42,116 nucleotides of DNA from Candidatus Micrarchaeota archaeon (GTDB lineage Archaea > Micrarchaeota > Micrarchaeia > Anstonellales > Bilamarchaeaceae). Both the position numbers and the translations under genes were made by a program. How positions within the stretch are numbered: position 1 is the stretch's first letter; each line of letters starts with the position of its first letter. This document shows positions 1 to 42,116 of this stretch, one piece after another. The notes under the pieces are model-generated. The model saw only the letters and a program-made list of their open reading frames with translations, made no database searches and was not told the DNA's origin. The DNA lies in the NCBI GenBank assembly GCA_023248035.1, contig JAHFFJ010000004.1, positions 12,048 to 54,163 of the forward strand, in the 5' to 3' direction.

Positions 1-553
1 CCTTCTTATTTTGAAGAGGTTCATTTGCGAGCATTGTAGTTAATGGGGTTTTTAAGTATCTTTCAGATGCGCGTCCAAATACCCGGGGTTTGTCAAGTAC
101 TGAATCTACCATTCCTCTTGGGACATCTGATGCAACAGAACTACAAATAACAACATAAATGCCTGGCTGAGCTTTTCGCAGTTCACTTACAAATTTTTCA
201 ACTACTCTTTCATGTCCATAATGAAACATAATTATTGCAATATCTTTTCCTTGTGCAGTTTCTGCTCCAGTTGTTGCGTAGCTGGCTGCTGGTTGACTAA
301 AAACTGTTGCTCCTTTACACATTTTCCCGAGCTTTGCTACTATTTTATTCCCAATAACTTTATGTCCTTCATCTATTCCAACATGAGTCGCTACCGGCTT
401 ATAATTCGGAACATAATCACTCAGTATAAAAACAACGGCGCTACAATCTGTCAAATGCTTTGTGGTGGTGCGTGCAGGTTCAAAAACTCTACTAAGAAAA
501 TCCGCAGGTATTCTACTATCTGATCCCTTTCCGCCCATTCTATGCCCTGTCAT
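1..553 (-). CDS. Hypothetical protein, 3'-truncated by the window edge; paralog of 23960-24490
   Basis: Own minus-strand translation from ATG at 553-551 (MTGHRMGGKGSDSRIPADF...) is open to position 1. GAGGTGA lies 5 nt upstream. GKDIAIIMFHYGHERVVEKFVSELRKAQPGIYVVICSSVASDVPRGMVDSVLDKP aligns with [55 protein letters not shown] of ORF 23960-24490. Absent from the ORF track because it is partial. Confidence 0.6.
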   Translation of the reverse strand, partial: MTGHRMGGKGSDSRIPADFLSRVFEPARTTTKHLTDCSAVVFILSDYVPNYKPVATHVGIDEGHKVIGNKIVAKLGKMCKGATVFSQPAASYATTGAETAQGKDIAIIMFHYGHERVVEKFVSELRKAQPGIYVVICSSVASDVPRGMVDSVLDKPRVFGRASERYLKTPLTTMLANEPLQNKK

Positions 554-705
554 ATCTTCACCTCAATTCGTGTTAAAAATAGAAATAATGCGGACTTATT
601 AAAAATATATCTCCCGATTAGAATTTATTGTAAACAACATACCAAGAATACTGCCGACTCGAGCAGATGAATTGGCGCAAATCCTTTTTCTTTAACATTA
701 AAATC

Positions 706-790
706 TAGGCGCGAGCGGATGCGGGTTTCAGCCCGCAGATAGCGAGCGCATTTTAGTTTTCCGTGCGAGTCCTCAGGCGAGCGAACGGAA
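706..790 (+). repeat. GC-rich GCGAGC-repeat patch ending in a copy of the intron M module
   Basis: Four GCGAG(C) copies in about 80 nt plus hairpin gcggg-tttcag-cccgc. Positions 763-787, gtgcgagtcctcaggcgagcgaacg, match the M module gtgcgagccgata(a)ggcgagcg(a/t)ac found inside the tRNA introns at 9602-9626, 18722-18745 and 23129-23154. Confidence 0.45.
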
Positions 791-792
791 AA

Positions 793-2331
793 TTATTTTA
801 CAAGTTGATGGGCTTTCTTTATACCCTCCCAACTTTCCCCTTTTATGAGAGCATAAGCAACTTTTTTTATCCCAGCTATTTCAGTCCGTATTTGCTCACC
901 AGTATTCCTATACCGAATAGTAACCGTACCCTTCTCAAGTGTTTCATAATCTATTGTGATCGCTATAGGTATTCCTATTTCATCCGCTCTTGCATATCGC
1001 CTTCCAATACTTCCACTCTCACGATAATCAACGTCCAATCCTACAAGGCGTAATTCACTTACAACTTCTTTTGCTTTATTGTCAAGGCCATCTTTACTCA
1101 TAAGTGGGAAAACAGCGACATGGTAAGGTGCAATAATAGCAGGAAAATCGAACCACTCCCATTCCTTAGCGGTTCCGTGCTTCCAGTTTCCAGCTTCGTC
1201 TTTCTCATCTTTATCTCTAAAACAATGCTCAAGAATACAGAAAAACAGCCTATCCAATCCCATCGCTATCTCAAAAACATGGGGGACTATCTTTCTCCCA
1301 TCAACATGGACGCTAAAGTCCTTTCCGCTTTGTTTTGCATGTTGTGAAAGGTCAAAATCAGTACGGTAAGAATTTCCAATTGTTTCAATTGCACCATATG
1401 AAGTTTCAACTTCCATATCTATGTTCCCTTTGGAATAATGAGGTAATTCGTTCTGGTCAAGCACACGATAATACATCTTACTCGTATCCACACCCGCTCG
1501 CTTATAAAATTCCCATCCGCGAACAAGGTAATATGCCATTATCTCATTAGCAGTAACTTTTTCTTTCACAATCTCTCCACTAGTCATTTCTTTTTTTACC
1601 CCACCAATCATCATGGTCAGGCTTTGAGTAGATAAGCTATCAAAAATTTCATGCTTGTCCTTAAGAGGATCAAAAAAATATTCCAGTTCCATTTGCGTAA
1701 ATTCTCTCATTCTCACAAGGCCTTTTCTTGGTGAAATCTCATTTCTAAAACTTCTGCCCACCTGGCCTACTGCAAGAGGTAGCTTGGTGCCATGGTTCCT
1801 AAAAAGCCTGGGGAATGCTGTAAAAGTTCCCTGCGCAGTTTCCGGCCTTGAATATCCCGGAACCCTCTCCCCTCCGATTTGGGTTGCAAACATAAGGTTG
1901 AATTTGTATGCCTTTCCAAAACTCCCCTGGCATCTTGGGCAAACTATCTTTTGATCCGCTATTATCTGATCTAGTGTTTCGAGTTTGCCATCCCAGCGTC
2001 CACCCTGCTTTTCATAGTGTTTTTCTTCTGCTAGATGGTCTGCCCGGATGCGTGTCTTGCACTTTAAACATTCTACAACCGGATCAGAAAAATTTGCAAC
2101 ATGTCCTGATGCTATTAGTACTGGTTCAGGAGTTATAAGCGAACTTTGAATCTCCAAAAAGCCCTCATTTTTTATGAACATTTCACGCCAGAGATTCTCG
2201 ATCTTATGCTTTATCAAAACCCCTACCGGTCCATAATCGTAAAATCCGGCAATTCCACCATATGGTTCATTGCTCGGAAAGAAAAATGACCTTTTTAACG
2301 CTAGTTCAAATATTCTCTCGTGAAGTTGCAT
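793..2331 (-). CDS. glyS: Glycine--tRNA ligase, archaeal/eukaryal dimeric type
   Basis: 512-aa ORF. N-terminus FFFPSNEPYGGIAGFYDYGPVGVLIKHKIENLWREMFI and class II core (RNEISPRKGLVRMREFTQMELEYF) are typical of alpha2 GlyRS. Confidence 0.93.
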   Translation of the reverse strand: MQLHERIFELALKRSFFFPSNEPYGGIAGFYDYGPVGVLIKHKIENLWREMFIKNEGFLEIQSSLITPEPVLIASGHVANFSDPVVECLKCKTRIRADHLAEEKHYEKQGGRWDGKLETLDQIIADQKIVCPRCQGSFGKAYKFNLMFATQIGGERVPGYSRPETAQGTFTAFPRLFRNHGTKLPLAVGQVGRSFRNEISPRKGLVRMREFTQMELEYFFDPLKDKHEIFDSLSTQSLTMMIGGVKKEMTSGEIVKEKVTANEIMAYYLVRGWEFYKRAGVDTSKMYYRVLDQNELPHYSKGNIDMEVETSYGAIETIGNSYRTDFDLSQHAKQSGKDFSVHVDGRKIVPHVFEIAMGLDRLFFCILEHCFRDKDEKDEAGNWKHGTAKEWEWFDFPAIIAPYHVAVFPLMSKDGLDNKAKEVVSELRLVGLDVDYRESGSIGRRYARADEIGIPIAITIDYETLEKGTVTIRYRNTGEQIRTEIAGIKKVAYALIKGESWEGIKKAHQLVK

Positions 2332-2389
2332 ATTTTTGCTTTGTATGAGCGGTTTTAAATGAGTTTCCGAAGATAACTTTTGGTGTATA

Positions 2390-2809
2390 ATGGTGTATAA
2401 TATAGAGCTTGAAATTGTAAAAACTGCTCCAGATAACGAGCGTGCACGTTATTCTCTTGATATGGCTGATGGATTTCTATTTTCTGCAAAAGAGAAACTA
2501 TCGAACAAAGATTATGGTAGCTCTATTGAAGATGCCAGAAATGCCATCTGTCTGGCAAGTGCTGCTATCATGTTTAAGGATGGCTATATCTCTTCAACAT
2601 TTGAAGGTACCTTAAGTTATCTTTCTCAACATTACCCGGGGAAACTTCCTTTAGATGAATGGAACAAAGTAGAATTTACTATCATAAGTCGTGGGGGAGT
2701 TTATGATTTACTAAATACCATTGTAAAAAAAACCCGTGAGCAGCAATCGAAAAAGGCATTTGAAACCGCAAGTATTTTTGTCAATGTCACTAGGCAAATA
2801 TTAATCTGA
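2390..2809 (+). CDS. HEPN-domain-like small protein
   Basis: 139-aa ORF. The helical pattern ARYSLDMADGFLFSAKEKLSNKDYGSSIEDARNAICLASAAIMFKDGY resembles HEPN. No nucleotidyltransferase partner is adjacent. Confidence 0.45.
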   Translation: MVYNIELEIVKTAPDNERARYSLDMADGFLFSAKEKLSNKDYGSSIEDARNAICLASAAIMFKDGYISSTFEGTLSYLSQHYPGKLPLDEWNKVEFTIISRGGVYDLLNTIVKKTREQQSKKAFETASIFVNVTRQILI

Positions 2810-2899
2810 ATGAAGCGAACGAGCCTCAAGTAGATCCAGAGATTTTTAGAGTTTGAATTCCCACTATAATCTAGAGTAATTGGGGAAGAGGCAAACAGA

Positions 2900-3943
2900 T
2901 CAACGGACAAAAAAGAACAGCACTGCTATGATAAGGTACATTATCACAAGCTGTGCCCCTTCAAACCAATTACATCGTCCATCGGTTGAAATTTCGTTTA
3001 CTATAAGTACGCTTGCAAAGACTGCGATAACTTCAAAAGGCGTGAAAACCAGATCCATTCCCTTTCCCATTAGTGTACCTGCAATCACAGTAAGGGGTGC
3101 AACAAACATTGCTATCTGGAGGGATGACCCCACAGTGACATTGACACTCAAATCAAGATCGTTTTTAAGTGCGAAAAATACGGCTGCAAGATGCTCAGCT
3201 GCATTACCAACTACTGCTACTATTATTGCACCTATAAACAGTTCAGTAAGTCCAAAATTTTCAGCAACGTGCTCTATCTGACCAACGAAAACTTCGCTGA
3301 TAATTCCTAACAATATTGTAGAAACTACAAGTACGCCTATTGCAAAATTCCTACTCCATTGTGCCTTTTCACCATCTTCTTTTGTTCTAAAAAGATATTG
3401 GTGGGTTTTGAGAGAAAACACCATACTGAGCGTGTAAATCGAGATCATCAAAATTGATACGCAAAGGCTTAGTATGTGCTCATCCTCATTACGATGCTCT
3501 GCCGGCACAAAATGGAACAAACTCGGAATCATTATGCTCATGAAGGCAATTAGGAGCATAGTCGAATTCATACCTGCAAGATGGGTAGAAAATTTTTGCT
3601 CCTTAAATTTCAAACCTCCAAAAAACAGACTAAGTCCAAATACGAACAAGAGATTGCCTATTATACTTCCTGCAATTGAAGCCTTTACTAGTTCTATCAG
3701 GCCTTTATTTATGGCTAGGAGTGCAATTATCAATTCCGCAGCATTTCCAAATGTAGCATTTAGTAAGCCACCAATCTGCCCCCCATAAATTTTTGCAAGT
3801 TCTTCGGTAGCTTCCCCCATCTTTGCTGCTAATGGGAGAATTGCAAGTAGGGAAGATACAAAAATAACCGTGCTATCTGCCCCAACAAAATTTAGGACTA
3901 GGGTAATAGGAATGAAAATTAGCAAAATGTCCATTATTCGCAT
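2900..3943 (-). CDS. Ca2+/H+ antiporter (CaCA/CAX family)
   Basis: 347-aa polytopic ORF with both alpha-repeat signatures, GNAAELIIALLAINKG and GNAAEHLAAVFFALKNDLDLSV. Confidence 0.88.
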   Translation of the reverse strand: MRIMDILLIFIPITLVLNFVGADSTVIFVSSLLAILPLAAKMGEATEELAKIYGGQIGGLLNATFGNAAELIIALLAINKGLIELVKASIAGSIIGNLLFVFGLSLFFGGLKFKEQKFSTHLAGMNSTMLLIAFMSIMIPSLFHFVPAEHRNEDEHILSLCVSILMISIYTLSMVFSLKTHQYLFRTKEDGEKAQWSRNFAIGVLVVSTILLGIISEVFVGQIEHVAENFGLTELFIGAIIVAVVGNAAEHLAAVFFALKNDLDLSVNVTVGSSLQIAMFVAPLTVIAGTLMGKGMDLVFTPFEVIAVFASVLIVNEISTDGRCNWFEGAQLVIMYLIIAVLFFFVR

Positions 3944-4092
3944 GACTGTTTCTCCACTATTGAAATTAAATCAATTCCGATTACCCACAATCTCGTGCAA
4001 ATATTGATGCCCACAAAGAATAAGCATAAAAACAACAACCTATCACCATTTATAACCATTAAGCATCAAACCCTTATATCTCATGTGATTTC

Positions 4093-4821
4093 TTGACCTT
4101 GGAGCAAAACCAAATTACTCATCTTTTTATCTGGGTGCACCCCGTATGGTTCCCAGTACTTGATAGTCGTCTTAGCGAATGGAAAGCGTTTATCGAACTT
4201 CTAGCCTATGAACCACATATAGGGCTTGTGGAAACGCGGGGGCTTGGACCGGGTGGTCTATCCAGGTTACTTGGGCTAGTAGCCAAAAACCGTCCCAACG
4301 AATATGAATCTGAACGGAAGCATCTCTGCTCATTAGATACGATAGAAATGCTTGCAGAATGCATTCTTGGAGACAGATACCTGCTTTGGCCGAACCCGCA
4401 GGAGAATGGTATTGGGAATGGTTTTGTAGTCGGAAGCAATAGCGACCATTTCCGGCTTCTTGCCGAAAGGTTTAATATAGATGAAAGATGGCAGCAAAAC
4501 TCGATAACTTCCGAGAAGAAACTATTTTCGCAGATAGCTGTTTACGGCCTCAAACCCGAAGTATGTGTCTACCACCAAGCGTGGAACATGGATCTGCACC
4601 GACTCTCATCCAGAATAGTATCATTGGGCATATCGCCCTTAGGCTGCATTGGAAGAGATTATGGAATCCCATCTTCGAAGGAAACGTTATCATTCATGTC
4701 TTCCCGACCAGAAATTTTCAGAAGAGATGAAATTGAACGCGGTCGCGAATACTTAACGTGGCTCGGCAAACATCCCTGGGAAAAACCACTCCATCGCCCT
4801 AAGCGGATTGCTTCACGCTAA
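4093..4821 (+). CDS. Hypothetical protein
   Basis: 242-aa ORF (TTG start) filling an otherwise empty interval. No motif recognised. It looks more GC-rich than its neighbours by eye. Confidence 0.45.
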   Translation: MTLEQNQITHLFIWVHPVWFPVLDSRLSEWKAFIELLAYEPHIGLVETRGLGPGGLSRLLGLVAKNRPNEYESERKHLCSLDTIEMLAECILGDRYLLWPNPQENGIGNGFVVGSNSDHFRLLAERFNIDERWQQNSITSEKKLFSQIAVYGLKPEVCVYHQAWNMDLHRLSSRIVSLGISPLGCIGRDYGIPSSKETLSFMSSRPEIFRRDEIERGREYLTWLGKHPWEKPLHRPKRIASR

Positions 4822-4869
4822 AGTACCACTGCGTCCGAAAGAGGTTAAAACTCTACCAACAGTTACTCT

Positions 4870-7662
4870 TTGGGATTTGAAATGGACGTTGACAAAAACT
4901 TACTTAGAAAACAGTTTGGTGCAGAATGGGAAAAGCACTACAAACTTAAAGTCCTGATCGATCGAGGCTTCAAAAGGCAAAAATGTTCCAAATGTTCGCG
5001 CATGTTTTGGGCCAAAGATGGCAGATCGAATGTGGATAAACCTACTTTGTGTGGTGATCCGTCATGCATCGGTTATCAGTTCATAGGCAATACTCCTGTA
5101 AAAAAGAAACTTGGCTATATAGAAACCTGGAAAGAAATTGAAAAATACTTTACAAAAAACGGTCATGGCTATATCAAACCCTATCCAACAGTTGCAAGGT
5201 GGCGGGATGACCTTTACTTTACTATAGCATCGATAAATGATTTCCAGCCCTATGTTGTAAATGGCGAACTAGATCCGCCTGCAAATCCGCTTATTGTTCC
5301 TCAACCATGCATCCGTTTTTCAGATATAAGCAATGTAGGTGTGAGCGGCAGGCACTACACGAATTTCGTCATGGTTGGCCAGCATGCATTTAATACAAAA
5401 AAGAGTGGCCTTTTCTACTGGAAAGAGCAGGCGCTTGAACACGATCTTAATTATCTAAAAGCCCTTGGAATTCCTGAAGATGAAATCATTTTCCAGGAAG
5501 ATGTCTGGGCAGGCGGAGGGAATTTCGGTCCATGCATAGAATATTTCTGTCGGGGTTTAGAGCTTGGTAACTGCGTTTTTATGCAATACGAAACCACCCC
5601 TCCAAATACCAATACTGTTGGTGGAGTTCACTATCGCGAGCTTAATACTAAAGTTATAGATATGGGTGCAGGTCTAAGCAGGCTGGCATGGATCACTTCA
5701 GGCGAACCAACCAGTTACGAAACTGTTTTTGGTCCTGTAATCGACAAGATGAAGAAAAAAGCCGGTGTTTCCATTGACAAGGATCTTTTTGTAAGATTTG
5801 CTAAAATCTCAGGAAGTCTAAATGAAGATGAAGTTCCTGATCTGGAAAAAGAGAAAGAGCGTATCGCTCAAGTTTTGGGTGTAACTAAACGTGAACTTTT
5901 CGATACTCTCGAACCCCTACAGGCTCTTTATGCATCTGCCGATCATTTATGCACCCTCCTCTTTACGGTCACTGATGGTATGCTCCCAAGCAACTCAGGT
6001 GGTGGCTATAATCTTCGGCTCATATTAAGGAGGGTGTTTGGTTTCCAGCAGCGATTTGGTTATGATCTTGATTATTCTGAAATAATGCATGGTCATGCCG
6101 ATTTTCTCGAATATATATTTCCTCATCTTCAAAACGGGGTTGATACTTCACTTGCAGTAATCGAAGAAGAAGCGAAACGCTACCGTGCGACAAAGGAAAA
6201 AGCAACCGGCATGGTTCTAAATATAGTGAAGAAAGCTAAAGGAGCAAGCGCAGGAAAAAACGCAATCCCCAGCAAGGAACTCATAACTCTCTACAAGAGC
6301 CATGGTATTCCACCCGAAGCAATTCAGGAAGTTGCAGCTGAAAACGATGTCGAAGTTGAAATGCCCGGAAATTTCTATAGCCTGGTAAAGGAAAAAGAGG
6401 AGAATCTAAGTCCATCTGAAGACGAAACCAAGCTCGCAAAAATAAGGAATTACACCTCAGATATGAAGAAAACTCTTCTTCTCTATTATAAGGAAGAAAA
6501 CTACCAAAAAGGAGATTTTACTGCCAAAGTGATCCATGTTGATGATAGCACTGGTTTCATTGTTCTTGACCAGACCCTTTTCTATCCTGAGGGTGGCGGT
6601 CAGGTATCTGATAATGGAACTATTGACGGGCATACTGTTGATTCCGTAATAAAAAATTCGGGAATAGTTTTGCATCACGTTGGAAAGGAAGCGATAAAGA
6701 AATTCAAGATTGGTCAGAATGTAAAAGGAGCAGTTAATCTTGCCCGCCGTAAAATTATCTCCCGCCATCACACTGGTGCACATCTGCTCAATGCCGCTTG
6801 TCGTGAGGTTTTAGGACCACATATCTGGCAGGGAGGTTCAAACAAGTCCGAGGAAAAAGCCCACCTTGATGTTACCCACTATCGAAAAATCTCAAACGAT
6901 GAACTTGCACGAATTGAGCAAAAAGTAAATGAATACATCATGGCAAATCTTCCAGTTGTTACTGAAACTCTTGTGCGTAACGAAGCAGAAGCACGTTATG
7001 GGTTTACTATCTACCAGGGAGGAGCGGTGCCAGGAAAAGAGCTGCGTATCGTGAGTATTGGCGAGCCGAAGAAGGAAGTTGATTCTGAGGCATGTGGTGG
7101 AACGCACGGCATGCACAGTCACACTGGCGAACTTGGCTGTTTCAAAATTGTTCGTCGCGAAAGCGTGCAAGATGGGATCGAACGTATAACCTACAAATGC
7201 GGTTCAGTTGCAATAGCCTATATGCAGGAACGCGAGCAATTGCTTCATGAAGCTGCTGGTGTGGTGAGTGTTTCCGAAAATGAGCTCAAACCTACTGTTG
7301 AAAGATTCTTTAACGAATGGAAATCCCAACGCAAGAAAATTGAAGAACTAAGCGAGCTTCTTGTAACCGAAGAGGCAAAAGATTTACTCTCTTCATATTC
7401 CGGAGTGCCTGTAATGAAGATGCTTGATCTGGATGAACCTTCACTCAAGAAACTCGCACTAAAAGTTGCTGAAAGTGATGGAGTTGCATGCTGTCTTCTC
7501 AACAAATCAGGAAATCTAATTTGTGCTGCAGGCAAAAATTCCGGACAAAAAGCAAAAGCAATGCTTGATAGAGTTCTTAGTGAGCTTGGCGGTTCAGGTG
7601 GTGGAAGTGACAGAATTGCACAAGGGAAGGCAAAGACAATAAAAATAGTAAAATTTAGCTGA
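4870..7662 (+). CDS. alaS: Alanine--tRNA ligase (archaeal type)
   Basis: 930-aa ORF with an archaeal AlaRS N-terminal catalytic region, editing-domain HxxxH (SRHHTGAHLLN) and CGGTH motifs, and a C-terminal DHHA1-like end. The likely true start is ATG 4882 (MDVDKNL). Confidence 0.94.
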   Translation: MGFEMDVDKNLLRKQFGAEWEKHYKLKVLIDRGFKRQKCSKCSRMFWAKDGRSNVDKPTLCGDPSCIGYQFIGNTPVKKKLGYIETWKEIEKYFTKNGHGYIKPYPTVARWRDDLYFTIASINDFQPYVVNGELDPPANPLIVPQPCIRFSDISNVGVSGRHYTNFVMVGQHAFNTKKSGLFYWKEQALEHDLNYLKALGIPEDEIIFQEDVWAGGGNFGPCIEYFCRGLELGNCVFMQYETTPPNTNTVGGVHYRELNTKVIDMGAGLSRLAWITSGEPTSYETVFGPVIDKMKKKAGVSIDKDLFVRFAKISGSLNEDEVPDLEKEKERIAQVLGVTKRELFDTLEPLQALYASADHLCTLLFTVTDGMLPSNSGGGYNLRLILRRVFGFQQRFGYDLDYSEIMHGHADFLEYIFPHLQNGVDTSLAVIEEEAKRYRATKEKATGMVLNIVKKAKGASAGKNAIPSKELITLYKSHGIPPEAIQEVAAENDVEVEMPGNFYSLVKEKEENLSPSEDETKLAKIRNYTSDMKKTLLLYYKEENYQKGDFTAKVIHVDDSTGFIVLDQTLFYPEGGGQVSDNGTIDGHTVDSVIKNSGIVLHHVGKEAIKKFKIGQNVKGAVNLARRKIISRHHTGAHLLNAACREVLGPHIWQGGSNKSEEKAHLDVTHYRKISNDELARIEQKVNEYIMANLPVVTETLVRNEAEARYGFTIYQGGAVPGKELRIVSIGEPKKEVDSEACGGTHGMHSHTGELGCFKIVRRESVQDGIERITYKCGSVAIAYMQEREQLLHEAAGVVSVSENELKPTVERFFNEWKSQRKKIEELSELLVTEEAKDLLSSYSGVPVMKMLDLDEPSLKKLALKVAESDGVACCLLNKSGNLICAAGKNSGQKAKAMLDRVLSELGGSGGGSDRIAQGKAKTIKIVKFS

Positions 7663-7984
7663 CTTGCGGTACTGTTTTATTATGTGTTGGTGCTGTTTTT
7701 TCAATCAGTTCAAGTTCAAGTTCCTTTATTTTTTTCACAATCGGACTTTTTTCATTAATCTTATATAATTTTGTCTTGCCAAACGAACGTGTAGGTACGA
7801 CAATTTCAAGTTCAACTATGTTCTCCCAATATTTGTAAAAGGTTGCCTTTGCAAGCTCTGTCCCATCTATTATTTGTTTTTTCGAATAGTCAAATAGCCT
7901 GTTTTCAAGAAGGAAATCAATTATTCTAAGAATGGGTGTATCCCCAAAATATTCTATCAGTACTGATTTCTCATCCTCTTTCAT
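7655..7984 (-). CDS. Winged-helix DNA-binding protein
   Basis: 109-aa ORF. TPILRIIDFLLENRLFDYSKKQIIDGTELAKATFYKYWENIVELEIVVPT is wHTH-like. It is divergent from 8039-8311 across an AT-rich promoter region (tttataaatata). Confidence 0.6.
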   Translation of the reverse strand: MKEDEKSVLIEYFGDTPILRIIDFLLENRLFDYSKKQIIDGTELAKATFYKYWENIVELEIVVPTRSFGKTKLYKINEKSPIVKKIKELELELIEKTAPTHNKTVPQVS

Positions 7985-8038
7985 ATAGTGGTTTACGATT
8001 CGATTATTTATAAATATATACTTTGAAAGGTAAACTCA

Positions 8039-8311
8039 GTGAACTTTATGGTATCAGATTTTGAACTCAAGGCTATGATACTACATAAACTTGCAAAAAA
8101 ACGAAAGTGGGGTGAAAGTCATACTGCATTTGAGAATGTGGCAAAAGGCGTTCCATCACATTTCAGAGGTCGTTTAAAAGAGCTAGCCCAAGAGCTAATC
8201 AAAGAAGGTTTTATAATTCCAAAACCAACAAGTTACGGTTTACAGATTTCACTTAATGTTGCCAGAGCGGATGACATAAAAGATAGGATAAGACACTATT
8301 TTGCAGACTAG
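8039..8311 (+). CDS. Small putative wHTH protein
   Basis: 90-aa ORF (ILHKLAKKRKWGESHTAFENVAKGV...LIKEGFIIPKP), divergently arranged with 7655-7984. Confidence 0.45.
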   Translation: MNFMVSDFELKAMILHKLAKKRKWGESHTAFENVAKGVPSHFRGRLKELAQELIKEGFIIPKPTSYGLQISLNVARADDIKDRIRHYFAD

Positions 8312-8318
8312 ATGCCAT

Positions 8319-9044
8319 CTAATCTTTAAACATCATCCTTGGTTTTGCAAGGAATGCAAATTTTTCCGGTTCAGCTAAGAATTCAGTAATAATATCCTTG
8401 CACGAAAACCCATACCTGCGATTAAGTTCATTTGCAGAGAGCTGCTCGGTTTTTCTCACTATGTAATTGGTATTGTGTGCAAGTTCCCCGCCTTTCAGGT
8501 AATAATACGGGGCACCTTTGTTATCTTCATATTCATCATATACTGATTCAAATTTATCGTATACTAAATTTGCAAGTACTAGATCGCCTTCAGCGTTGTT
8601 TATAGAAACATGACCATACCCAGGCGGAAGAATTATTGTGTTTCCTTTTTTTGCATGGACTATTATTACTTCTACACTTTCATCCTGCTGTTTTTTCTGA
8701 AGTATAAAAACTACACTTCCTTCAAGTACCTGGTAAACTTCAGGATAACAAAGTCCATCCTCGCTTTTGGGGTGATAATGGCCATAAGTTTTTGCACACT
8801 CACCAGAAATTTCTACTGCCGGGATGACAGTAATGTCAAAGCGCATATCATTTTTGTTGTACACATCTCGGTACATATAATATACCTCTAGATTAGCTGC
8901 ACCCTCAGTATATCTCATAAGGGTTTTTTTCATCTGACCCAGAAGTCGGACTGATTTTGAATGCTGTTTTCCTTCCACAAAAAGATTGCAACCTACAAGC
9001 TCTATGTGGATTGGTTTTTCATATAGGACTATGTCCATTCTCAA
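8319..9044 (-). CDS. pgiA: Cupin-type glucose-6-phosphate isomerase (archaeal cPGI family)
   Basis: The motifs TYGHYHP, PEVYQVLEGSVVFILQ and IILPPGYGHVSINNAEGDLVLANLVY are colinear with the Pyrococcus-type cupin PGI motifs TKGHFH, EVYVALKG..MLLQ and VYVPPYWAHRTVN. Confidence 0.72.
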   Translation of the reverse strand: MRMDIVLYEKPIHIELVGCNLFVEGKQHSKSVRLLGQMKKTLMRYTEGAANLEVYYMYRDVYNKNDMRFDITVIPAVEISGECAKTYGHYHPKSEDGLCYPEVYQVLEGSVVFILQKKQQDESVEVIIVHAKKGNTIILPPGYGHVSINNAEGDLVLANLVYDKFESVYDEYEDNKGAPYYYLKGGELAHNTNYIVRKTEQLSANELNRRYGFSCKDIITEFLAEPEKFAFLAKPRMMFKD

Positions 9045-9423
9045 CTACACCTTTCATTTTTTTGAATTCTGAAATCATTGCTAGTGGCTTCTTTACAATT
9101 ATCTTCTGCTTCTGGAATTTATAAAACAATAGTTTAAGGAATATCAGGAACTCCCTTTTTTTAATGCCCCTGCTATCAAATTCTTTTTGGAGCTTTTCTA
9201 TAGTCTTAAATGATGCTATAAAAAACGAAAGCTGTATGGTACTATCTCCGTTCCAGGTTTTTAATTCTTGATACATGAGCATTCGAACGAGGCCAAGTTT
9301 TGCACGAAGTCTTTTTGATGCTGCATCTTCTCCTTCAACACCAGAGCTGACAAGTTTTAGTGCATGAGCTAAGTGCTCCCACTCGGCATTTGCAAGAGTA
9401 TCTCTAATGTTGCTATTATTCAT
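9019..9423 (-). CDS. Hypothetical protein
   Basis: 134-aa ORF upstream of pgiA and overlapping it by 26 nt. No motif recognised. Confidence 0.4.
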   Translation of the reverse strand: MNNSNIRDTLANAEWEHLAHALKLVSSGVEGEDAASKRLRAKLGLVRMLMYQELKTWNGDSTIQLSFFIASFKTIEKLQKEFDSRGIKKREFLIFLKLLFYKFQKQKIIVKKPLAMISEFKKMKGVVENGHSPI

Positions 9424-9544
9424 CCACTTTACAATAAAGTGAAATTTTCTTAAATCCGACCATAAAAAAAGCCATTTTTTCTGTTTTATCTACATAGAAA
9501 TAGTCAATCTAACATTTCAAAATGAAAAATAGCCCCGGGCAGAT

Positions 9545-9760
9545 TCTCGAGCTTTTGGAAAAAGCTCGACCAAAACGGTCTGCTAATTTTTGCTTTTTTC
9601 TGTACGCTCGCCTTATCGGCTCGCACAGAACTGATAACAAAAATGGTTTACTAAAGTTCAGTAATTTTCCGATAAGGAAAATTCAACTGAACAAAAACCA
9701 AAAACCCGAAAAGGGTTTTCAACAGAAAGTTTTGATCAAAACTTTTTCTAAAAGTTTTGT
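9545..9760 (-). other. tRNA-Gln intron 2, inside the T-loop (~216 nt), full-length modular element
   Basis: It separates GGCAGTTCGA from ATCTGCC; the junction is ambiguous within GAA. It contains H1 (9738-9758), H2 (about 9700-9720), H3 (9656-9692), M (9602-9626), ccaaaacggtctgctaat (9570-9587) and H4 (9547-9569). Confidence 0.7.
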
Positions 9761-9803
9761 TCGAACTGCCGTCAAGAGGTCCAGAACCTCCTATCCTTGA
9801 CCA

Positions 9804-9915
9804 AAGTCTGCACTTTTTTAGGAAAAAAGTGCACAAAAAACTGGTTTGTTATCAGTCAAAAACCCGAAGGGGGTTTCAACACCAATTTTTGATCCAACTT
9901 TTTTTGAAAAAGTTG
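9804..9915 (-). other. tRNA-Gln intron 1, inside the D-loop (~112 nt)
   Basis: It separates GTCTAGCC from TGGTCAAGGAT. It contains hairpins ccaac..gttgg (9894-9916) and gcac..gtgc (9810-9832) and an H2 copy (about 9858-9878). Confidence 0.7.
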
Positions 9916-9955
9916 GGCTAGACGACGGGGCTATAACTGAAATTTGTTTGATAAG

Positions 9956-9965
9956 TAATAAAATA
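9956..9965 (-). promoter_or_regulatory. TATA-like box for tRNA-Gln
   Basis: Minus-strand TATTTTATTA lies 24-33 nt upstream of the tRNA 5' end (9932). Confidence 0.45.
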
Positions 9966-10009
9966 CTACTTATGCGAGCTATTCACTCTGGCAGAATGCT
10001 TAGATGACT

Positions 10010-10135
10010 GTTCAGTAATTTTCCGATAAGGAAAATTCAACTGAACAAAACCAAAAAACGAAACTTATATATAGTGGGAAACTTCTAATAAATGTGTACA
10101 GTTAGTTTTTTGGTTCTTTTTTCCTAAAAAAGAAC
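10010..10135 (-). repeat. Solo (non-tRNA) fragment of the intron element
   Basis: Positions 10010-10046 are a 37/37 identical copy of hairpin H3 (9656-9692; reverse complement at 18665-18701), followed by caaaaccaaaaaa. Positions 10112-10135 are an H-type hairpin, ggttcttttttcctaaaaaagaac. No tRNA exon-like sequence flanks them. Confidence 0.6.
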
Positions 10136-10189
10136 GGTGAATATGATGGTGAATAAGGAGGTTAAGGAAAGGGATTTCCTTCATAGGCA

Positions 10190-10468
10190 GGGATTTACTT
10201 CATTCGGCTCGATTCAAAGGGTCGACTAGTTTTACCTTTGGAAATAAGGGATGCCATAGGAATTGAAACTAATGGCAAAGTTCTGCTAAAAATTGTCACT
10301 AGTGTGAGCGCTAAATCGTCGAATGCAGCAGTAGCAAATTCTAATAGAAAAATTACTATAGAACTAGCGAAAGCTCCGGAGCCACCGTCAACTGATGAAG
10401 TTAATATTTTTCCATATTCTAGAAACGGAGCGTATATCAGAAAAAGGGAGGAAGATAAATATGATTAA
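10190..10468 (+). CDS. AbrB/SpoVT-fold (swapped-hairpin) small protein, start codon unclear
   Basis: The frame is open from 10187 and encodes ..GIYFIRLDSKGRLVLPLEIRDAIGIETNGKVLLKI, i.e. the classic DSKGR(I/L)V(I/L)P.EIR AbrB/MazE signature. The track start (TTG 10238) would cut off this motif. Only ATT codons (10193, 10202) are available upstream. Confidence 0.55.
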   Translation, partial: GIYFIRLDSKGRLVLPLEIRDAIGIETNGKVLLKIVTSVSAKSSNAAVANSNRKITIELAKAPEPPSTDEVNIFPYSRNGAYIRKREEDKYD

Positions 10469-11426
10469 AGTACCACGTCCAGTTCGACCTAGCTACAAAA
10501 ATGAATTTGTAGAAAAAAGAGTGGTTTCCTACATGTTTTTGCCACCAGAAACACCTTACTGTAATACTCGGTGTACCGGTTGTTATGTTTTTGATTCTGG
10601 TTCTTATAGAGCAAGAGTTCAGAGAACAGATGCAGAAATATTATATGATATAGAGAATTTAACGTCAAAAGGTTACACGGTATATCCAACTACAACAGAA
10701 ATATTGATGATGCGAGATTATTTGAGAATTTTACAAACAGTAGGTGCAAAGTCAGTATTAACAAATGGAATATTAATTACTGAACAACCGGAAATATCAG
10801 AACAGCTAAAATCTATTGGAATTGAACAAATTATAATAACGGGAAATTTTGAGAACAGCGGTTTAAGTCTTACCCCAAATAAACTAATCGAAAGAGCGAT
10901 AGATACAATAAATGCTAGCAAACTTGGCATTCTTCTTAGAATAACTATAACTCCGGAAAACCTAGAAGCAATTCCCGATATGGTTCGCTCATGCGCCTCT
11001 AGGGGAATTAGGATAATCGAATTTATGAGGTATGTTCCGCTTGGAAACAGCGGTGCAGTTAGTTTAAATGACGAACAAACAAGGCGATTTTTTTCTATCC
11101 TAGAACAAATGCGTAAAGATTATCCGGATATCTATCTTGCTCCTACTGGAACATTCGGTACTCAATATAGAAAAAAACAATGGAAATGTACCTCCGGTTA
11201 TACCTATTTCGCAATAGGTTTGGATAATCTCGTTTATCCCTGTATCTTTTTGACCCAAGCAGAAAATGCAATTGGCAAGTATGAAGGTGGCGAAATAATT
11301 ATTCAAAGAAATTTCGAAGCCGCAGGTGACCAGTATGATTGCCCAGCCTATAGCTATGCTTCTAGAAGATCTGGTCTAATTCCTGCAAATAAGCTAGTAA
11401 GAAATGGAGGTGTAAAATATGACTAA
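10461..11426 (+). CDS. Radical SAM protein with a short Cys-containing (Twitch/SPASM-like) C-terminal region
   Basis: CNTRCTGCY is the CxxxCxxC motif. The C-terminal part has C-x9-G-x7-C (CTSGYTYFAIGLDNLVYPC) plus one further Cys (DCPAY). The preferred start is ATG 10461, preceded by GGGAGGAAG and overlapping the stop of the previous ORF (ATGATTAA). The track ORF starts at 10395. Confidence 0.8.
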   Translation: MIKVPRPVRPSYKNEFVEKRVVSYMFLPPETPYCNTRCTGCYVFDSGSYRARVQRTDAEILYDIENLTSKGYTVYPTTTEILMMRDYLRILQTVGAKSVLTNGILITEQPEISEQLKSIGIEQIIITGNFENSGLSLTPNKLIERAIDTINASKLGILLRITITPENLEAIPDMVRSCASRGIRIIEFMRYVPLGNSGAVSLNDEQTRRFFSILEQMRKDYPDIYLAPTGTFGTQYRKKQWKCTSGYTYFAIGLDNLVYPCIFLTQAENAIGKYEGGEIIIQRNFEAAGDQYDCPAYSYASRRSGLIPANKLVRNGGVKYD

Positions 11427-11452
11427 AATGAAAAATATGGGAGAGTCTAAGA

Positions 11453-12883
11453 GTGGAGGTCAGAACGGAAGGGATTTACTTCATCTCTCCTAAAAGGGGA
11501 ATAAGTTTTGGTGGTGTAAGTGAACTTACAGAATCTCTTCGTTTGCCCTATGTAACATCGGCTTTAGAAATGCAAAAAGAATTGGAAATCCGTACTGGTG
11601 ATAGAGGAAAAGTTGCAAAAGAAAAAGCCTGCCGTTGGTTATATGATAGATGGGGAGTAAATATATTTCGTGGTTGGTGTATTGATTCTGGTGGCATTGC
11701 AATAGGAAATGAAACTCTAAAAGATTTTTTATCTGCATACTACAGAGGATCAAATATTCGTGGTATGGTAACTATTCCGCAATATGTATTAGACAAGTTT
11801 AAACCAAACGTCGGAATCGATACCCAAATGGAGTTTAAAGGTCTCTGGCTTCCACGTCAAATAGCACGCTTTGATGGAGAAGCACTAACGTCTCTTGCAA
11901 TTGCAAAATCTATGGAGCTTAGAGCTGGAATTCTAGAGTTGACATTAGATGCCTATGCAGATACTGGGTACAAAAGTAGCTTTATTTCGCAATATCAAGT
12001 GGATGAAGCGGGAGGTAAAATATCTACTGTGGAAAGTCCCAGGCCTGAAAGAGGTTTCTGTTTGGCAGATATCAAGAAGCCTGTTACAACACTTTCATAT
12101 GATGGTAATAACACCGAGCTTCGTACGAGGCTTTGCGGACTTCAGAGTTATTATCTATCAGAAATGTTCGTGCCCCTACCTCTTCGAGATCTCCAGTTAC
12201 CTACATACCTGCCAAGTAAGCTCTACATTGACGATCTTACTCCTTGCTATTGTGCAGCATTAGTCCAGAATCTCATGAGCGGAAAAGAACCAATCCCATC
12301 AATTATGGTGAGAGACGGAATTAGATCCACCAAGAACGAAAGCGGTCGAATTACATTCACCAATCTTCGTATTAATGCGAATGTACTTCTCACCCTTAGA
12401 TGGACTGGAGAATGCTATTCCTCTCCTTATGGAAATATCAAACTTACCAAGGATGAGGTTATCCAGCTCGCTTGTACGTTTGATGCCCGACCTTCTGCAG
12501 AATGGAATTATCAAAACCTCTACCTTTTCCTACCTGGTATATTATTTCCAGAAATGGGATTTTTGGTAACTCCATTCGAATTTGATGATGAAAAAATTCT
12601 TGGTGCCACTAAGCGTGCAATAGAATTTGCAAGAGCGGAATTCGGTTTAGCACCACTACTAGTTCCGTTCCTGCCTATGTCATGGCTAAAAAACTCATCA
12701 CTGCTAAAGGCCACATCCAAAGTAGGGAAATACCCGGAATATGCACAATATAAGTTATCTGACCAAACTATTGGATCACTTATTGGGTTAGGGGCGGAAT
12801 CTTCAATAGAAAGGTCAGTTAAACTTGGTTTAGCTCTTGCAGAAATAGTTTCCAGGGATGAAATTAAGGTGAGGAAGCGATGA
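11453..12883 (+). CDS. Hypothetical 476-aa protein (no recognisable family)
   Basis: Long ORF with a GTG start 8 nt after GGGAGAG. Its stop overlaps the next start (ATGA). The N-terminus ..EGIYFIS shares a 14-nt identical motif with the AbrB-like gene. Confidence 0.7.
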   Translation: MEVRTEGIYFISPKRGISFGGVSELTESLRLPYVTSALEMQKELEIRTGDRGKVAKEKACRWLYDRWGVNIFRGWCIDSGGIAIGNETLKDFLSAYYRGSNIRGMVTIPQYVLDKFKPNVGIDTQMEFKGLWLPRQIARFDGEALTSLAIAKSMELRAGILELTLDAYADTGYKSSFISQYQVDEAGGKISTVESPRPERGFCLADIKKPVTTLSYDGNNTELRTRLCGLQSYYLSEMFVPLPLRDLQLPTYLPSKLYIDDLTPCYCAALVQNLMSGKEPIPSIMVRDGIRSTKNESGRITFTNLRINANVLLTLRWTGECYSSPYGNIKLTKDEVIQLACTFDARPSAEWNYQNLYLFLPGILFPEMGFLVTPFEFDDEKILGATKRAIEFARAEFGLAPLLVPFLPMSWLKNSSLLKATSKVGKYPEYAQYKLSDQTIGSLIGLGAESSIERSVKLGLALAEIVSRDEIKVRKR

Positions 12884-13869
12884 AATTCCTACCATCACTT
12901 TTCTGCCTCAATAATGTTCCTCTTGTTAGTGGCTACGAGAGGAATTTTTATGATTCTTTTCTGGAATTACTCAAAGCAGAACTTCCGGAACGTGAAATAA
13001 TCGTTGAAGGTTCAAACTTTATCGTACTACCTGAAAAGGAGGGTAAGTGCGATACTATTCTTGTTGCTCACTATGACCAGGTTGGCCTTGTTGTTGATGC
13101 ACAATACAATCAGAAGCTCTATCGCGCTAAAAAAATTGGTCTACTTAACCCATCATCGGTTTATGGCAAGGTTCTCCAGAGTGTGGTTGATGGTAAAATA
13201 ATTCGGGCAGTTGCTTCTAGTCCTCCACCCCATGTCAAAGCTGAAGAAAGTAGGATTTTTCTGGAACTTGAAGAGCCAATAGAGTTAGCTCCGTTTTGGC
13301 CATTCTCATTCGAAAATCGTATGATAAAGACCCAGTCTAGTATTTTTTCTCCAGCTCTAGACAATAGAATTGGAGTTATCTGCTCAATACAGTGTGCTAA
13401 AAACTATGGAACTGGTCTTCTACTAACTGCAGGTGAGGAAACAGGTACTACTCGCTTGCTGCCATCGTTGGAGAATATCGAGCGAGTGGTAACCAATCCA
13501 AAATACATAGTTGTAGATGCAACTTTTTCAAAATCTGATCCAACCTGTAATGGTTATCTGGGGGATGGCTCAGTTGCATTTATCTCAATTGAAGGTGGAG
13601 GTAGCGGAAACATTGCACCTCAAAATCTAGTAGGCAAAATGAAAAACCTAGCTCTAAAAGAAATCAAAACAGAAGAAAAAGATGCAACTACTGATGCCAC
13701 AACCTTTTATCGTTTAGGGCGAGAAGCTGTTGCAGTAGTCTATCCAATATCCTACATGCACAGTAGCATGGAAAAAATTGAAATTGCAACTATAAGTTCT
13801 CTCTACCGGTTCCTTAGAGCCCTTAACTACAATGGTTTTAATACAATTCCAGAGGATATCATCTTATGA
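12880..13869 (+). CDS. M42-family (TET/FrvX-like) metallopeptidase
   Basis: The motifs VSGYE, AHYDQVGLVV, PPPH, ALDNRIGV, TAGEETG, VVDAT and YMHSSME occur in the M42 order. The positions of the metal ligands H, D, EE, D and H are retained. Confidence 0.75.
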   Translation: MKFLPSLFCLNNVPLVSGYERNFYDSFLELLKAELPEREIIVEGSNFIVLPEKEGKCDTILVAHYDQVGLVVDAQYNQKLYRAKKIGLLNPSSVYGKVLQSVVDGKIIRAVASSPPPHVKAEESRIFLELEEPIELAPFWPFSFENRMIKTQSSIFSPALDNRIGVICSIQCAKNYGTGLLLTAGEETGTTRLLPSLENIERVVTNPKYIVVDATFSKSDPTCNGYLGDGSVAFISIEGGGSGNIAPQNLVGKMKNLALKEIKTEEKDATTDATTFYRLGREAVAVVYPISYMHSSMEKIEIATISSLYRFLRALNYNGFNTIPEDIIL

Positions 13870-15104
13870 AGCTCACACCAAAAGGCATGCGGGATATTGC
13901 CCCTGAGGATATGTTAGTTCGGGAAGACGTAATTGATAAAATCCGTTCCATCTTCAAAAAGTATGGCTATCGTCCTCTGGAAACACCTGCAATGGAATAC
14001 CTAGAAACACTTCGTGCAAAAGCAGGTTCGGAAGCAGATAAGCAGATTTTTGTCCTTGATGGGGGAGAGTACGGACTCAGATTCGATCTCACAGTTCCTC
14101 TTGCCCGCTACGCCTCATCAACTGATGATCCAAAACCATTCAAGAGATATGCAATTGATGTTGTTTGGAGGAAGGAAGAACCACAGCGAGGGAGGTTTAG
14201 GGAATTTTACCAGGCTGATGTGGATATTGTTGGTAGTAGTTCCATGCGTGCTGAAGCTGAGATACTTTCACTTTCAAGAGATGTTTGTTTCGCTTTTGAT
14301 TTTAAAAAACCAAAAATCCTAATCAACAACAGAAAAATCCTAGATGGAATTGCAGCAAAGCTGGGAGTGGAAGAGCAATCAAAAACCGAGCTTTTCCGCA
14401 TACTGGACAAGCTTGATAAAATCGGGGAAGAGGAAGTAGGCAAGCTTCTAAAAGAAGTTTTAGGGTCAAAGGCTGCTGAATTGCTCAAAATAATAAAATC
14501 AAAAGGAGATAACAAAACAAAACTTAAGCTCGCAGCAAAATATAGTGAAGAGGGTGCCCACGAGATCGAAGAATTAATCGCCCTTTGCGATTTTGAAGTA
14601 GAATTCGACATGTTCCTTGTACGGGGGCTTGGTTACTATACAGGTCCTGTTTTCGAGATCAAAATAAGTGCTGATATGGGTTCAATTGCTGGCGGGGGTC
14701 GTTATGATAACCTGCTTGGTGTCTATGGCCAATCATCTCCTGCAGTCGGTATCTCTTTTGGGATTGAACGACTCATCACACTTATTAGTGAGCGTACTAA
14801 ATACAACAAAAAAACTTCCACTCAGGTGCTTGTTAGTGCCGTGAAAACGGAATTTTATCCAAACGCAATTTCTGCTGCTTCCCAACTCCGTAATGGTGGG
14901 GTGGCTGCCGAAACCGATCTTAATGAACGCAATCTTAGGAAGCAGTTCGATTATGCAAATGCACTTGGAATACCTTTTGTTGCAATAATCGGCGAGAGGG
15001 AAATCACAGCAAAAAAAGTAACTTTGCGTGATATGATTTCAGGTAAAGAGGAAACCCTTTCACTTGAAGAAGTAATATCAAAAATAAACGGGCTATCTAA
15101 ATGA
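13866..15104 (+). CDS. hisS: Histidine--tRNA ligase
   Basis: 412-aa ORF with PKGMRDIAPEDM, RYEEPQRGRFREFYQ-like (WRKEEPQRGRFREFYQADVDIVG) and GGGRYDNL motifs. Confidence 0.93.
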   Translation: MKLTPKGMRDIAPEDMLVREDVIDKIRSIFKKYGYRPLETPAMEYLETLRAKAGSEADKQIFVLDGGEYGLRFDLTVPLARYASSTDDPKPFKRYAIDVVWRKEEPQRGRFREFYQADVDIVGSSSMRAEAEILSLSRDVCFAFDFKKPKILINNRKILDGIAAKLGVEEQSKTELFRILDKLDKIGEEEVGKLLKEVLGSKAAELLKIIKSKGDNKTKLKLAAKYSEEGAHEIEELIALCDFEVEFDMFLVRGLGYYTGPVFEIKISADMGSIAGGGRYDNLLGVYGQSSPAVGISFGIERLITLISERTKYNKKTSTQVLVSAVKTEFYPNAISAASQLRNGGVAAETDLNERNLRKQFDYANALGIPFVAIIGEREITAKKVTLRDMISGKEETLSLEEVISKINGLSK

Positions 15105-15628
15105 CGCTGCTAATTCCAATCCTTTACATAAAAGACAAGCAGGTTTTTGCAAAAGAAGGTGGCATGCTTAGGCTTATGGGCAAGCCAATCGATGTGGTGA
15201 AAAAACTTCAGAAAAAAGGGTTCAAGCTCGTTCATTTTGTAGATAGCGATGCGCTGGTGGGCATCACCACAAACATGGACACTTACGATGCACTTACCTA
15301 TTTCATAAATATCCAGGTAGAATGTGCTCCAAATCCAGTATTCATAAAAAAACTGCTATCAATAAAATGCCGGGTGGTTCTTCCTGCTGAGCATTTACCA
15401 AGTGAAAAGAATAAACTGCTTGTTGGAAAAGTTCGAAAAGGTTATGATGGAAAAGCAGAAGGATTTGGTGATGTAATAATCGATCATGACCCATCGCTCG
15501 TGCAAAAATTCATCAAACTCGGTAAGCGAGTTATCGTTTTTGAAGGCTCGAAAAATTATAGTAAAGAATGTAGTAAAGAAATATGGGGCTTACTTCTTTC
15601 TGAGAAGTCTGCTTTTGACAGCAGCTAA
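15101..15628 (+). CDS. HisA/HisF-like (beta/alpha)-barrel family protein, short (175 aa)
   Basis: LLIPILYIKDKQVFAKEGG...GKPIDVVKKLQKKGFKLVHFVDSDALVG parallels the HisA N-terminus (IIPAIDLKDGK.VRL.QG....DP...A......GA..LHLVDLDGA). Its start overlaps the hisS stop (ATGA-type). Confidence 0.45.
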   Translation: MTLLIPILYIKDKQVFAKEGGMLRLMGKPIDVVKKLQKKGFKLVHFVDSDALVGITTNMDTYDALTYFINIQVECAPNPVFIKKLLSIKCRVVLPAEHLPSEKNKLLVGKVRKGYDGKAEGFGDVIIDHDPSLVQKFIKLGKRVIVFEGSKNYSKECSKEIWGLLLSEKSAFDSS

Positions 15629-16453
15629 TTTTGTTGCCAAGGCCGCACCTTTGAGAGGTAGCGGTCTTCCAAGTTTCTTTTTTCCTACTGTCTCTGTTTT
15701 CACTTCGCTTACATCTACTGGTTTTTTGACTATAAGTGCTTTTTCTGGTTTTTCACCACTCATTATTGTGAATCCTCTTTCATCAAGTATTGCAGCGTAA
15801 GATTTTGTCGAATGCTTTACTCCTTTCATCTTTATCACTTCAAGGTAACGCATTCTCTCCATGCTCTTATCATCGTAGCGGTAAAATAAATTTATCCAAC
15901 CGTCGCTAAAGCTTTCTATGCTATATTCTGAGTTTGGGCGTGCCCCAGAATTTGACATTTTAAAATCCTCAGATATGATCAGTGTGGTGACACCCCATTT
16001 TCTGATATTTTCTATGAACTTAAGAAATCCTTTCTTTCTTTCATCTTCACCATGGAAAAATAGTGCTATTGGCATTACGGAATCTATTACCACCCTCTTT
16101 ATCCCGGTGGTATTTATTATTTCATGGATGGCTCCTGACTGCGTGACTATTTGATCCACTTCGTGTATTGGGTAATCAAGCAAAATAAATTTCCGCTCCT
16201 TTTCAAGGGAAGAAAAATCCCACACATAGCCACTCACATGAAAGAAGAAGTCCTTTCTACTCTCCTCTATAGCTATATAGAGGCCTGGTTCTCCCATCAT
16301 TGCTCCATTATAGATGAACTGCGCCCCGAGCGTACTTTTCCCCGATCCTGTAGGGCCACTTACTGTTATTACTGATCCTTCTAGCAGCCCGCTGCCAGCA
16401 ACACTATCTAGTCCCGGTATCCCGCTTTTTATAAATTTACGTTCTGGAGCCAT
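15590..16453 (-). CDS. KaiC/RecA-superfamily ATPase
   Basis: GIPGLDSVAGSGLLEGSVITVSGPTGSGKSTLGAQFIYNGAMMGEPGLYIAIEE contains Walker A and KaiC-like context. The C-terminal tail is Lys-rich. Confidence 0.85.
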   Translation of the reverse strand: MAPERKFIKSGIPGLDSVAGSGLLEGSVITVSGPTGSGKSTLGAQFIYNGAMMGEPGLYIAIEESRKDFFFHVSGYVWDFSSLEKERKFILLDYPIHEVDQIVTQSGAIHEIINTTGIKRVVIDSVMPIALFFHGEDERKKGFLKFIENIRKWGVTTLIISEDFKMSNSGARPNSEYSIESFSDGWINLFYRYDDKSMERMRYLEVIKMKGVKHSTKSYAAILDERGFTIMSGEKPEKALIVKKPVDVSEVKTETVGKKKLGRPLPLKGAALATKLAAVKSRLLRKK

Positions 16454-16948
16454 CTATTCACCCTCAAGTATCTTTTTCCCCATTTCCGCTCTTTTCCTAA
16501 GGTTATCCTGTAAATGTTCTATTTCTTTAGGGCTTGAAACTTTAGTTAATATGTATCTTTTGTATTCTGCAGTTATTGCAGACATTGTTCCAAGAAGACT
16601 ATGCGCTTCACTAAGTTCCATCCTTATTTCATCCGGTCTTAGTATCTCCACGGTGTATGGACTATTTGCCATGCAGATTGCTGCCAGGGCTGCAAAGTTT
16701 CTAGTGAGTACTTTTAGTTCTATTGAACTTGACCAGTTCTTCCCCTCCTCACCGCCTTTAGGTTCATCTATTTCCCCCAAAGCAAAAACAACTCCTGGCT
16801 TTTTTATAACCTCATTTATGAACCCACTTCCGAGTTCCTGGACCAGCTCTTTGGTTTTTGCATGTATGTCGAAATAGAGCATGGCCAAAACGCCGCCATT
16901 CGCTATGGTTTCTTTGGTGACTTTTTCAACTTCATTCATTGTAAGCAC
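16454..16948 (-). CDS. Hypothetical protein directly abutting the KaiC-like gene
   Basis: 164-aa ORF whose stop is immediately followed by the KaiC-like ATG (16453). Confidence 0.55.
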   Translation of the reverse strand: MLTMNEVEKVTKETIANGGVLAMLYFDIHAKTKELVQELGSGFINEVIKKPGVVFALGEIDEPKGGEEGKNWSSSIELKVLTRNFAALAAICMANSPYTVEILRPDEIRMELSEAHSLLGTMSAITAEYKRYILTKVSSPKEIEHLQDNLRKRAEMGKKILEGE

Positions 16949-17102
16949 TCCTATTTCTTGATTGTCTGTAACGGTTTAAATACCTCCCCAGTTCCAGACA
17001 TTCTGACATATCTTATCAGATCAAGCCCATTTTTTCCTTCCCTTTTTTGTCTTCATCAGTCTTCTAGATGTTTTTTAAACTCGTCTAGACAACCTATATG
17101 CG

Positions 17103-18098
17103 GTGCTACTCATGTCTGAATGGAAATCTCAAAAACCTAGTGGGGATAGAGGCGGAAAAAGATCTAATGAACGTCCAAATCGATCAGGATATCGCGGGGG
17201 CGGCAATCGTTCCAGAGACGAAAATAGTCGTGGTTATGGGCGAGATTATAATCGTGGCGGAAATGACGATGGCGGTTTTAACAAGCGCGAGCGCTTTATG
17301 CGAAAATCCCGTGACAGCGTTATGCAGGCGTTAAAAAGCCGTGACATGCTTCTTGCAAGCGTAACAAAGTCCATCGAAGATCTGGATAAGACAATTAACC
17401 TTCTTGGCGAGCGTCTTGAAGACTGGTATAGTCTTTATTTCCCAGAACTTAAGACTGATGAAAAAATCAAATTTTGCAATGCAATACTCATAATTGACCG
17501 AGATAATTTTGATGAAAACGCTCTCTCTGCTATACTTGGCCAGAAGCATGCTTTAGAACTTGCACAATCATCTAAAACAAGTCTTGGAACAAAACTCTCT
17601 TCAAAAGACCTTTCAGAATGTCTTTTACTTGCAAAATCCATTCTTTCTCTTGAAACTTTAAGGAAGGATTACGAAAATTATCAGAAAGAACTTGCACATG
17701 AACTTTGTCCCAATCTTTCTGAAGTTGGCGGTCCGGAAATCGCTGCAAAGCTGGTTTCACATGTAGGTTCACTGGTGAGACTTGCAATGCTCCCTGCGAG
17801 TGCGATACAGGTTTTGGGTGCGGAAAAAGCCCTTTTTAAACACTTAAAGAACCGCAGAATCCCTCCTCCAAAGCACGGAATAATATTTCAATATGCACGC
17901 ATTTCATCATCACCAAAAAGTGTTAGGGGTAAAATTGCCCGTGCACTTGCAAACAAGCTTTCAATCGCTGCAAAGGCCGATGCATTTACAAAAAATCCAA
18001 TATTCGCTGATCTGAAAAAGGATCTCGAAACTCGTCTATCTGAAATCATGGTGGATTACGAGAGACAAAAGAAAGCAAAAGTAACTCCTCCAGCTTAA
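17103..18098 (+). CDS. nop5: Nop5 (Nop56/58)-family C/D box RNP protein with an RGG-rich N-terminus
   Basis: The coiled-coil and Nop domains are colinear with archaeal Nop5 (LGERLEDWYSLYFPEL; VLGAEKALFKHLKNRRIPPPKHGIIFQ; GKIARALANKLSIAAKADAF). The first ~75 aa are GDRGGKRSNERPNRSGYRGGGNRSRDENSRGYGRDYNRGGNDDGGF. The likely start is ATG 17112. Confidence 0.85.
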   Translation: MLLMSEWKSQKPSGDRGGKRSNERPNRSGYRGGGNRSRDENSRGYGRDYNRGGNDDGGFNKRERFMRKSRDSVMQALKSRDMLLASVTKSIEDLDKTINLLGERLEDWYSLYFPELKTDEKIKFCNAILIIDRDNFDENALSAILGQKHALELAQSSKTSLGTKLSSKDLSECLLLAKSILSLETLRKDYENYQKELAHELCPNLSEVGGPEIAAKLVSHVGSLVRLAMLPASAIQVLGAEKALFKHLKNRRIPPPKHGIIFQYARISSSPKSVRGKIARALANKLSIAAKADAFTKNPIFADLKKDLETRLSEIMVDYERQKKAKVTPPA

Positions 18099-18108
18099 GG
18101 TAATCCAA

Positions 18109-18498
18109 ATGATTCGTGTACGTGCTGTTAAGCCATCTGAAATAGATGATGCAAAAAATTTCATAAGGCGCATTTTTCCAAATGCAATGGTACAAATAAC
18201 CGAAGACGATCTTCTTCTTCTGGCTGAGGAAATGGGTCAGTTTGTTGGTTTTGCACACATAATCGATGAAGGCGAACGAGTTCTTATTCAGGGAATTGGT
18301 GTTACTGAATCTATGCGTGGACAGGGTGTTGGTACAATTTTGCTCGAACACATCCTCCATGCCCTACGTGATAATGACCGACCGATTTTCCTTAAGGTAA
18401 AAGCTTTAAACCCGGTTATCGACCTATATTGCCGATACGGATTTTTCCTTCACCGCTTTGGAGATTCGCATATGCTGGTAAAAAAAGTTGATAACTAA
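18109..18498 (+). CDS. GNAT-family N-acetyltransferase
   Basis: IQGIGVTESMRGQGVGTILLEHIL is the acetyl-CoA motif A (Q/RxxGxG/A). Confidence 0.85.
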   Translation: MIRVRAVKPSEIDDAKNFIRRIFPNAMVQITEDDLLLLAEEMGQFVGFAHIIDEGERVLIQGIGVTESMRGQGVGTILLEHILHALRDNDRPIFLKVKALNPVIDLYCRYGFFLHRFGDSHMLVKKVDN

Positions 18499-18524
18499 GC
18501 TATTCAAGTCCCATTAGGGACTTC

Positions 18525-18533
18525 TTTTTATTT
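18525..18533 (+). promoter_or_regulatory. TATA-like box for tRNA-Pro
   Basis: TTTTTATTT lies 26-34 nt upstream of the tRNA 5' end (18559). Confidence 0.4.
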
Positions 18534-18558
18534 CCTTCGTCTTTATTTCATATCAATC

Positions 18559-18830
18559 GGGGAAATGAGCTAACCTGGTATGCTGTCAGCTTTGGGTCTC
18601 CACCTTTTAGGAAAAGGTGGAGCCAAAACGTGCTGTTTCAAAACCCTTTCGGGTTTTTGGTTTTGTTCAGTTGAATTTTCCTTATCGGAAAATTACTGAA
18701 CTTCACAAACCATTTTTGTAAGTGCGAGCCGATAGGCGAGCGAACGAAACAAAAATTAGCAAGACTGTTTTGGGTACCTTTTAAGGTATCAAAAGAGCTG
18801 GTTGTCTGAGTTCAAATCTCAGTTTCCCCA
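18559..18830 (+). tRNA. tRNA-Pro(UGG) with a 199-nt intron at 37/38
   Basis: Exon 1 is 18559-18596 (GGGGAAATGAGCTAACCTGGTATGCTGTCAGCTTTGGG). Exon 2 is 18796-18830 (AGCTGGTTGTCTGAGTTCAAATCTCAGTTTCCCCA). Features are acceptor GGGGAAA/TTTCCCC, anticodon arm TCAGC-TTTGGGA-GCTGG, T arm CTGAG-TTCAAAT-CTCAG and discriminator A. Confidence 0.88.
18597..18795 (+). other. tRNA-Pro canonical-position intron (199 nt), full-length modular element
   Basis: It contains H1 ctccaccttttaggaaaaggtggag (18598-18622), H2 aaaaccctttcgggtttt, H3 (18665-18701), M (18722-18745), attagcaagactgttttggg (18755-18774) and H4 gtaccttttaaggtat. CAAA (18790-18793) pairs with loop nt 32-35 UUUG, leaving an AG|A bulge at the 3' splice site. 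Confidence 0.8.
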
Positions 18831-18975
18831 TAAAAGGAACCAAGGTTCCTTTTTATCCTCCTTTGAAAAGAACCAATGGTTCTTTTTGAATCTCATGAAA
18901 GAACCTACGGTTCTTTCTATCTCCCTCTTTTTTGAATCAAGGTTTCTTTCTAACTTCCTTTTCTTTGAGTATTTT
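18831..18975. repeat. Tandem array (~4 units, ~33-nt period) of palindromic hairpins
   Basis: The units are aaaaggaaccaaggttcctttt, gaaaagaaccaatggttcttttt, gaaagaacctacggttctttc and a degenerate fourth, separated by the pyrimidine spacers atcctcc, gaatctc, atctccc and aacttcc. The first hairpin plus T5 sits directly 3' of tRNA-Pro (terminator-like). Confidence 0.75.
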
Positions 18976-19077
18976 AATTTACAATTTTGTTCTAAAATCG
19001 AAATTTAGTGTGTTTGGACTGCACTTATTGGGTAAAAACAACGAATCATTTATATATTTACTGGCGAAAAACATCTC

Positions 19078-20211
19078 ATGGCAACCAGTATAAGACAGAA
19101 ATCTCCCAGTTTAGAAAAAAAAAGTAAAAAAATAAAAGTATCCGCATTTCACAAGGCTCCCGATAAATACAGCTTTAGTCATCTGGCAAAAATACTTACA
19201 AGTGGTGAACGTCTTGCAATGCTTAGTGCAGTTGACCGTCTAAAAGGGCGAGTGAGAGTTCTTATCGAACTTGCACTTTTTTCGAGTTTTCCCTTTGTAA
19301 GGCTTGCTGCAATCTCAAATCTCTCCCACGATGTCGAAGCTCTTATTGACATCGCTAAATTCTGCCAGCATGAAGATACTCGTGCTTCAGCAGTGGATGA
19401 ACTTTCACACGATCCTGATGCCCTAGCTGAAATTGCATGCTCCTCTCTCTTTGGGGGAACCAGACTCGCTGCAGTGCACAATCTTTCCAATCCAGATTCA
19501 CTCGCTGAAATAGCATCACGCTCTCCAAATAAAGATTCCCGTTCAGCAGCAGTTGAGAAAATTGCAAATAATCCTGCAGCACTAAAAAAAGTTGCAGAAA
19601 ACTCACCTTATAGAAATGTACGCATGCAGGTTATCAATCTCCTTTCCTCAAATATCGACACCCTATGTTCGCTTGTGCTATCCAAGCACAATCAGGTGAA
19701 AAAAGCTGCAGTTTCCAAGCTCTCACTTTCAGTTGAGGAAATTGAAGATACCGAAGCACTAATCCAAATAGCAAAGTTTTCGCAAAATGAGGATTCTCGC
19801 TACATCTCGGTGGGGAGGCTTTCTAACGATCCACTTTCACTAAAGGCCGTTATTTCAGATTCAGAATATACTGACTCACGTTCAACCGCACTCATGCTTC
19901 TTTCTGATATGGTAAAAAAATTGCACGACCCGGAACTTCTTTCCGATGTCGCAATACTTTCACCATATGCAGATTGTCGGTCTGCAGCAATCGATCGCCT
20001 TGTTGGTCAAAATTCAGCACTTTTATCTGTAGCAGCAAAATCCAAATTCAGAAATTCGCGAGATCAGGCTCTCCATAAACTTAAGGGAGATGTTGAAGCT
20101 TTAAAGAGCCTCTCCAAACTATCCCGCTATCCTGATACACGCAAAAAAGCACACCATCTTGTTTCAAAACCTGATGTTTTCGAAAACGAACTCGTGCGAA
20201 TCCTGGGATAA
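19078..20211 (+). CDS. Alpha-solenoid (HEAT/LRV-like) repeat protein
   Basis: 377-aa ORF with about 30-aa repeats of the form ..D.R.aAv..LS.DP.AL..IA.. (for example EDTRASAVDELSHDPDALAEIA and KDSRSAAVEKIANNPAALKKVA). Confidence 0.6.
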   Translation: MATSIRQKSPSLEKKSKKIKVSAFHKAPDKYSFSHLAKILTSGERLAMLSAVDRLKGRVRVLIELALFSSFPFVRLAAISNLSHDVEALIDIAKFCQHEDTRASAVDELSHDPDALAEIACSSLFGGTRLAAVHNLSNPDSLAEIASRSPNKDSRSAAVEKIANNPAALKKVAENSPYRNVRMQVINLLSSNIDTLCSLVLSKHNQVKKAAVSKLSLSVEEIEDTEALIQIAKFSQNEDSRYISVGRLSNDPLSLKAVISDSEYTDSRSTALMLLSDMVKKLHDPELLSDVAILSPYADCRSAAIDRLVGQNSALLSVAAKSKFRNSRDQALHKLKGDVEALKSLSKLSRYPDTRKKAHHLVSKPDVFENELVRILG

Positions 20212-20247
20212 CCTTCTTTTTTAAGTGTTTGTTTATAGATAGTTGTA

Positions 20248-20955
20248 ATGGCAGCAACATCAAGGCCACCTTCAGTTGCTCTACCGCCAGAACAAAGACC
20301 ATCTCCATTTGCTCTGGATCCAGAACAAAGACCAAAACCCAAAGGTACTTATAGTTCTAGATCACCTCAAGTTGAATCTCCTCAATCTATACGCTCTGTT
20401 ACTCCTGCTAATCGATCTGGTGCAATATCCAGAAAGCCTCGATCAGACCAAGAAGAAAAATTATCTCCAGAAGAAAAAACAAGGCAATTGACCCTTATAG
20501 CAAGACTAAAAACAAATGTAGCCGGAATCACATCCGATGATTTTTCAGAATTTATTAGAGCTAGTACTGATTGCGAAGTTGCTTTGGCTTTCACTTCTCT
20601 TTTGGCAGTGTATCTTGATCGGCACGAACCGGAACATATATTTCTTGTTTCTATCTTAGTTGCCTTTTCTGGTTCAGAAGAACTTAGGAGTCATGGCATT
20701 CTTTGTCTAAAAAACATAGCGAAAAATGGCCATAATATTTGTGAATTCTTAGACTCTACTGGCAATTCCAACTCCACAGGCCCTACAAATCCACTTAGAC
20801 TTATTATGGAAGATATAAATCTATCAGGTATTTCCAATATAATTGATATACTTGTGTTGCATGCAAATCTTGGTCATACTCAAAGAGCCCAAGTTTTAGA
20901 TGTTATCGAAGGGAAACCCGATTTTGTTAGACTAAAAACTGCGTTAACTATATAG
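20248..20955 (+). CDS. Hypothetical protein with a Pro/Ser-rich repeat-containing N-terminus
   Basis: 235-aa ORF with the internal DNA/peptide duplication PPEQRPSPFALDPEQRPKPKG. Its stop abuts the 3' end of the convergent tRNA-Thr. Confidence 0.5.
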   Translation: MAATSRPPSVALPPEQRPSPFALDPEQRPKPKGTYSSRSPQVESPQSIRSVTPANRSGAISRKPRSDQEEKLSPEEKTRQLTLIARLKTNVAGITSDDFSEFIRASTDCEVALAFTSLLAVYLDRHEPEHIFLVSILVAFSGSEELRSHGILCLKNIAKNGHNICEFLDSTGNSNSTGPTNPLRLIMEDINLSGISNIIDILVLHANLGHTQRAQVLDVIEGKPDFVRLKTALTI

Positions 20956-20989
20956 CCTCGGGAGGGATTTGAACCCCCGGCCTCCTCCT

Positions 20990-21107
20990 TGCCCGCTTTT
21001 GGTAAAAGCGGGACCAAAACAGTCTTGCTAATTTTCGCTGCGCGAAAATGTAAAACCCGAAAGGGTTTTCAACAGAAAGTTTTGATCCAACTTTTCCTAA
21101 AAGTTGG
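20990..21107 (-). other. tRNA-Thr intron at 37/38 (118 nt), element variant lacking H3
   Basis: It contains H1 ccaac..gttgg (21087-21107), caacagaaagttttgatc, H2 (about 21051-21070), ccaaaacagtcttgctaat (21014-21032) and H4 cccgc..gcggg (20992-21012). Intron nt -6..-3 CGGG pair with loop 32-35 CUCG, leaving a CA|A bulge. Confidence 0.75.
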
Positions 21108-21128
21108 TACGAGAGAGGCGCTCTACCA

Positions 21129-21208
21129 TTTTTCGCGCTTTTTTAGTAAAAAAGCGCACCAAAAAACTAACAATAAGTTTTTGATGCACCTTTTTTCTAA
21201 AAAGGTGC
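21129..21208 (-). other. tRNA-Thr D-loop intron (80 nt), minimal element (H1 - closing stem - H4)
   Basis: It separates GCTCAGT from TGGTAGAGC. The hairpins are gcacc..ggtgc (21186-21208) and gcgc..gcgc (21135-21157), with AUCAAAAAC...GUUUUUUGGU between them. Confidence 0.7.
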
Positions 21209-21245
21209 ACTGAGCTACCGAGGCTTTAATTCAAATTAAATAGTC

Positions 21246-21255
21246 TATTTTAAAA
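21246..21255 (-). promoter_or_regulatory. TATA-like box for tRNA-Thr
   Basis: Minus-strand TTTTAAAATA lies 22-31 nt upstream of the tRNA 5' end (21224). Confidence 0.45.
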
Positions 21256-21496
21256 GACCTGAGCATTTTCATGAAAGTGTACCCCCGGAGAAAAAATTCA
21301 AATGAACAGGGAAAAAAGGATGATGTTTACTGAATTTTTGACTTGGATAACTGTGGGTGTCAATACGGATGAAGTTTGATGAAACTTTACCATAAGTTTA
21401 TAGGAGGAAAGTTTCGTTTGATGAAACTTTAACTGGAGTCTGTACGAAGTAAAGTTTCAAATGCGCCCGCCGGGATTCGAACCCGGGTCATTAGCT

Positions 21497-21543
21497 CTCA
21501 TCTTTACCCCTAGTTTTGGGCCGCCTTTTCCTAAAAGGCGGAA
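21497..21543 (-). other. tRNA-Gly anticodon-loop intron (~47 nt)
   Basis: It lies between CTTCCA and AGCTAA. It contains the H-type hairpin ccgccttttcctaaaaggcgg (21521-21541) followed by CCCAAAAC. I could not draw a clean 4-bp central helix for a canonical BHB here. Confidence 0.6.
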
Positions 21544-21564
21544 TGGAAGGCTAAGATCCTACCG

Positions 21565-21678
21565 TTTTCCAAGCTTTTAGGTGCGAGCACACCCTGTTAG
21601 GGCGTGTCGCGGTTTCATCAAAACCGATTCGTTATTTTTAACTAATCAGTTTTTGTGAAACTTTTTCCTAAAAAGTTT
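21565..21678 (-). other. tRNA-Gly D-loop intron (~114 nt)
   Basis: It contains hairpin aaac..gttt (21658-21677), CACAAAAAC...GGUUUUGAUG, and a long GC-rich hairpin gtgcgagcacaccctgttagggcgtgtcgc (about 21581-21610) at the M-module position. Confidence 0.6.
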
Positions 21679-21717
21679 GCTAGACTACAGGCGCTTTTTT
21701 CTTTTGTTGTTAAGTTG

Positions 21718-21727
21718 TTTTTAAAAA
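21718..21727 (-). promoter_or_regulatory. TATA-like box for tRNA-Gly
   Basis: TTTTTAAAAA lies 24-33 nt upstream of the tRNA 5' end (21694). Confidence 0.45.
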
Positions 21728-22192
21728 TCACAGCTTTTTCCTCATTTCTATGTGCATGTCTCTAAAACCCCACTTCTTGTACAATCCATGGGCTTCAGGA
21801 TTTATCGCATGCACCCCTATAGATGCATACGTCATCTTTTTCTTTTTGAACCATGCAAGCGTTTCTTTTACTAATTGCTCACCGATGCCTTTGCCACGAT
21901 ATTTTTCCTTCACATACAAATCAAATATATGACCAAGCCTCTTGAGCTTGAAAACTTTCACGTTGTTCTTTATTGCGCTTAATGAATACCCCACTATTTC
22001 GTCATCCTCTTTCGCAACAAGTACGAGCCTATTCGACGATTTTATACCTTTCAAGACCCATAGTTTCCATTTGCGTTCGGCGTCATCTACTAAATCAAGC
22101 ATCGAGCTTCCACGTATCCTGTGGAATTGCATGAGTTCGTTCCATAACACTAAAAGAACTTTAACATCTTTTGGAGTGGCCTTTCTTATCAT
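21728..22192 (-). CDS. GNAT-family N-acetyltransferase
   Basis: 154-aa ORF. LYVKEKYRGKGIGEQLVKETLAWFKK is motif A. Confidence 0.85.
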   Translation of the reverse strand: MIRKATPKDVKVLLVLWNELMQFHRIRGSSMLDLVDDAERKWKLWVLKGIKSSNRLVLVAKEDDEIVGYSLSAIKNNVKVFKLKRLGHIFDLYVKEKYRGKGIGEQLVKETLAWFKKKKMTYASIGVHAINPEAHGLYKKWGFRDMHIEMRKKL

Positions 22193-22839
22193 CAGAATAC
22201 GCCAGCCAGTTCAGCCAAAAAGGTTTTAGGATCTTTAGCTTTTACAAATGCACTTGCAAGCAACACTCCCTCAGCACCCAATTCCAGGGCTTTTTTTACA
22301 TCCTGCTTGTTGCTCACACCTGCTCCACAAAGCACCTTCACATGGTGATTGACATCTTTGATTGCACGTACTGAGTTTACCACTATTTCCGGACGCACCT
22401 TTGAAACACTAATTCCCTTGCCTATAAGTTCTGGAGGTTCCACAGCAATAAAAGTGGGTTTATGCGATACTATCGAAGCCGCTTCATTAGTTGTTGCTGC
22501 ACAAACAATACTCTCTAACCCATTCATATGTAGCCTTTCTATAGTTTGGGCCATCTTATCGCGAGCAAGTTTTTTCTCAGAATGATTTATAATCGAGCCT
22601 TTTACCTTTATGTCCTTTAACATCTCAGCAGCTATCGAACCAGTGTACGCTCCTGGAGGTTCAGGGTCAGTATGTTGTGCAAATATATCACACGAGCGGC
22701 CTGTTGCTTCCTTAAGGTAGGGTGTAGGTGGACAAACAACTATTCTAAGGCCGGTTTTACCCACAATCTCATCAGCTATGTCTGCAAAAAGAAGCGATCT
22801 TTCTATATCTGTATATGTCTTAAGGTTAAGGACTATCAT
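22192..22839 (-). CDS. tpiA: Triosephosphate isomerase (short archaeal type)
   Basis: 215-aa ORF with NLKTY, IINHSEKKL, AVEPPELIGKGISVS and CGAGVSNKQDV...GVLLASAFVKAKDP. Confidence 0.9.
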   Translation of the reverse strand: MIVLNLKTYTDIERSLLFADIADEIVGKTGLRIVVCPPTPYLKEATGRSCDIFAQHTDPEPPGAYTGSIAAEMLKDIKVKGSIINHSEKKLARDKMAQTIERLHMNGLESIVCAATTNEAASIVSHKPTFIAVEPPELIGKGISVSKVRPEIVVNSVRAIKDVNHHVKVLCGAGVSNKQDVKKALELGAEGVLLASAFVKAKDPKTFLAELAGVF

Positions 22840-22877
22840 AATCTACTATGGTGAAAGTAATCTTATTAATAGCTTTT

Positions 22878-22885
22878 AAAAAAAA
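22878..22885 (-). terminator. Oligo-T tract directly 3' of tRNA-Ser
   Basis: Eight consecutive T on the minus strand start at the nucleotide after discriminator G (22886). Archaeal RNAP terminates at oligo-T. Confidence 0.5.
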
Positions 22886-22900
22886 CGCCGAGGGCAGGAT

Positions 22901-23006
22901 CCCCAACTTTTAGGGAAAGTTGGATCAAAACAGTCTTGCTAGTTTTAAAAACCCGGAAGGGTTTTTCAACAAACTGTTTTTGTAAAACTTTTTTCCTAAA
23001 AAGTTT
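22901..23006 (-). other. tRNA-Ser T-loop intron (~106 nt), element variant lacking H3/M
   Basis: It contains H1 aaaac..gtttt (about 22984-23007), caacaaactgtttttgt, H2 aaaaacccggaagggttttt (about 22947-22968), tcaaaacagtcttgctagt (22924-22943) and H4 ccaac..gttgg (22903-22923). Confidence 0.7.
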
Positions 23007-23035
23007 TTGAACCTGCAATCCACGAGGGATCGGCT

Positions 23036-23072
23036 CTCTCGTAAAATTTGTTCCGTTTTTCCAACAGATCCG
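23036..23072 (-). other. tRNA-Ser canonical 37/38 intron (37 nt)
   Basis: Loop nt 32-35 CUCG (23078-23075) pair perfectly with intron nt -6..-3 CGAG (23041-23038). The 3' bulge is AG|A. Confidence 0.8.
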
Positions 23073-23096
23073 TTCGAGACCGACGCACTACCGGAA

Positions 23097-23187
23097 TGCA
23101 CTGCTGCCTCCAGTTTCCCGTTTTGTTTCGTTCGCTCTCCTTATCGGTTCGCACGAAACTGAAAACTCGAGACTGAAAACGCAATTA
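23097..23187 (-). other. tRNA-Ser D-arm intron (~91 nt)
   Basis: The junction is ambiguous within a duplicated GCA. It contains hairpin CGCA-TAAT-TGCG, the direct repeat GTTTTCAGT x2, the M module (23129-23154, RNA GTGCGAACCGATAAGGAGAGCGAACG) and AAACAAAA as in the Pro intron. Confidence 0.6.
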
Positions 23188-23200
23188 TGCGACCTCGGCA

Positions 23201-23950
23201 CTAATATGAATAACTGGCCATGCTTGCTATAAACAAGAAAGCATAAATTGCCAGAACCACTGCTATTGGTATCAACACCACTGCTGCTGCTCTTAAACGG
23301 TCTAGTTGGTGCACGGTCTTTATTATTTTGTAATTTAGGTATATCGAATATACCGCTATTATGATGCTTAATATTGATCCTAGGCAGGGTATCACCAGTA
23401 GTGGGAAAACGATATTCCATGCTGATGTGACAAATGAGCTGAAATAAACTTGCTCAGTATATTTGCCCTTTCCACCCAATAGCTTTGCAATCAGAAAAGA
23501 AATTCCCTGACCTACTAGCAATACTATAGGTTCTAAGACGATTATCATAACTGCGTATATTATCCCAAAAACTATCAGCCCCAGGCCCAAAGCTCCCCCT
23601 AAAACCCCGCCCATTTCACTACTAATGCTTCCAAATAGGCTGTTGGCGATTGAACCAAAAAACAGTCCTATTATCGCAAAAAGGAGCAATGCTCCTACTG
23701 CAGGCACCAGAGAAGATAATGCTACATTGATTACTGCTTCCTTTAAGTCAGCCTTTGATTTCTGCTCCTGCATAATCTGATCGGTTTTTGAAGGCTCCAA
23801 AAACCTAAACCACAACTTTATCCGCTCAAGTACCATGAGAAGTAATTCAGTCAAACCAGTTAAATTCCTTGCGATAAGCCATCGATGCCATTCTGACCAA
23901 AAATTCTTGTCCTCTATTGCCGGCCTTGGCCTGTATATTTTTAAAATCAT
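23201..23950 (-). CDS. Polytopic membrane protein (possibly Yip1-domain family)
   Basis: 249-aa ORF with about 5 hydrophobic segments after a soluble N-terminus. The family call is by gestalt only. A TATA-like TTTATAGC (23226-23234) for tRNA-Ser lies within its 3' end. Confidence 0.65.
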   Translation of the reverse strand: MILKIYRPRPAIEDKNFWSEWHRWLIARNLTGLTELLLMVLERIKLWFRFLEPSKTDQIMQEQKSKADLKEAVINVALSSLVPAVGALLLFAIIGLFFGSIANSLFGSISSEMGGVLGGALGLGLIVFGIIYAVMIIVLEPIVLLVGQGISFLIAKLLGGKGKYTEQVYFSSFVTSAWNIVFPLLVIPCLGSILSIIIAVYSIYLNYKIIKTVHQLDRLRAAAVVLIPIAVVLAIYAFLFIASMASYSY

Positions 23951-23959
23951 TGATAAAAA

Positions 23960-24490
23960 ATGATATTCGGTGGAAGAATGACCCGAACTAGACTTTTAAT
24001 CGAAGCATCAGGACACGGGCCTGCTAGACCTTTTAAAAATGTTGCAGACGCGCTTGCAGATCCAACCCCAGTCAGAGGAAAATTAGCTTCTTGCAGAATT
24101 GTGGTATTTGACAATGATTCAGACTTTACGTACGCCACAATTCTAATAGATCGCATGCGTGGAAAATGCGCTAGCACTACTCCGATCCATTTCGACTTTA
24201 GGGGTTCTAGCTCTATCACCAGTGCGGTTCAAATTGGGCAAGGGAACGACATTGTCGTTATTTTCTTTTATCGAAATCATGAGGATACAGTCAAAGAAAT
24301 GATTGCACAAATGCGTGCAGCAAAACCCGAACTATATGTTGTTATTGCATCTGCCATGCCACATCACGTCCCAAGTAATTTAGCCGATATGGTTTTGGAC
24401 AAGAGCGAGCTGAGGTCAGAGAGTTTGTACACGCAATTTGAACAAATGCTTCAAGTGCCCGCACTAGGATCACCGGGCAGTGGCAAATAA
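23960..24490 (+). CDS. Hypothetical protein, paralog of the partial CDS at 1-553
   Basis: 176-aa ORF. The C-terminal ~60 aa align with the 1-553 product (see that entry). Confidence 0.6.
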
Positions 24491-24581
24491 TCGAGAGTAT
24501 GGTAAATCGGAGCATAGCATAGTAAACTGGTCTATAGTAAACTTTCATAAAATCTTTCTTCTATTTTTCATTGTTGATTCT

Positions 24582-25463
24582 ATGTCTAATGAAATAGGAA
24601 CTTTTAATATCAAATCCGGGCTTGCAAAAATGCTAAAGGGCGGAGTGATCATGGATGTTACTAATGCCGAGCAGGCGATCATTGCACAAAAAGCTGGTGC
24701 AGTTGCGGTAATGGCACTTGAACGCGTGCCTGCCGATATCCGTGCCCAGGGCGGGGTCGCAAGAATGTCCGATCCGCAAAAAATAAAGGAAATACAATCT
24801 AGTGTTACTATTCCAGTTATGGCAAAATGCAGAATTGGTCATTTTGTCGAAGCCCAGCTTCTCGAGGCGCTTGAAGTTGATTTCATCGATGAAAGTGAAG
24901 TACTGACTCCTGCCGATCCCACTCTTCATGTTGATAAAAAAAACTTCACCGTACCATTTGTATGTGGGGCAAGAAATCTTGGCGAAGCCCTGCGTCGGAT
25001 AAACGAAGGAGCCGCAATGATCCGGAGTAAGGGTGAAGCTGGAACTGGCAACATCATCGAAGCTATCAGGCATATAAGGGCTATAAATGATGAAATCTTC
25101 AGCCTCAAAAATTTATCATCAGAAAAACTCGTTTCGCTAGCCAAAGACTATCGCGTTCCAGTTACTTTGATGGAAGAAACTGCAAAGCTAGGTCGCCTTA
25201 CTGTGGTGAATTTTGCAGCTGGTGGTATTGCTACTCCTGCTGATGCAGCACTTTGCATGCAACTTGGTGTGGATGGAGTTTTTGTTGGTTCGGGTATCTT
25301 TAAAAGTTCCAACCCTGCAAAAATGGCAAAAGCAATGGTGGATGCAGTTGCACATTTTAATGATCCAAAAAAACTAGTAGAAGCCAGTGTAGGGCTAGGT
25401 GATGCCATGCCCGGACTTGAAATCTCCTTGTTGGAAACCAAACTTTCAGAGCGTGGCATATAA
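24582..25463 (+). CDS. pdxS: Pyridoxal 5'-phosphate synthase, lyase subunit PdxS
   Basis: [42 protein letters not shown] is the PdxS signature. The preferred start is ATG 24582 (MSNEIG). The track ORF starts at 24480 with a non-homologous extension. Confidence 0.94.
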
Positions 25464-25517
25464 ATCCACTAAAAGTAACTAAATAATTTATATACCTTCT
25501 TATCCTAATCATTTATT

Positions 25518-26081
25518 GTGTTAACTACATTCCAGAATAGATCAGGTAATTGCAATCCCAAAACTCCATTACGTGCTGCCGTAGTATTAATTGATATGCA
25601 AAATCCAAATCACATGCACCCGGTTGTTGGCGGGGAGATGTTTGATGGTATCTCCCGTCTCCAAAAACTACTTGATTTTGCCAGAGAGCATTGTATGCCC
25701 ACACTCTTTACACTCTATGATGGTGGTCCTGATCTTCTTCCTCGTCTTGCAACTTATGCTCCAAACCATAAGGTTTTTGGCAAATTCGAAACTGATGCTT
25801 TTAGCAACGCGGCTTTTGGGGCTTTCTTAACTGGCCGAGGAATTACTCATGTTGCGGTGGGAGGATTCGACATTTCCTATTCTGTAGAAGCAACAGTTAG
25901 CAGTGCATGTGCACGTGGTTTTAATGTATTAACCGCACCAGAACTCCTTTTTGGAGAACCATTAGATCACATTGATTATACATCCTCATGGCAAAGAAGT
26001 CTAATTAGGTTTGCTGAAATAGGTGTACTTAAATCAGATTTTACAAACTTGCTTTCAGACTTGCGTTCGCTAAGGAATTAA
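25518..26081 (+). CDS. Isochorismatase-family cysteine hydrolase
   Basis: AAVVLIDMQN and THVAVGGFDISYSVEATVSSACARGFNV resemble the isochorismatase/nicotinamidase fold motifs, although Ser replaces the usual catalytic Cys position (..YSVEAT..). GTG start. Confidence 0.65.
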   Translation: MLTTFQNRSGNCNPKTPLRAAVVLIDMQNPNHMHPVVGGEMFDGISRLQKLLDFAREHCMPTLFTLYDGGPDLLPRLATYAPNHKVFGKFETDAFSNAAFGAFLTGRGITHVAVGGFDISYSVEATVSSACARGFNVLTAPELLFGEPLDHIDYTSSWQRSLIRFAEIGVLKSDFTNLLSDLRSLRN

Positions 26082-26147
26082 ACTCCTTTAAATACCTGAG
26101 TAAATCTAACCCCCTGAATAATTAATTTTTCTAAACATTCTTTTATT

Positions 26148-26765
26148 ATGCGAATTGGTGTTCTTGCCTTACAGGGTAATGTATCCGAGCATGTAAATGC
26201 AACAAAAAAGGCAGCTTCTGCTCTAGGACTCGAATGCAACGTGATCGAAGTTCGAACCAAACGCGACCTGAAAGGGGTTATAGGTTTAATCATTCCCGGA
26301 GGGGAAAGCACCACCCTCCAAAAACTTTGCGAACGGGAAGGGCTTTTTGAGGAGATAGAGAAAGTGCCAAACATTTTCGGTACCTGTGCTGGTGCTATAA
26401 TGCTCGCAAAAAAAATTCACAAGAAAGAATCCGATCAGCGTACTCTTGAACTTATGGATATCGAAGTTGACCGTAATGGTTATGGCCGCCAGGTGCAGTC
26501 TTTTGAAAAAAATGTAGAAACTAAATTTGGTAAAGTTCGTGCCTTCTTCATCCGGGCTCCACGTATAAAATCAATAGGTAAGGGAGTATCGATAATCGCA
26601 AATAACAATGGTGAAACTATCGCTTGCCAACAAATAATAAATGATAAAACAAATGATAAAAAATTCCACTTTTACCTTGCCACCTGCTTTCATCCTGAAC
26701 TCAGTACAACAAAGTTCCACGAAGAATTCCTTCGGGTGTGCAGTGGTGCGCATTTATATTGTTAA
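26148..26765 (+). CDS. pdxT: Pyridoxal 5'-phosphate synthase, glutaminase subunit PdxT
   Basis: MRIGVLALQGNVSEHVNA, IIPGGESTT, GTCAGAIML and FHPEL are the class I amidotransferase triad context typical of PdxT. Confidence 0.9.
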   Translation: MRIGVLALQGNVSEHVNATKKAASALGLECNVIEVRTKRDLKGVIGLIIPGGESTTLQKLCEREGLFEEIEKVPNIFGTCAGAIMLAKKIHKKESDQRTLELMDIEVDRNGYGRQVQSFEKNVETKFGKVRAFFIRAPRIKSIGKGVSIIANNNGETIACQQIINDKTNDKKFHFYLATCFHPELSTTKFHEEFLRVCSGAHLYC

Positions 26766-26810
26766 CTATTTAATATCAATTACTATTCTTCAAGTTAAAG
26801 GTGATAATAA

Positions 26811-27326
26811 ATGGGAATCAGACCAGGTCGAGCAATACGAGATGCAGATAAAGTTGCATGGACCAGATATTCAAGAAGTAAACCACGTAAATCATTCATA
26901 AAATCAATGCCACACGCAGATCTTCACCAATTCAGGATGGGAGTTCTAAAGAATGATTATGATTGCATTTTGAGTCTCAGGAGCAACGAGGCCACTATAT
27001 TAAGAGATAATGCGATCGAGAGTGCACGTCAAAGTTCAAACAAGCACCTAGAGAAAATGACTGCTGGTGCATACTACTTCACTGTTAGGGTTTACCCTCA
27101 TCACATAATAAGGGAAAATAAGATGATTGCAGGTGCTGGTGCAGATCGTCTTCAAAAAGGTATGCGACGTGCATTTGGAAGACCTACCGATCGTGCTGCA
27201 AGACTGGGTGTTGGTACCAAATTGTTTACTGTTCACTCCTATAAGGCCAATATTGAGCACATAAAAAAGGCATTTGGGCGTGCTACGAGGAAACTTTCCG
27301 GTTCTTATAGTATAGTAGTTGAATAG
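26811..27326 (+). CDS. rpl10e: 50S ribosomal protein L10e (uL16)
   Basis: 171-aa ORF (RPGRAIRD...YSRSK....HQFRMG...AGADRLQKGMRRAFG), the archaeal L10e pattern. Confidence 0.9.
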   Translation: MGIRPGRAIRDADKVAWTRYSRSKPRKSFIKSMPHADLHQFRMGVLKNDYDCILSLRSNEATILRDNAIESARQSSNKHLEKMTAGAYYFTVRVYPHHIIRENKMIAGAGADRLQKGMRRAFGRPTDRAARLGVGTKLFTVHSYKANIEHIKKAFGRATRKLSGSYSIVVE

Positions 27327-27372
27327 TAATTGAATAATTGTAATTGAATATGAATAATAGTAATTGAATAAT
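27325..27372 (+). repeat. Three direct copies of GTAATTGAATA (17-nt period)
   Basis: agtaattgaataat occurs at 27325-27338 and 27359-27372, and tgtaattgaatat at 27339-27351. The first copy overlaps the rpl10e stop codon (TAG 27324-27326) and the rest lie immediately downstream. Confidence 0.7.
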
Positions 27373-27522
27373 TTTACATTTTTTTCTAATTATTCTATCT
27401 TCTCTACTCCTATTTCCTATACATATCCCGTTCAAATCCCCCCAATCTTTATATATTTTGTGTGTTTGCGCCCTATTTTTGGCTATTTATGTTGTCTTGT
27501 GGTTATATCTTTATAAATCCAA

Positions 27523-29304
27523 TTGTGCATAATTACTACTGTTAGAGGTGAGTATTTGGACAAAGTTACTGTTGAAGAACCGCTCATAAGTACTGATGTT
27601 GATAACCTTATCCGTACTATTGCAGAAAAGAAGAAGATTGGCCTAAATGATCTAAGGCAGGAATGCAAGATCGATAAAAAGACCATGGACAAATGGATTG
27701 CAGTACTTGAAGATGAAGGTTACATAAACGTGGAATATGGCATCCGCGGTACCTACATATTCTGGAGAGAAAATGGCCAAATCGAGCGAGCTGAACAACC
27801 CCAGGGTAGTTTCGAAGAGACACCTGTTGCCCCGGTAATGGAAGAGATCCAGGAGCCAAACCAAGAAGAAATACCACAAGAAGTTCACGGAGACTTTTCT
27901 CCAACCAAAACTGAAGAAGAACCAGAACCTGAGGAACTCTTAAGCGACTATCTCGAGCGCAAGCGTGGAAACGATGTAGAAAGTCTAAAATCAAATATTC
28001 TTACCAGCCTTGATGAATCTGAGTCAAGTTCCTGGGAAAATGACACTTTTGATACTCCAGAAGAAAAGCCAGAAACTGAGCTTCCACCTCGCATAAAAGT
28101 TAAACAACCTATTGTAAAAGATATTGTAAAAGAAACAGAAGCCCCAAGACAAATAGGAGTTATTACTCCTCCTAAACGTGCATCTGCGGATGTTCGTGAA
28201 CTAGTTGCTTCTTACCTTGCTGAGATAAAAAATGAAAAGGCTAAAACCGAAGCACTAAGGAAGGAAAAAGAGAATCTTTATCGTGATAAGTTCAATGCAA
28301 TTGAAGGCAAGATGCAGGCTGATATAGTAGTGATAACCGAAAAAATACTTGAAAAACAAAGCAAGATTGCAGAACTTAAGGAGCGTGTACTCGAACTTCC
28401 CGACAAAGTTGACCAGCTTAGTGAGGTTCAGAAACAAATGGAAGATCTTAAAAAAGAGGGTAAAGATGCTCTTGAACGAACAAGGCAAAAAGCAGAGCAG
28501 TTCATAGGTTCTCTATCTACTTCAAAAACCGAAATCGAACAAAAACTTTCAACTATAAATTCAACACTCGCTGAGCAATCCGAGCGTATGAAGGAACTTG
28601 AAAAAACAGCTGCTGTAATTGGTGCGCGTTCAGCAAAGGCCAAATCTGCTCTAGAAGATACCCGTGTCCAGGTGGAAGAACTTAATTCCACTCTCTCCAA
28701 TTTAACATCTGATCTTGAAGCCTTAAAAGAGATGAAGCAAGAAGTTGCAGAAATGACTGATAGTGTAAAAGAAGCTGTAGCAAGTCATGGAAGCGAACTT
28801 GAATCACTTGAAGAAGAAATCGAGGGTATTTCCCGTGTCGAGCACTGGGTTGAGGAGTACATAAGGGATTACGAGCAAAAAGTTTCTGAGATCGAAGAAT
28901 ATGTATCTCATGGTGAAGATGAAATTTCAGATTTGCGTGAATCTGCAGAATCACTTTACATGAAAAAATATCTTGGTGAACTCGAAAACCTTGCTGATGC
29001 TTATGAGAATGAGCTTCAGGATACAGTTTCATCTGAAAGGTCAATAGAGGGCAAAATTACGGCTTCCCGAACCAGAATAAGTGAACTGGTGGGGGAAAGT
29101 CACGATATGATAAAGAAACTTCGCAGTGATCTTGCTGATGAACGTGATTATGATGAGATCCTTTCACGTGTAAAAGAGCGAACTGCCAAAACCAAATCCA
29201 TAGTTGGTGAAAAGCAAAAGGAAAGAAGCAAGTTAAGGGAAGATTCAAAAAAGACAAGAAAAACAAAGTCGGTCGGTCTTTCCAAGAAGAAAAAGAAAAA
29301 ATAG
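27523..29304 (+). CDS. Coiled-coil protein with an N-terminal winged-helix domain and a Lys-rich C-terminus
   Basis: 593-aa ORF with a wHTH-like N-terminus (LIRTIAEKKKIGLNDLRQECKIDKKTMDKWIAVLEDEGYINVEYG), an acidic linker, more than 300 aa of heptad-rich E/K sequence and a KKKKKK end. The probable start is TTG ~27556 after GAGGTGA. Confidence 0.65.
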   Translation: MCIITTVRGEYLDKVTVEEPLISTDVDNLIRTIAEKKKIGLNDLRQECKIDKKTMDKWIAVLEDEGYINVEYGIRGTYIFWRENGQIERAEQPQGSFEETPVAPVMEEIQEPNQEEIPQEVHGDFSPTKTEEEPEPEELLSDYLERKRGNDVESLKSNILTSLDESESSSWENDTFDTPEEKPETELPPRIKVKQPIVKDIVKETEAPRQIGVITPPKRASADVRELVASYLAEIKNEKAKTEALRKEKENLYRDKFNAIEGKMQADIVVITEKILEKQSKIAELKERVLELPDKVDQLSEVQKQMEDLKKEGKDALERTRQKAEQFIGSLSTSKTEIEQKLSTINSTLAEQSERMKELEKTAAVIGARSAKAKSALEDTRVQVEELNSTLSNLTSDLEALKEMKQEVAEMTDSVKEAVASHGSELESLEEEIEGISRVEHWVEEYIRDYEQKVSEIEEYVSHGEDEISDLRESAESLYMKKYLGELENLADAYENELQDTVSSERSIEGKITASRTRISELVGESHDMIKKLRSDLADERDYDEILSRVKERTAKTKSIVGEKQKERSKLREDSKKTRKTKSVGLSKKKKKK

Positions 29305-29454
29305 TTGGTTTACATAAGTTCTAGAATGAGACTTTCGAGGGCATTATTTTTTGCTGGTGCTATCTCCACTTTGGGATGTAATAGGGAAAAGAATTGGTGT
29401 ATTTAAGAATACTGTCTGCTCTGAATAATCTAATCAACTGAATTAGCCGAGAGT

Positions 29455-30105
29455 TCTGCCTGCATCGCAGGCTGGTGAATCGGCGACATACTTATTTTTT
29501 CACTGTAAAAATTACGTCGGTAGCCGGCGCGCCGCCCGAAGGGCGGCACAGGTCTTTCATGAGAAGAGGCTACCGGACGTGAGCAAATGGTTAGTGGAAC
29601 TTTTGTAAATAAAAAGGAATCTGGCAGATACAACTACCAACATATCTATTTTGTTTCAAAGAAAAGGAAGGCAGTTTTCAGAAAACAAAAAACAATTGAT
29701 GCATGCAGGGCAGCTTTCTATGAAGCTGCCGGGCAATTTGGCTTCACAATAAGGGAATTGGGATTCGGAGAAGATTTTGCACATGTCCACATGATTGTTG
29801 ATATTCCATCCAAATTTTCCGTGCAGCAAACTCTTCAAATATTCAAAAGCCACAGTGCCTCAAGAATTTTTGAGAAAGTTCCAAATTTTCTGAAACTATA
29901 TCCTAACAGGGAATTTTGGAGTGGCTGGAGATACAATGGCAGCATAGGTCCAATGACTGAGGCAGTTGTCAAAAAATATATTCAAAAGCAGGATATAATC
30001 CAGAAAAGAATCTCAGATTTCAACTGAAGCGAGCGCCGCTGATACGGCGAGCCTTGCTCGCCGAGAAGGCGCGAGCAGTGGGGTCATAGGGGCGAAGCCC
30101 CTATT
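29455..30105 (+). mobile_element. IS200/IS605-family element (tnpA only); ends approximate
   Basis: tnpA is flanked by GC-rich hairpins in an AT-rich background. On the left are gcctgc-atc-gcaggc (29458-29472) and cggtagcc...ggctaccg enclosing gccgccc-gaa-gggcggc (29518-29575). On the right are ggcgag-ccttg-ctcgcc (30046-30062) and atagggg-cgaag-cccctat (30086-30104). No tnpB is present. Confidence 0.6.
29587..30027 (+). CDS. tnpA: IS200/IS605-family Y1 (HUH) transposase TnpA
   Basis: 146-aa ORF with HUH motif FAHVHMIV, SKFSVQQTLQIFKSHSASRIF and the C-terminal catalytic Tyr context VVKKYIQKQ. It is colinear with IS200 TnpA. Confidence 0.85.
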   Translation: MVSGTFVNKKESGRYNYQHIYFVSKKRKAVFRKQKTIDACRAAFYEAAGQFGFTIRELGFGEDFAHVHMIVDIPSKFSVQQTLQIFKSHSASRIFEKVPNFLKLYPNREFWSGWRYNGSIGPMTEAVVKKYIQKQDIIQKRISDFN

Positions 30106-30639
30106 TCATAGTTTCATTTGTTTCTCATTCCTACTTCTAACATCATCCACTATGGCGAGCCAGGAATCCCCTATTTTCATAAAGTAATTCCCAAAAGTTT
30201 TGCTAAGTGATATTCGCATCGGTCGGAATTTACGCTTGCTTTCTATTGCAACTAAAGTGTCTCGTTCCACCTTTATCATTCCCACTCTTTTAAGGCGGGG
30301 AAGAACTCGGTTGTAAAAGGTTGCCTTAGAAATCCCATTTGTATTTACATAAGCAGCTATCTCCTCACCACCCACCTGGCTCTTTTCACAAAGCAGTTTA
30401 AGAAAACCAGTTGCTATCTCATAATATTTTGGCTGGTATTTTTTTGAGAATATAAAATTCGCAACCTCATCCACATTCCAGGTGTTTCTGGTTATGTTCT
30501 CGTTTTTATCCTGAAAAGATCGAAGCTCTTCACTATCATGCCTTGGAAGATAGACCGATTCATCTGATGGCACCCCACGAGAGGCAATGCTTTTTTTGGC
30601 TGTATTAAGGGGTTGCGTGTCGTTTTCGATTCCATTCAT
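30106..30639 (-). CDS. Putative HTH DNA-binding protein
   Basis: 177-aa ORF. GGEEIAAYVNTNGISKATFYNRVLPRLKRVGMIKVE is HTH-like. Confidence 0.5.
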   Translation of the reverse strand: MNGIENDTQPLNTAKKSIASRGVPSDESVYLPRHDSEELRSFQDKNENITRNTWNVDEVANFIFSKKYQPKYYEIATGFLKLLCEKSQVGGEEIAAYVNTNGISKATFYNRVLPRLKRVGMIKVERDTLVAIESKRKFRPMRISLSKTFGNYFMKIGDSWLAIVDDVRSRNEKQMKL

Positions 30640-30701
30640 AAAAAGGAATTCCAGAGAAAAAATATAAGGTTTACTGCTATGCGATGTAAATCGCTCTACA
30701 C

Positions 30702-31010
30702 TTACTCACCAAAGATACTTCCAAAACCAGATTCTGCTTCCTCTTCTTCTTTGCGTATCTTTTCAGCAATTTTATCTTCATTTTTTGCAACTACTGCATG
30801 CTCTTTTAATTTTTCATCAGCCTTTTTTACAAAATCATCTGATGCTGAAATGTAAATATAAATTTTGTTCTTATCTTCGCCAAGAACTGTTCCATCCTTC
30901 ACCTTATAGCCTACTCTCGCAAAGCTATCATCCGCATAAGGGTCGGTTTCAAGTATCTTGGTTATTAGTGCCTTCTTGGAACTATCACATTCGTAAACTC
31001 TGTACATCAT
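30702..31010 (-). CDS. Small acidic protein with a ribosomal-stalk-like C-terminal tail
   Basis: 102-aa ORF ending in KIRKEEEEAESGFGSIFGE. Its start overlaps the stop of the upstream membrane-protein gene. Confidence 0.6.
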   Translation of the reverse strand: MMYRVYECDSSKKALITKILETDPYADDSFARVGYKVKDGTVLGEDKNKIYIYISASDDFVKKADEKLKEHAVVAKNEDKIAEKIRKEEEEAESGFGSIFGE

Positions 31011-31732
31011 TCGCCCCCTTCTTTTTCTAGCATTATTATCATGGCTGAATATACAACAGGATAAGCAAAGAAAAGAGTTACTAACTGTATGAACGGTATG
31101 AAACTTAACAGCCAGACTATGGCAAAAATAACGAACATAACTAAGAAAAATACGTGCCTTTTCACAATGAAATGCAGTGCATGCCTTAGCGAACTATAAA
31201 CATCAGTACCAAAAGTACCTGCAGAAAGGAATGCCGGGGTAAACAACATGTGGACTATGAAAGTTACGGCCAAAACATAAATGCCGATGGCCGCATCCAT
31301 ATACTGGTATGGGCTAAGGAAGTAGATATAAACTGCGATTCCAGGACCTGCCAAAAGCAACCATACCAGATCTCGTGTAAGCATTATGGCAAACATTTCT
31401 GGTGCCTTATCTATTGCATAAGAATAGAATTTTATCAGACTTGTCTTCTCATTTGATAAAGCAGAGTGAAATGCTTTTGCAAGTGCAGCATTAAGTCCAC
31501 TTGTGAAAAAGAGGAACAATAGCGTAATTACTATATATGCGCCAATGCTTCCTAGGGACACGGGGTCAAATCCTTGTCCAAAAATTGAAAGAATAATGAA
31601 ATATACTAAGAAAATCGACAATGCCCCAAACAAGAATACTACGAGCATGAACACATAGAGGAGCGAACTCCAGGCAAACATAAAAGGACTTTTCGAATAA
31701 GCTGTAAAAGATTTCTTAAGGCTCTCTATCAA
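31007..31732 (-). CDS. Polytopic membrane protein
   Basis: 241-aa ORF with about 6 hydrophobic segments. The TTG start is preceded by GGTGA. Confidence 0.65.
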   Translation of the reverse strand: MIESLKKSFTAYSKSPFMFAWSSLLYVFMLVVFLFGALSIFLVYFIILSIFGQGFDPVSLGSIGAYIVITLLFLFFTSGLNAALAKAFHSALSNEKTSLIKFYSYAIDKAPEMFAIMLTRDLVWLLLAGPGIAVYIYFLSPYQYMDAAIGIYVLAVTFIVHMLFTPAFLSAGTFGTDVYSSLRHALHFIVKRHVFFLVMFVIFAIVWLLSFIPFIQLVTLFFAYPVVYSAMIIMLEKEGGE

Positions 31733-31793
31733 ATTTTCACCTACTTATCTGTAATGAAGCAAATTATTTAAATGCCGCACTCGTTCATTTATC

Positions 31794-33257
31794 ATGAATA
31801 TTCCCCGCTGTATGAGTACCCAGCATCCTGATAATGTTGCAAGCCCATTTTTCTCCGATTCTGACGTTTTGGCAGGGGAAGCAGAAGTTAAGGAAGCTTT
31901 TTTTGTTTTCTCCCAGCTTGGTTGCACTGAGCAGATGTGGGATAGTGAAGGAAAGGAAGCAGATAACCAGGTGGTCGAAAAACTTCTCTCCCGTCATCTT
32001 GATTTTTTCAGGAAGAAACCTATAGGGAAGGATTTCTATCTTACCTATCGTGTTCCAAATCCATCAGTGGAGACCAACCAGGGAAAAATTCTTCTTGAAA
32101 CTCTTCATAGCATCCCGCGTGCTTTTGATGTTGCACGTGCAGCTGGTCTTGACATCGCACCGATTTTCGAAGTCATCCTTCCCATGACCACCAGCCATCT
32201 CGAACTCGAGCGAATAAGGAACTATTACGAGCATGTAATAATTGGCCAAAAAGATACAAAACTTGGCAGCGAGCGCATTTCGGTTAAGGATTGGGTGGGT
32301 GACTTCCAGCCTGAGAGCATTCATGTAATCCCGCTTTTCGAGGATCTAAATTCAATATCCACTTGTGATGCTATAGTTTCGAAATATATTGAAGGTAAGG
32401 ATCTAGAGTACCAGAGGGTTTTTCTTGCAAGGAGTGATCCTGCTTTAAACTACGGTTCAGCAAGTGCAGTACTTCTTTCCAAAATTGGCCTTCAACGTCT
32501 TTATGCTCTCGAGCAAAAAACAAGTACGCCTATCCTTCCGATAATCGGGGTAGGTAGTGCACCATTCCGAGGCAATTTCACACCAAACAATGTCAATAAC
32601 TGTGGGGAGGAATACCCAAGTGTCCAAACATTCACTGCACAATCATCATTCAAATACGATCATTCATTTCGTGATGTAGTTAATGCTGTAGATATGCTTA
32701 ACCACGGCACTAGGCATCCACCACTAGAGATTGATGAAAAACGTGCACTTTTCTTCATTAAAAAAATGTGTAAGGTTTATGAGGGTCAGCTTAGGGAAGT
32801 TGCAGATCTTATAAATGGCATATCCGCATTTGTTCCAGGAAGACGGGCAAGAAAGCTACATACCGGACTTTTCGGTTACTCGCGGTCTATGAAAGGCATA
32901 AAACTTCCTAGAGCAATCAAATTCTGTGCATCCTTCTATTCTATTGGTATTCCGCCTGATCTGCTTGGTTTATCAGCACTTAGTGAAAAAGAGTTTGATG
33001 AACTCCACAGCCTTTATACCAAGATTGATGAGGATCTGATTTCTTCCGTTCGTTTTCTCAACAAATCTAACCTATCCAAAATGCCTACGCAAGTAAAATC
33101 TGGCATTTCTCGTGTATTAGAATGGGTGGAATACGAGTCTGATGATGAATATTGTGAAATCACATCAAGAATTTACCAAAACTTCCGATCTGGTAATCAC
33201 GGGCACCTTATCGAAGACATAAAAGCTGCAGCATGGAAAAGGCAGTTCCTCGGCTAA
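31794..33257 (+). CDS. ppcA: Archaeal-type phosphoenolpyruvate carboxylase
   Basis: 487-aa ORF beginning MNIPRCMSTQHPDNV, the atPEPC N-terminal signature. The size is typical. Confidence 0.9.
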   Translation: MNIPRCMSTQHPDNVASPFFSDSDVLAGEAEVKEAFFVFSQLGCTEQMWDSEGKEADNQVVEKLLSRHLDFFRKKPIGKDFYLTYRVPNPSVETNQGKILLETLHSIPRAFDVARAAGLDIAPIFEVILPMTTSHLELERIRNYYEHVIIGQKDTKLGSERISVKDWVGDFQPESIHVIPLFEDLNSISTCDAIVSKYIEGKDLEYQRVFLARSDPALNYGSASAVLLSKIGLQRLYALEQKTSTPILPIIGVGSAPFRGNFTPNNVNNCGEEYPSVQTFTAQSSFKYDHSFRDVVNAVDMLNHGTRHPPLEIDEKRALFFIKKMCKVYEGQLREVADLINGISAFVPGRRARKLHTGLFGYSRSMKGIKLPRAIKFCASFYSIGIPPDLLGLSALSEKEFDELHSLYTKIDEDLISSVRFLNKSNLSKMPTQVKSGISRVLEWVEYESDDEYCEITSRIYQNFRSGNHGHLIEDIKAAAWKRQFLG

Positions 33258-33334
33258 AAATCTAAAGAATCTGGAATTAGAAATAACTAAGATTCAACCT
33301 CTTCCATTTTAATCTTTCTTCACTTATTCAAAAC

Positions 33335-34480
33335 ATGGATGACTTATCAAAAGATCAAAATGATCCAATTTCTATTCACAAAAAACTCCGGGGTAAAATC
33401 TTCATTGGTGCCAAAGCTAAACTAAAAACCACCAACGATCTAGCTATGCTTTACACCCCCGGTGTGGCAAAGCCATGTCTGGAAATTGCAAAAAATAAAC
33501 AATTAGTTTACGAATATACAATGAAAGGTAACAGTGTTGCAATAGTGACCGATGGAACACGAGTTTTAGGTTTAGGGGATATTGGTCCAGAGGCAGCGCT
33601 TCCGGTTATGGAAGGTAAAGCACTCATAATGCAACAGTTTGCAGGTATAGATGCCTTTCCAATCTGTCTTGATACAAAAAATGCAGATGAAATAGTTGCT
33701 ATTGTAAAAGCAATTGCACCTGGATTTGGAGCTATAAATCTTGAGGATATTGAAACTCCAAAGGTATTTGAAATAGAACGCAAATTAACAGAAGAACTCA
33801 ATATCCCGGTTTTCCATGATGATCAGCATGGCACTGCAATAGTTGCGCTTGCTGCACTCTATAATGCACTTAAAGTTGTAGGGAAATCCCATACTACCGA
33901 TCTAAAAATTGCTATAGTTGGTGCAGGCAGTGCGGGCTATGCAATTGCAAAACTCCTTTCTTTCGCGGGCTTTAGTGATATTGTTGTTTTTGACAGTAAA
34001 GGAGCAATATCGAACTCAAGATTAGAAGAATATAAGAAAGAACTAGCACAGCTAAATCGTTCTAATTTCTCTGGTACTCTAGAAAACTTTGTAGGTGCTG
34101 ATGTTATTATTTCTGCAGCCCTTCCGGGTTCGCTCCCAATAAAAACTATTAAATCAATGAAAAAACCTAATATCGTTTTTGCGCTTTCAAATCCTATATC
34201 AGAAATTTCCCTTCAGCAGGCAAAAGAACTCAATATAGATGTTTTTGGAACTGGTAGGAGCGACTATCCAAATCAGATAAACAACTCACTCTGTTTCCCG
34301 GGCTTTCTAAGGGCACTTCTTGATCTTAAGGTGAAGAAAATAACACCTCAGATGAAAATCGCAGCTGCAAAAGCAATTGCAGATTCAGTAAAAAAACCAA
34401 CAAAAAATAAGATTGTTCCAGATGCGTTCGATAAAAAAATTCTCAAAAACATTGTTAAAAAAGTGGGCGAAAGTATATAA
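33335..34480 (+). CDS. NAD(P)-dependent malic enzyme (short form)
   Basis: LAMLYTPGVAKPCLEI, VAIVTDGTRVLGLGDIGPEAALPVMEGKA, FHDDQHGTAIV and GAGSAG Rossmann motifs. Confidence 0.9.
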   Translation: MDDLSKDQNDPISIHKKLRGKIFIGAKAKLKTTNDLAMLYTPGVAKPCLEIAKNKQLVYEYTMKGNSVAIVTDGTRVLGLGDIGPEAALPVMEGKALIMQQFAGIDAFPICLDTKNADEIVAIVKAIAPGFGAINLEDIETPKVFEIERKLTEELNIPVFHDDQHGTAIVALAALYNALKVVGKSHTTDLKIAIVGAGSAGYAIAKLLSFAGFSDIVVFDSKGAISNSRLEEYKKELAQLNRSNFSGTLENFVGADVIISAALPGSLPIKTIKSMKKPNIVFALSNPISEISLQQAKELNIDVFGTGRSDYPNQINNSLCFPGFLRALLDLKVKKITPQMKIAAAKAIADSVKKPTKNKIVPDAFDKKILKNIVKKVGESI

Positions 34481-34498
34481 TAAGTCAATCAGAGAAAT

Positions 34499-35932
34499 GT
34501 GAATATTATGGACAAAATAGACCCATCAGTTGTTTTCAAATCGCTCATGCGAAAACTTGACGATCCTAATCCTGATGAAAGACTTAGTGCTATAGCTACT
34601 CTGGGCGTAATGTTCAAAAGTTCTTCCCATTCCGATTATGATACATTGTCAATGATAGATGATGCAGTCCAAAAACTCAGGCAAATAATCAAAAAAGATC
34701 CTTCAGATAATGTCCGTATTGCTGCAATAGGTGCTTTTGGTGAAATGAACTATCGGGATTCAGTTCCCATTCTTATCAACTCTCTAAAGGATCCGACACC
34801 CAATATATGCGCTGCTGCTGCTAAGGCACTTGGACTGATCGGAGATCCAACTTCGGTGCACTTTCTTTTGGATGCAGCTTTATCTGCCTACGATCAAAAC
34901 CCATCACTACCAAATGCACTTGCACGTTTTAAGGATCCAAAAATTGCAAAAAACATAGTTGATGCCCTGCTAAAAGGGGTAGAAAGCCCAGAAACCGCAG
35001 TTGCTAAGAATGCCATAAACGCACTTATTGTAATTAATGATCCAAGGGCTCTGCCTGCATTGATAAAAGCTTCCAAAAAACCCAACCAGGAAATTCGGGA
35101 ACTTTCAATTTATTCATTATCTAATTTCAGAAATGAGCAGCTACTTCCTGTATTGTTACCTGCACTCTCAGATTCATCCTCAGCAGTAAAAATCGCTGCA
35201 ATATATGTTATTGCAGGTGTTGAAGGTAACATGTTTTCTTTTAGTAATCTTCACTATGATCCAATCCCTAACCTCCCAAAAGATGTTATAAGTTCCATAA
35301 TTTCGTTATCAAAAGATCCAGATCCAGAAGTCAGGGCATGTTCAGCAGCTGCCTTAGGGAAAATTGGTGATACAAGTGCAGAATCACCACTGATCGCTGC
35401 CTTAAATGACCCTGAACGTAATGTCAGGCTGAATGCAACCTATGCACTTGGTAACCTGGGTAGTTCTAAAGCTACAAAAAATTTGATAAAAATTATGAAT
35501 GACCCTTCCGAAGATGTAAGGGTTGCTGGGATTTTTGTTCTTGCACAATTAAAAGAAAAAACTGCAATTCCTGATCTTATTGGTGCCTTGAAAGATAGTA
35601 ATTCTAATGTTAGATTTGCAGCAATATCTACCTTGGGTATTTTTCTTGATGTAAGTTCCATACCTCCATTATTAGAAAGCCTCAAAGATAAGGAATCCTA
35701 CCTAAGGGAGGCAGCTATAGATGCCCTAAGGAAATTTACCGAACAAAAAATTCCTATAGACAAAAAATCCTATGCTGCAATCAGAAAGTTTACCGAAAGT
35801 TTCCATTTTGAAAAACTTAAATCTGATCCAGAGACTCGTCAGGCTCATGCTGATATAAGTAATGTACTTAGCGATCTTGCCTCACAATCTAAACCTGAAA
35901 TGAGGCAGGGTAATCTTAAGTCAAAACTTTAA
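34499..35932 (+). CDS. HEAT-repeat (PBS-lyase HEAT-like) protein
   Basis: More than 10 repeats of the type D.(D/N)..VR..A..ALG.IGD (for example DPEVRACSAAALGKIGD and ERNVRLNATYALGNLGS). The likely start is ATG 34508. Confidence 0.8.
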   Translation: MNIMDKIDPSVVFKSLMRKLDDPNPDERLSAIATLGVMFKSSSHSDYDTLSMIDDAVQKLRQIIKKDPSDNVRIAAIGAFGEMNYRDSVPILINSLKDPTPNICAAAAKALGLIGDPTSVHFLLDAALSAYDQNPSLPNALARFKDPKIAKNIVDALLKGVESPETAVAKNAINALIVINDPRALPALIKASKKPNQEIRELSIYSLSNFRNEQLLPVLLPALSDSSSAVKIAAIYVIAGVEGNMFSFSNLHYDPIPNLPKDVISSIISLSKDPDPEVRACSAAALGKIGDTSAESPLIAALNDPERNVRLNATYALGNLGSSKATKNLIKIMNDPSEDVRVAGIFVLAQLKEKTAIPDLIGALKDSNSNVRFAAISTLGIFLDVSSIPPLLESLKDKESYLREAAIDALRKFTEQKIPIDKKSYAAIRKFTESFHFEKLKSDPETRQAHADISNVLSDLASQSKPEMRQGNLKSKL

Positions 35933-35998
35933 TTTTAGATTATAAATTAATCGAGATGACCCAAATGTTTATATGTTTTATATTCACTTCCATTATTT

Positions 35999-36796
35999 AT
36001 GAAAAAAACTAAAAGTACTAAAAAAAGTAAAGTTGTCAAAGATAATCATTCCCACATCCAAAAAGGAATCTTAATGTTGGTTCTGCTGTTTCTTTCGATA
36101 TCAGTATTTTCGGTTCTTACATCGAACATGCTCTATGTTCCTCCCAATGTTTCGAGCTTTTATATGTCCATAACTCCAGCTCTATCATCGGTTGTTGCAG
36201 GGAACTTTGTAAGTGCAAAATTAGCTATAACCCGCCTTGGCCTTGCCAAACCTGTTAATCTATCCATAGTTGATTGTCCTCCTAATGCTACCTGCTCACT
36301 AAGTAAAAAATCTGGCCAACCACCGTATAAGTCCACTCTATATGTAACTACTTCTGCATACACTCCGGCAGATAAATACAATATTACTGTAATAGGAACT
36401 TCTGGTTCAGTAACAAAATTCGTAATTTATAAAGTTACTGTTAAAAAAGCCCCATTCGATTTTAAGCTACATCCTGATCCAGAATATGCAGACATTTCTC
36501 CAGGTGGTATTGCAACCACAAAAATGAATGCAACTATGCTTTCGGGTATTCCGGAAAAAATTACCCTTTCAGTACTAGGCGGATGTCCCCCTTCAGCAAC
36601 TTGTACAATCGATCCCCCAACAGTTCTTCCGCCTGGAGTTTCAGCTAGCAGTGTAGCCATCCTAGATGTAAACACTACCGGACTTACTCCTCCAGGTCCA
36701 TACAAAGTAACTGTAATGGGAACTGGTGGTGGCATATCACGTAATGGCTACTATTATGTTAATGTCACTGCAAATGCCGCAGCAAGTCCTAACTAA
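35999..36796 (+). CDS. Secreted/surface protein with two ~90-aa Cys-containing repeats
   Basis: N-terminal basic stretch plus TM, then the duplicated module CPPNATCSL...YNITVIGTSG..YKVTV / CPPSATCTI...YKVTVMGTGG..YYVNVT. Confidence 0.6.
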   Translation: MKKTKSTKKSKVVKDNHSHIQKGILMLVLLFLSISVFSVLTSNMLYVPPNVSSFYMSITPALSSVVAGNFVSAKLAITRLGLAKPVNLSIVDCPPNATCSLSKKSGQPPYKSTLYVTTSAYTPADKYNITVIGTSGSVTKFVIYKVTVKKAPFDFKLHPDPEYADISPGGIATTKMNATMLSGIPEKITLSVLGGCPPSATCTIDPPTVLPPGVSASSVAILDVNTTGLTPPGPYKVTVMGTGGGISRNGYYYVNVTANAAASPN

Positions 36797-38183
36797 TTTT
36801 TATTTTTTTATCTATTTCACTAGGACCAGTAATAGATAAGATTTTTTCAAGATCTACCTTATTCATTATGCCTTTTTCTATTACCAGTTCTTTAAGTGAA
36901 ATCCCTCTTTGATATGCCTCTTTCACCAATTTAGAGACCCTCGAATAACCAAGATAGGGATTAAGGGCAGTTGCATATCCAAAAGTTCGTTCAAAATTCT
37001 CCTTTGTCTTTTTCTCATCAACTTCCAATCTATCTATGCATCGTCTAAACATTATTGTACAATTGCTAAGTATCTCTAAATTCTGAAGAAGGCAGTATGC
37101 TATTAATGGCGTAGCAAAATTAAGTTCAAGCTGGCCTGATGCAACCGCCATCATAATCGCATGGTCATTACCAACAACCAGAAAAGAAACCATATTCACT
37201 GCTTCGGGTATTGAAGGATTGACCTTACCTGGCATAATTGATGAGCCTGGTTCAACTTCTTCAAGAACTATCTCAGCTATACCTGCATTTGGCCCAGAAA
37301 CCAATAATCTTAGGTCATTTGCAATCCTTGAAAGTGTGGTTGCATATCTGCGGAGTGCAGCAGAAAGAGAAAGAAAGTCATTCATATTCTGTGTTATCTC
37401 TATTCCATTTAGTGCTACTTTGACAAAAAGTCCTGTTTCCTTTTTTATCTGTGCTATTAACTTCTCACGGAATTTCGGGTGTGCAGTTATCCCGCTTCCT
37501 ATTGCAGTTCCGCCTACTCCCAATTCCAAAAGGCCATCAAGTGCGGATTCGATTTCATGCCTATCTTTCTCTATTGCCCTCTGATATGCCTCAAAAACCT
37601 GTCCATAAGTCATAGGTACGGCATCTTGTAAATGAGTCCGGCCAATTTTCATGGTATTCTTGTATCTGTTGGCTTTTTTTGAGAAAGCTTCTTCAAGCAT
37701 TTTTGCCTCATTGAGTGTAGTAGCAGCAAGTTTGAGCGCAGCTATTTTTACTGCTGATGGTACAACATTATTCGAACTCTGGGACATATTTACATGGTTA
37801 TTTGGATGAACTAACTTGTACTCGCCCTTCTTACCGCCTAGGAGTTCTTCTGCACGATTTGCAATAACCTCATTTACGTTCATATGGAGCGGAGTTCCTG
37901 CTCCTGCCTGGAAAGCATCAAGTATGAATTCAGAATCAAGTTTACCGGAAATCACTTCATCTGCAGCTTTTACAATTGCCCCCCCGATTTTCCCATCTAA
38001 CCTTGCAAGATCGACATTAGTTTTCGCAGCACATTTTTTTATGATCGCCACAGCCACAATCATCTGGTGGTGGACCTTTATTCCGCTTAATTTGAAATTA
38101 GCATGCGCTCTGGAAGTAAAAGATCCGTAATATGCGTTATCCGGTACATTAACTTTTCCAAGAAAATCCTCCTCTACTCTCAT
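36789..38183 (-). CDS. aspA: Aspartate ammonia-lyase (fumarase/aspartase class II family)
   Basis: It carries the GSSIMPGKVNP signature. AYYG near the N-terminus and NPSIPEAVNMV after the signature look aspartase-like rather than FumC-like (NPTQCEA). Confidence 0.7.
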   Translation of the reverse strand: MRVEEDFLGKVNVPDNAYYGSFTSRAHANFKLSGIKVHHQMIVAVAIIKKCAAKTNVDLARLDGKIGGAIVKAADEVISGKLDSEFILDAFQAGAGTPLHMNVNEVIANRAEELLGGKKGEYKLVHPNNHVNMSQSSNNVVPSAVKIAALKLAATTLNEAKMLEEAFSKKANRYKNTMKIGRTHLQDAVPMTYGQVFEAYQRAIEKDRHEIESALDGLLELGVGGTAIGSGITAHPKFREKLIAQIKKETGLFVKVALNGIEITQNMNDFLSLSAALRRYATTLSRIANDLRLLVSGPNAGIAEIVLEEVEPGSSIMPGKVNPSIPEAVNMVSFLVVGNDHAIMMAVASGQLELNFATPLIAYCLLQNLEILSNCTIMFRRCIDRLEVDEKKTKENFERTFGYATALNPYLGYSRVSKLVKEAYQRGISLKELVIEKGIMNKVDLEKILSITGPSEIDKKIKIS

Positions 38184-38184
38184 A

Positions 38185-38805
38185 TCATCTCCTCATAACA
38201 AATCCACCTATTAAAGCTAAAATAAGTGCTGGCATACATCCAGTTTCGGGCTTTACTGGCACAGCTGGGGTTGTTGGTGTTTCGTTTTCCTCAGAAACAT
38301 TTACCTCAATTGGAATATCCGGAGTTGGCTTTTCAACTATTCCCTTATCGTCTATACTTTCATTATCTTCTTTCACTTCTTCTATTGTGTCATTATCTGC
38401 CAGGCCTTGAGAAATTTCCTCAAAACATTTTTGGTATGTAAATTCAATCTCCTTGCTTCGTAATCCTGGCTTATCCACTCGTAATACAAAAAGCGCGGTA
38501 AGGTAGTTCATATTCCCTACGACCTCTATCTTTCCAATACCATTACCATCGGTTTTACCGCTCCCTATGGGTTGGTAGCCATAATTTGTGTAGAAAAGAT
38601 AAATTTTTCCATCAGCTACCTGCTCCCCACTTTCGTGAGCTGTTGCATTTATTGTTAGCTGTTTGCTTTGGCAGTCTATAGTCGTTCCAACATCAATGAT
38701 ACTTAAGTTTTCCTGGCCGGTATTTTTTGTGTCTATATAATTCGGGGTTACACCAATGGCAATAGCTAATCCCAAAAGGAATAGCGCGTATAATACGATT
38801 TTCAT
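38185..38805 (-). CDS. Secreted protein with a C-terminal sorting-signal-like anchor; paralog of 38819-39424
   Basis: The preferred start is ATG 38805 (MKIVLYALFLLGLAIAIG, signal-like). The track ORF extends to 38916. It has a Thr/Pro linker and ends in KPETGCMPALILALIGGFVMRR. Confidence 0.6.
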   Translation of the reverse strand: MKIVLYALFLLGLAIAIGVTPNYIDTKNTGQENLSIIDVGTTIDCQSKQLTINATAHESGEQVADGKIYLFYTNYGYQPIGSGKTDGNGIGKIEVVGNMNYLTALFVLRVDKPGLRSKEIEFTYQKCFEEISQGLADNDTIEEVKEDNESIDDKGIVEKPTPDIPIEVNVSEENETPTTPAVPVKPETGCMPALILALIGGFVMRR

Positions 38806-38818
38806 GATAATTAATCCG

Positions 38819-39424
38819 TTATTTATATTTAAATAGACTAGCAAATCCCAATCCAAGTAAAAATAAACCCGGGCAAATTGGTATTTTCTCAGTTTTACCT
38901 GTAGGTGCTGTTTCATTTTTAACCGATTTATTGGACTGATTTGATGTTGGGGAGATCGGAACTGGTTTCACCAGGTTAGTTTTATTAGTATTATTAGTCG
39001 CTACTTTTACGGGAGGCTTTATTGTTCCATTTGAGTAGCATGGTGAAAGATCAAAATGAACCTCTTTACTCCTATAAGATTTTTTCTGCACCACCATTAC
39101 AAAAAGTCCATGCATGAATTTTACATCTCCAGGTAACTTATGCAGGGCATAACCTTTTGCATCAGTAACCACATTTGATATTAATGGCACGGAAAAATCA
39201 ATGTACTGGATATAGACGGTTGCATCACGCACTGGCTTGTTGCTTTCATTAAATATAAACGTAGTTATTGTTCCTGCAGTGCAGTCTGCACTAATGGCAT
39301 AAGTAAATTCCTTGAAAATTGGATCACCAAGATCGTCTTGCTCATAGATTTTGGGTGCTATCATCTTAGCCGTCGACAAGTGAAAAAGAAGGATGAAAAT
39401 AACTAACGGAATGTAAAGACGCAT
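38819..39424 (-). CDS. Secreted protein with a C-terminal anchor; paralog of 38185-38805
   Basis: It has a signal-like N-terminus (MRLYIPLVIFILLFHLSTA). The central domain aligns with its neighbour (..DC...T..........V.DA.VY......G...LFV..V.K...RSKE..F....C). It ends in IPICPGLFLLGLGFASLFKYK. Confidence 0.6.
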   Translation of the reverse strand: MRLYIPLVIFILLFHLSTAKMIAPKIYEQDDLGDPIFKEFTYAISADCTAGTITTFIFNESNKPVRDATVYIQYIDFSVPLISNVVTDAKGYALHKLPGDVKFMHGLFVMVVQKKSYRSKEVHFDLSPCYSNGTIKPPVKVATNNTNKTNLVKPVPISPTSNQSNKSVKNETAPTGKTEKIPICPGLFLLGLGFASLFKYK

Positions 39425-39669
39425 TGTTTCATATTGGATATAAATCTTATATGTTTTTCCAGTATAAAAACCAAGAAAAATAAAGGAAAAGAAAACTCTG
39501 GACTGGCATAAATGATAGATGGACTTCTCGATATGTGGGAACCGAAGAACTTTTGACTGCTAAACTTTTCGAAGTTGTTCCGGGGGCAACGCAAGTTCGA
39601 GAAAAAAGACATAAAGTTTGAATATAAACTAAAAGCTAGGTAATGTAAGGGGCTACTTATCATAAAAAC

Positions 39670-40626
39670 TCATTTTACTACTGCAAATTTTGCAAGAAGA
39701 GCTTCGATCTGTATCCTTTCGTTCGCTCCCTGCACCAGCCTAAAATTACACTCACCAACTGCTTCTATAAGTACCATCCTCTCTTTTTCGTTAATCGTGA
39801 GTTTGGGTATTTCACGGTAAACCTGAATGAGTATGTCTTCACCGCTAAGGCCATAAGTTATAATTAGTTTATCCAGCTTCTCCCGTGCTTCCTGGAACTT
39901 TCCATCCAGGGCAAGATCAACCATCTCCTTTACTTCTTTGGGAGTTGCTCTGCTACTTGTCTTATGTACCAATTCCTCGCTTATCTGGTGTGAATGCATG
40001 GCACACCCTTGCAAAATATTGAGTGCTCTGCGCATGTCGCCTTCAGAAACATAAAATATTGCTTCAAATGCCTTTTCATCCATCTTAAGTTTTTCGTTCT
40101 TTACTACATGTTCAAGAGCACTGTGCATTTCCTTCATAGTTAATGGTATGAACCTAAAGACTGCGCACCTGCTCTGAATGGGTTCAATTATTCTAGAAGA
40201 GTAGTTTGCCGATATTATGAATCGTGTTACTGATGAGTTGGCTTCCATGGTCCTACGTAATGCCTGCTGGGCATCTGAAGTAAGTGCATCTCCTTCATCG
40301 AGGAATATCAGCTTGAATGGAGCACCACCCATCGAAATTGTGCGTGCAAAATCCTTTATCCTTCCTCTTACTACCTCAATTCCACGTTCATCGCTTGCAT
40401 TAAGTTCAAGAAAATTTCCAATCTCTTTTCCAAATATTTCCCTTGCAAGTGCAAGTGAACATGTGGTTTTACCTACGCCTGGCGGTCCTGCAAAAAGCAT
40501 ATTTGGCATATTTCCTGCCTTTACAAATGCCTTTAATCTTTCTACTATCTCTCGTTGCCCTGCTACGCCATCTAAGTTCTGAGGCCTATATTTCTCTGTC
40601 CAGGGAAGAATATCTGATTTTTCCAT
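39670..40626 (-). CDS. rfcS: Replication factor C small subunit
   Basis: WTEKYRPQNLDGVAGQ, FAGPPGVGKTT, DEGDALT and SRC motifs. The preferred start is ATG 40626 (MEKSDILPW). The track ORF's 45-aa extension to 40761 would overlap the divergent KaiC-like gene. Confidence 0.92.
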   Translation of the reverse strand: MEKSDILPWTEKYRPQNLDGVAGQREIVERLKAFVKAGNMPNMLFAGPPGVGKTTCSLALAREIFGKEIGNFLELNASDERGIEVVRGRIKDFARTISMGGAPFKLIFLDEGDALTSDAQQALRRTMEANSSVTRFIISANYSSRIIEPIQSRCAVFRFIPLTMKEMHSALEHVVKNEKLKMDEKAFEAIFYVSEGDMRRALNILQGCAMHSHQISEELVHKTSSRATPKEVKEMVDLALDGKFQEAREKLDKLIITYGLSGEDILIQVYREIPKLTINEKERMVLIEAVGECNFRLVQGANERIQIEALLAKFAVVK

Positions 40627-40689
40627 TACACTTAATTCTTTAACAATATATATAAATTTTAGCCGCTTCGAGTATGATATAGTGGTATT

Positions 40690-41376
40690 ATGGATCGAGT
40701 AAAGACTGGAATATCTGGAATGGACGAAATGCTTAATGGGGGGATTCCAACTGGAAGACATGTAGCTCTTTATGGCGGACCAGGATCAGGAAAATCATCA
40801 TTCTGTTTTGAGTTCCTCTATCAGGGTGCAAAAATGGGCGAACCGGGACTCTACATTACTCTCGAAGAAACTACTGAAGATATAATAGATAATATGAAAA
40901 ACACATTCCCACTTCTCACCGAGACATCAAAGTTGATAGAAGCAAAAAAGCTTGAAATAGTAAAACCAGAAAAGCTCGACCTTGAAGATGTAGCTAATCT
41001 TCTTGAAGATCGGATCACATCTAACGGGATAAAGCGTGCGGTTATAGATTCCTCGACAATGATCCGCCTTTCTTTCCAGAGTGAGGTGGAATACAGGCAG
41101 ACTCTTTTCGAATTCCTTTCTCTCCTTCGTAATCTCGATGTTACTACTATTACGACTGTGGAAGCAACATCCGCAAGAAAAGAAGAAATGAGATTCGATA
41201 TCGAACAGTTTGTTATGGATGGAATCATAAACCTCTATAATCTCGATCGCGAGGATAGGCGGGTTCGTGCGCTTGAAATCTTCAAAATGCGTGGGAGTGA
41301 CCACTCGCGTGATCTCGTGCCATTTAAGGTGACGCCATCGGGAATCAAGGTTTATGTGGGTGAAAAAGTCTTCTAA
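40690..41376 (+). CDS. KaiC/RecA-superfamily ATPase (single domain)
   Basis: GISGMDEMLNGGIPTGRHVALYGGPGSGKSSFCFEFLYQGAKMGEPGLYITLEE and ALEIFKMRGSDH. Confidence 0.85.
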   Translation: MDRVKTGISGMDEMLNGGIPTGRHVALYGGPGSGKSSFCFEFLYQGAKMGEPGLYITLEETTEDIIDNMKNTFPLLTETSKLIEAKKLEIVKPEKLDLEDVANLLEDRITSNGIKRAVIDSSTMIRLSFQSEVEYRQTLFEFLSLLRNLDVTTITTVEATSARKEEMRFDIEQFVMDGIINLYNLDREDRRVRALEIFKMRGSDHSRDLVPFKVTPSGIKVYVGEKVF

Positions 41377-41640
41377 TAAAAGGAACCAATGGTTCCTTTT
41401 TATCCTCCTTTTTAAGTGATCATGGTTCTTTTTGAATCTCCTTTGAAAAGGACCAAGGTCCTTTTCTAATCTCCTTTTCTTTGAATGGTTCTGTTCCAAT
41501 CTCCTTTTTATTTGAAATGAAAGAAACCAAGGTTTCTTTTTAACTTCCTTTTGAAAGGAAACTACGTTTCCTTTCTAACCTTCCTCCATTAGAACGGTTC
41601 TTTGCAACTTCCTTTTTCTTTCAATTCCTCCAGATGTTTA
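41377..41640. repeat. Tandem array (~7 units) of palindromic hairpins, sister of 18831-18975
   Basis: The units include aaaaggaaccaatggttcctttt, gaaaaggaccaaggtccttttc, gaaagaaaccaaggtttcttttt and gaaaggaaactacgtttcctttc, plus degenerate ones. The spacers are atcctcc, aatctcc, taatctcc and aacttcc. The first ~32 nt are near-identical to the start of the 18831 array. Confidence 0.75.
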
Positions 41641-41771
41641 TTTGAACTTACTACTTCTACCAATTTCTACTTTCAAATGGGCTTGTAGGGCTATTTTCTG
41701 CCCGTTACGCTTCTTTATAAAATCTTTAGCGATATATTATTTCCTATTCTAATTAGTTGAGGTTATAGGAT

Positions 41772-42116
41772 ATGTACGATCATCGCAAAACAGAGAAAGA
41801 AATATTGGAGTTCTGGGAAAAGAACGATATATTCCGCAAGGTAAGGGAAAAGAATAAAGGCAATCCAACCTTTTATTTTTGTGATGGTCCACCATACGCT
41901 ACCGGTCAAATCCACCCTGGTACCGGATGGAACAAAACCATAAAAGATGCAGTCTGTAGATATCACCGATTATCTGGTAAAGATGTTCGTGCTCAGGCAG
42001 GTTATGACACCCATGGCCTTCCCATAGAAGTAAAAGTTGAGCAGGAACTCAAATTCAAGAACAAAGGTGACATAGAAAAATACGGGATAGGAAAATTCAT
42101 CGATCACTGTAAGGGG
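41772..42116 (+). CDS. ileS: Isoleucine--tRNA ligase, N-terminal part (runs off the window)
   Basis: Own translation gives MYDHRKTEKEILEFWEKNDIFRKV...FYFCDGPPYATGQIHPGTGWNKTIKDAVCRYHRLSGKDVRAQAGYDTHGLPIEVKVEQEL. This is the class I HIGH region and archaeal IleRS pattern. GAGGT lies upstream of the ATG. Confidence 0.85.
   Translation, partial: MYDHRKTEKEILEFWEKNDIFRKVREKNKGNPTFYFCDGPPYATGQIHPGTGWNKTIKDAVCRYHRLSGKDVRAQAGYDTHGLPIEVKVEQELKFKNKGDIEKYGIGKFIDHCKG

Follow-up and report, generated by a model that had tools for sequence, protein, structure and literature searches.

Two adjacent tRNA genes are each split into three exons

The window analysed here, a 42,116-nt stretch of a Candidatus Micrarchaeota contig, carries the genes for tRNA-Gly(UCC) (21694-21462) and tRNA-Thr(CGU) (21224-20954) next to each other on the minus strand. 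As the first-pass annotation of this DNA had proposed, each gene consists of three exons, separated by one D-loop intron and one anticodon-loop intron. Joining the exons produced cloverleaves that ARAGORN called as tRNA-Gly(tcc) and tRNA-Thr(cgt). Both products had the features expected of archaeal class I elongator tRNAs, namely a 7-bp acceptor stem, U8, G18G19, U33, a T-loop of the form UUCRAnU, the proper anticodon and a cloverleaf fold. In a syntenic relative, locus L203 (TIM-GNAT-tRNA-Gly-tRNA-Thr), both genes are uninterrupted, hence the exon structure is not due to chance. Over positions 8-65 the spliced tRNA-Thr and its L203 counterpart do not differ.

tRNA-Gly is encoded by exon 1 (positions 1-16; 21679..21694, minus strand), exon 2 (the 3′ part of the D-loop to position 37; 21544..21565, minus) and exon 3 (positions 38-73; 21462..21496, minus). 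The corresponding exons of tRNA-Thr cover positions 1-16 (21209..21224), 17-37 (21108..21128) and 38-73 (20954..20989), all on the minus strand, and neither third exon encodes CCA. Reading of the sequence also agreed with the TATA-like boxes previously placed 22-33 nt upstream of the two genes. The box of tRNA-Gly, TTTTTAAAAA (21718..21727, minus; -33 to -24), lies directly 3′ of the stop codon of a GNAT ORF (21728-22192), and that of tRNA-Thr, TTTTAAAATA, lies at 21246..21255 (minus; -31 to -22). The two genes are likely to be transcribed independently, each with its own predicted promoter box.

Three further tRNA genes in the window are interrupted by related introns. tRNA-Gln(CUG) (9530..9932, minus) has two family introns, one at 15/16 in the D-loop and one at 59/60 in the T-loop, tRNA-Pro(UGG) (18559..18830, plus) has a 199-nt family intron at 37/38, and tRNA-Ser(CGA) (22886..23199, minus) has introns at 15/16, 37/38 and 59/60, the last being a family intron with a perfect hBHBh′ motif. 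On the raw 42-kb window, ARAGORN found no tRNA and Rfam gave no match at the gathering threshold. Because all five genes are invisible to these tools, the tRNA complements of such DPANN genomes are expected to be badly under-called.

One family of structured introns

A single family accounts for all four Gly and Thr introns and for 8/10 introns of the five tRNA genes. Its members here are modular and 47-216 nt long, with a 5′ hairpin (X-UUUU-AGG-AAAA-X′) followed by YCAAAAC, then variable inserts, then GUUUUGR and a 3′ hairpin. In each hairpin the G+C base varies whereas the U4-6/NNN/A4-6 top is constant, and the hairpin is joined to one CAAAAC/GUUUUG strand of a helix, P2; the middle of the element holds optional hairpin modules. 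The 5′ and 3′ hairpin units mirror each other, so the ends of the family are inverted repeats, and in Thr introns 1 and 2, Gln introns 1 and 2 and Ser intron 3 a unit was found at either end, on opposite strands. The reduced members are Gly introns 1 and 2, the first Thr intron of L201, the second Arg intron of L118, and L113.

Membership was defined by X-U4-6-NNN-A4-6-X′ followed by YCAAAAC at the 5′ end, the inverse at the 3′ end, or both, and covariance-model matches of this form were present in all four Gly and Thr introns. Across the 42-kb window, the terminal-unit covariance model gave 14 matches at E < 1e-3, all in or beside the five tRNA genes. Six fell in the Gly and Thr introns (5′ units, 49.1, 44.9, 35.5 and 30.7 bits; 3′ units, 42.4 and 26.0 bits). 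Five variable hairpin pairs each showed 2-8 double changes, indicating covariation, in an alignment pre-selected for at least four paired bases, so that its 99% pairing arises partly by construction. An initial MAFFT alignment of terminal units with unequal run lengths was structurally inconsistent and was dropped.

The pattern scans of metagenome and viral sequences returned mostly chance matches (stems of 0-2), which were filtered by hairpin and then by covariance model. Among pattern-only matches stem length was bimodal, and the long-stem class was the one flanked by tRNA exons. The first model (R1) contained free-standing metagenome copies, possibly viral, and a second (R2) was rebuilt from tRNA-embedded copies only. 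An exact search of 80 AlaRS-anchored Micrarchaeota loci found no copies of the internal intron modules, and the element was not described in the literature retrieved for the motif string and for giant-virus MITEs.

Exon-intron pairing in the Gly and Thr introns

BHB geometry was scored as a 4-bp central helix H between exon nucleotides -6 to -3 and intron nucleotides -6 to -3, with cuts after the second nucleotide of the 3-nt bulges. At sites fixed by tRNA structure (37/38 and 59/60), H was perfect in 5/6 introns (P < 5e-6 versus the within-intron background), with 4/4 pairs in Thr intron 2, the Pro intron, Ser introns 2 and 3 and Gln intron 2, and 3/4 in Gly intron 2. Helix h was 5/5 in all six. 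With five of six central helices perfect, the introns at these fixed sites can be assigned to the relaxed BHB type. With outer helices h (exon-exon) and h′ (intron end with intron end) of at least 2 bp taken as the mark of the strict hBHBh′ form, Gly introns 1 and 2 and Thr intron 2 appear hBH-like by the modelled geometry. The BHB conformers are only 3.3-7.6 kcal/mol less stable than the minimum free energy structure.

Intron lengths in tRNA-Gly, previously estimated at about 114 and 47 nt, came to 113-115 nt, depending on the choice of junction, and 47 nt. Gly intron 1 (D-loop, 16/17) covers 21566..21678 on the minus strand (113 nt) in the register consistent with a BHB, as against 21565-21678 in the first-pass annotation. 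It runs from a 5′ terminal unit through helix P2 (CAAAAACUGAUU/GAAUCGGUUUUG) to a 3′ hairpin that a GC-rich hairpin interrupts, and the whole intron folds with z = -7.6. The terminal unit comprises the hairpin AAACUUUUU-AGG-AAAAAGUUU and CACAAAAAC (21647..21680, minus; model R1, 35.5 bits, E = 7.5e-7). The GC-rich hairpin, GCGACACGCCC-UAACA-GGGUGUGCUCGC (21583..21610, minus; 12 bp with one bulge), had been noted earlier as a replacement for the usual M module. The hairpin itself stands, yet it replaces nothing, being located inside the 5′ arm of the degenerate 3′ terminal hairpin. The 3′ end (21566..21581, minus) consists of CCUAAAAG, CU, UGGA and the AA of the 3′ bulge. Outer helix h′ forms between CCUAAAAG and the 5′ strand of the 5′ hairpin, and UGGA is H′, with exon nucleotides U11-A14 as its partner.

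The D-loop junction of tRNA-Gly had been singled out as the least certain, rightly, as several registers are possible. Its proposed form, AGC|CGGUA, gave no symmetric BHB fit. The best fit was AGC|...|ACGGUA, which shows both bulges, with 4/4 pairs in H and 5/6 in h′, and in which exon 2 starts at 21565 instead of 21564; the 3′ junction is thus probably one base upstream of the site first proposed. A D-loop of legal length had been expected from the exon 2 boundary, and legal tRNAs resulted from 4/4 alternative junctions tried, the candidate spliced D-loops among the registers being AGCACGGUA, AGCGGUA and AGCCGGUA. Two candidate C/D-box or K-turn motifs, the GUGCGAGCC-GAUAA-GGCGAGCG module and the CUGA/UGAUGA pair in Gly intron 1, were rejected, as their geometry, assessed by hand, matched neither canonical form.

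Gly intron 2 (37/38; 21497..21543, minus; 47 nt) contains only the 5′ terminal unit (CCGCCUUUU-AGG-AAAAGGCGG and CCCAAAAC; 44.9 bits) and a short tail. It had been described as lacking an obvious canonical central helix, and the pairing found, CUUC/GAUG, has 3/4 pairs with a U.U mismatch, a score that taken alone is not above background, since 30% of intron 4-mers score as well. Helices h and h′ were 5/5 and 4/6, respectively. Given the 3/4 central helix, processing from a relaxed motif, as was suggested, is a fair reading.

Both Thr introns have the lengths first assigned to them, 80 nt (21208-21129) and 118 nt (21107-20990). Thr intron 2 (37/38; 20990..21107, minus) is laid out as a 5′ hairpin, an extended P2, inserts, a 3′ hairpin and CA, the inserts including the hairpins GAAAACCC-UUUC-GGGUUUU and AUUUUCGC-GCA-GCGAAAAU. 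Its central helix (CUCG/CGGG) has 4/4 pairs and h is 5/5, with h′ only 2/6. The H′ strand sits within the stable 3′ hairpin (ddG 7.6 kcal/mol), so that partial melting of this hairpin would be needed.

Thr intron 1 (D-loop; 21129..21208, minus; 80 nt) is an intact minimal element, with a 5′ hairpin, P2 (AUCAAAAAC/GUUUUUUGGU), a 3′ hairpin and the tail GAAAAA; its units lie at 21175-21210 (minus) and 21133-21168 (plus). The junction proposed for it, CAGU|...AAAAA|UGGUA, was supported by comparison of the spliced D-loop, AGUUGGUA, with the intron-free L203 gene. Among the four introns it is the anomalous one, Gly intron 2 being a milder case. No exon-intron helix of at least 4 bp was found with bulges of 0-7 nt allowed (best H, 2/4), and a relaxed search for a central helix (bulges of 0-7 nt, helices of 3-6 bp) also found nothing.

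A predicted route of splicing and its rivals

The explanation that we consider likely is that the two tRNA genes are each interrupted twice by one family of structured introns, spliced through BHB motifs and gained by spread. The pre-tRNA would leave its two-hairpin form and refold as a rod. There the intron ends would pair as outer helix h′, and intron nucleotides -6 to -3 would bind the four exon nucleotides directly before the 5′ site, forming central helix H. In D-loop introns, H′ would be an intronic copy of the D-stem 3′ strand, with cuts at 15/16 or 16/17; such a mimic is used by 15/16 introns in 5/5 other cases (Gln and Ser of the window, L118 Arg, L201 Thr and L026 Gln). Both bulges would then be cut, probably by a broad-specificity splicing endonuclease analogous to the epsilon2 enzyme of ARMAN-2, the exons would be joined by an RtcB-type ligase, and the intron would be released, probably as a circle. 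No endonuclease (EndA) or ligase (RtcB) gene was found among the ORFs of the 42-kb window.

This route would leave Thr intron 1, the only family intron without a central helix, unaccounted for, and we take it to be an intron gained very recently or else an insertion that inactivates the gene. The latter case, in which tRNA-Thr(CGU) is dead or dying and its D-loop ‘intron’ is a recent, unspliceable mobile insertion tolerated through tRNA-Thr(UGU), is the strongest of the rival explanations, though on balance we think it unlikely. The two isoacceptors are redundant through wobble, as tRNA-Thr(UGU) can read ACG. Thr intron 1 is also the most pristine copy: its hairpins, of 12 bp and 11 bp, are perfect, P2 is complete and inserts are absent, as a young insertion should look. 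Furthermore, the orthologous intron in L201 keeps a perfect H′ in its tail (GAGC-AA), where Thr intron 1 has GAAA-AA. If this explanation held, the functional intron cases would be confined to the Gly gene and the Thr anticodon-loop intron. Set against it, the promoter box is present, Thr intron 2 retains a perfect BHB, and 5/5 tRNA genes in the window carry such elements, which implies that insertion is compatible with function. The exons are intact as well, matching the uninterrupted L203 gene as described above, although this does not decide between a living and a dead gene, since a young insertion leaves no decay either way.

Another way to account for Thr intron 1 would be that the terminal hairpins, and not an exon-paired BHB, present the splice sites as helix-bulge-helix, at a four-way junction of the tRNA stem, the 5′ hairpin, P2 and the 3′ hairpin, recognised by the endonuclease or by a family-specific factor. 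In every case the 5′ splice site precedes the 5′ hairpin by 0-2 nt and the 3′ site follows the 3′ hairpin at a distance of 2-6 nt. The hairpin stems covary strongly while rod pairing is often poor (Pro, Gln intron 2), and the full Thr precursor reaches its minimum free energy in the two-hairpin form. Reduced members, however, are missing one hairpin or half of a hairpin and keep exactly the h′ partner and H′ that a classical BHB requires, and the perfect H helices in 5/6 introns would go unexplained. To our knowledge, no endonuclease recognises a four-way hairpin junction of this kind, and we regard this alternative as distinctly improbable. Finally, self-splicing or self-cleaving RNA (group I/II introns, or paired small ribozymes with RtcB-joined ends) is very improbable, as despite strong structure (z = -5.9 to -7.6) and common conserved sequence blocks, the minimal members span 47-81 nt and consist of hairpins, the conserved blocks form plain helices with one another, the junctions are accounted for by BHB geometry, and Rfam gave no group I/II or known small-ribozyme match even at E ≤ 10, only hairpin noise such as miRNA-like matches.

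Proposed gain and decay of the introns

Returning to spliced family introns gained by spread, their occurrence in relatives differs between loci. The introns at these tRNA genes are absent from L203 and present in L201, where tRNA-Thr(CGU) has family introns at the same two sites. The L201 D-loop intron is reduced to a hairpin, the h′ partner and GAGC-AA. We infer that the introns were gained as the element spread into BHB-compatible sites (15/16, 37/38 and 59/60), older copies then shedding parts dispensable for the BHB. Relative to their intron-free counterparts in L203 the insertions are clean and show no target-site duplication, and no cognate transposase or autonomous element was found among the window ORFs scanned.

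The mechanism of archaeal tRNA intron gain has been open since ‘intron transposition’ was proposed for Thermoproteales, and this locus provides a concrete lead, combining transposon-like intron anatomy, copies that range from intact elements to BHB-only cores, and orthologues with and without introns. Thermoproteales resemble the present case in that recent gain was recognised by comparing relatives and BHB requirements set the possible targets (PMC4090602). That review, which summarises work of 2010 and gives the mechanism as unknown, concerns Crenarchaeota with an (alpha-beta)2 enzyme, as opposed to the Micrarchaeota here, and makes no mention of terminal hairpins, inverted repeats or free-standing copies, all of which occur in our family.

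Within the same phylum, ARMAN-2 (Ca. Micrarchaeum acidiphilum; Fujishima et al. 2011, PMC3239211; Hirata et al. 2012; Miyata et al. 2025, PMC12397907) is a close parallel. It too has several introns per tRNA, sites at 37/38 and 59/60, strict and relaxed motifs, and a large share of disrupted tRNA genes (56%; PMC3239211), and its epsilon2 endonuclease cleaves motifs of both the strict hBHBh′ and the relaxed hBH type, one of them at 59/60 (PMC3239211). The substrates tested there had introns of 13 and 25 nt, unlike the 47-216-nt, modular, inverted-repeat-ended introns described here. D-loop 15/16 introns with a D-stem mimic are prominent in our case, unlike in ARMAN-2, and a shared intron sequence family is not described in the passages of PMC3239211 consulted, whereas here there is one.

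Resemblance to mobile elements and giant-virus copies

The anatomy of the family invites comparison with MITEs and palindrome-associated non-autonomous elements, such as the PATEs of IS200/IS605, the Pandoravirus ‘submariner’ and Pithovirus repeats (PMC4495683, PMC10664404). Like these, the elements are short (80-250 nt) and non-coding, have hairpin-folding terminal inverted repeats, and occur in many copies per genome, with intergenic copies in giant viruses. They are set apart in that no target-site duplication was seen relative to L203 and no associated transposase was found among the window ORFs scanned, and also by the location of the archaeal copies inside tRNA genes at BHB-compatible sites, with site-specific 3′ tails.

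The model built from tRNA-embedded copies only also matched free-standing copies, at high density, on giant-virus contigs. A tentative reading, which we put forward as possible and no more firmly, is that Micrarchaeota obtained their BHB tRNA introns by domesticating copies of a hairpin-ended, inverted-repeat mobile element that moves as DNA. The element itself, or a close relative, would also stand free and at very high density between the genes of some eukaryotic giant viruses. A new insertion, such as Thr intron 1, would then arrive without a BHB, and would either kill the gene or gain an exon-complementary tail and decay to a minimal BHB-forming core, as the Gly introns and the first Thr intron of L201 may have done. 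If true, domestication would offer a mechanism for how archaeal tRNA introns originate, the first of its kind, and should the likeness to the giant-virus copies reflect homology, it would be an unexpected link between mobile elements of DPANN archaea and those of eukaryotic viruses.

Two adjacent tRNA genes are each interrupted twice

The window (42,116 bp, 39.8% G+C) comes from a Micrarchaeota (DPANN) archaeon whose alanyl-tRNA synthetase, encoded here, shares at most 75% identity with homologues from Micrarchaeia and Bilamarchaeum MAGs. The first-pass annotation had placed three-exon genes for tRNA-Gly(UCC) and tRNA-Thr(CGU) on the minus strand of 20954-21694, and both are confirmed as real and that interpretation supported, with one junction corrected. 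Joining the exons gave a perfect cloverleaf for tRNA-Gly (21694-21679, 21564 or 21565-21544 and 21496-21462, minus) and for tRNA-Thr (21224-21209, 21128-21108 and 20989-20954, minus). The proposed Thr introns of 80 and 118 nt were borne out, and those of Gly, estimated at about 114 and 47 nt, measured 113-115 and 47 nt. The separate TATA-like boxes claimed 22-33 nt upstream of each gene were also found, read from the sequence as TTTTTAAAAA (-33 to -24, Gly) and TTTTAAAATA (-31 to -22, Thr). This reading is not due to chance, since the relative L203, whose triose-phosphate isomerase (TIM) is 68% identical to that of the window, has the same gene order (TIM-GNAT-tRNA-Gly(UCC)-tRNA-Thr(CGU)) with both tRNA genes uninterrupted. 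Spliced tRNA-Thr does not differ from the L203 gene over positions 8 to 65, and the L203 D-loop, AGUUGGUA, agrees with the proposed Thr D-loop junction.

The Gly D-loop junction first suggested, AGC|CGGUA, is impossible from a symmetric bulge-helix-bulge (BHB) motif. The 16/17 register gives a complete central helix H (UCUA/UGGA, 4/4), with 5/6 and 4/5 pairs in the outer intron-intron (h') and exon-exon (h) helices, a 113-nt intron and the D-loop AGCACGGUA. H is also 4/4 in the 17/18 register, but the D-loop is then 11 nt; at 15/16, the usual site of the family described below, H is 3/4 and the D-loop AGCGGUA. ARAGORN accepted every version; a start of exon 2 at 21565, that of the 16/17 register, is favoured on BHB geometry.

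Neither ARAGORN nor Rfam at gathering threshold found an RNA gene in the raw window. All five of its tRNA genes (Gln, Pro, Thr, Gly and Ser; 10 introns) were missed, and tRNA counts of such genomes can be expected to be under-called. The 3' end of tRNA-Thr overlaps by 2 nt (20954-20955) the stop-codon end of a convergent ORF (20248-20955) without a Pfam match. Just upstream of tRNA-Pro lies a gene for a Nop5/Nop56-type C/D-box RNP protein (17103-18098), followed by a GNAT acetyltransferase gene instead of a fibrillarin gene.

Most of the introns belong to one hairpin-ended family

The four Gly and Thr introns share one plan and are not unrelated sequences. Each carries, 0-2 nt past the 5' splice site, a hairpin X-U4-6-AGG/AGA-A4-6-X' followed by (A/C)(U/C)CAAAA(A)C. 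In complete copies the 3' end is the inverse, GUUUUGR plus a second hairpin with the loop CCU, ACC or ACU, so that the element is bounded by terminal inverted repeats and the pattern detector picks it up on both strands. Pairing of CAAAAC with GUUUUG forms helix P2. The minimal complete form, hairpin-P2-hairpin, is represented by Thr intron 1 (80 nt; 81 nt as folded); in Thr intron 2, P2 is extended and two hairpins are added. Gly intron 1 combines the 5' unit with a long P2, and the terminal hairpin at its 3' end is interrupted and intact in the 3' strand CCUAAAAG only. The GC-rich hairpin noticed earlier in this intron is present (21610-21583), lying within the 3' terminal hairpin and interrupting it rather than standing in for the M module. 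Gly intron 2 (47 nt) is reduced to the 5' unit and a short tail.

Family introns also occupy the D-loop and T-loop of tRNA-Gln(CUG), site 37/38 of tRNA-Pro(UGG) (199 nt) and the T-loop of tRNA-Ser(CGA), whose two other introns lack terminal units, giving 8 of 10 introns in the five genes. Searching the window with a covariance model of the terminal unit gave 14 matches at E<1e-3, all in or beside these genes and none elsewhere. At each of the hairpin's five variable pairs, 2-8 double substitutions were seen among aligned copies preselected for at least 4 paired bases. Unselected evidence came from pattern-only matches, which were bimodal in stem length, the long-stem class being the one flanked by tRNA exons. 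No Rfam family matched the introns even at E<=10.

Other repeats and motifs lie outside the introns. A partial free-standing element just upstream of tRNA-Gln (10010-10136, minus) comprises a 5' unit, a CAAAAAAC/GUUUUUUG helix with a possible TATA box, ACTATATATAAG, in its loop, and the GUUCAGUUGAAUUUUCC... module. The tRNA-Gly/tRNA-Thr spacer (21374-21452) holds two tandem 42-nt repeats resembling a degenerate terminal unit (GAAACUUU...AAAGUUUC plus AUCAAAC), which match the model weakly (13.9 bits). Tandem arrays of ~33-nt repeats at 18834-18962 and 41381-41616 (hairpin AAAGGAACC-AA-GGTTCCTTT, then TTATCCTCC) number seven copies per family by the repeat finder, and one begins directly after tRNA-Pro. 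The GYGCGAG...GGCGAGCGAAC motif, which forms a helix containing tandem G.A mismatches, is an internal module of Gln intron 2, the Pro intron and Ser intron 1, and is free-standing twice at 700-790 (plus), downstream of a class II aminoacyl-tRNA synthetase gene; checked by hand, it did not fit a canonical K-turn.

Predicted splice-site geometry is mostly of the relaxed BHB type

Every pair of cut sites was enumerated and scored against the canonical geometry (H formed by exon -6..-3 with intron -6..-3; 3-nt bulges cut after the second nucleotide; flanking h' and h). At sites 37/38 and 59/60, where tRNA structure fixes the junctions, H was 4/4 in Thr intron 2 (CUCG/CGGG), Pro, Ser introns 2 and 3 and Gln intron 2. 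Gly intron 2, for which a relaxed motif without a canonical central helix had been proposed, indeed forms only 3/4 pairs (CUUC/GAUG, U.U mismatch). All six have h of 5/5, and Ser intron 3 is a perfect hBHBh'. Given that complementary 4-mers make up 2-10% of those inside each intron, the probability of at least five perfect helices among six is P<5e-6. Family introns of other genomes give a like result, H being UUGC/GCGA in L113 Gly(GCC) and CUGU/GCGG in L161 Asn, and perfect in the 38/39 register for a Thr intron of the relative L201. Five D-loop introns follow a rule of their own, being cut at 15/16, with the intron strand of H (H') copying the 3' strand of the D-stem and lying two nt before the 3' site. 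They are Gln (GUCU/AGAC) and Ser (GCAU/GUGC) of the window and, elsewhere, L118 Arg (GCUC/GAGC), L201 Thr (GCUC/GAGC) and L026 Gln (GUCU/GGAU).

In a putative rod conformer, h' would form between the 5' strand of the 5' hairpin and the 3' strand of the 3' hairpin. The rod competes with the two-hairpin fold and is less stable by 3.3-7.6 kcal/mol than the minimum free energy structure of the complete precursor. Reduced copies (such as Gly intron 1, L201 Thr intron 1, L118 Arg intron 2) have lost everything except the h' partner and H', which argues that the rod/BHB form is the splicing requirement and the palindromic ends a trace of the element's origin. The introns are most likely BHB-type, mostly relaxed (hBH-like), and we infer that they are cleaved and ligated in this organism; no endonuclease or ligase gene was found among the window ORFs. 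The phylum is already known to have tRNA genes with several introns of the relaxed BHB type. In ARMAN-2, 56% of tRNA genes are disrupted, and an epsilon2 endonuclease cuts strict motifs and relaxed hBH motifs, one of these at 59/60 (PMC3239211; PMC12397907); the reading given here fits these reports.

Thr intron 1 departs from this scheme. Its best H is 2/4, and a search that allowed bulges of 0-7 nt and helix lengths of 3-6 bp yielded no exon-intron helix of at least 4 bp. No other copy is as pristine: its hairpins of 12 and 11 bp are perfect and inserts are absent. It ends GAAA-AA|, compared to GAGC-AA| (a perfect H') at the same site in L201. It may be a young intron spliced via very relaxed or unknown recognition, or the terminal hairpins may themselves present the splice sites. 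That a fresh insertion has turned tRNA-Thr(CGU) into a pseudogene, a loss tolerable if a UGU isoacceptor exists, we consider rather improbable.

Presence and absence of introns among relatives

All four Gly and Thr introns are absent from L203. In L201 (TIM 72% identical), each of the two Thr sites holds a family intron in which the modules are ordered as in the window and the hairpin stems differ but keep their complementarity. tRNA-Gln is uninterrupted in some other relatives (L003, L007, L043) and carries a family D-loop intron at L026; family T-loop introns occur at L033 and L040. Comparison with the uninterrupted L203 genes revealed no target-site duplication at the insertions. Such a presence/absence pattern has been termed intron transposition in Thermoproteales (PMC4090602); the pattern of gain is alike, whereas here the element has a defined anatomy. 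At a further locus, L049 297-400 (minus), a tRNA 5' fragment covering positions 1-16 (GGGCUCGUAGCUCAGU) precedes a complete minimal element, GAACUAAUCUCUCCCCUAGCG and a T-run, without downstream exons; this could be the 5' piece of a split (trans-spliced) tRNA or a gene remnant.

Similar elements occur in giant-virus contigs

The terminal-unit pattern also matched IMG/VR contigs. A second covariance model, built solely from ten tRNA-embedded archaeal units, gave 48 matches at E<1e-4 in 11 viral loci (82 kb), none at that threshold in 69 other viral loci matching the bare pattern (645 kb), and 8 at E<=0.01 in Micrarchaeota loci (649 kb). One dense contig, L207, has genes for an NCLDV major capsid protein and for the catalytic subunit of a poly(A) polymerase, and others carry a GVMAG label. 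Dense copies lie at L207 5100-14080, L285 420-9380 and L235 784-880 and 1730-2015, and also in L261, L301, L315, L264, L226 and L232. The viral copies are free-standing and intergenic, occupying nearly all intergenic regions in L207 and L285, and are laid out as hairpin plus CCAAAAC ... GUUUUGG plus hairpin, both arms often consisting of 3-4 tandem 31-nt units. This resemblance may reflect either homology or the convergence of palindromes that are short and AT-rich. Derivation of the intron family from a DNA-level mobile element is, for now, a lead. Within the literature that could be searched, the single intron family with hairpin-ended inverted repeats and its decay series, the D-stem-mimic rule for D-loop introns, the intact copy without a BHB (Thr intron 1) and the giant-virus relatives are new. 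Compared by eye, the Pro-intron unit and an L207 unit differ at 1 of 29 positions, and the 95-nt hairpin-P2-hairpin at L235 786-880 (fold z = -7.5) has the layout of Thr intron 1.

What the first reader, a model, noticed from the sequence alone, without database searches (positions are those of the whole stretch)
22886..23199. Class II tRNA-Ser(CGA) encoded in four exons of 12, 24, 29 and 15 nt
There are three introns: about 91 nt in the D arm, 37 nt at 37/38 and about 106 nt in the T-loop. The joined product has a 7-bp acceptor stem, discriminator G, 3-bp D stem, 13-nt variable arm and a perfect T arm. It is followed by a T8 terminator. Three introns is the upper range reported for archaeal tRNAs, and here two of them are about 100 nt. 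The 12-nt first exon begins 2 nt after the stop codon of the upstream membrane-protein gene.
Basis: seen in the sequence. Interest (0 to 1): 0.8.

Follow-up and report, generated by a model that had tools for sequence, protein, structure and literature searches.

The report
Three-intron serine tRNA gene, DPANN archaeon
This is a real serine tRNA gene of an uncultured DPANN archaeon, cut into four pieces by three introns; the kind is known, but these introns are unusually long and belong to a family that interrupts every tRNA gene in this stretch, all missed by the two detectors run here (ARAGORN and Rfam).

Summary
The finding holds, with corrected boundaries. On the minus strand, 23199..22886 encodes a class II tRNA-Ser(CGA) in four exons, followed by a T8 run.

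The exons are 15, 23, 30 and 14 nt, not 12, 24, 29 and 15. The introns are 89 nt at 15/16 in the D loop, 37 nt at 37/38, and 106 nt at 59/60 in the T loop. The mature tRNA is 82 nt, not 80.

Seven orthologous tRNA-Ser(CGA) genes lie next to the same triosephosphate isomerase gene in related DPANN metagenome contigs. All have an uninterrupted D arm, GCATAAYCCGGTAGYGC, which fixes the D-loop junction. They carry different intron sets and show compensatory changes in four stem pairs, including pair 6:67 between exon 1 and exon 4.

All three junctions form bulge-helix-bulge motifs: relaxed hBH, HBh' and full hBHBh'.

Multi-intron archaeal tRNAs, including those of Micrarchaeota, are known, so the gene is a new member of a known kind.

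More notable is the context. All five tRNA genes in the window are interrupted, with 10 introns of 37-216 nt, and ARAGORN and Rfam found none of them. At least five of these introns form one homologous, modular, hairpin-bounded family inserted at 15/16, 37/38 and 59/60. A model of that family also finds members in relatives.

The parts
22886..23199 (-). Whole tRNA-Ser(CGA) gene, 314 nt (82 nt of exon plus 232 nt of intron). CCA is not encoded.
   Evidence: The spliced product is called tRNA-Ser(cga) by ARAGORN. Orthologues lie next to the TIM gene in 7 related contigs. Covariation is shown.
23185..23199 (-). Exon 1 (15 nt), GCCGAGGTCGCATAA: acceptor 5' strand, U8, C9, D-stem 5' strand, A14, A15.
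   Evidence: The junction is fixed by the uninterrupted D arm of the orthologues.
23096..23184 (-). Intron 1 (89 nt) at position 15/16 in the D loop. Relaxed hBH motif: GCAT[AA|T]tgc...gcaGTGC[AT|T], with h' = 0. Contains the module GTGCGAACCGATAAGGAGAGCGAACGAAACAAAAC, which is also present in the tRNA-Pro intron.
   Evidence: motif. (91% over 34 nt to 18722-18754).
23073..23095 (-). Exon 2 (23 nt), TCCGGTAGTGCGTCGGTCTCGAA: rest of the D loop (G18 G19), D-stem 3' strand, G26, anticodon stem 5' strand, and anticodon loop up to A37. The anticodon CGA is at 23076..23074.
23036..23072 (-). Intron 2 (37 nt) at the canonical position 37/38. HBh' motif: gtcggtCTCG[AA|C]...CGAG[AG|A]gccgat, with a 4-bp Watson-Crick H helix and h' formed by the anticodon stem.
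   Evidence: Introns at 37/38 are also present in 6 of the 7 orthologues.
23006..23035 (-). Exon 3 (30 nt), AGCCGATCCCTCGTGGATTGCAGGTTCAAA: A38, anticodon stem 3' strand, 13-nt variable region, T-stem 5' strand, and T loop up to A59.
22900..23005 (-). Intron 3 (106 nt) at position 59/60 in the T loop. Full hBHBh' motif: gcaggTTCA[AA|A]acttttt...aaaagtTGGG[GA|T]cctgc. It is a member of the modular intron family (terminal hairpins, AAAACCC-TTCC-GGGTTTT, TAGCAAGACTGTTTTG).
   Evidence: motif and fold. (family; 94.7 bits to model R1).
22886..22899 (-). Exon 4 (14 nt), TCCTGCCCTCGGCG: U60, T-stem 3' strand, acceptor 3' strand, discriminator G73.
   Evidence: Pair 6:67 is G:C here and C:G in all 7 orthologues.
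22878..22885 (-). T8 run directly after G73, read as an archaeal oligo-T terminator.
   Evidence: Read from the sequence. Orthologues also end in T runs. Function is inferred.
23226..23233 (-). TTTATAGC, a candidate TATA box centred about 31 nt upstream of tRNA position 1, inside the 3' end of the Yip1-family ORF (23950..23201).
   Evidence: Read from the sequence. Promoter function is inferred, not tested.

Best explanation
Window 23199..22886 (minus strand) is a functional gene for a class II tRNA-Ser(CGA) of an uncultured DPANN archaeon. The nearest homologues are named Micrarchaeota/Micrarchaeia.

The 314-nt primary transcript carries three protein-spliced archaeal introns:
- 89 nt at 15/16 in the D loop (relaxed hBH motif),
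- 37 nt at 37/38 (HBh' motif),
- 106 nt at 59/60 in the T loop (full hBHBh' motif).

Shown here: the exon and intron anatomy, the motifs, the orthology and the covariation.

Inferred from established archaeal tRNA biology:
- Transcription starts from the TATA-like box at 23233-23226, or by read-through from the Yip1 gene, and ends at T8.
- Each bulge is cleaved by a broad-specificity splicing endonuclease. In the best-studied Micrarchaeota member, ARMAN-2, this enzyme is the epsilon2 type.
- The exons are joined by an RtcB-type ligase, the introns are released (probably as circles), and CCA is added. The result is an 82+3-nt tRNA.

Intron 3, and part of intron 1, are copies of a modular intron family that has spread over tRNA genes of this lineage.
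For: - The spliced sequence is called tRNA-Ser(cga) by ARAGORN. It has U8, A14, G18G19, TTCAAAT, G73 and a long variable arm.
- Bulge-helix-bulge geometry is present at all three junctions. The 4 nt ahead of the 5' bulge pair with intron positions -6..-3.
- Seven orthologous tRNA-Ser(CGA) genes lie next to the TIM gene in related contigs L004, L005, L006, L169, L170, L171 and L172. Spliced sequences show 94% mean column identity.
- On the cloverleaf, 97.9% of cells pair, and 4 pairs show compensatory changes, including 6:67, which links exon 1 and exon 4 about 300 nt apart.
- The orthologues carry different intron sets: 37/38 only, 59/60 only, or about 30/31 plus 37/38. So the exons are conserved while the introns come and go.
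- Exons are 61% G+C, introns 40%, and the window 39.8%.
- All five tRNA genes of the window are interrupted in the same way, and each yields a proper tRNA when spliced. They cannot all be dead.
- In the literature, ARMAN-2 (Micrarchaeota) has 56% disrupted tRNA genes. It has introns at 59/60, and its epsilon2 endonuclease cuts both strict and relaxed (hBH) motifs in vitro (PMC3239211).
Against: - There is no expression or splicing data.
- No endonuclease or ligase gene was found among the 20 largest ORFs of the window, so the enzyme type is assumed.
- The intron-1 motif is weak: a 3-bp h, an H helix with one G-U, and no h'. It competes with a local hairpin CGCA-TAAT-TGCG, which the MFE fold prefers. 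It also competes with a stronger-looking bulge-helix-bulge (5' site after 23186, 3' site before 23081) that would delete the D arm.
- The unconstrained MFE fold of the whole precursor does not form the anticodon stem.
- Whether another, uninterrupted tRNA-Ser(CGA) exists elsewhere in the genome cannot be checked.
Confidence: 0.9

Rival explanations
1. One reading: exons of 12, 24, 29 and 15 nt, the first intron of about 91 nt inside the D stem/loop at 12/13, and an 80-nt mature tRNA with a 3-bp D stem.
For: The 80-nt join is also accepted by ARAGORN as tRNA-Ser(cga).
Against: - No bulge-helix-bulge can be drawn for any of the equivalent junctions after positions 9-13 (hand check).
- The D loop would lack A14.
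- All 7 orthologues have two more nucleotides there, GCATAAYCCGGTAG.
Confidence: 0.04
2. A dead tRNA gene: a former tRNA-Ser(CGA) disrupted by insertions of a repeated (MITE-like) element and no longer spliced or used.
For: Introns 1 and 3 share modules with repeats elsewhere in the window, including one copy outside any tRNA gene at about 9979-10137. The intron-1 motif is weak.
Against: - Every stem is intact, and one changed pair (6:67) is compensated.
- The insertions sit exactly where a bulge-helix-bulge can form.
- All five tRNA genes of the window (Gln, Pro, Thr, Gly, Ser) carry such insertions. Relatives do too. This would leave the cell without essential tRNAs if the insertions were not removed.
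Confidence: 0.04
3. Different processing of the 5' part. Either the stronger-looking motif cgaggtCGCA[TA|A]ttgc...gtagTGCG[TC|G]gtctcg (5' site after 23186, 3' site before 23081) is used, or the junction after position 24 / before position 117 is used. The second gives a 79-nt product with a CGCA-TAAT-TGCG D arm.
For: The first motif has 14 bp in all (h' 6, H 4, h 4). The second solution scores as high as the preferred one in the brute-force solver and is still called tRNA-Ser.
Against: - The first would remove the D arm and half of the anticodon stem, leaving no tRNA. Its H helix is simply the D stem.
- The second lacks G18G19 and disagrees with all 7 orthologues.
Confidence: 0.02

Closest known systems
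Disrupted tRNA genes of ARMAN-2 (Candidatus Micrarchaeum acidiphilum) and its epsilon2 splicing endonuclease (Fujishima et al. 2011, PMC3239211; structures in PMC3488258 and PMC12397907)
   Same: The same broad lineage (DPANN/Micrarchaeota). Many tRNA genes are interrupted. Introns lie at 37/38 and at non-canonical sites including 59/60. Strict and relaxed (hBH) motifs both occur, and more than one intron per gene occurs.
   Different: The ARMAN-2 introns used as substrates in that paper are 13 and 25 nt. Here they are 37-216 nt, with 2.0 introns per gene in this window. The introns here form a sequence-related family with terminal hairpins. The endonuclease of this organism was not seen.
Multi-intron tRNA genes and intron transposition in Thermoproteales (Sugahara 2007/2008 and Fujishima 2010, as summarised in PMC4033280 and PMC8450103)
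   Same: Up to three bulge-helix-bulge introns per tRNA gene at non-canonical positions. Similar intron sequences occur in different tRNA species, implying spread of introns between genes. Gain and loss between relatives is rapid.
   Different: A different phylum and endonuclease type ((alpha-beta)2). From my own knowledge, those introns are mostly short, some tens of nt. No long, modular, hairpin-bounded family inserted at three different tRNA positions was found described in the papers searched.
Long tRNA-Trp intron of Haloferax volcanii that encodes a box C/D guide RNA (from my own knowledge; cited in the reference list of PMC4090602)
   Same: An intron of about 100 nt at a bulge-helix-bulge site that carries a structured RNA of its own.
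   Different: I saw no C/D boxes in the Ser introns when reading them. The conserved modules here have no match in Rfam.
Bulge-helix-bulge introns of archaeal rRNA genes that carry LAGLIDADG homing endonuclease ORFs (from my own knowledge)
   Same: Protein-spliced archaeal introns that are mobile.
   Different: The introns here are too short (216 nt at most) to encode a protein. The LAGLIDADG ORF in relative L171 lies upstream of the tRNA-Ser gene and overlaps its first 15 nt; it is not inside an intron.

Membership tests
Class II tRNA-Ser | A cloverleaf with a 7-bp acceptor stem, U8, A14, G18G19, the T-loop consensus TTCRANY and a long variable arm; a serine anticodon; discriminator G73 | tested here: met
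   ARAGORN calls the 82-nt spliced sequence tRNA-Ser(cga). The features were read from the sequence. A14 is present only with the corrected 15/16 junction.
Class II tRNA-Ser | Conservation of the helices through compensatory changes among orthologues | tested here: met
   With 8 orthologues, 97.9% of cells pair and 4 pairs change on both sides; 0 of 500 shuffles reach the covariation score, and slid controls pair at 28-49%.
Archaeal protein-spliced (bulge-helix-bulge) tRNA intron | Two 3-nt bulges carrying the splice sites, separated by a 4-bp helix (hBHBh'), or the relaxed forms hBH / HBh' | tested here: met
   Intron 3 is a full hBHBh' (h' 5, H 4 with 2 G-U, h 6). Intron 2 is HBh' (H 4 Watson-Crick, h' 6). 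Intron 1 is hBH (H 4 with 1 G-U, h 3, h' 0).
Archaeal protein-spliced (bulge-helix-bulge) tRNA intron | Cleavage by the splicing endonuclease EndA and ligation by RtcB, giving a mature tRNA and usually a circular intron | not testable with these tools
   There are no RNA data. No EndA or RtcB was found among the 20 largest ORFs of the window. The rest of the 322-kb contig could not be read.
Archaeal protein-spliced (bulge-helix-bulge) tRNA intron | The host has an endonuclease type that accepts non-canonical or relaxed motifs ((alpha-beta)2 or epsilon2) | not tested
   Inferred only from the lineage: ARMAN-2 has the epsilon2 type (PMC3239211).
Transposed or related intron families (as in Thermoproteales) | Clearly similar intron sequences in different tRNA species or at different positions | tested here: met
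   The Gln 59/60 intron and the Pro 37/38 intron are 81% identical over 186 nt. Five introns align over their full length. Model R1 scores 95-115 bits on them and 36-60 bits on introns of relatives.
Intron-encoded box C/D guide RNA | C (RUGAUGA) and D (CUGA) boxes at the ends of the intron | tested here: not met
   I read the three Ser introns (output) and saw no terminal C/D pair. Rfam gave no match.
Homing-endonuclease intron | An ORF for a LAGLIDADG or similar endonuclease inside the intron | tested here: not met
   The introns are 37-216 nt, too short for such an ORF.

The most novel reading that the evidence does not exclude
The 90-216-nt introns are not unrelated insertions. They are copies of one structured, mobile element with these parts:
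- a terminal hairpin at each end, with covarying stems and an invariant CUUUU-NNN-AAAAG core,
- a CAAAAC/GUUUUG closing helix,
- an AAAACCC-UUYC-GGGUUUU hairpin,
- an optional insert of about 100 nt.

On this reading the element has colonised the 15/16, 37/38 and 59/60 sites of most tRNA genes in a clade of DPANN archaea. That would make it a sequence-defined bulge-helix-bulge 'intron transposon' outside Thermoproteales. It might persist as stable circular RNAs with a function of their own.
Probability: 0.35. Interest if true: 0.8.

Novelty: new member of a known kind. Interest (0 to 1): 0.55.

Why it matters
1. Annotation. ARAGORN and Rfam found none of the five tRNA genes in this 42-kb window. 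'Missing' tRNAs in DPANN genome bins may therefore often be an artefact of heavy intron load.

2. Intron load and length. Ten introns in five genes is 2.0 per gene. The published averages are 0.84 for Thermoproteales and 71 introns in 46 genes for the record holder (PMC8450103). The sample here is small. Introns of up to 216 nt without an ORF or C/D boxes also appear long for this class, judging from my own knowledge of published archaeal tRNA introns.

3. Intron gain. How protein-spliced introns spread is an open question. This clade offers orthologous tRNA genes with different intron sets, and one recognisable intron family at three different tRNA positions. That makes gain, loss and target choice directly comparable.

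Tried and rejected
- ARAGORN on the raw window and Rfam at gathering and at E<=10 found nothing useful, only chance sRNA matches.
They have no bulge-helix-bulge, and the orthologue D loop disagrees.
- A brute-force search for combinations of bulge-helix-bulge introns, followed by ARAGORN, was too permissive in these A+T-rich, hairpin-rich introns when ranked by summed helix length. It recovered the Ser, Pro and Gln solutions among others, but not Thr or Gly. Those were set by comparison with orthologues and then confirmed by ARAGORN.
After context filtering none resembled an intron, so all are chance. The same holds for 41 viral hits. The pattern was too short and the scan was wasted, so nothing follows about absence.
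- A crude null test (7-bp stems closed within 420 nt and followed by a T run) gave 26 observed against a mean of 8.9 in shuffles. It is not discriminating, because of the many A/T hairpins.
- Pfam on the 20 largest ORFs, looking for EndA or RtcB, found neither.
- The LAGLIDADG ORF next to the tRNA-Ser gene of L171 was checked as a possible intron ORF. It lies upstream of the gene, not inside it.
- The unconstrained MFE fold of the 314-nt precursor recovers the acceptor stem, the T stem and the rod-like intron 3. It does not recover the anticodon stem or the intron-1 motif.

Full report
**What is at the coordinates.** The feature lies on the minus strand. Reading from 23199 down to 22886 gives GCCGAGG...CCTCGGC-G followed by T8 (22885..22878). 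ARAGORN finds no tRNA anywhere in the window. Rfam finds nothing at gathering thresholds and only chance sRNA matches at E<=10. So the basic observation is real.

**Junctions.** I used the geometry of archaeal bulge-helix-bulge (BHB) sites. The four exon nucleotides ahead of the 2-nt exon part of the 5' bulge pair with intron positions -6..-3, and both cuts fall after the second bulge nucleotide. With this rule I scanned the region.
- Intron 3 has a full hBHBh' motif: gcaggTTCA[AA|A]actttt...aaaagtTGGG[GA|T]cctgc. It is 106 nt long and lies at position 59/60.
- Intron 2 has gtcggtCTCG[AA|C]...CGAG[AG|A]gccgat. It is 37 nt long and lies at 37/38 (HBh' type).
- The junction after A15 does: GCAT[AA|T]tgc...gcaGTGC[AT|T]. 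This intron is 89 nt long, of hBH type, with no h' helix.

This junction adds two nucleotides to the product. The D loop then reads A14-A15-U-C-C-G18-G19-U-A, and the D stem is 4 bp. The corrected coordinates are:

| Part | Coordinates | Length |
|---|---|---|
| Exon 1 | 23199-23185 | 15 nt |
| Intron 1 | 23184-23096 | 89 nt |
| Exon 2 | 23095-23073 | 23 nt |
| Intron 2 | 23072-23036 | 37 nt |
| Exon 3 | 23035-23006 | 30 nt |
| Intron 3 | 23005-22900 | 106 nt |
| Exon 4 | 22899-22886 | 14 nt |

The mature tRNA is 82 nt, and ARAGORN again calls it tRNA-Ser(cga). Exons are 61% G+C and introns 40%. The window as a whole is 39.8%.

**Source organism.**
- The downstream gene (22839..22192) is an archaeal triosephosphate isomerase (TIM).
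- The identical protein is found on metagenome contigs, the longest 322 kb.
- Its nearest homologues are only 60-72% identical. Where they are named, the names are Candidatus Micrarchaeota/Micrarchaeia, and in a few cases 'ainarchaeum'.
- The source is therefore an uncultured DPANN archaeon with no close sequenced relative.

**Orthologues.** I fetched the DNA around eight TIM homologues. Seven carry a tRNA-Ser(CGA) gene directly beside TIM. The eighth, L003 (60% TIM identity), carries a tRNA-Gln there instead.

| Locus | Coordinates | Introns |
|---|---|---|
| L004 | 5825-5936 | 37/38 only |
| L005 | 3175-3298 | 59/60 only, 42 nt |
| L006 | 5829-5945 | about 30/31 plus 37/38 |
| L171 | 7826-7943 | about 30/31 plus 37/38 |
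| L172 | 3174-3289 | about 30/31 plus 37/38 |
| L169 | 2611-2491 | 37/38 only, opposite orientation |
| L170 | 6873-6764 | 37/38 only, opposite orientation |

All seven have an uninterrupted D arm, GCATAAYCCGGTAGYGC.

The eight spliced sequences align with 94% mean column identity. On the cloverleaf, 97.9% of cells form standard pairs and four pairs show changes on both sides. No shuffle out of 500 reaches the covariation score, and slid controls pair at 28-49%. One compensated pair, 6:67, is G:C in the window and C:G in all seven relatives. It joins exon 1 to exon 4, about 300 nt apart in the gene. This is strong evidence that the four pieces work as one tRNA.

The 37/38 intron of the window shares its ends (CGGAT...ACGAGAG) with the short 37/38 introns of L172 and L006. 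That intron therefore appears old. The 15/16 intron is seen only in the window.

**Mechanism.** The anatomy, motifs, orthology and covariation are shown. The rest is inferred from established archaeal tRNA processing:
- Transcription starts from the TATA-like TTTATAGC (23233-23226), about 31 nt upstream and inside the end of the Yip1-family ORF. Alternatively it comes by read-through.
- Transcription ends at T8.
- A broad-specificity splicing endonuclease cuts both bulges of each motif. An RtcB-type ligase joins the exons, and CCA is added.

ARMAN-2, the best-studied member of Micrarchaeota, has 56% disrupted tRNA genes, with introns at 59/60 and elsewhere. Its epsilon2 endonuclease cuts both strict and relaxed (hBH) motifs in vitro (PMC3239211). 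No endonuclease or ligase gene is among the 20 largest ORFs of the window, so the enzyme type here is assumed.

The weak point is intron 1. Its motif is short, and the MFE fold prefers a local hairpin, CGCA-TAAT-TGCG. A longer BHB-like pairing (5' site after 23186, 3' site before 23081) would delete the D arm. I regard that pairing as a by-product of the D stem.

**Context: every tRNA gene in the window is interrupted.** A BLAST of the Ser introns against the window hit four other intergenic regions. On reading them, they turned out to be four more interrupted tRNA genes.

| tRNA | Gene (strand) | Introns (length, position) |
|---|---|---|
| Gln(CTG) | 9932..9530 (-) | 9917-9804 (114 nt, 15/16); 9759-9544 (216 nt, 59/60) |
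| Pro(TGG) | 18559..18830 (+) | 18597-18795 (199 nt, 37/38) |
| Thr(CGT) | 21224..20954 (-) | 21209-21129 (81 nt, 15/16); 21107-20990 (118 nt, 37/38) |
| Gly(TCC) | 21694..21462 (-) | 21679-21565 (115 nt, 15/16); 21543-21497 (47 nt, 37/38) |

All spliced products are called correctly by ARAGORN. The window therefore holds five tRNA genes with ten introns and no uninterrupted tRNA gene.

**The intron family.**
- A self-comparison shows that the Gln 59/60 intron and the Pro 37/38 intron are 81% identical over 186 nt. Apart from one unrelated hairpin array, these introns are the only repeated DNA in the window.
- Five introns align end to end. In order, the shared layout is a 5' hairpin, (G)ATCAAAAC, CTGTTGAAAACCC-TTYC-GGGTTTT, an optional insert of about 100 nt, AAAATTAGCAAGACTGTTTTGG and a 3' hairpin.
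- Ser intron 3 is a typical short member. Ser intron 1 carries one module of the optional insert.
- Twelve hairpins in the window have the form N5-CTTTT(T)-N1-3-AAAA(A)G-N5' with complementary, covarying flanks. Eleven sit at the very 5' or 3' end of an intron.
- A covariance model of the five introns scores 36-60 bits on introns in relatives. When read, these hits are the 37/38 intron of tRNA-Thr in L006 and L004, a tRNA-Gly in L169 with introns at 15/16 and 59/60, and a tRNA-Thr in L169 with three introns.
- The same element thus occupies three different tRNA positions in several tRNA species across a clade.

**Comparison with what is known.** Multi-intron archaeal tRNA genes, a maximum of three introns per gene, relaxed BHB motifs, and related introns in different tRNAs ('intron transposition' in Thermoproteales) are all described (PMC3239211, PMC4033280, PMC8450103). 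The Ser gene is therefore a new member of a known kind. Three things stand out:
- The lineage is DPANN.
- The load is 2.0 introns per gene in this small sample. Published figures are 0.84 on average in Thermoproteales and 71 introns in 46 genes for the record holder (PMC8450103).
- The introns are long and have a modular, hairpin-bounded architecture.

I found no description of such a family in four full-text searches. That is not proof of absence.

**Verdict.**
The gene, its ends, the three introns and T8 are right. The exon sizes and the D junction are wrong by 2-3 nt.
- Confidence that this is a functional three-intron tRNA-Ser(CGA) gene is 0.9.
- Interest is moderate (0.55). The gene itself is ordinary for a specialist. 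The intron family, and the complete failure of the two detectors run here, are the more useful results.

Noticed in passing
window 9530-9932 (-), 18559-18830 (+), 20954-21224 (-), 21462-21694 (-): Four more interrupted tRNA genes that ARAGORN and Rfam missed: Gln(CTG) with introns of 114 and 216 nt (the gene is 403 nt), Pro(TGG) with one 199-nt intron at 37/38, Thr(CGT) with 81 and 118 nt, and Gly(TCC) with 115 and 47 nt. All spliced products are called correctly by ARAGORN.
   Followed up: yes
window 9544-9759, 9804-9917, 18597-18795, 20990-21107, 22900-23005; L006 9676-9781; L004 10849-10951; L169 3919-4070 and 5499-5795: A homologous, modular intron family inserted at 15/16, 37/38 and 59/60 of different tRNAs. 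Gln 59/60 and Pro 37/38 are 81% identical over 186 nt. Covariance model R1 finds members in relatives.
   Followed up: partly
window, 12 sites listed (e.g. 18599-18621, 21185-21209, 20991-21013, 9547-9569): Hairpins of the form N5-CTTTT(T)-N1-3-AAAA(A)G-N5' with covarying outer stems. Eleven of the twelve sit at the extreme 5' or 3' end of an intron. The 3' strand of the 3' hairpin overlaps the nucleotides that must pair with the exon to form the H helix, so a local hairpin competes with the splice-site motif. Their role is unexplained.
   Followed up: partly
window 9979-10137 (-): Intron-family modules outside any recognised tRNA gene, just upstream of tRNA-Gln: a hairpin GTTCTTTTTTAGGAAAAAAGAAC, and a copy of GGTTTTGTTCAGTTGAATTTTCCTTATCGGAAAATTACTGAAC that is 100% identical over 48 nt to the Pro intron. 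It may be the remnant of a lost gene or a free-standing copy.
   Followed up: partly
window 21129-21209 (Thr D-loop intron) and 21565-21679 (Gly D-loop intron): At these two 15/16 introns the H helix of the splice motif is poor: 2 of 4 pairs in Thr and 3 of 4 in Gly. The orthologous introns have perfect ones, GCTC:GAGC in L004 and GTCT:GGAT in L169. The exact 3' splice sites here are therefore uncertain.
   Followed up: partly
window about 21191 / 21147 (-), inside the Thr D-loop intron: A 23-bp bulge-helix-bulge-like structure entirely inside the intron: tttttagAAAA[AA|G]gtgcatcaaaaa...tttttggtgcgcTTTT[TT|A]ctaaaaa. It could be a nested intron or only the rod-like alternative fold of the two terminal hairpins.
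   Followed up: no
window 23186 / 23081 (-): A competing 14-bp bulge-helix-bulge-like pairing within the Ser precursor that would delete the D arm. It is probably a by-product of the D stem.
   Followed up: partly
window 18836-18966 and 41376-41621 (+): Arrays of 3-6 similar hairpins, each followed by a T run (AAAAGGAACCAAGGTTCCTTTTT, spacer ATCCTCCTTT, period about 45 nt). They lie downstream of tRNA-Pro and of ORF 40690-41376, and are 70-78% identical between the two places. They look like stacked terminators.
   Followed up: no
window about 21310-21460 (+), spacer between tRNA-Thr and tRNA-Gly: The motif GTTTGATGAAACTTTA occurs twice in the spacer, with a third TGATGAAAC on the other strand inside the Gly D-loop intron. 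An ATGATGT...CTGA pair also lies in the spacer. These may be box C/D-like small RNAs, and a Nop5 gene is in the window (17103-18098).
   Followed up: no
L169 5499-5795 and 3900-4150: Relative L169 has a tRNA-Thr(CGT) with three introns (15/16, 37/38, 59/60) and a tRNA-Gly(TCC) with introns at 15/16 and 59/60. Three-intron genes with long introns are therefore not unique to the window.
   Followed up: partly
L171 7160-7840; L006 1980-4412: In L171 a free-standing LAGLIDADG_3 ORF ends 15 nt inside the 5' end of the tRNA-Ser gene. In L006 the radical-SAM gene upstream carries an intein with a LAGLIDADG domain.
   Followed up: no
L003 3891-3979: The more distant relative (60% TIM identity) has a tRNA-Gln(CTG) upstream of TIM instead. 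It has a 14-nt D-loop intron at 15/16, GTCT[AG|A]...GGAC[AA|T]. ARAGORN miscalls it tRNA-Ile(aat).
   Followed up: partly
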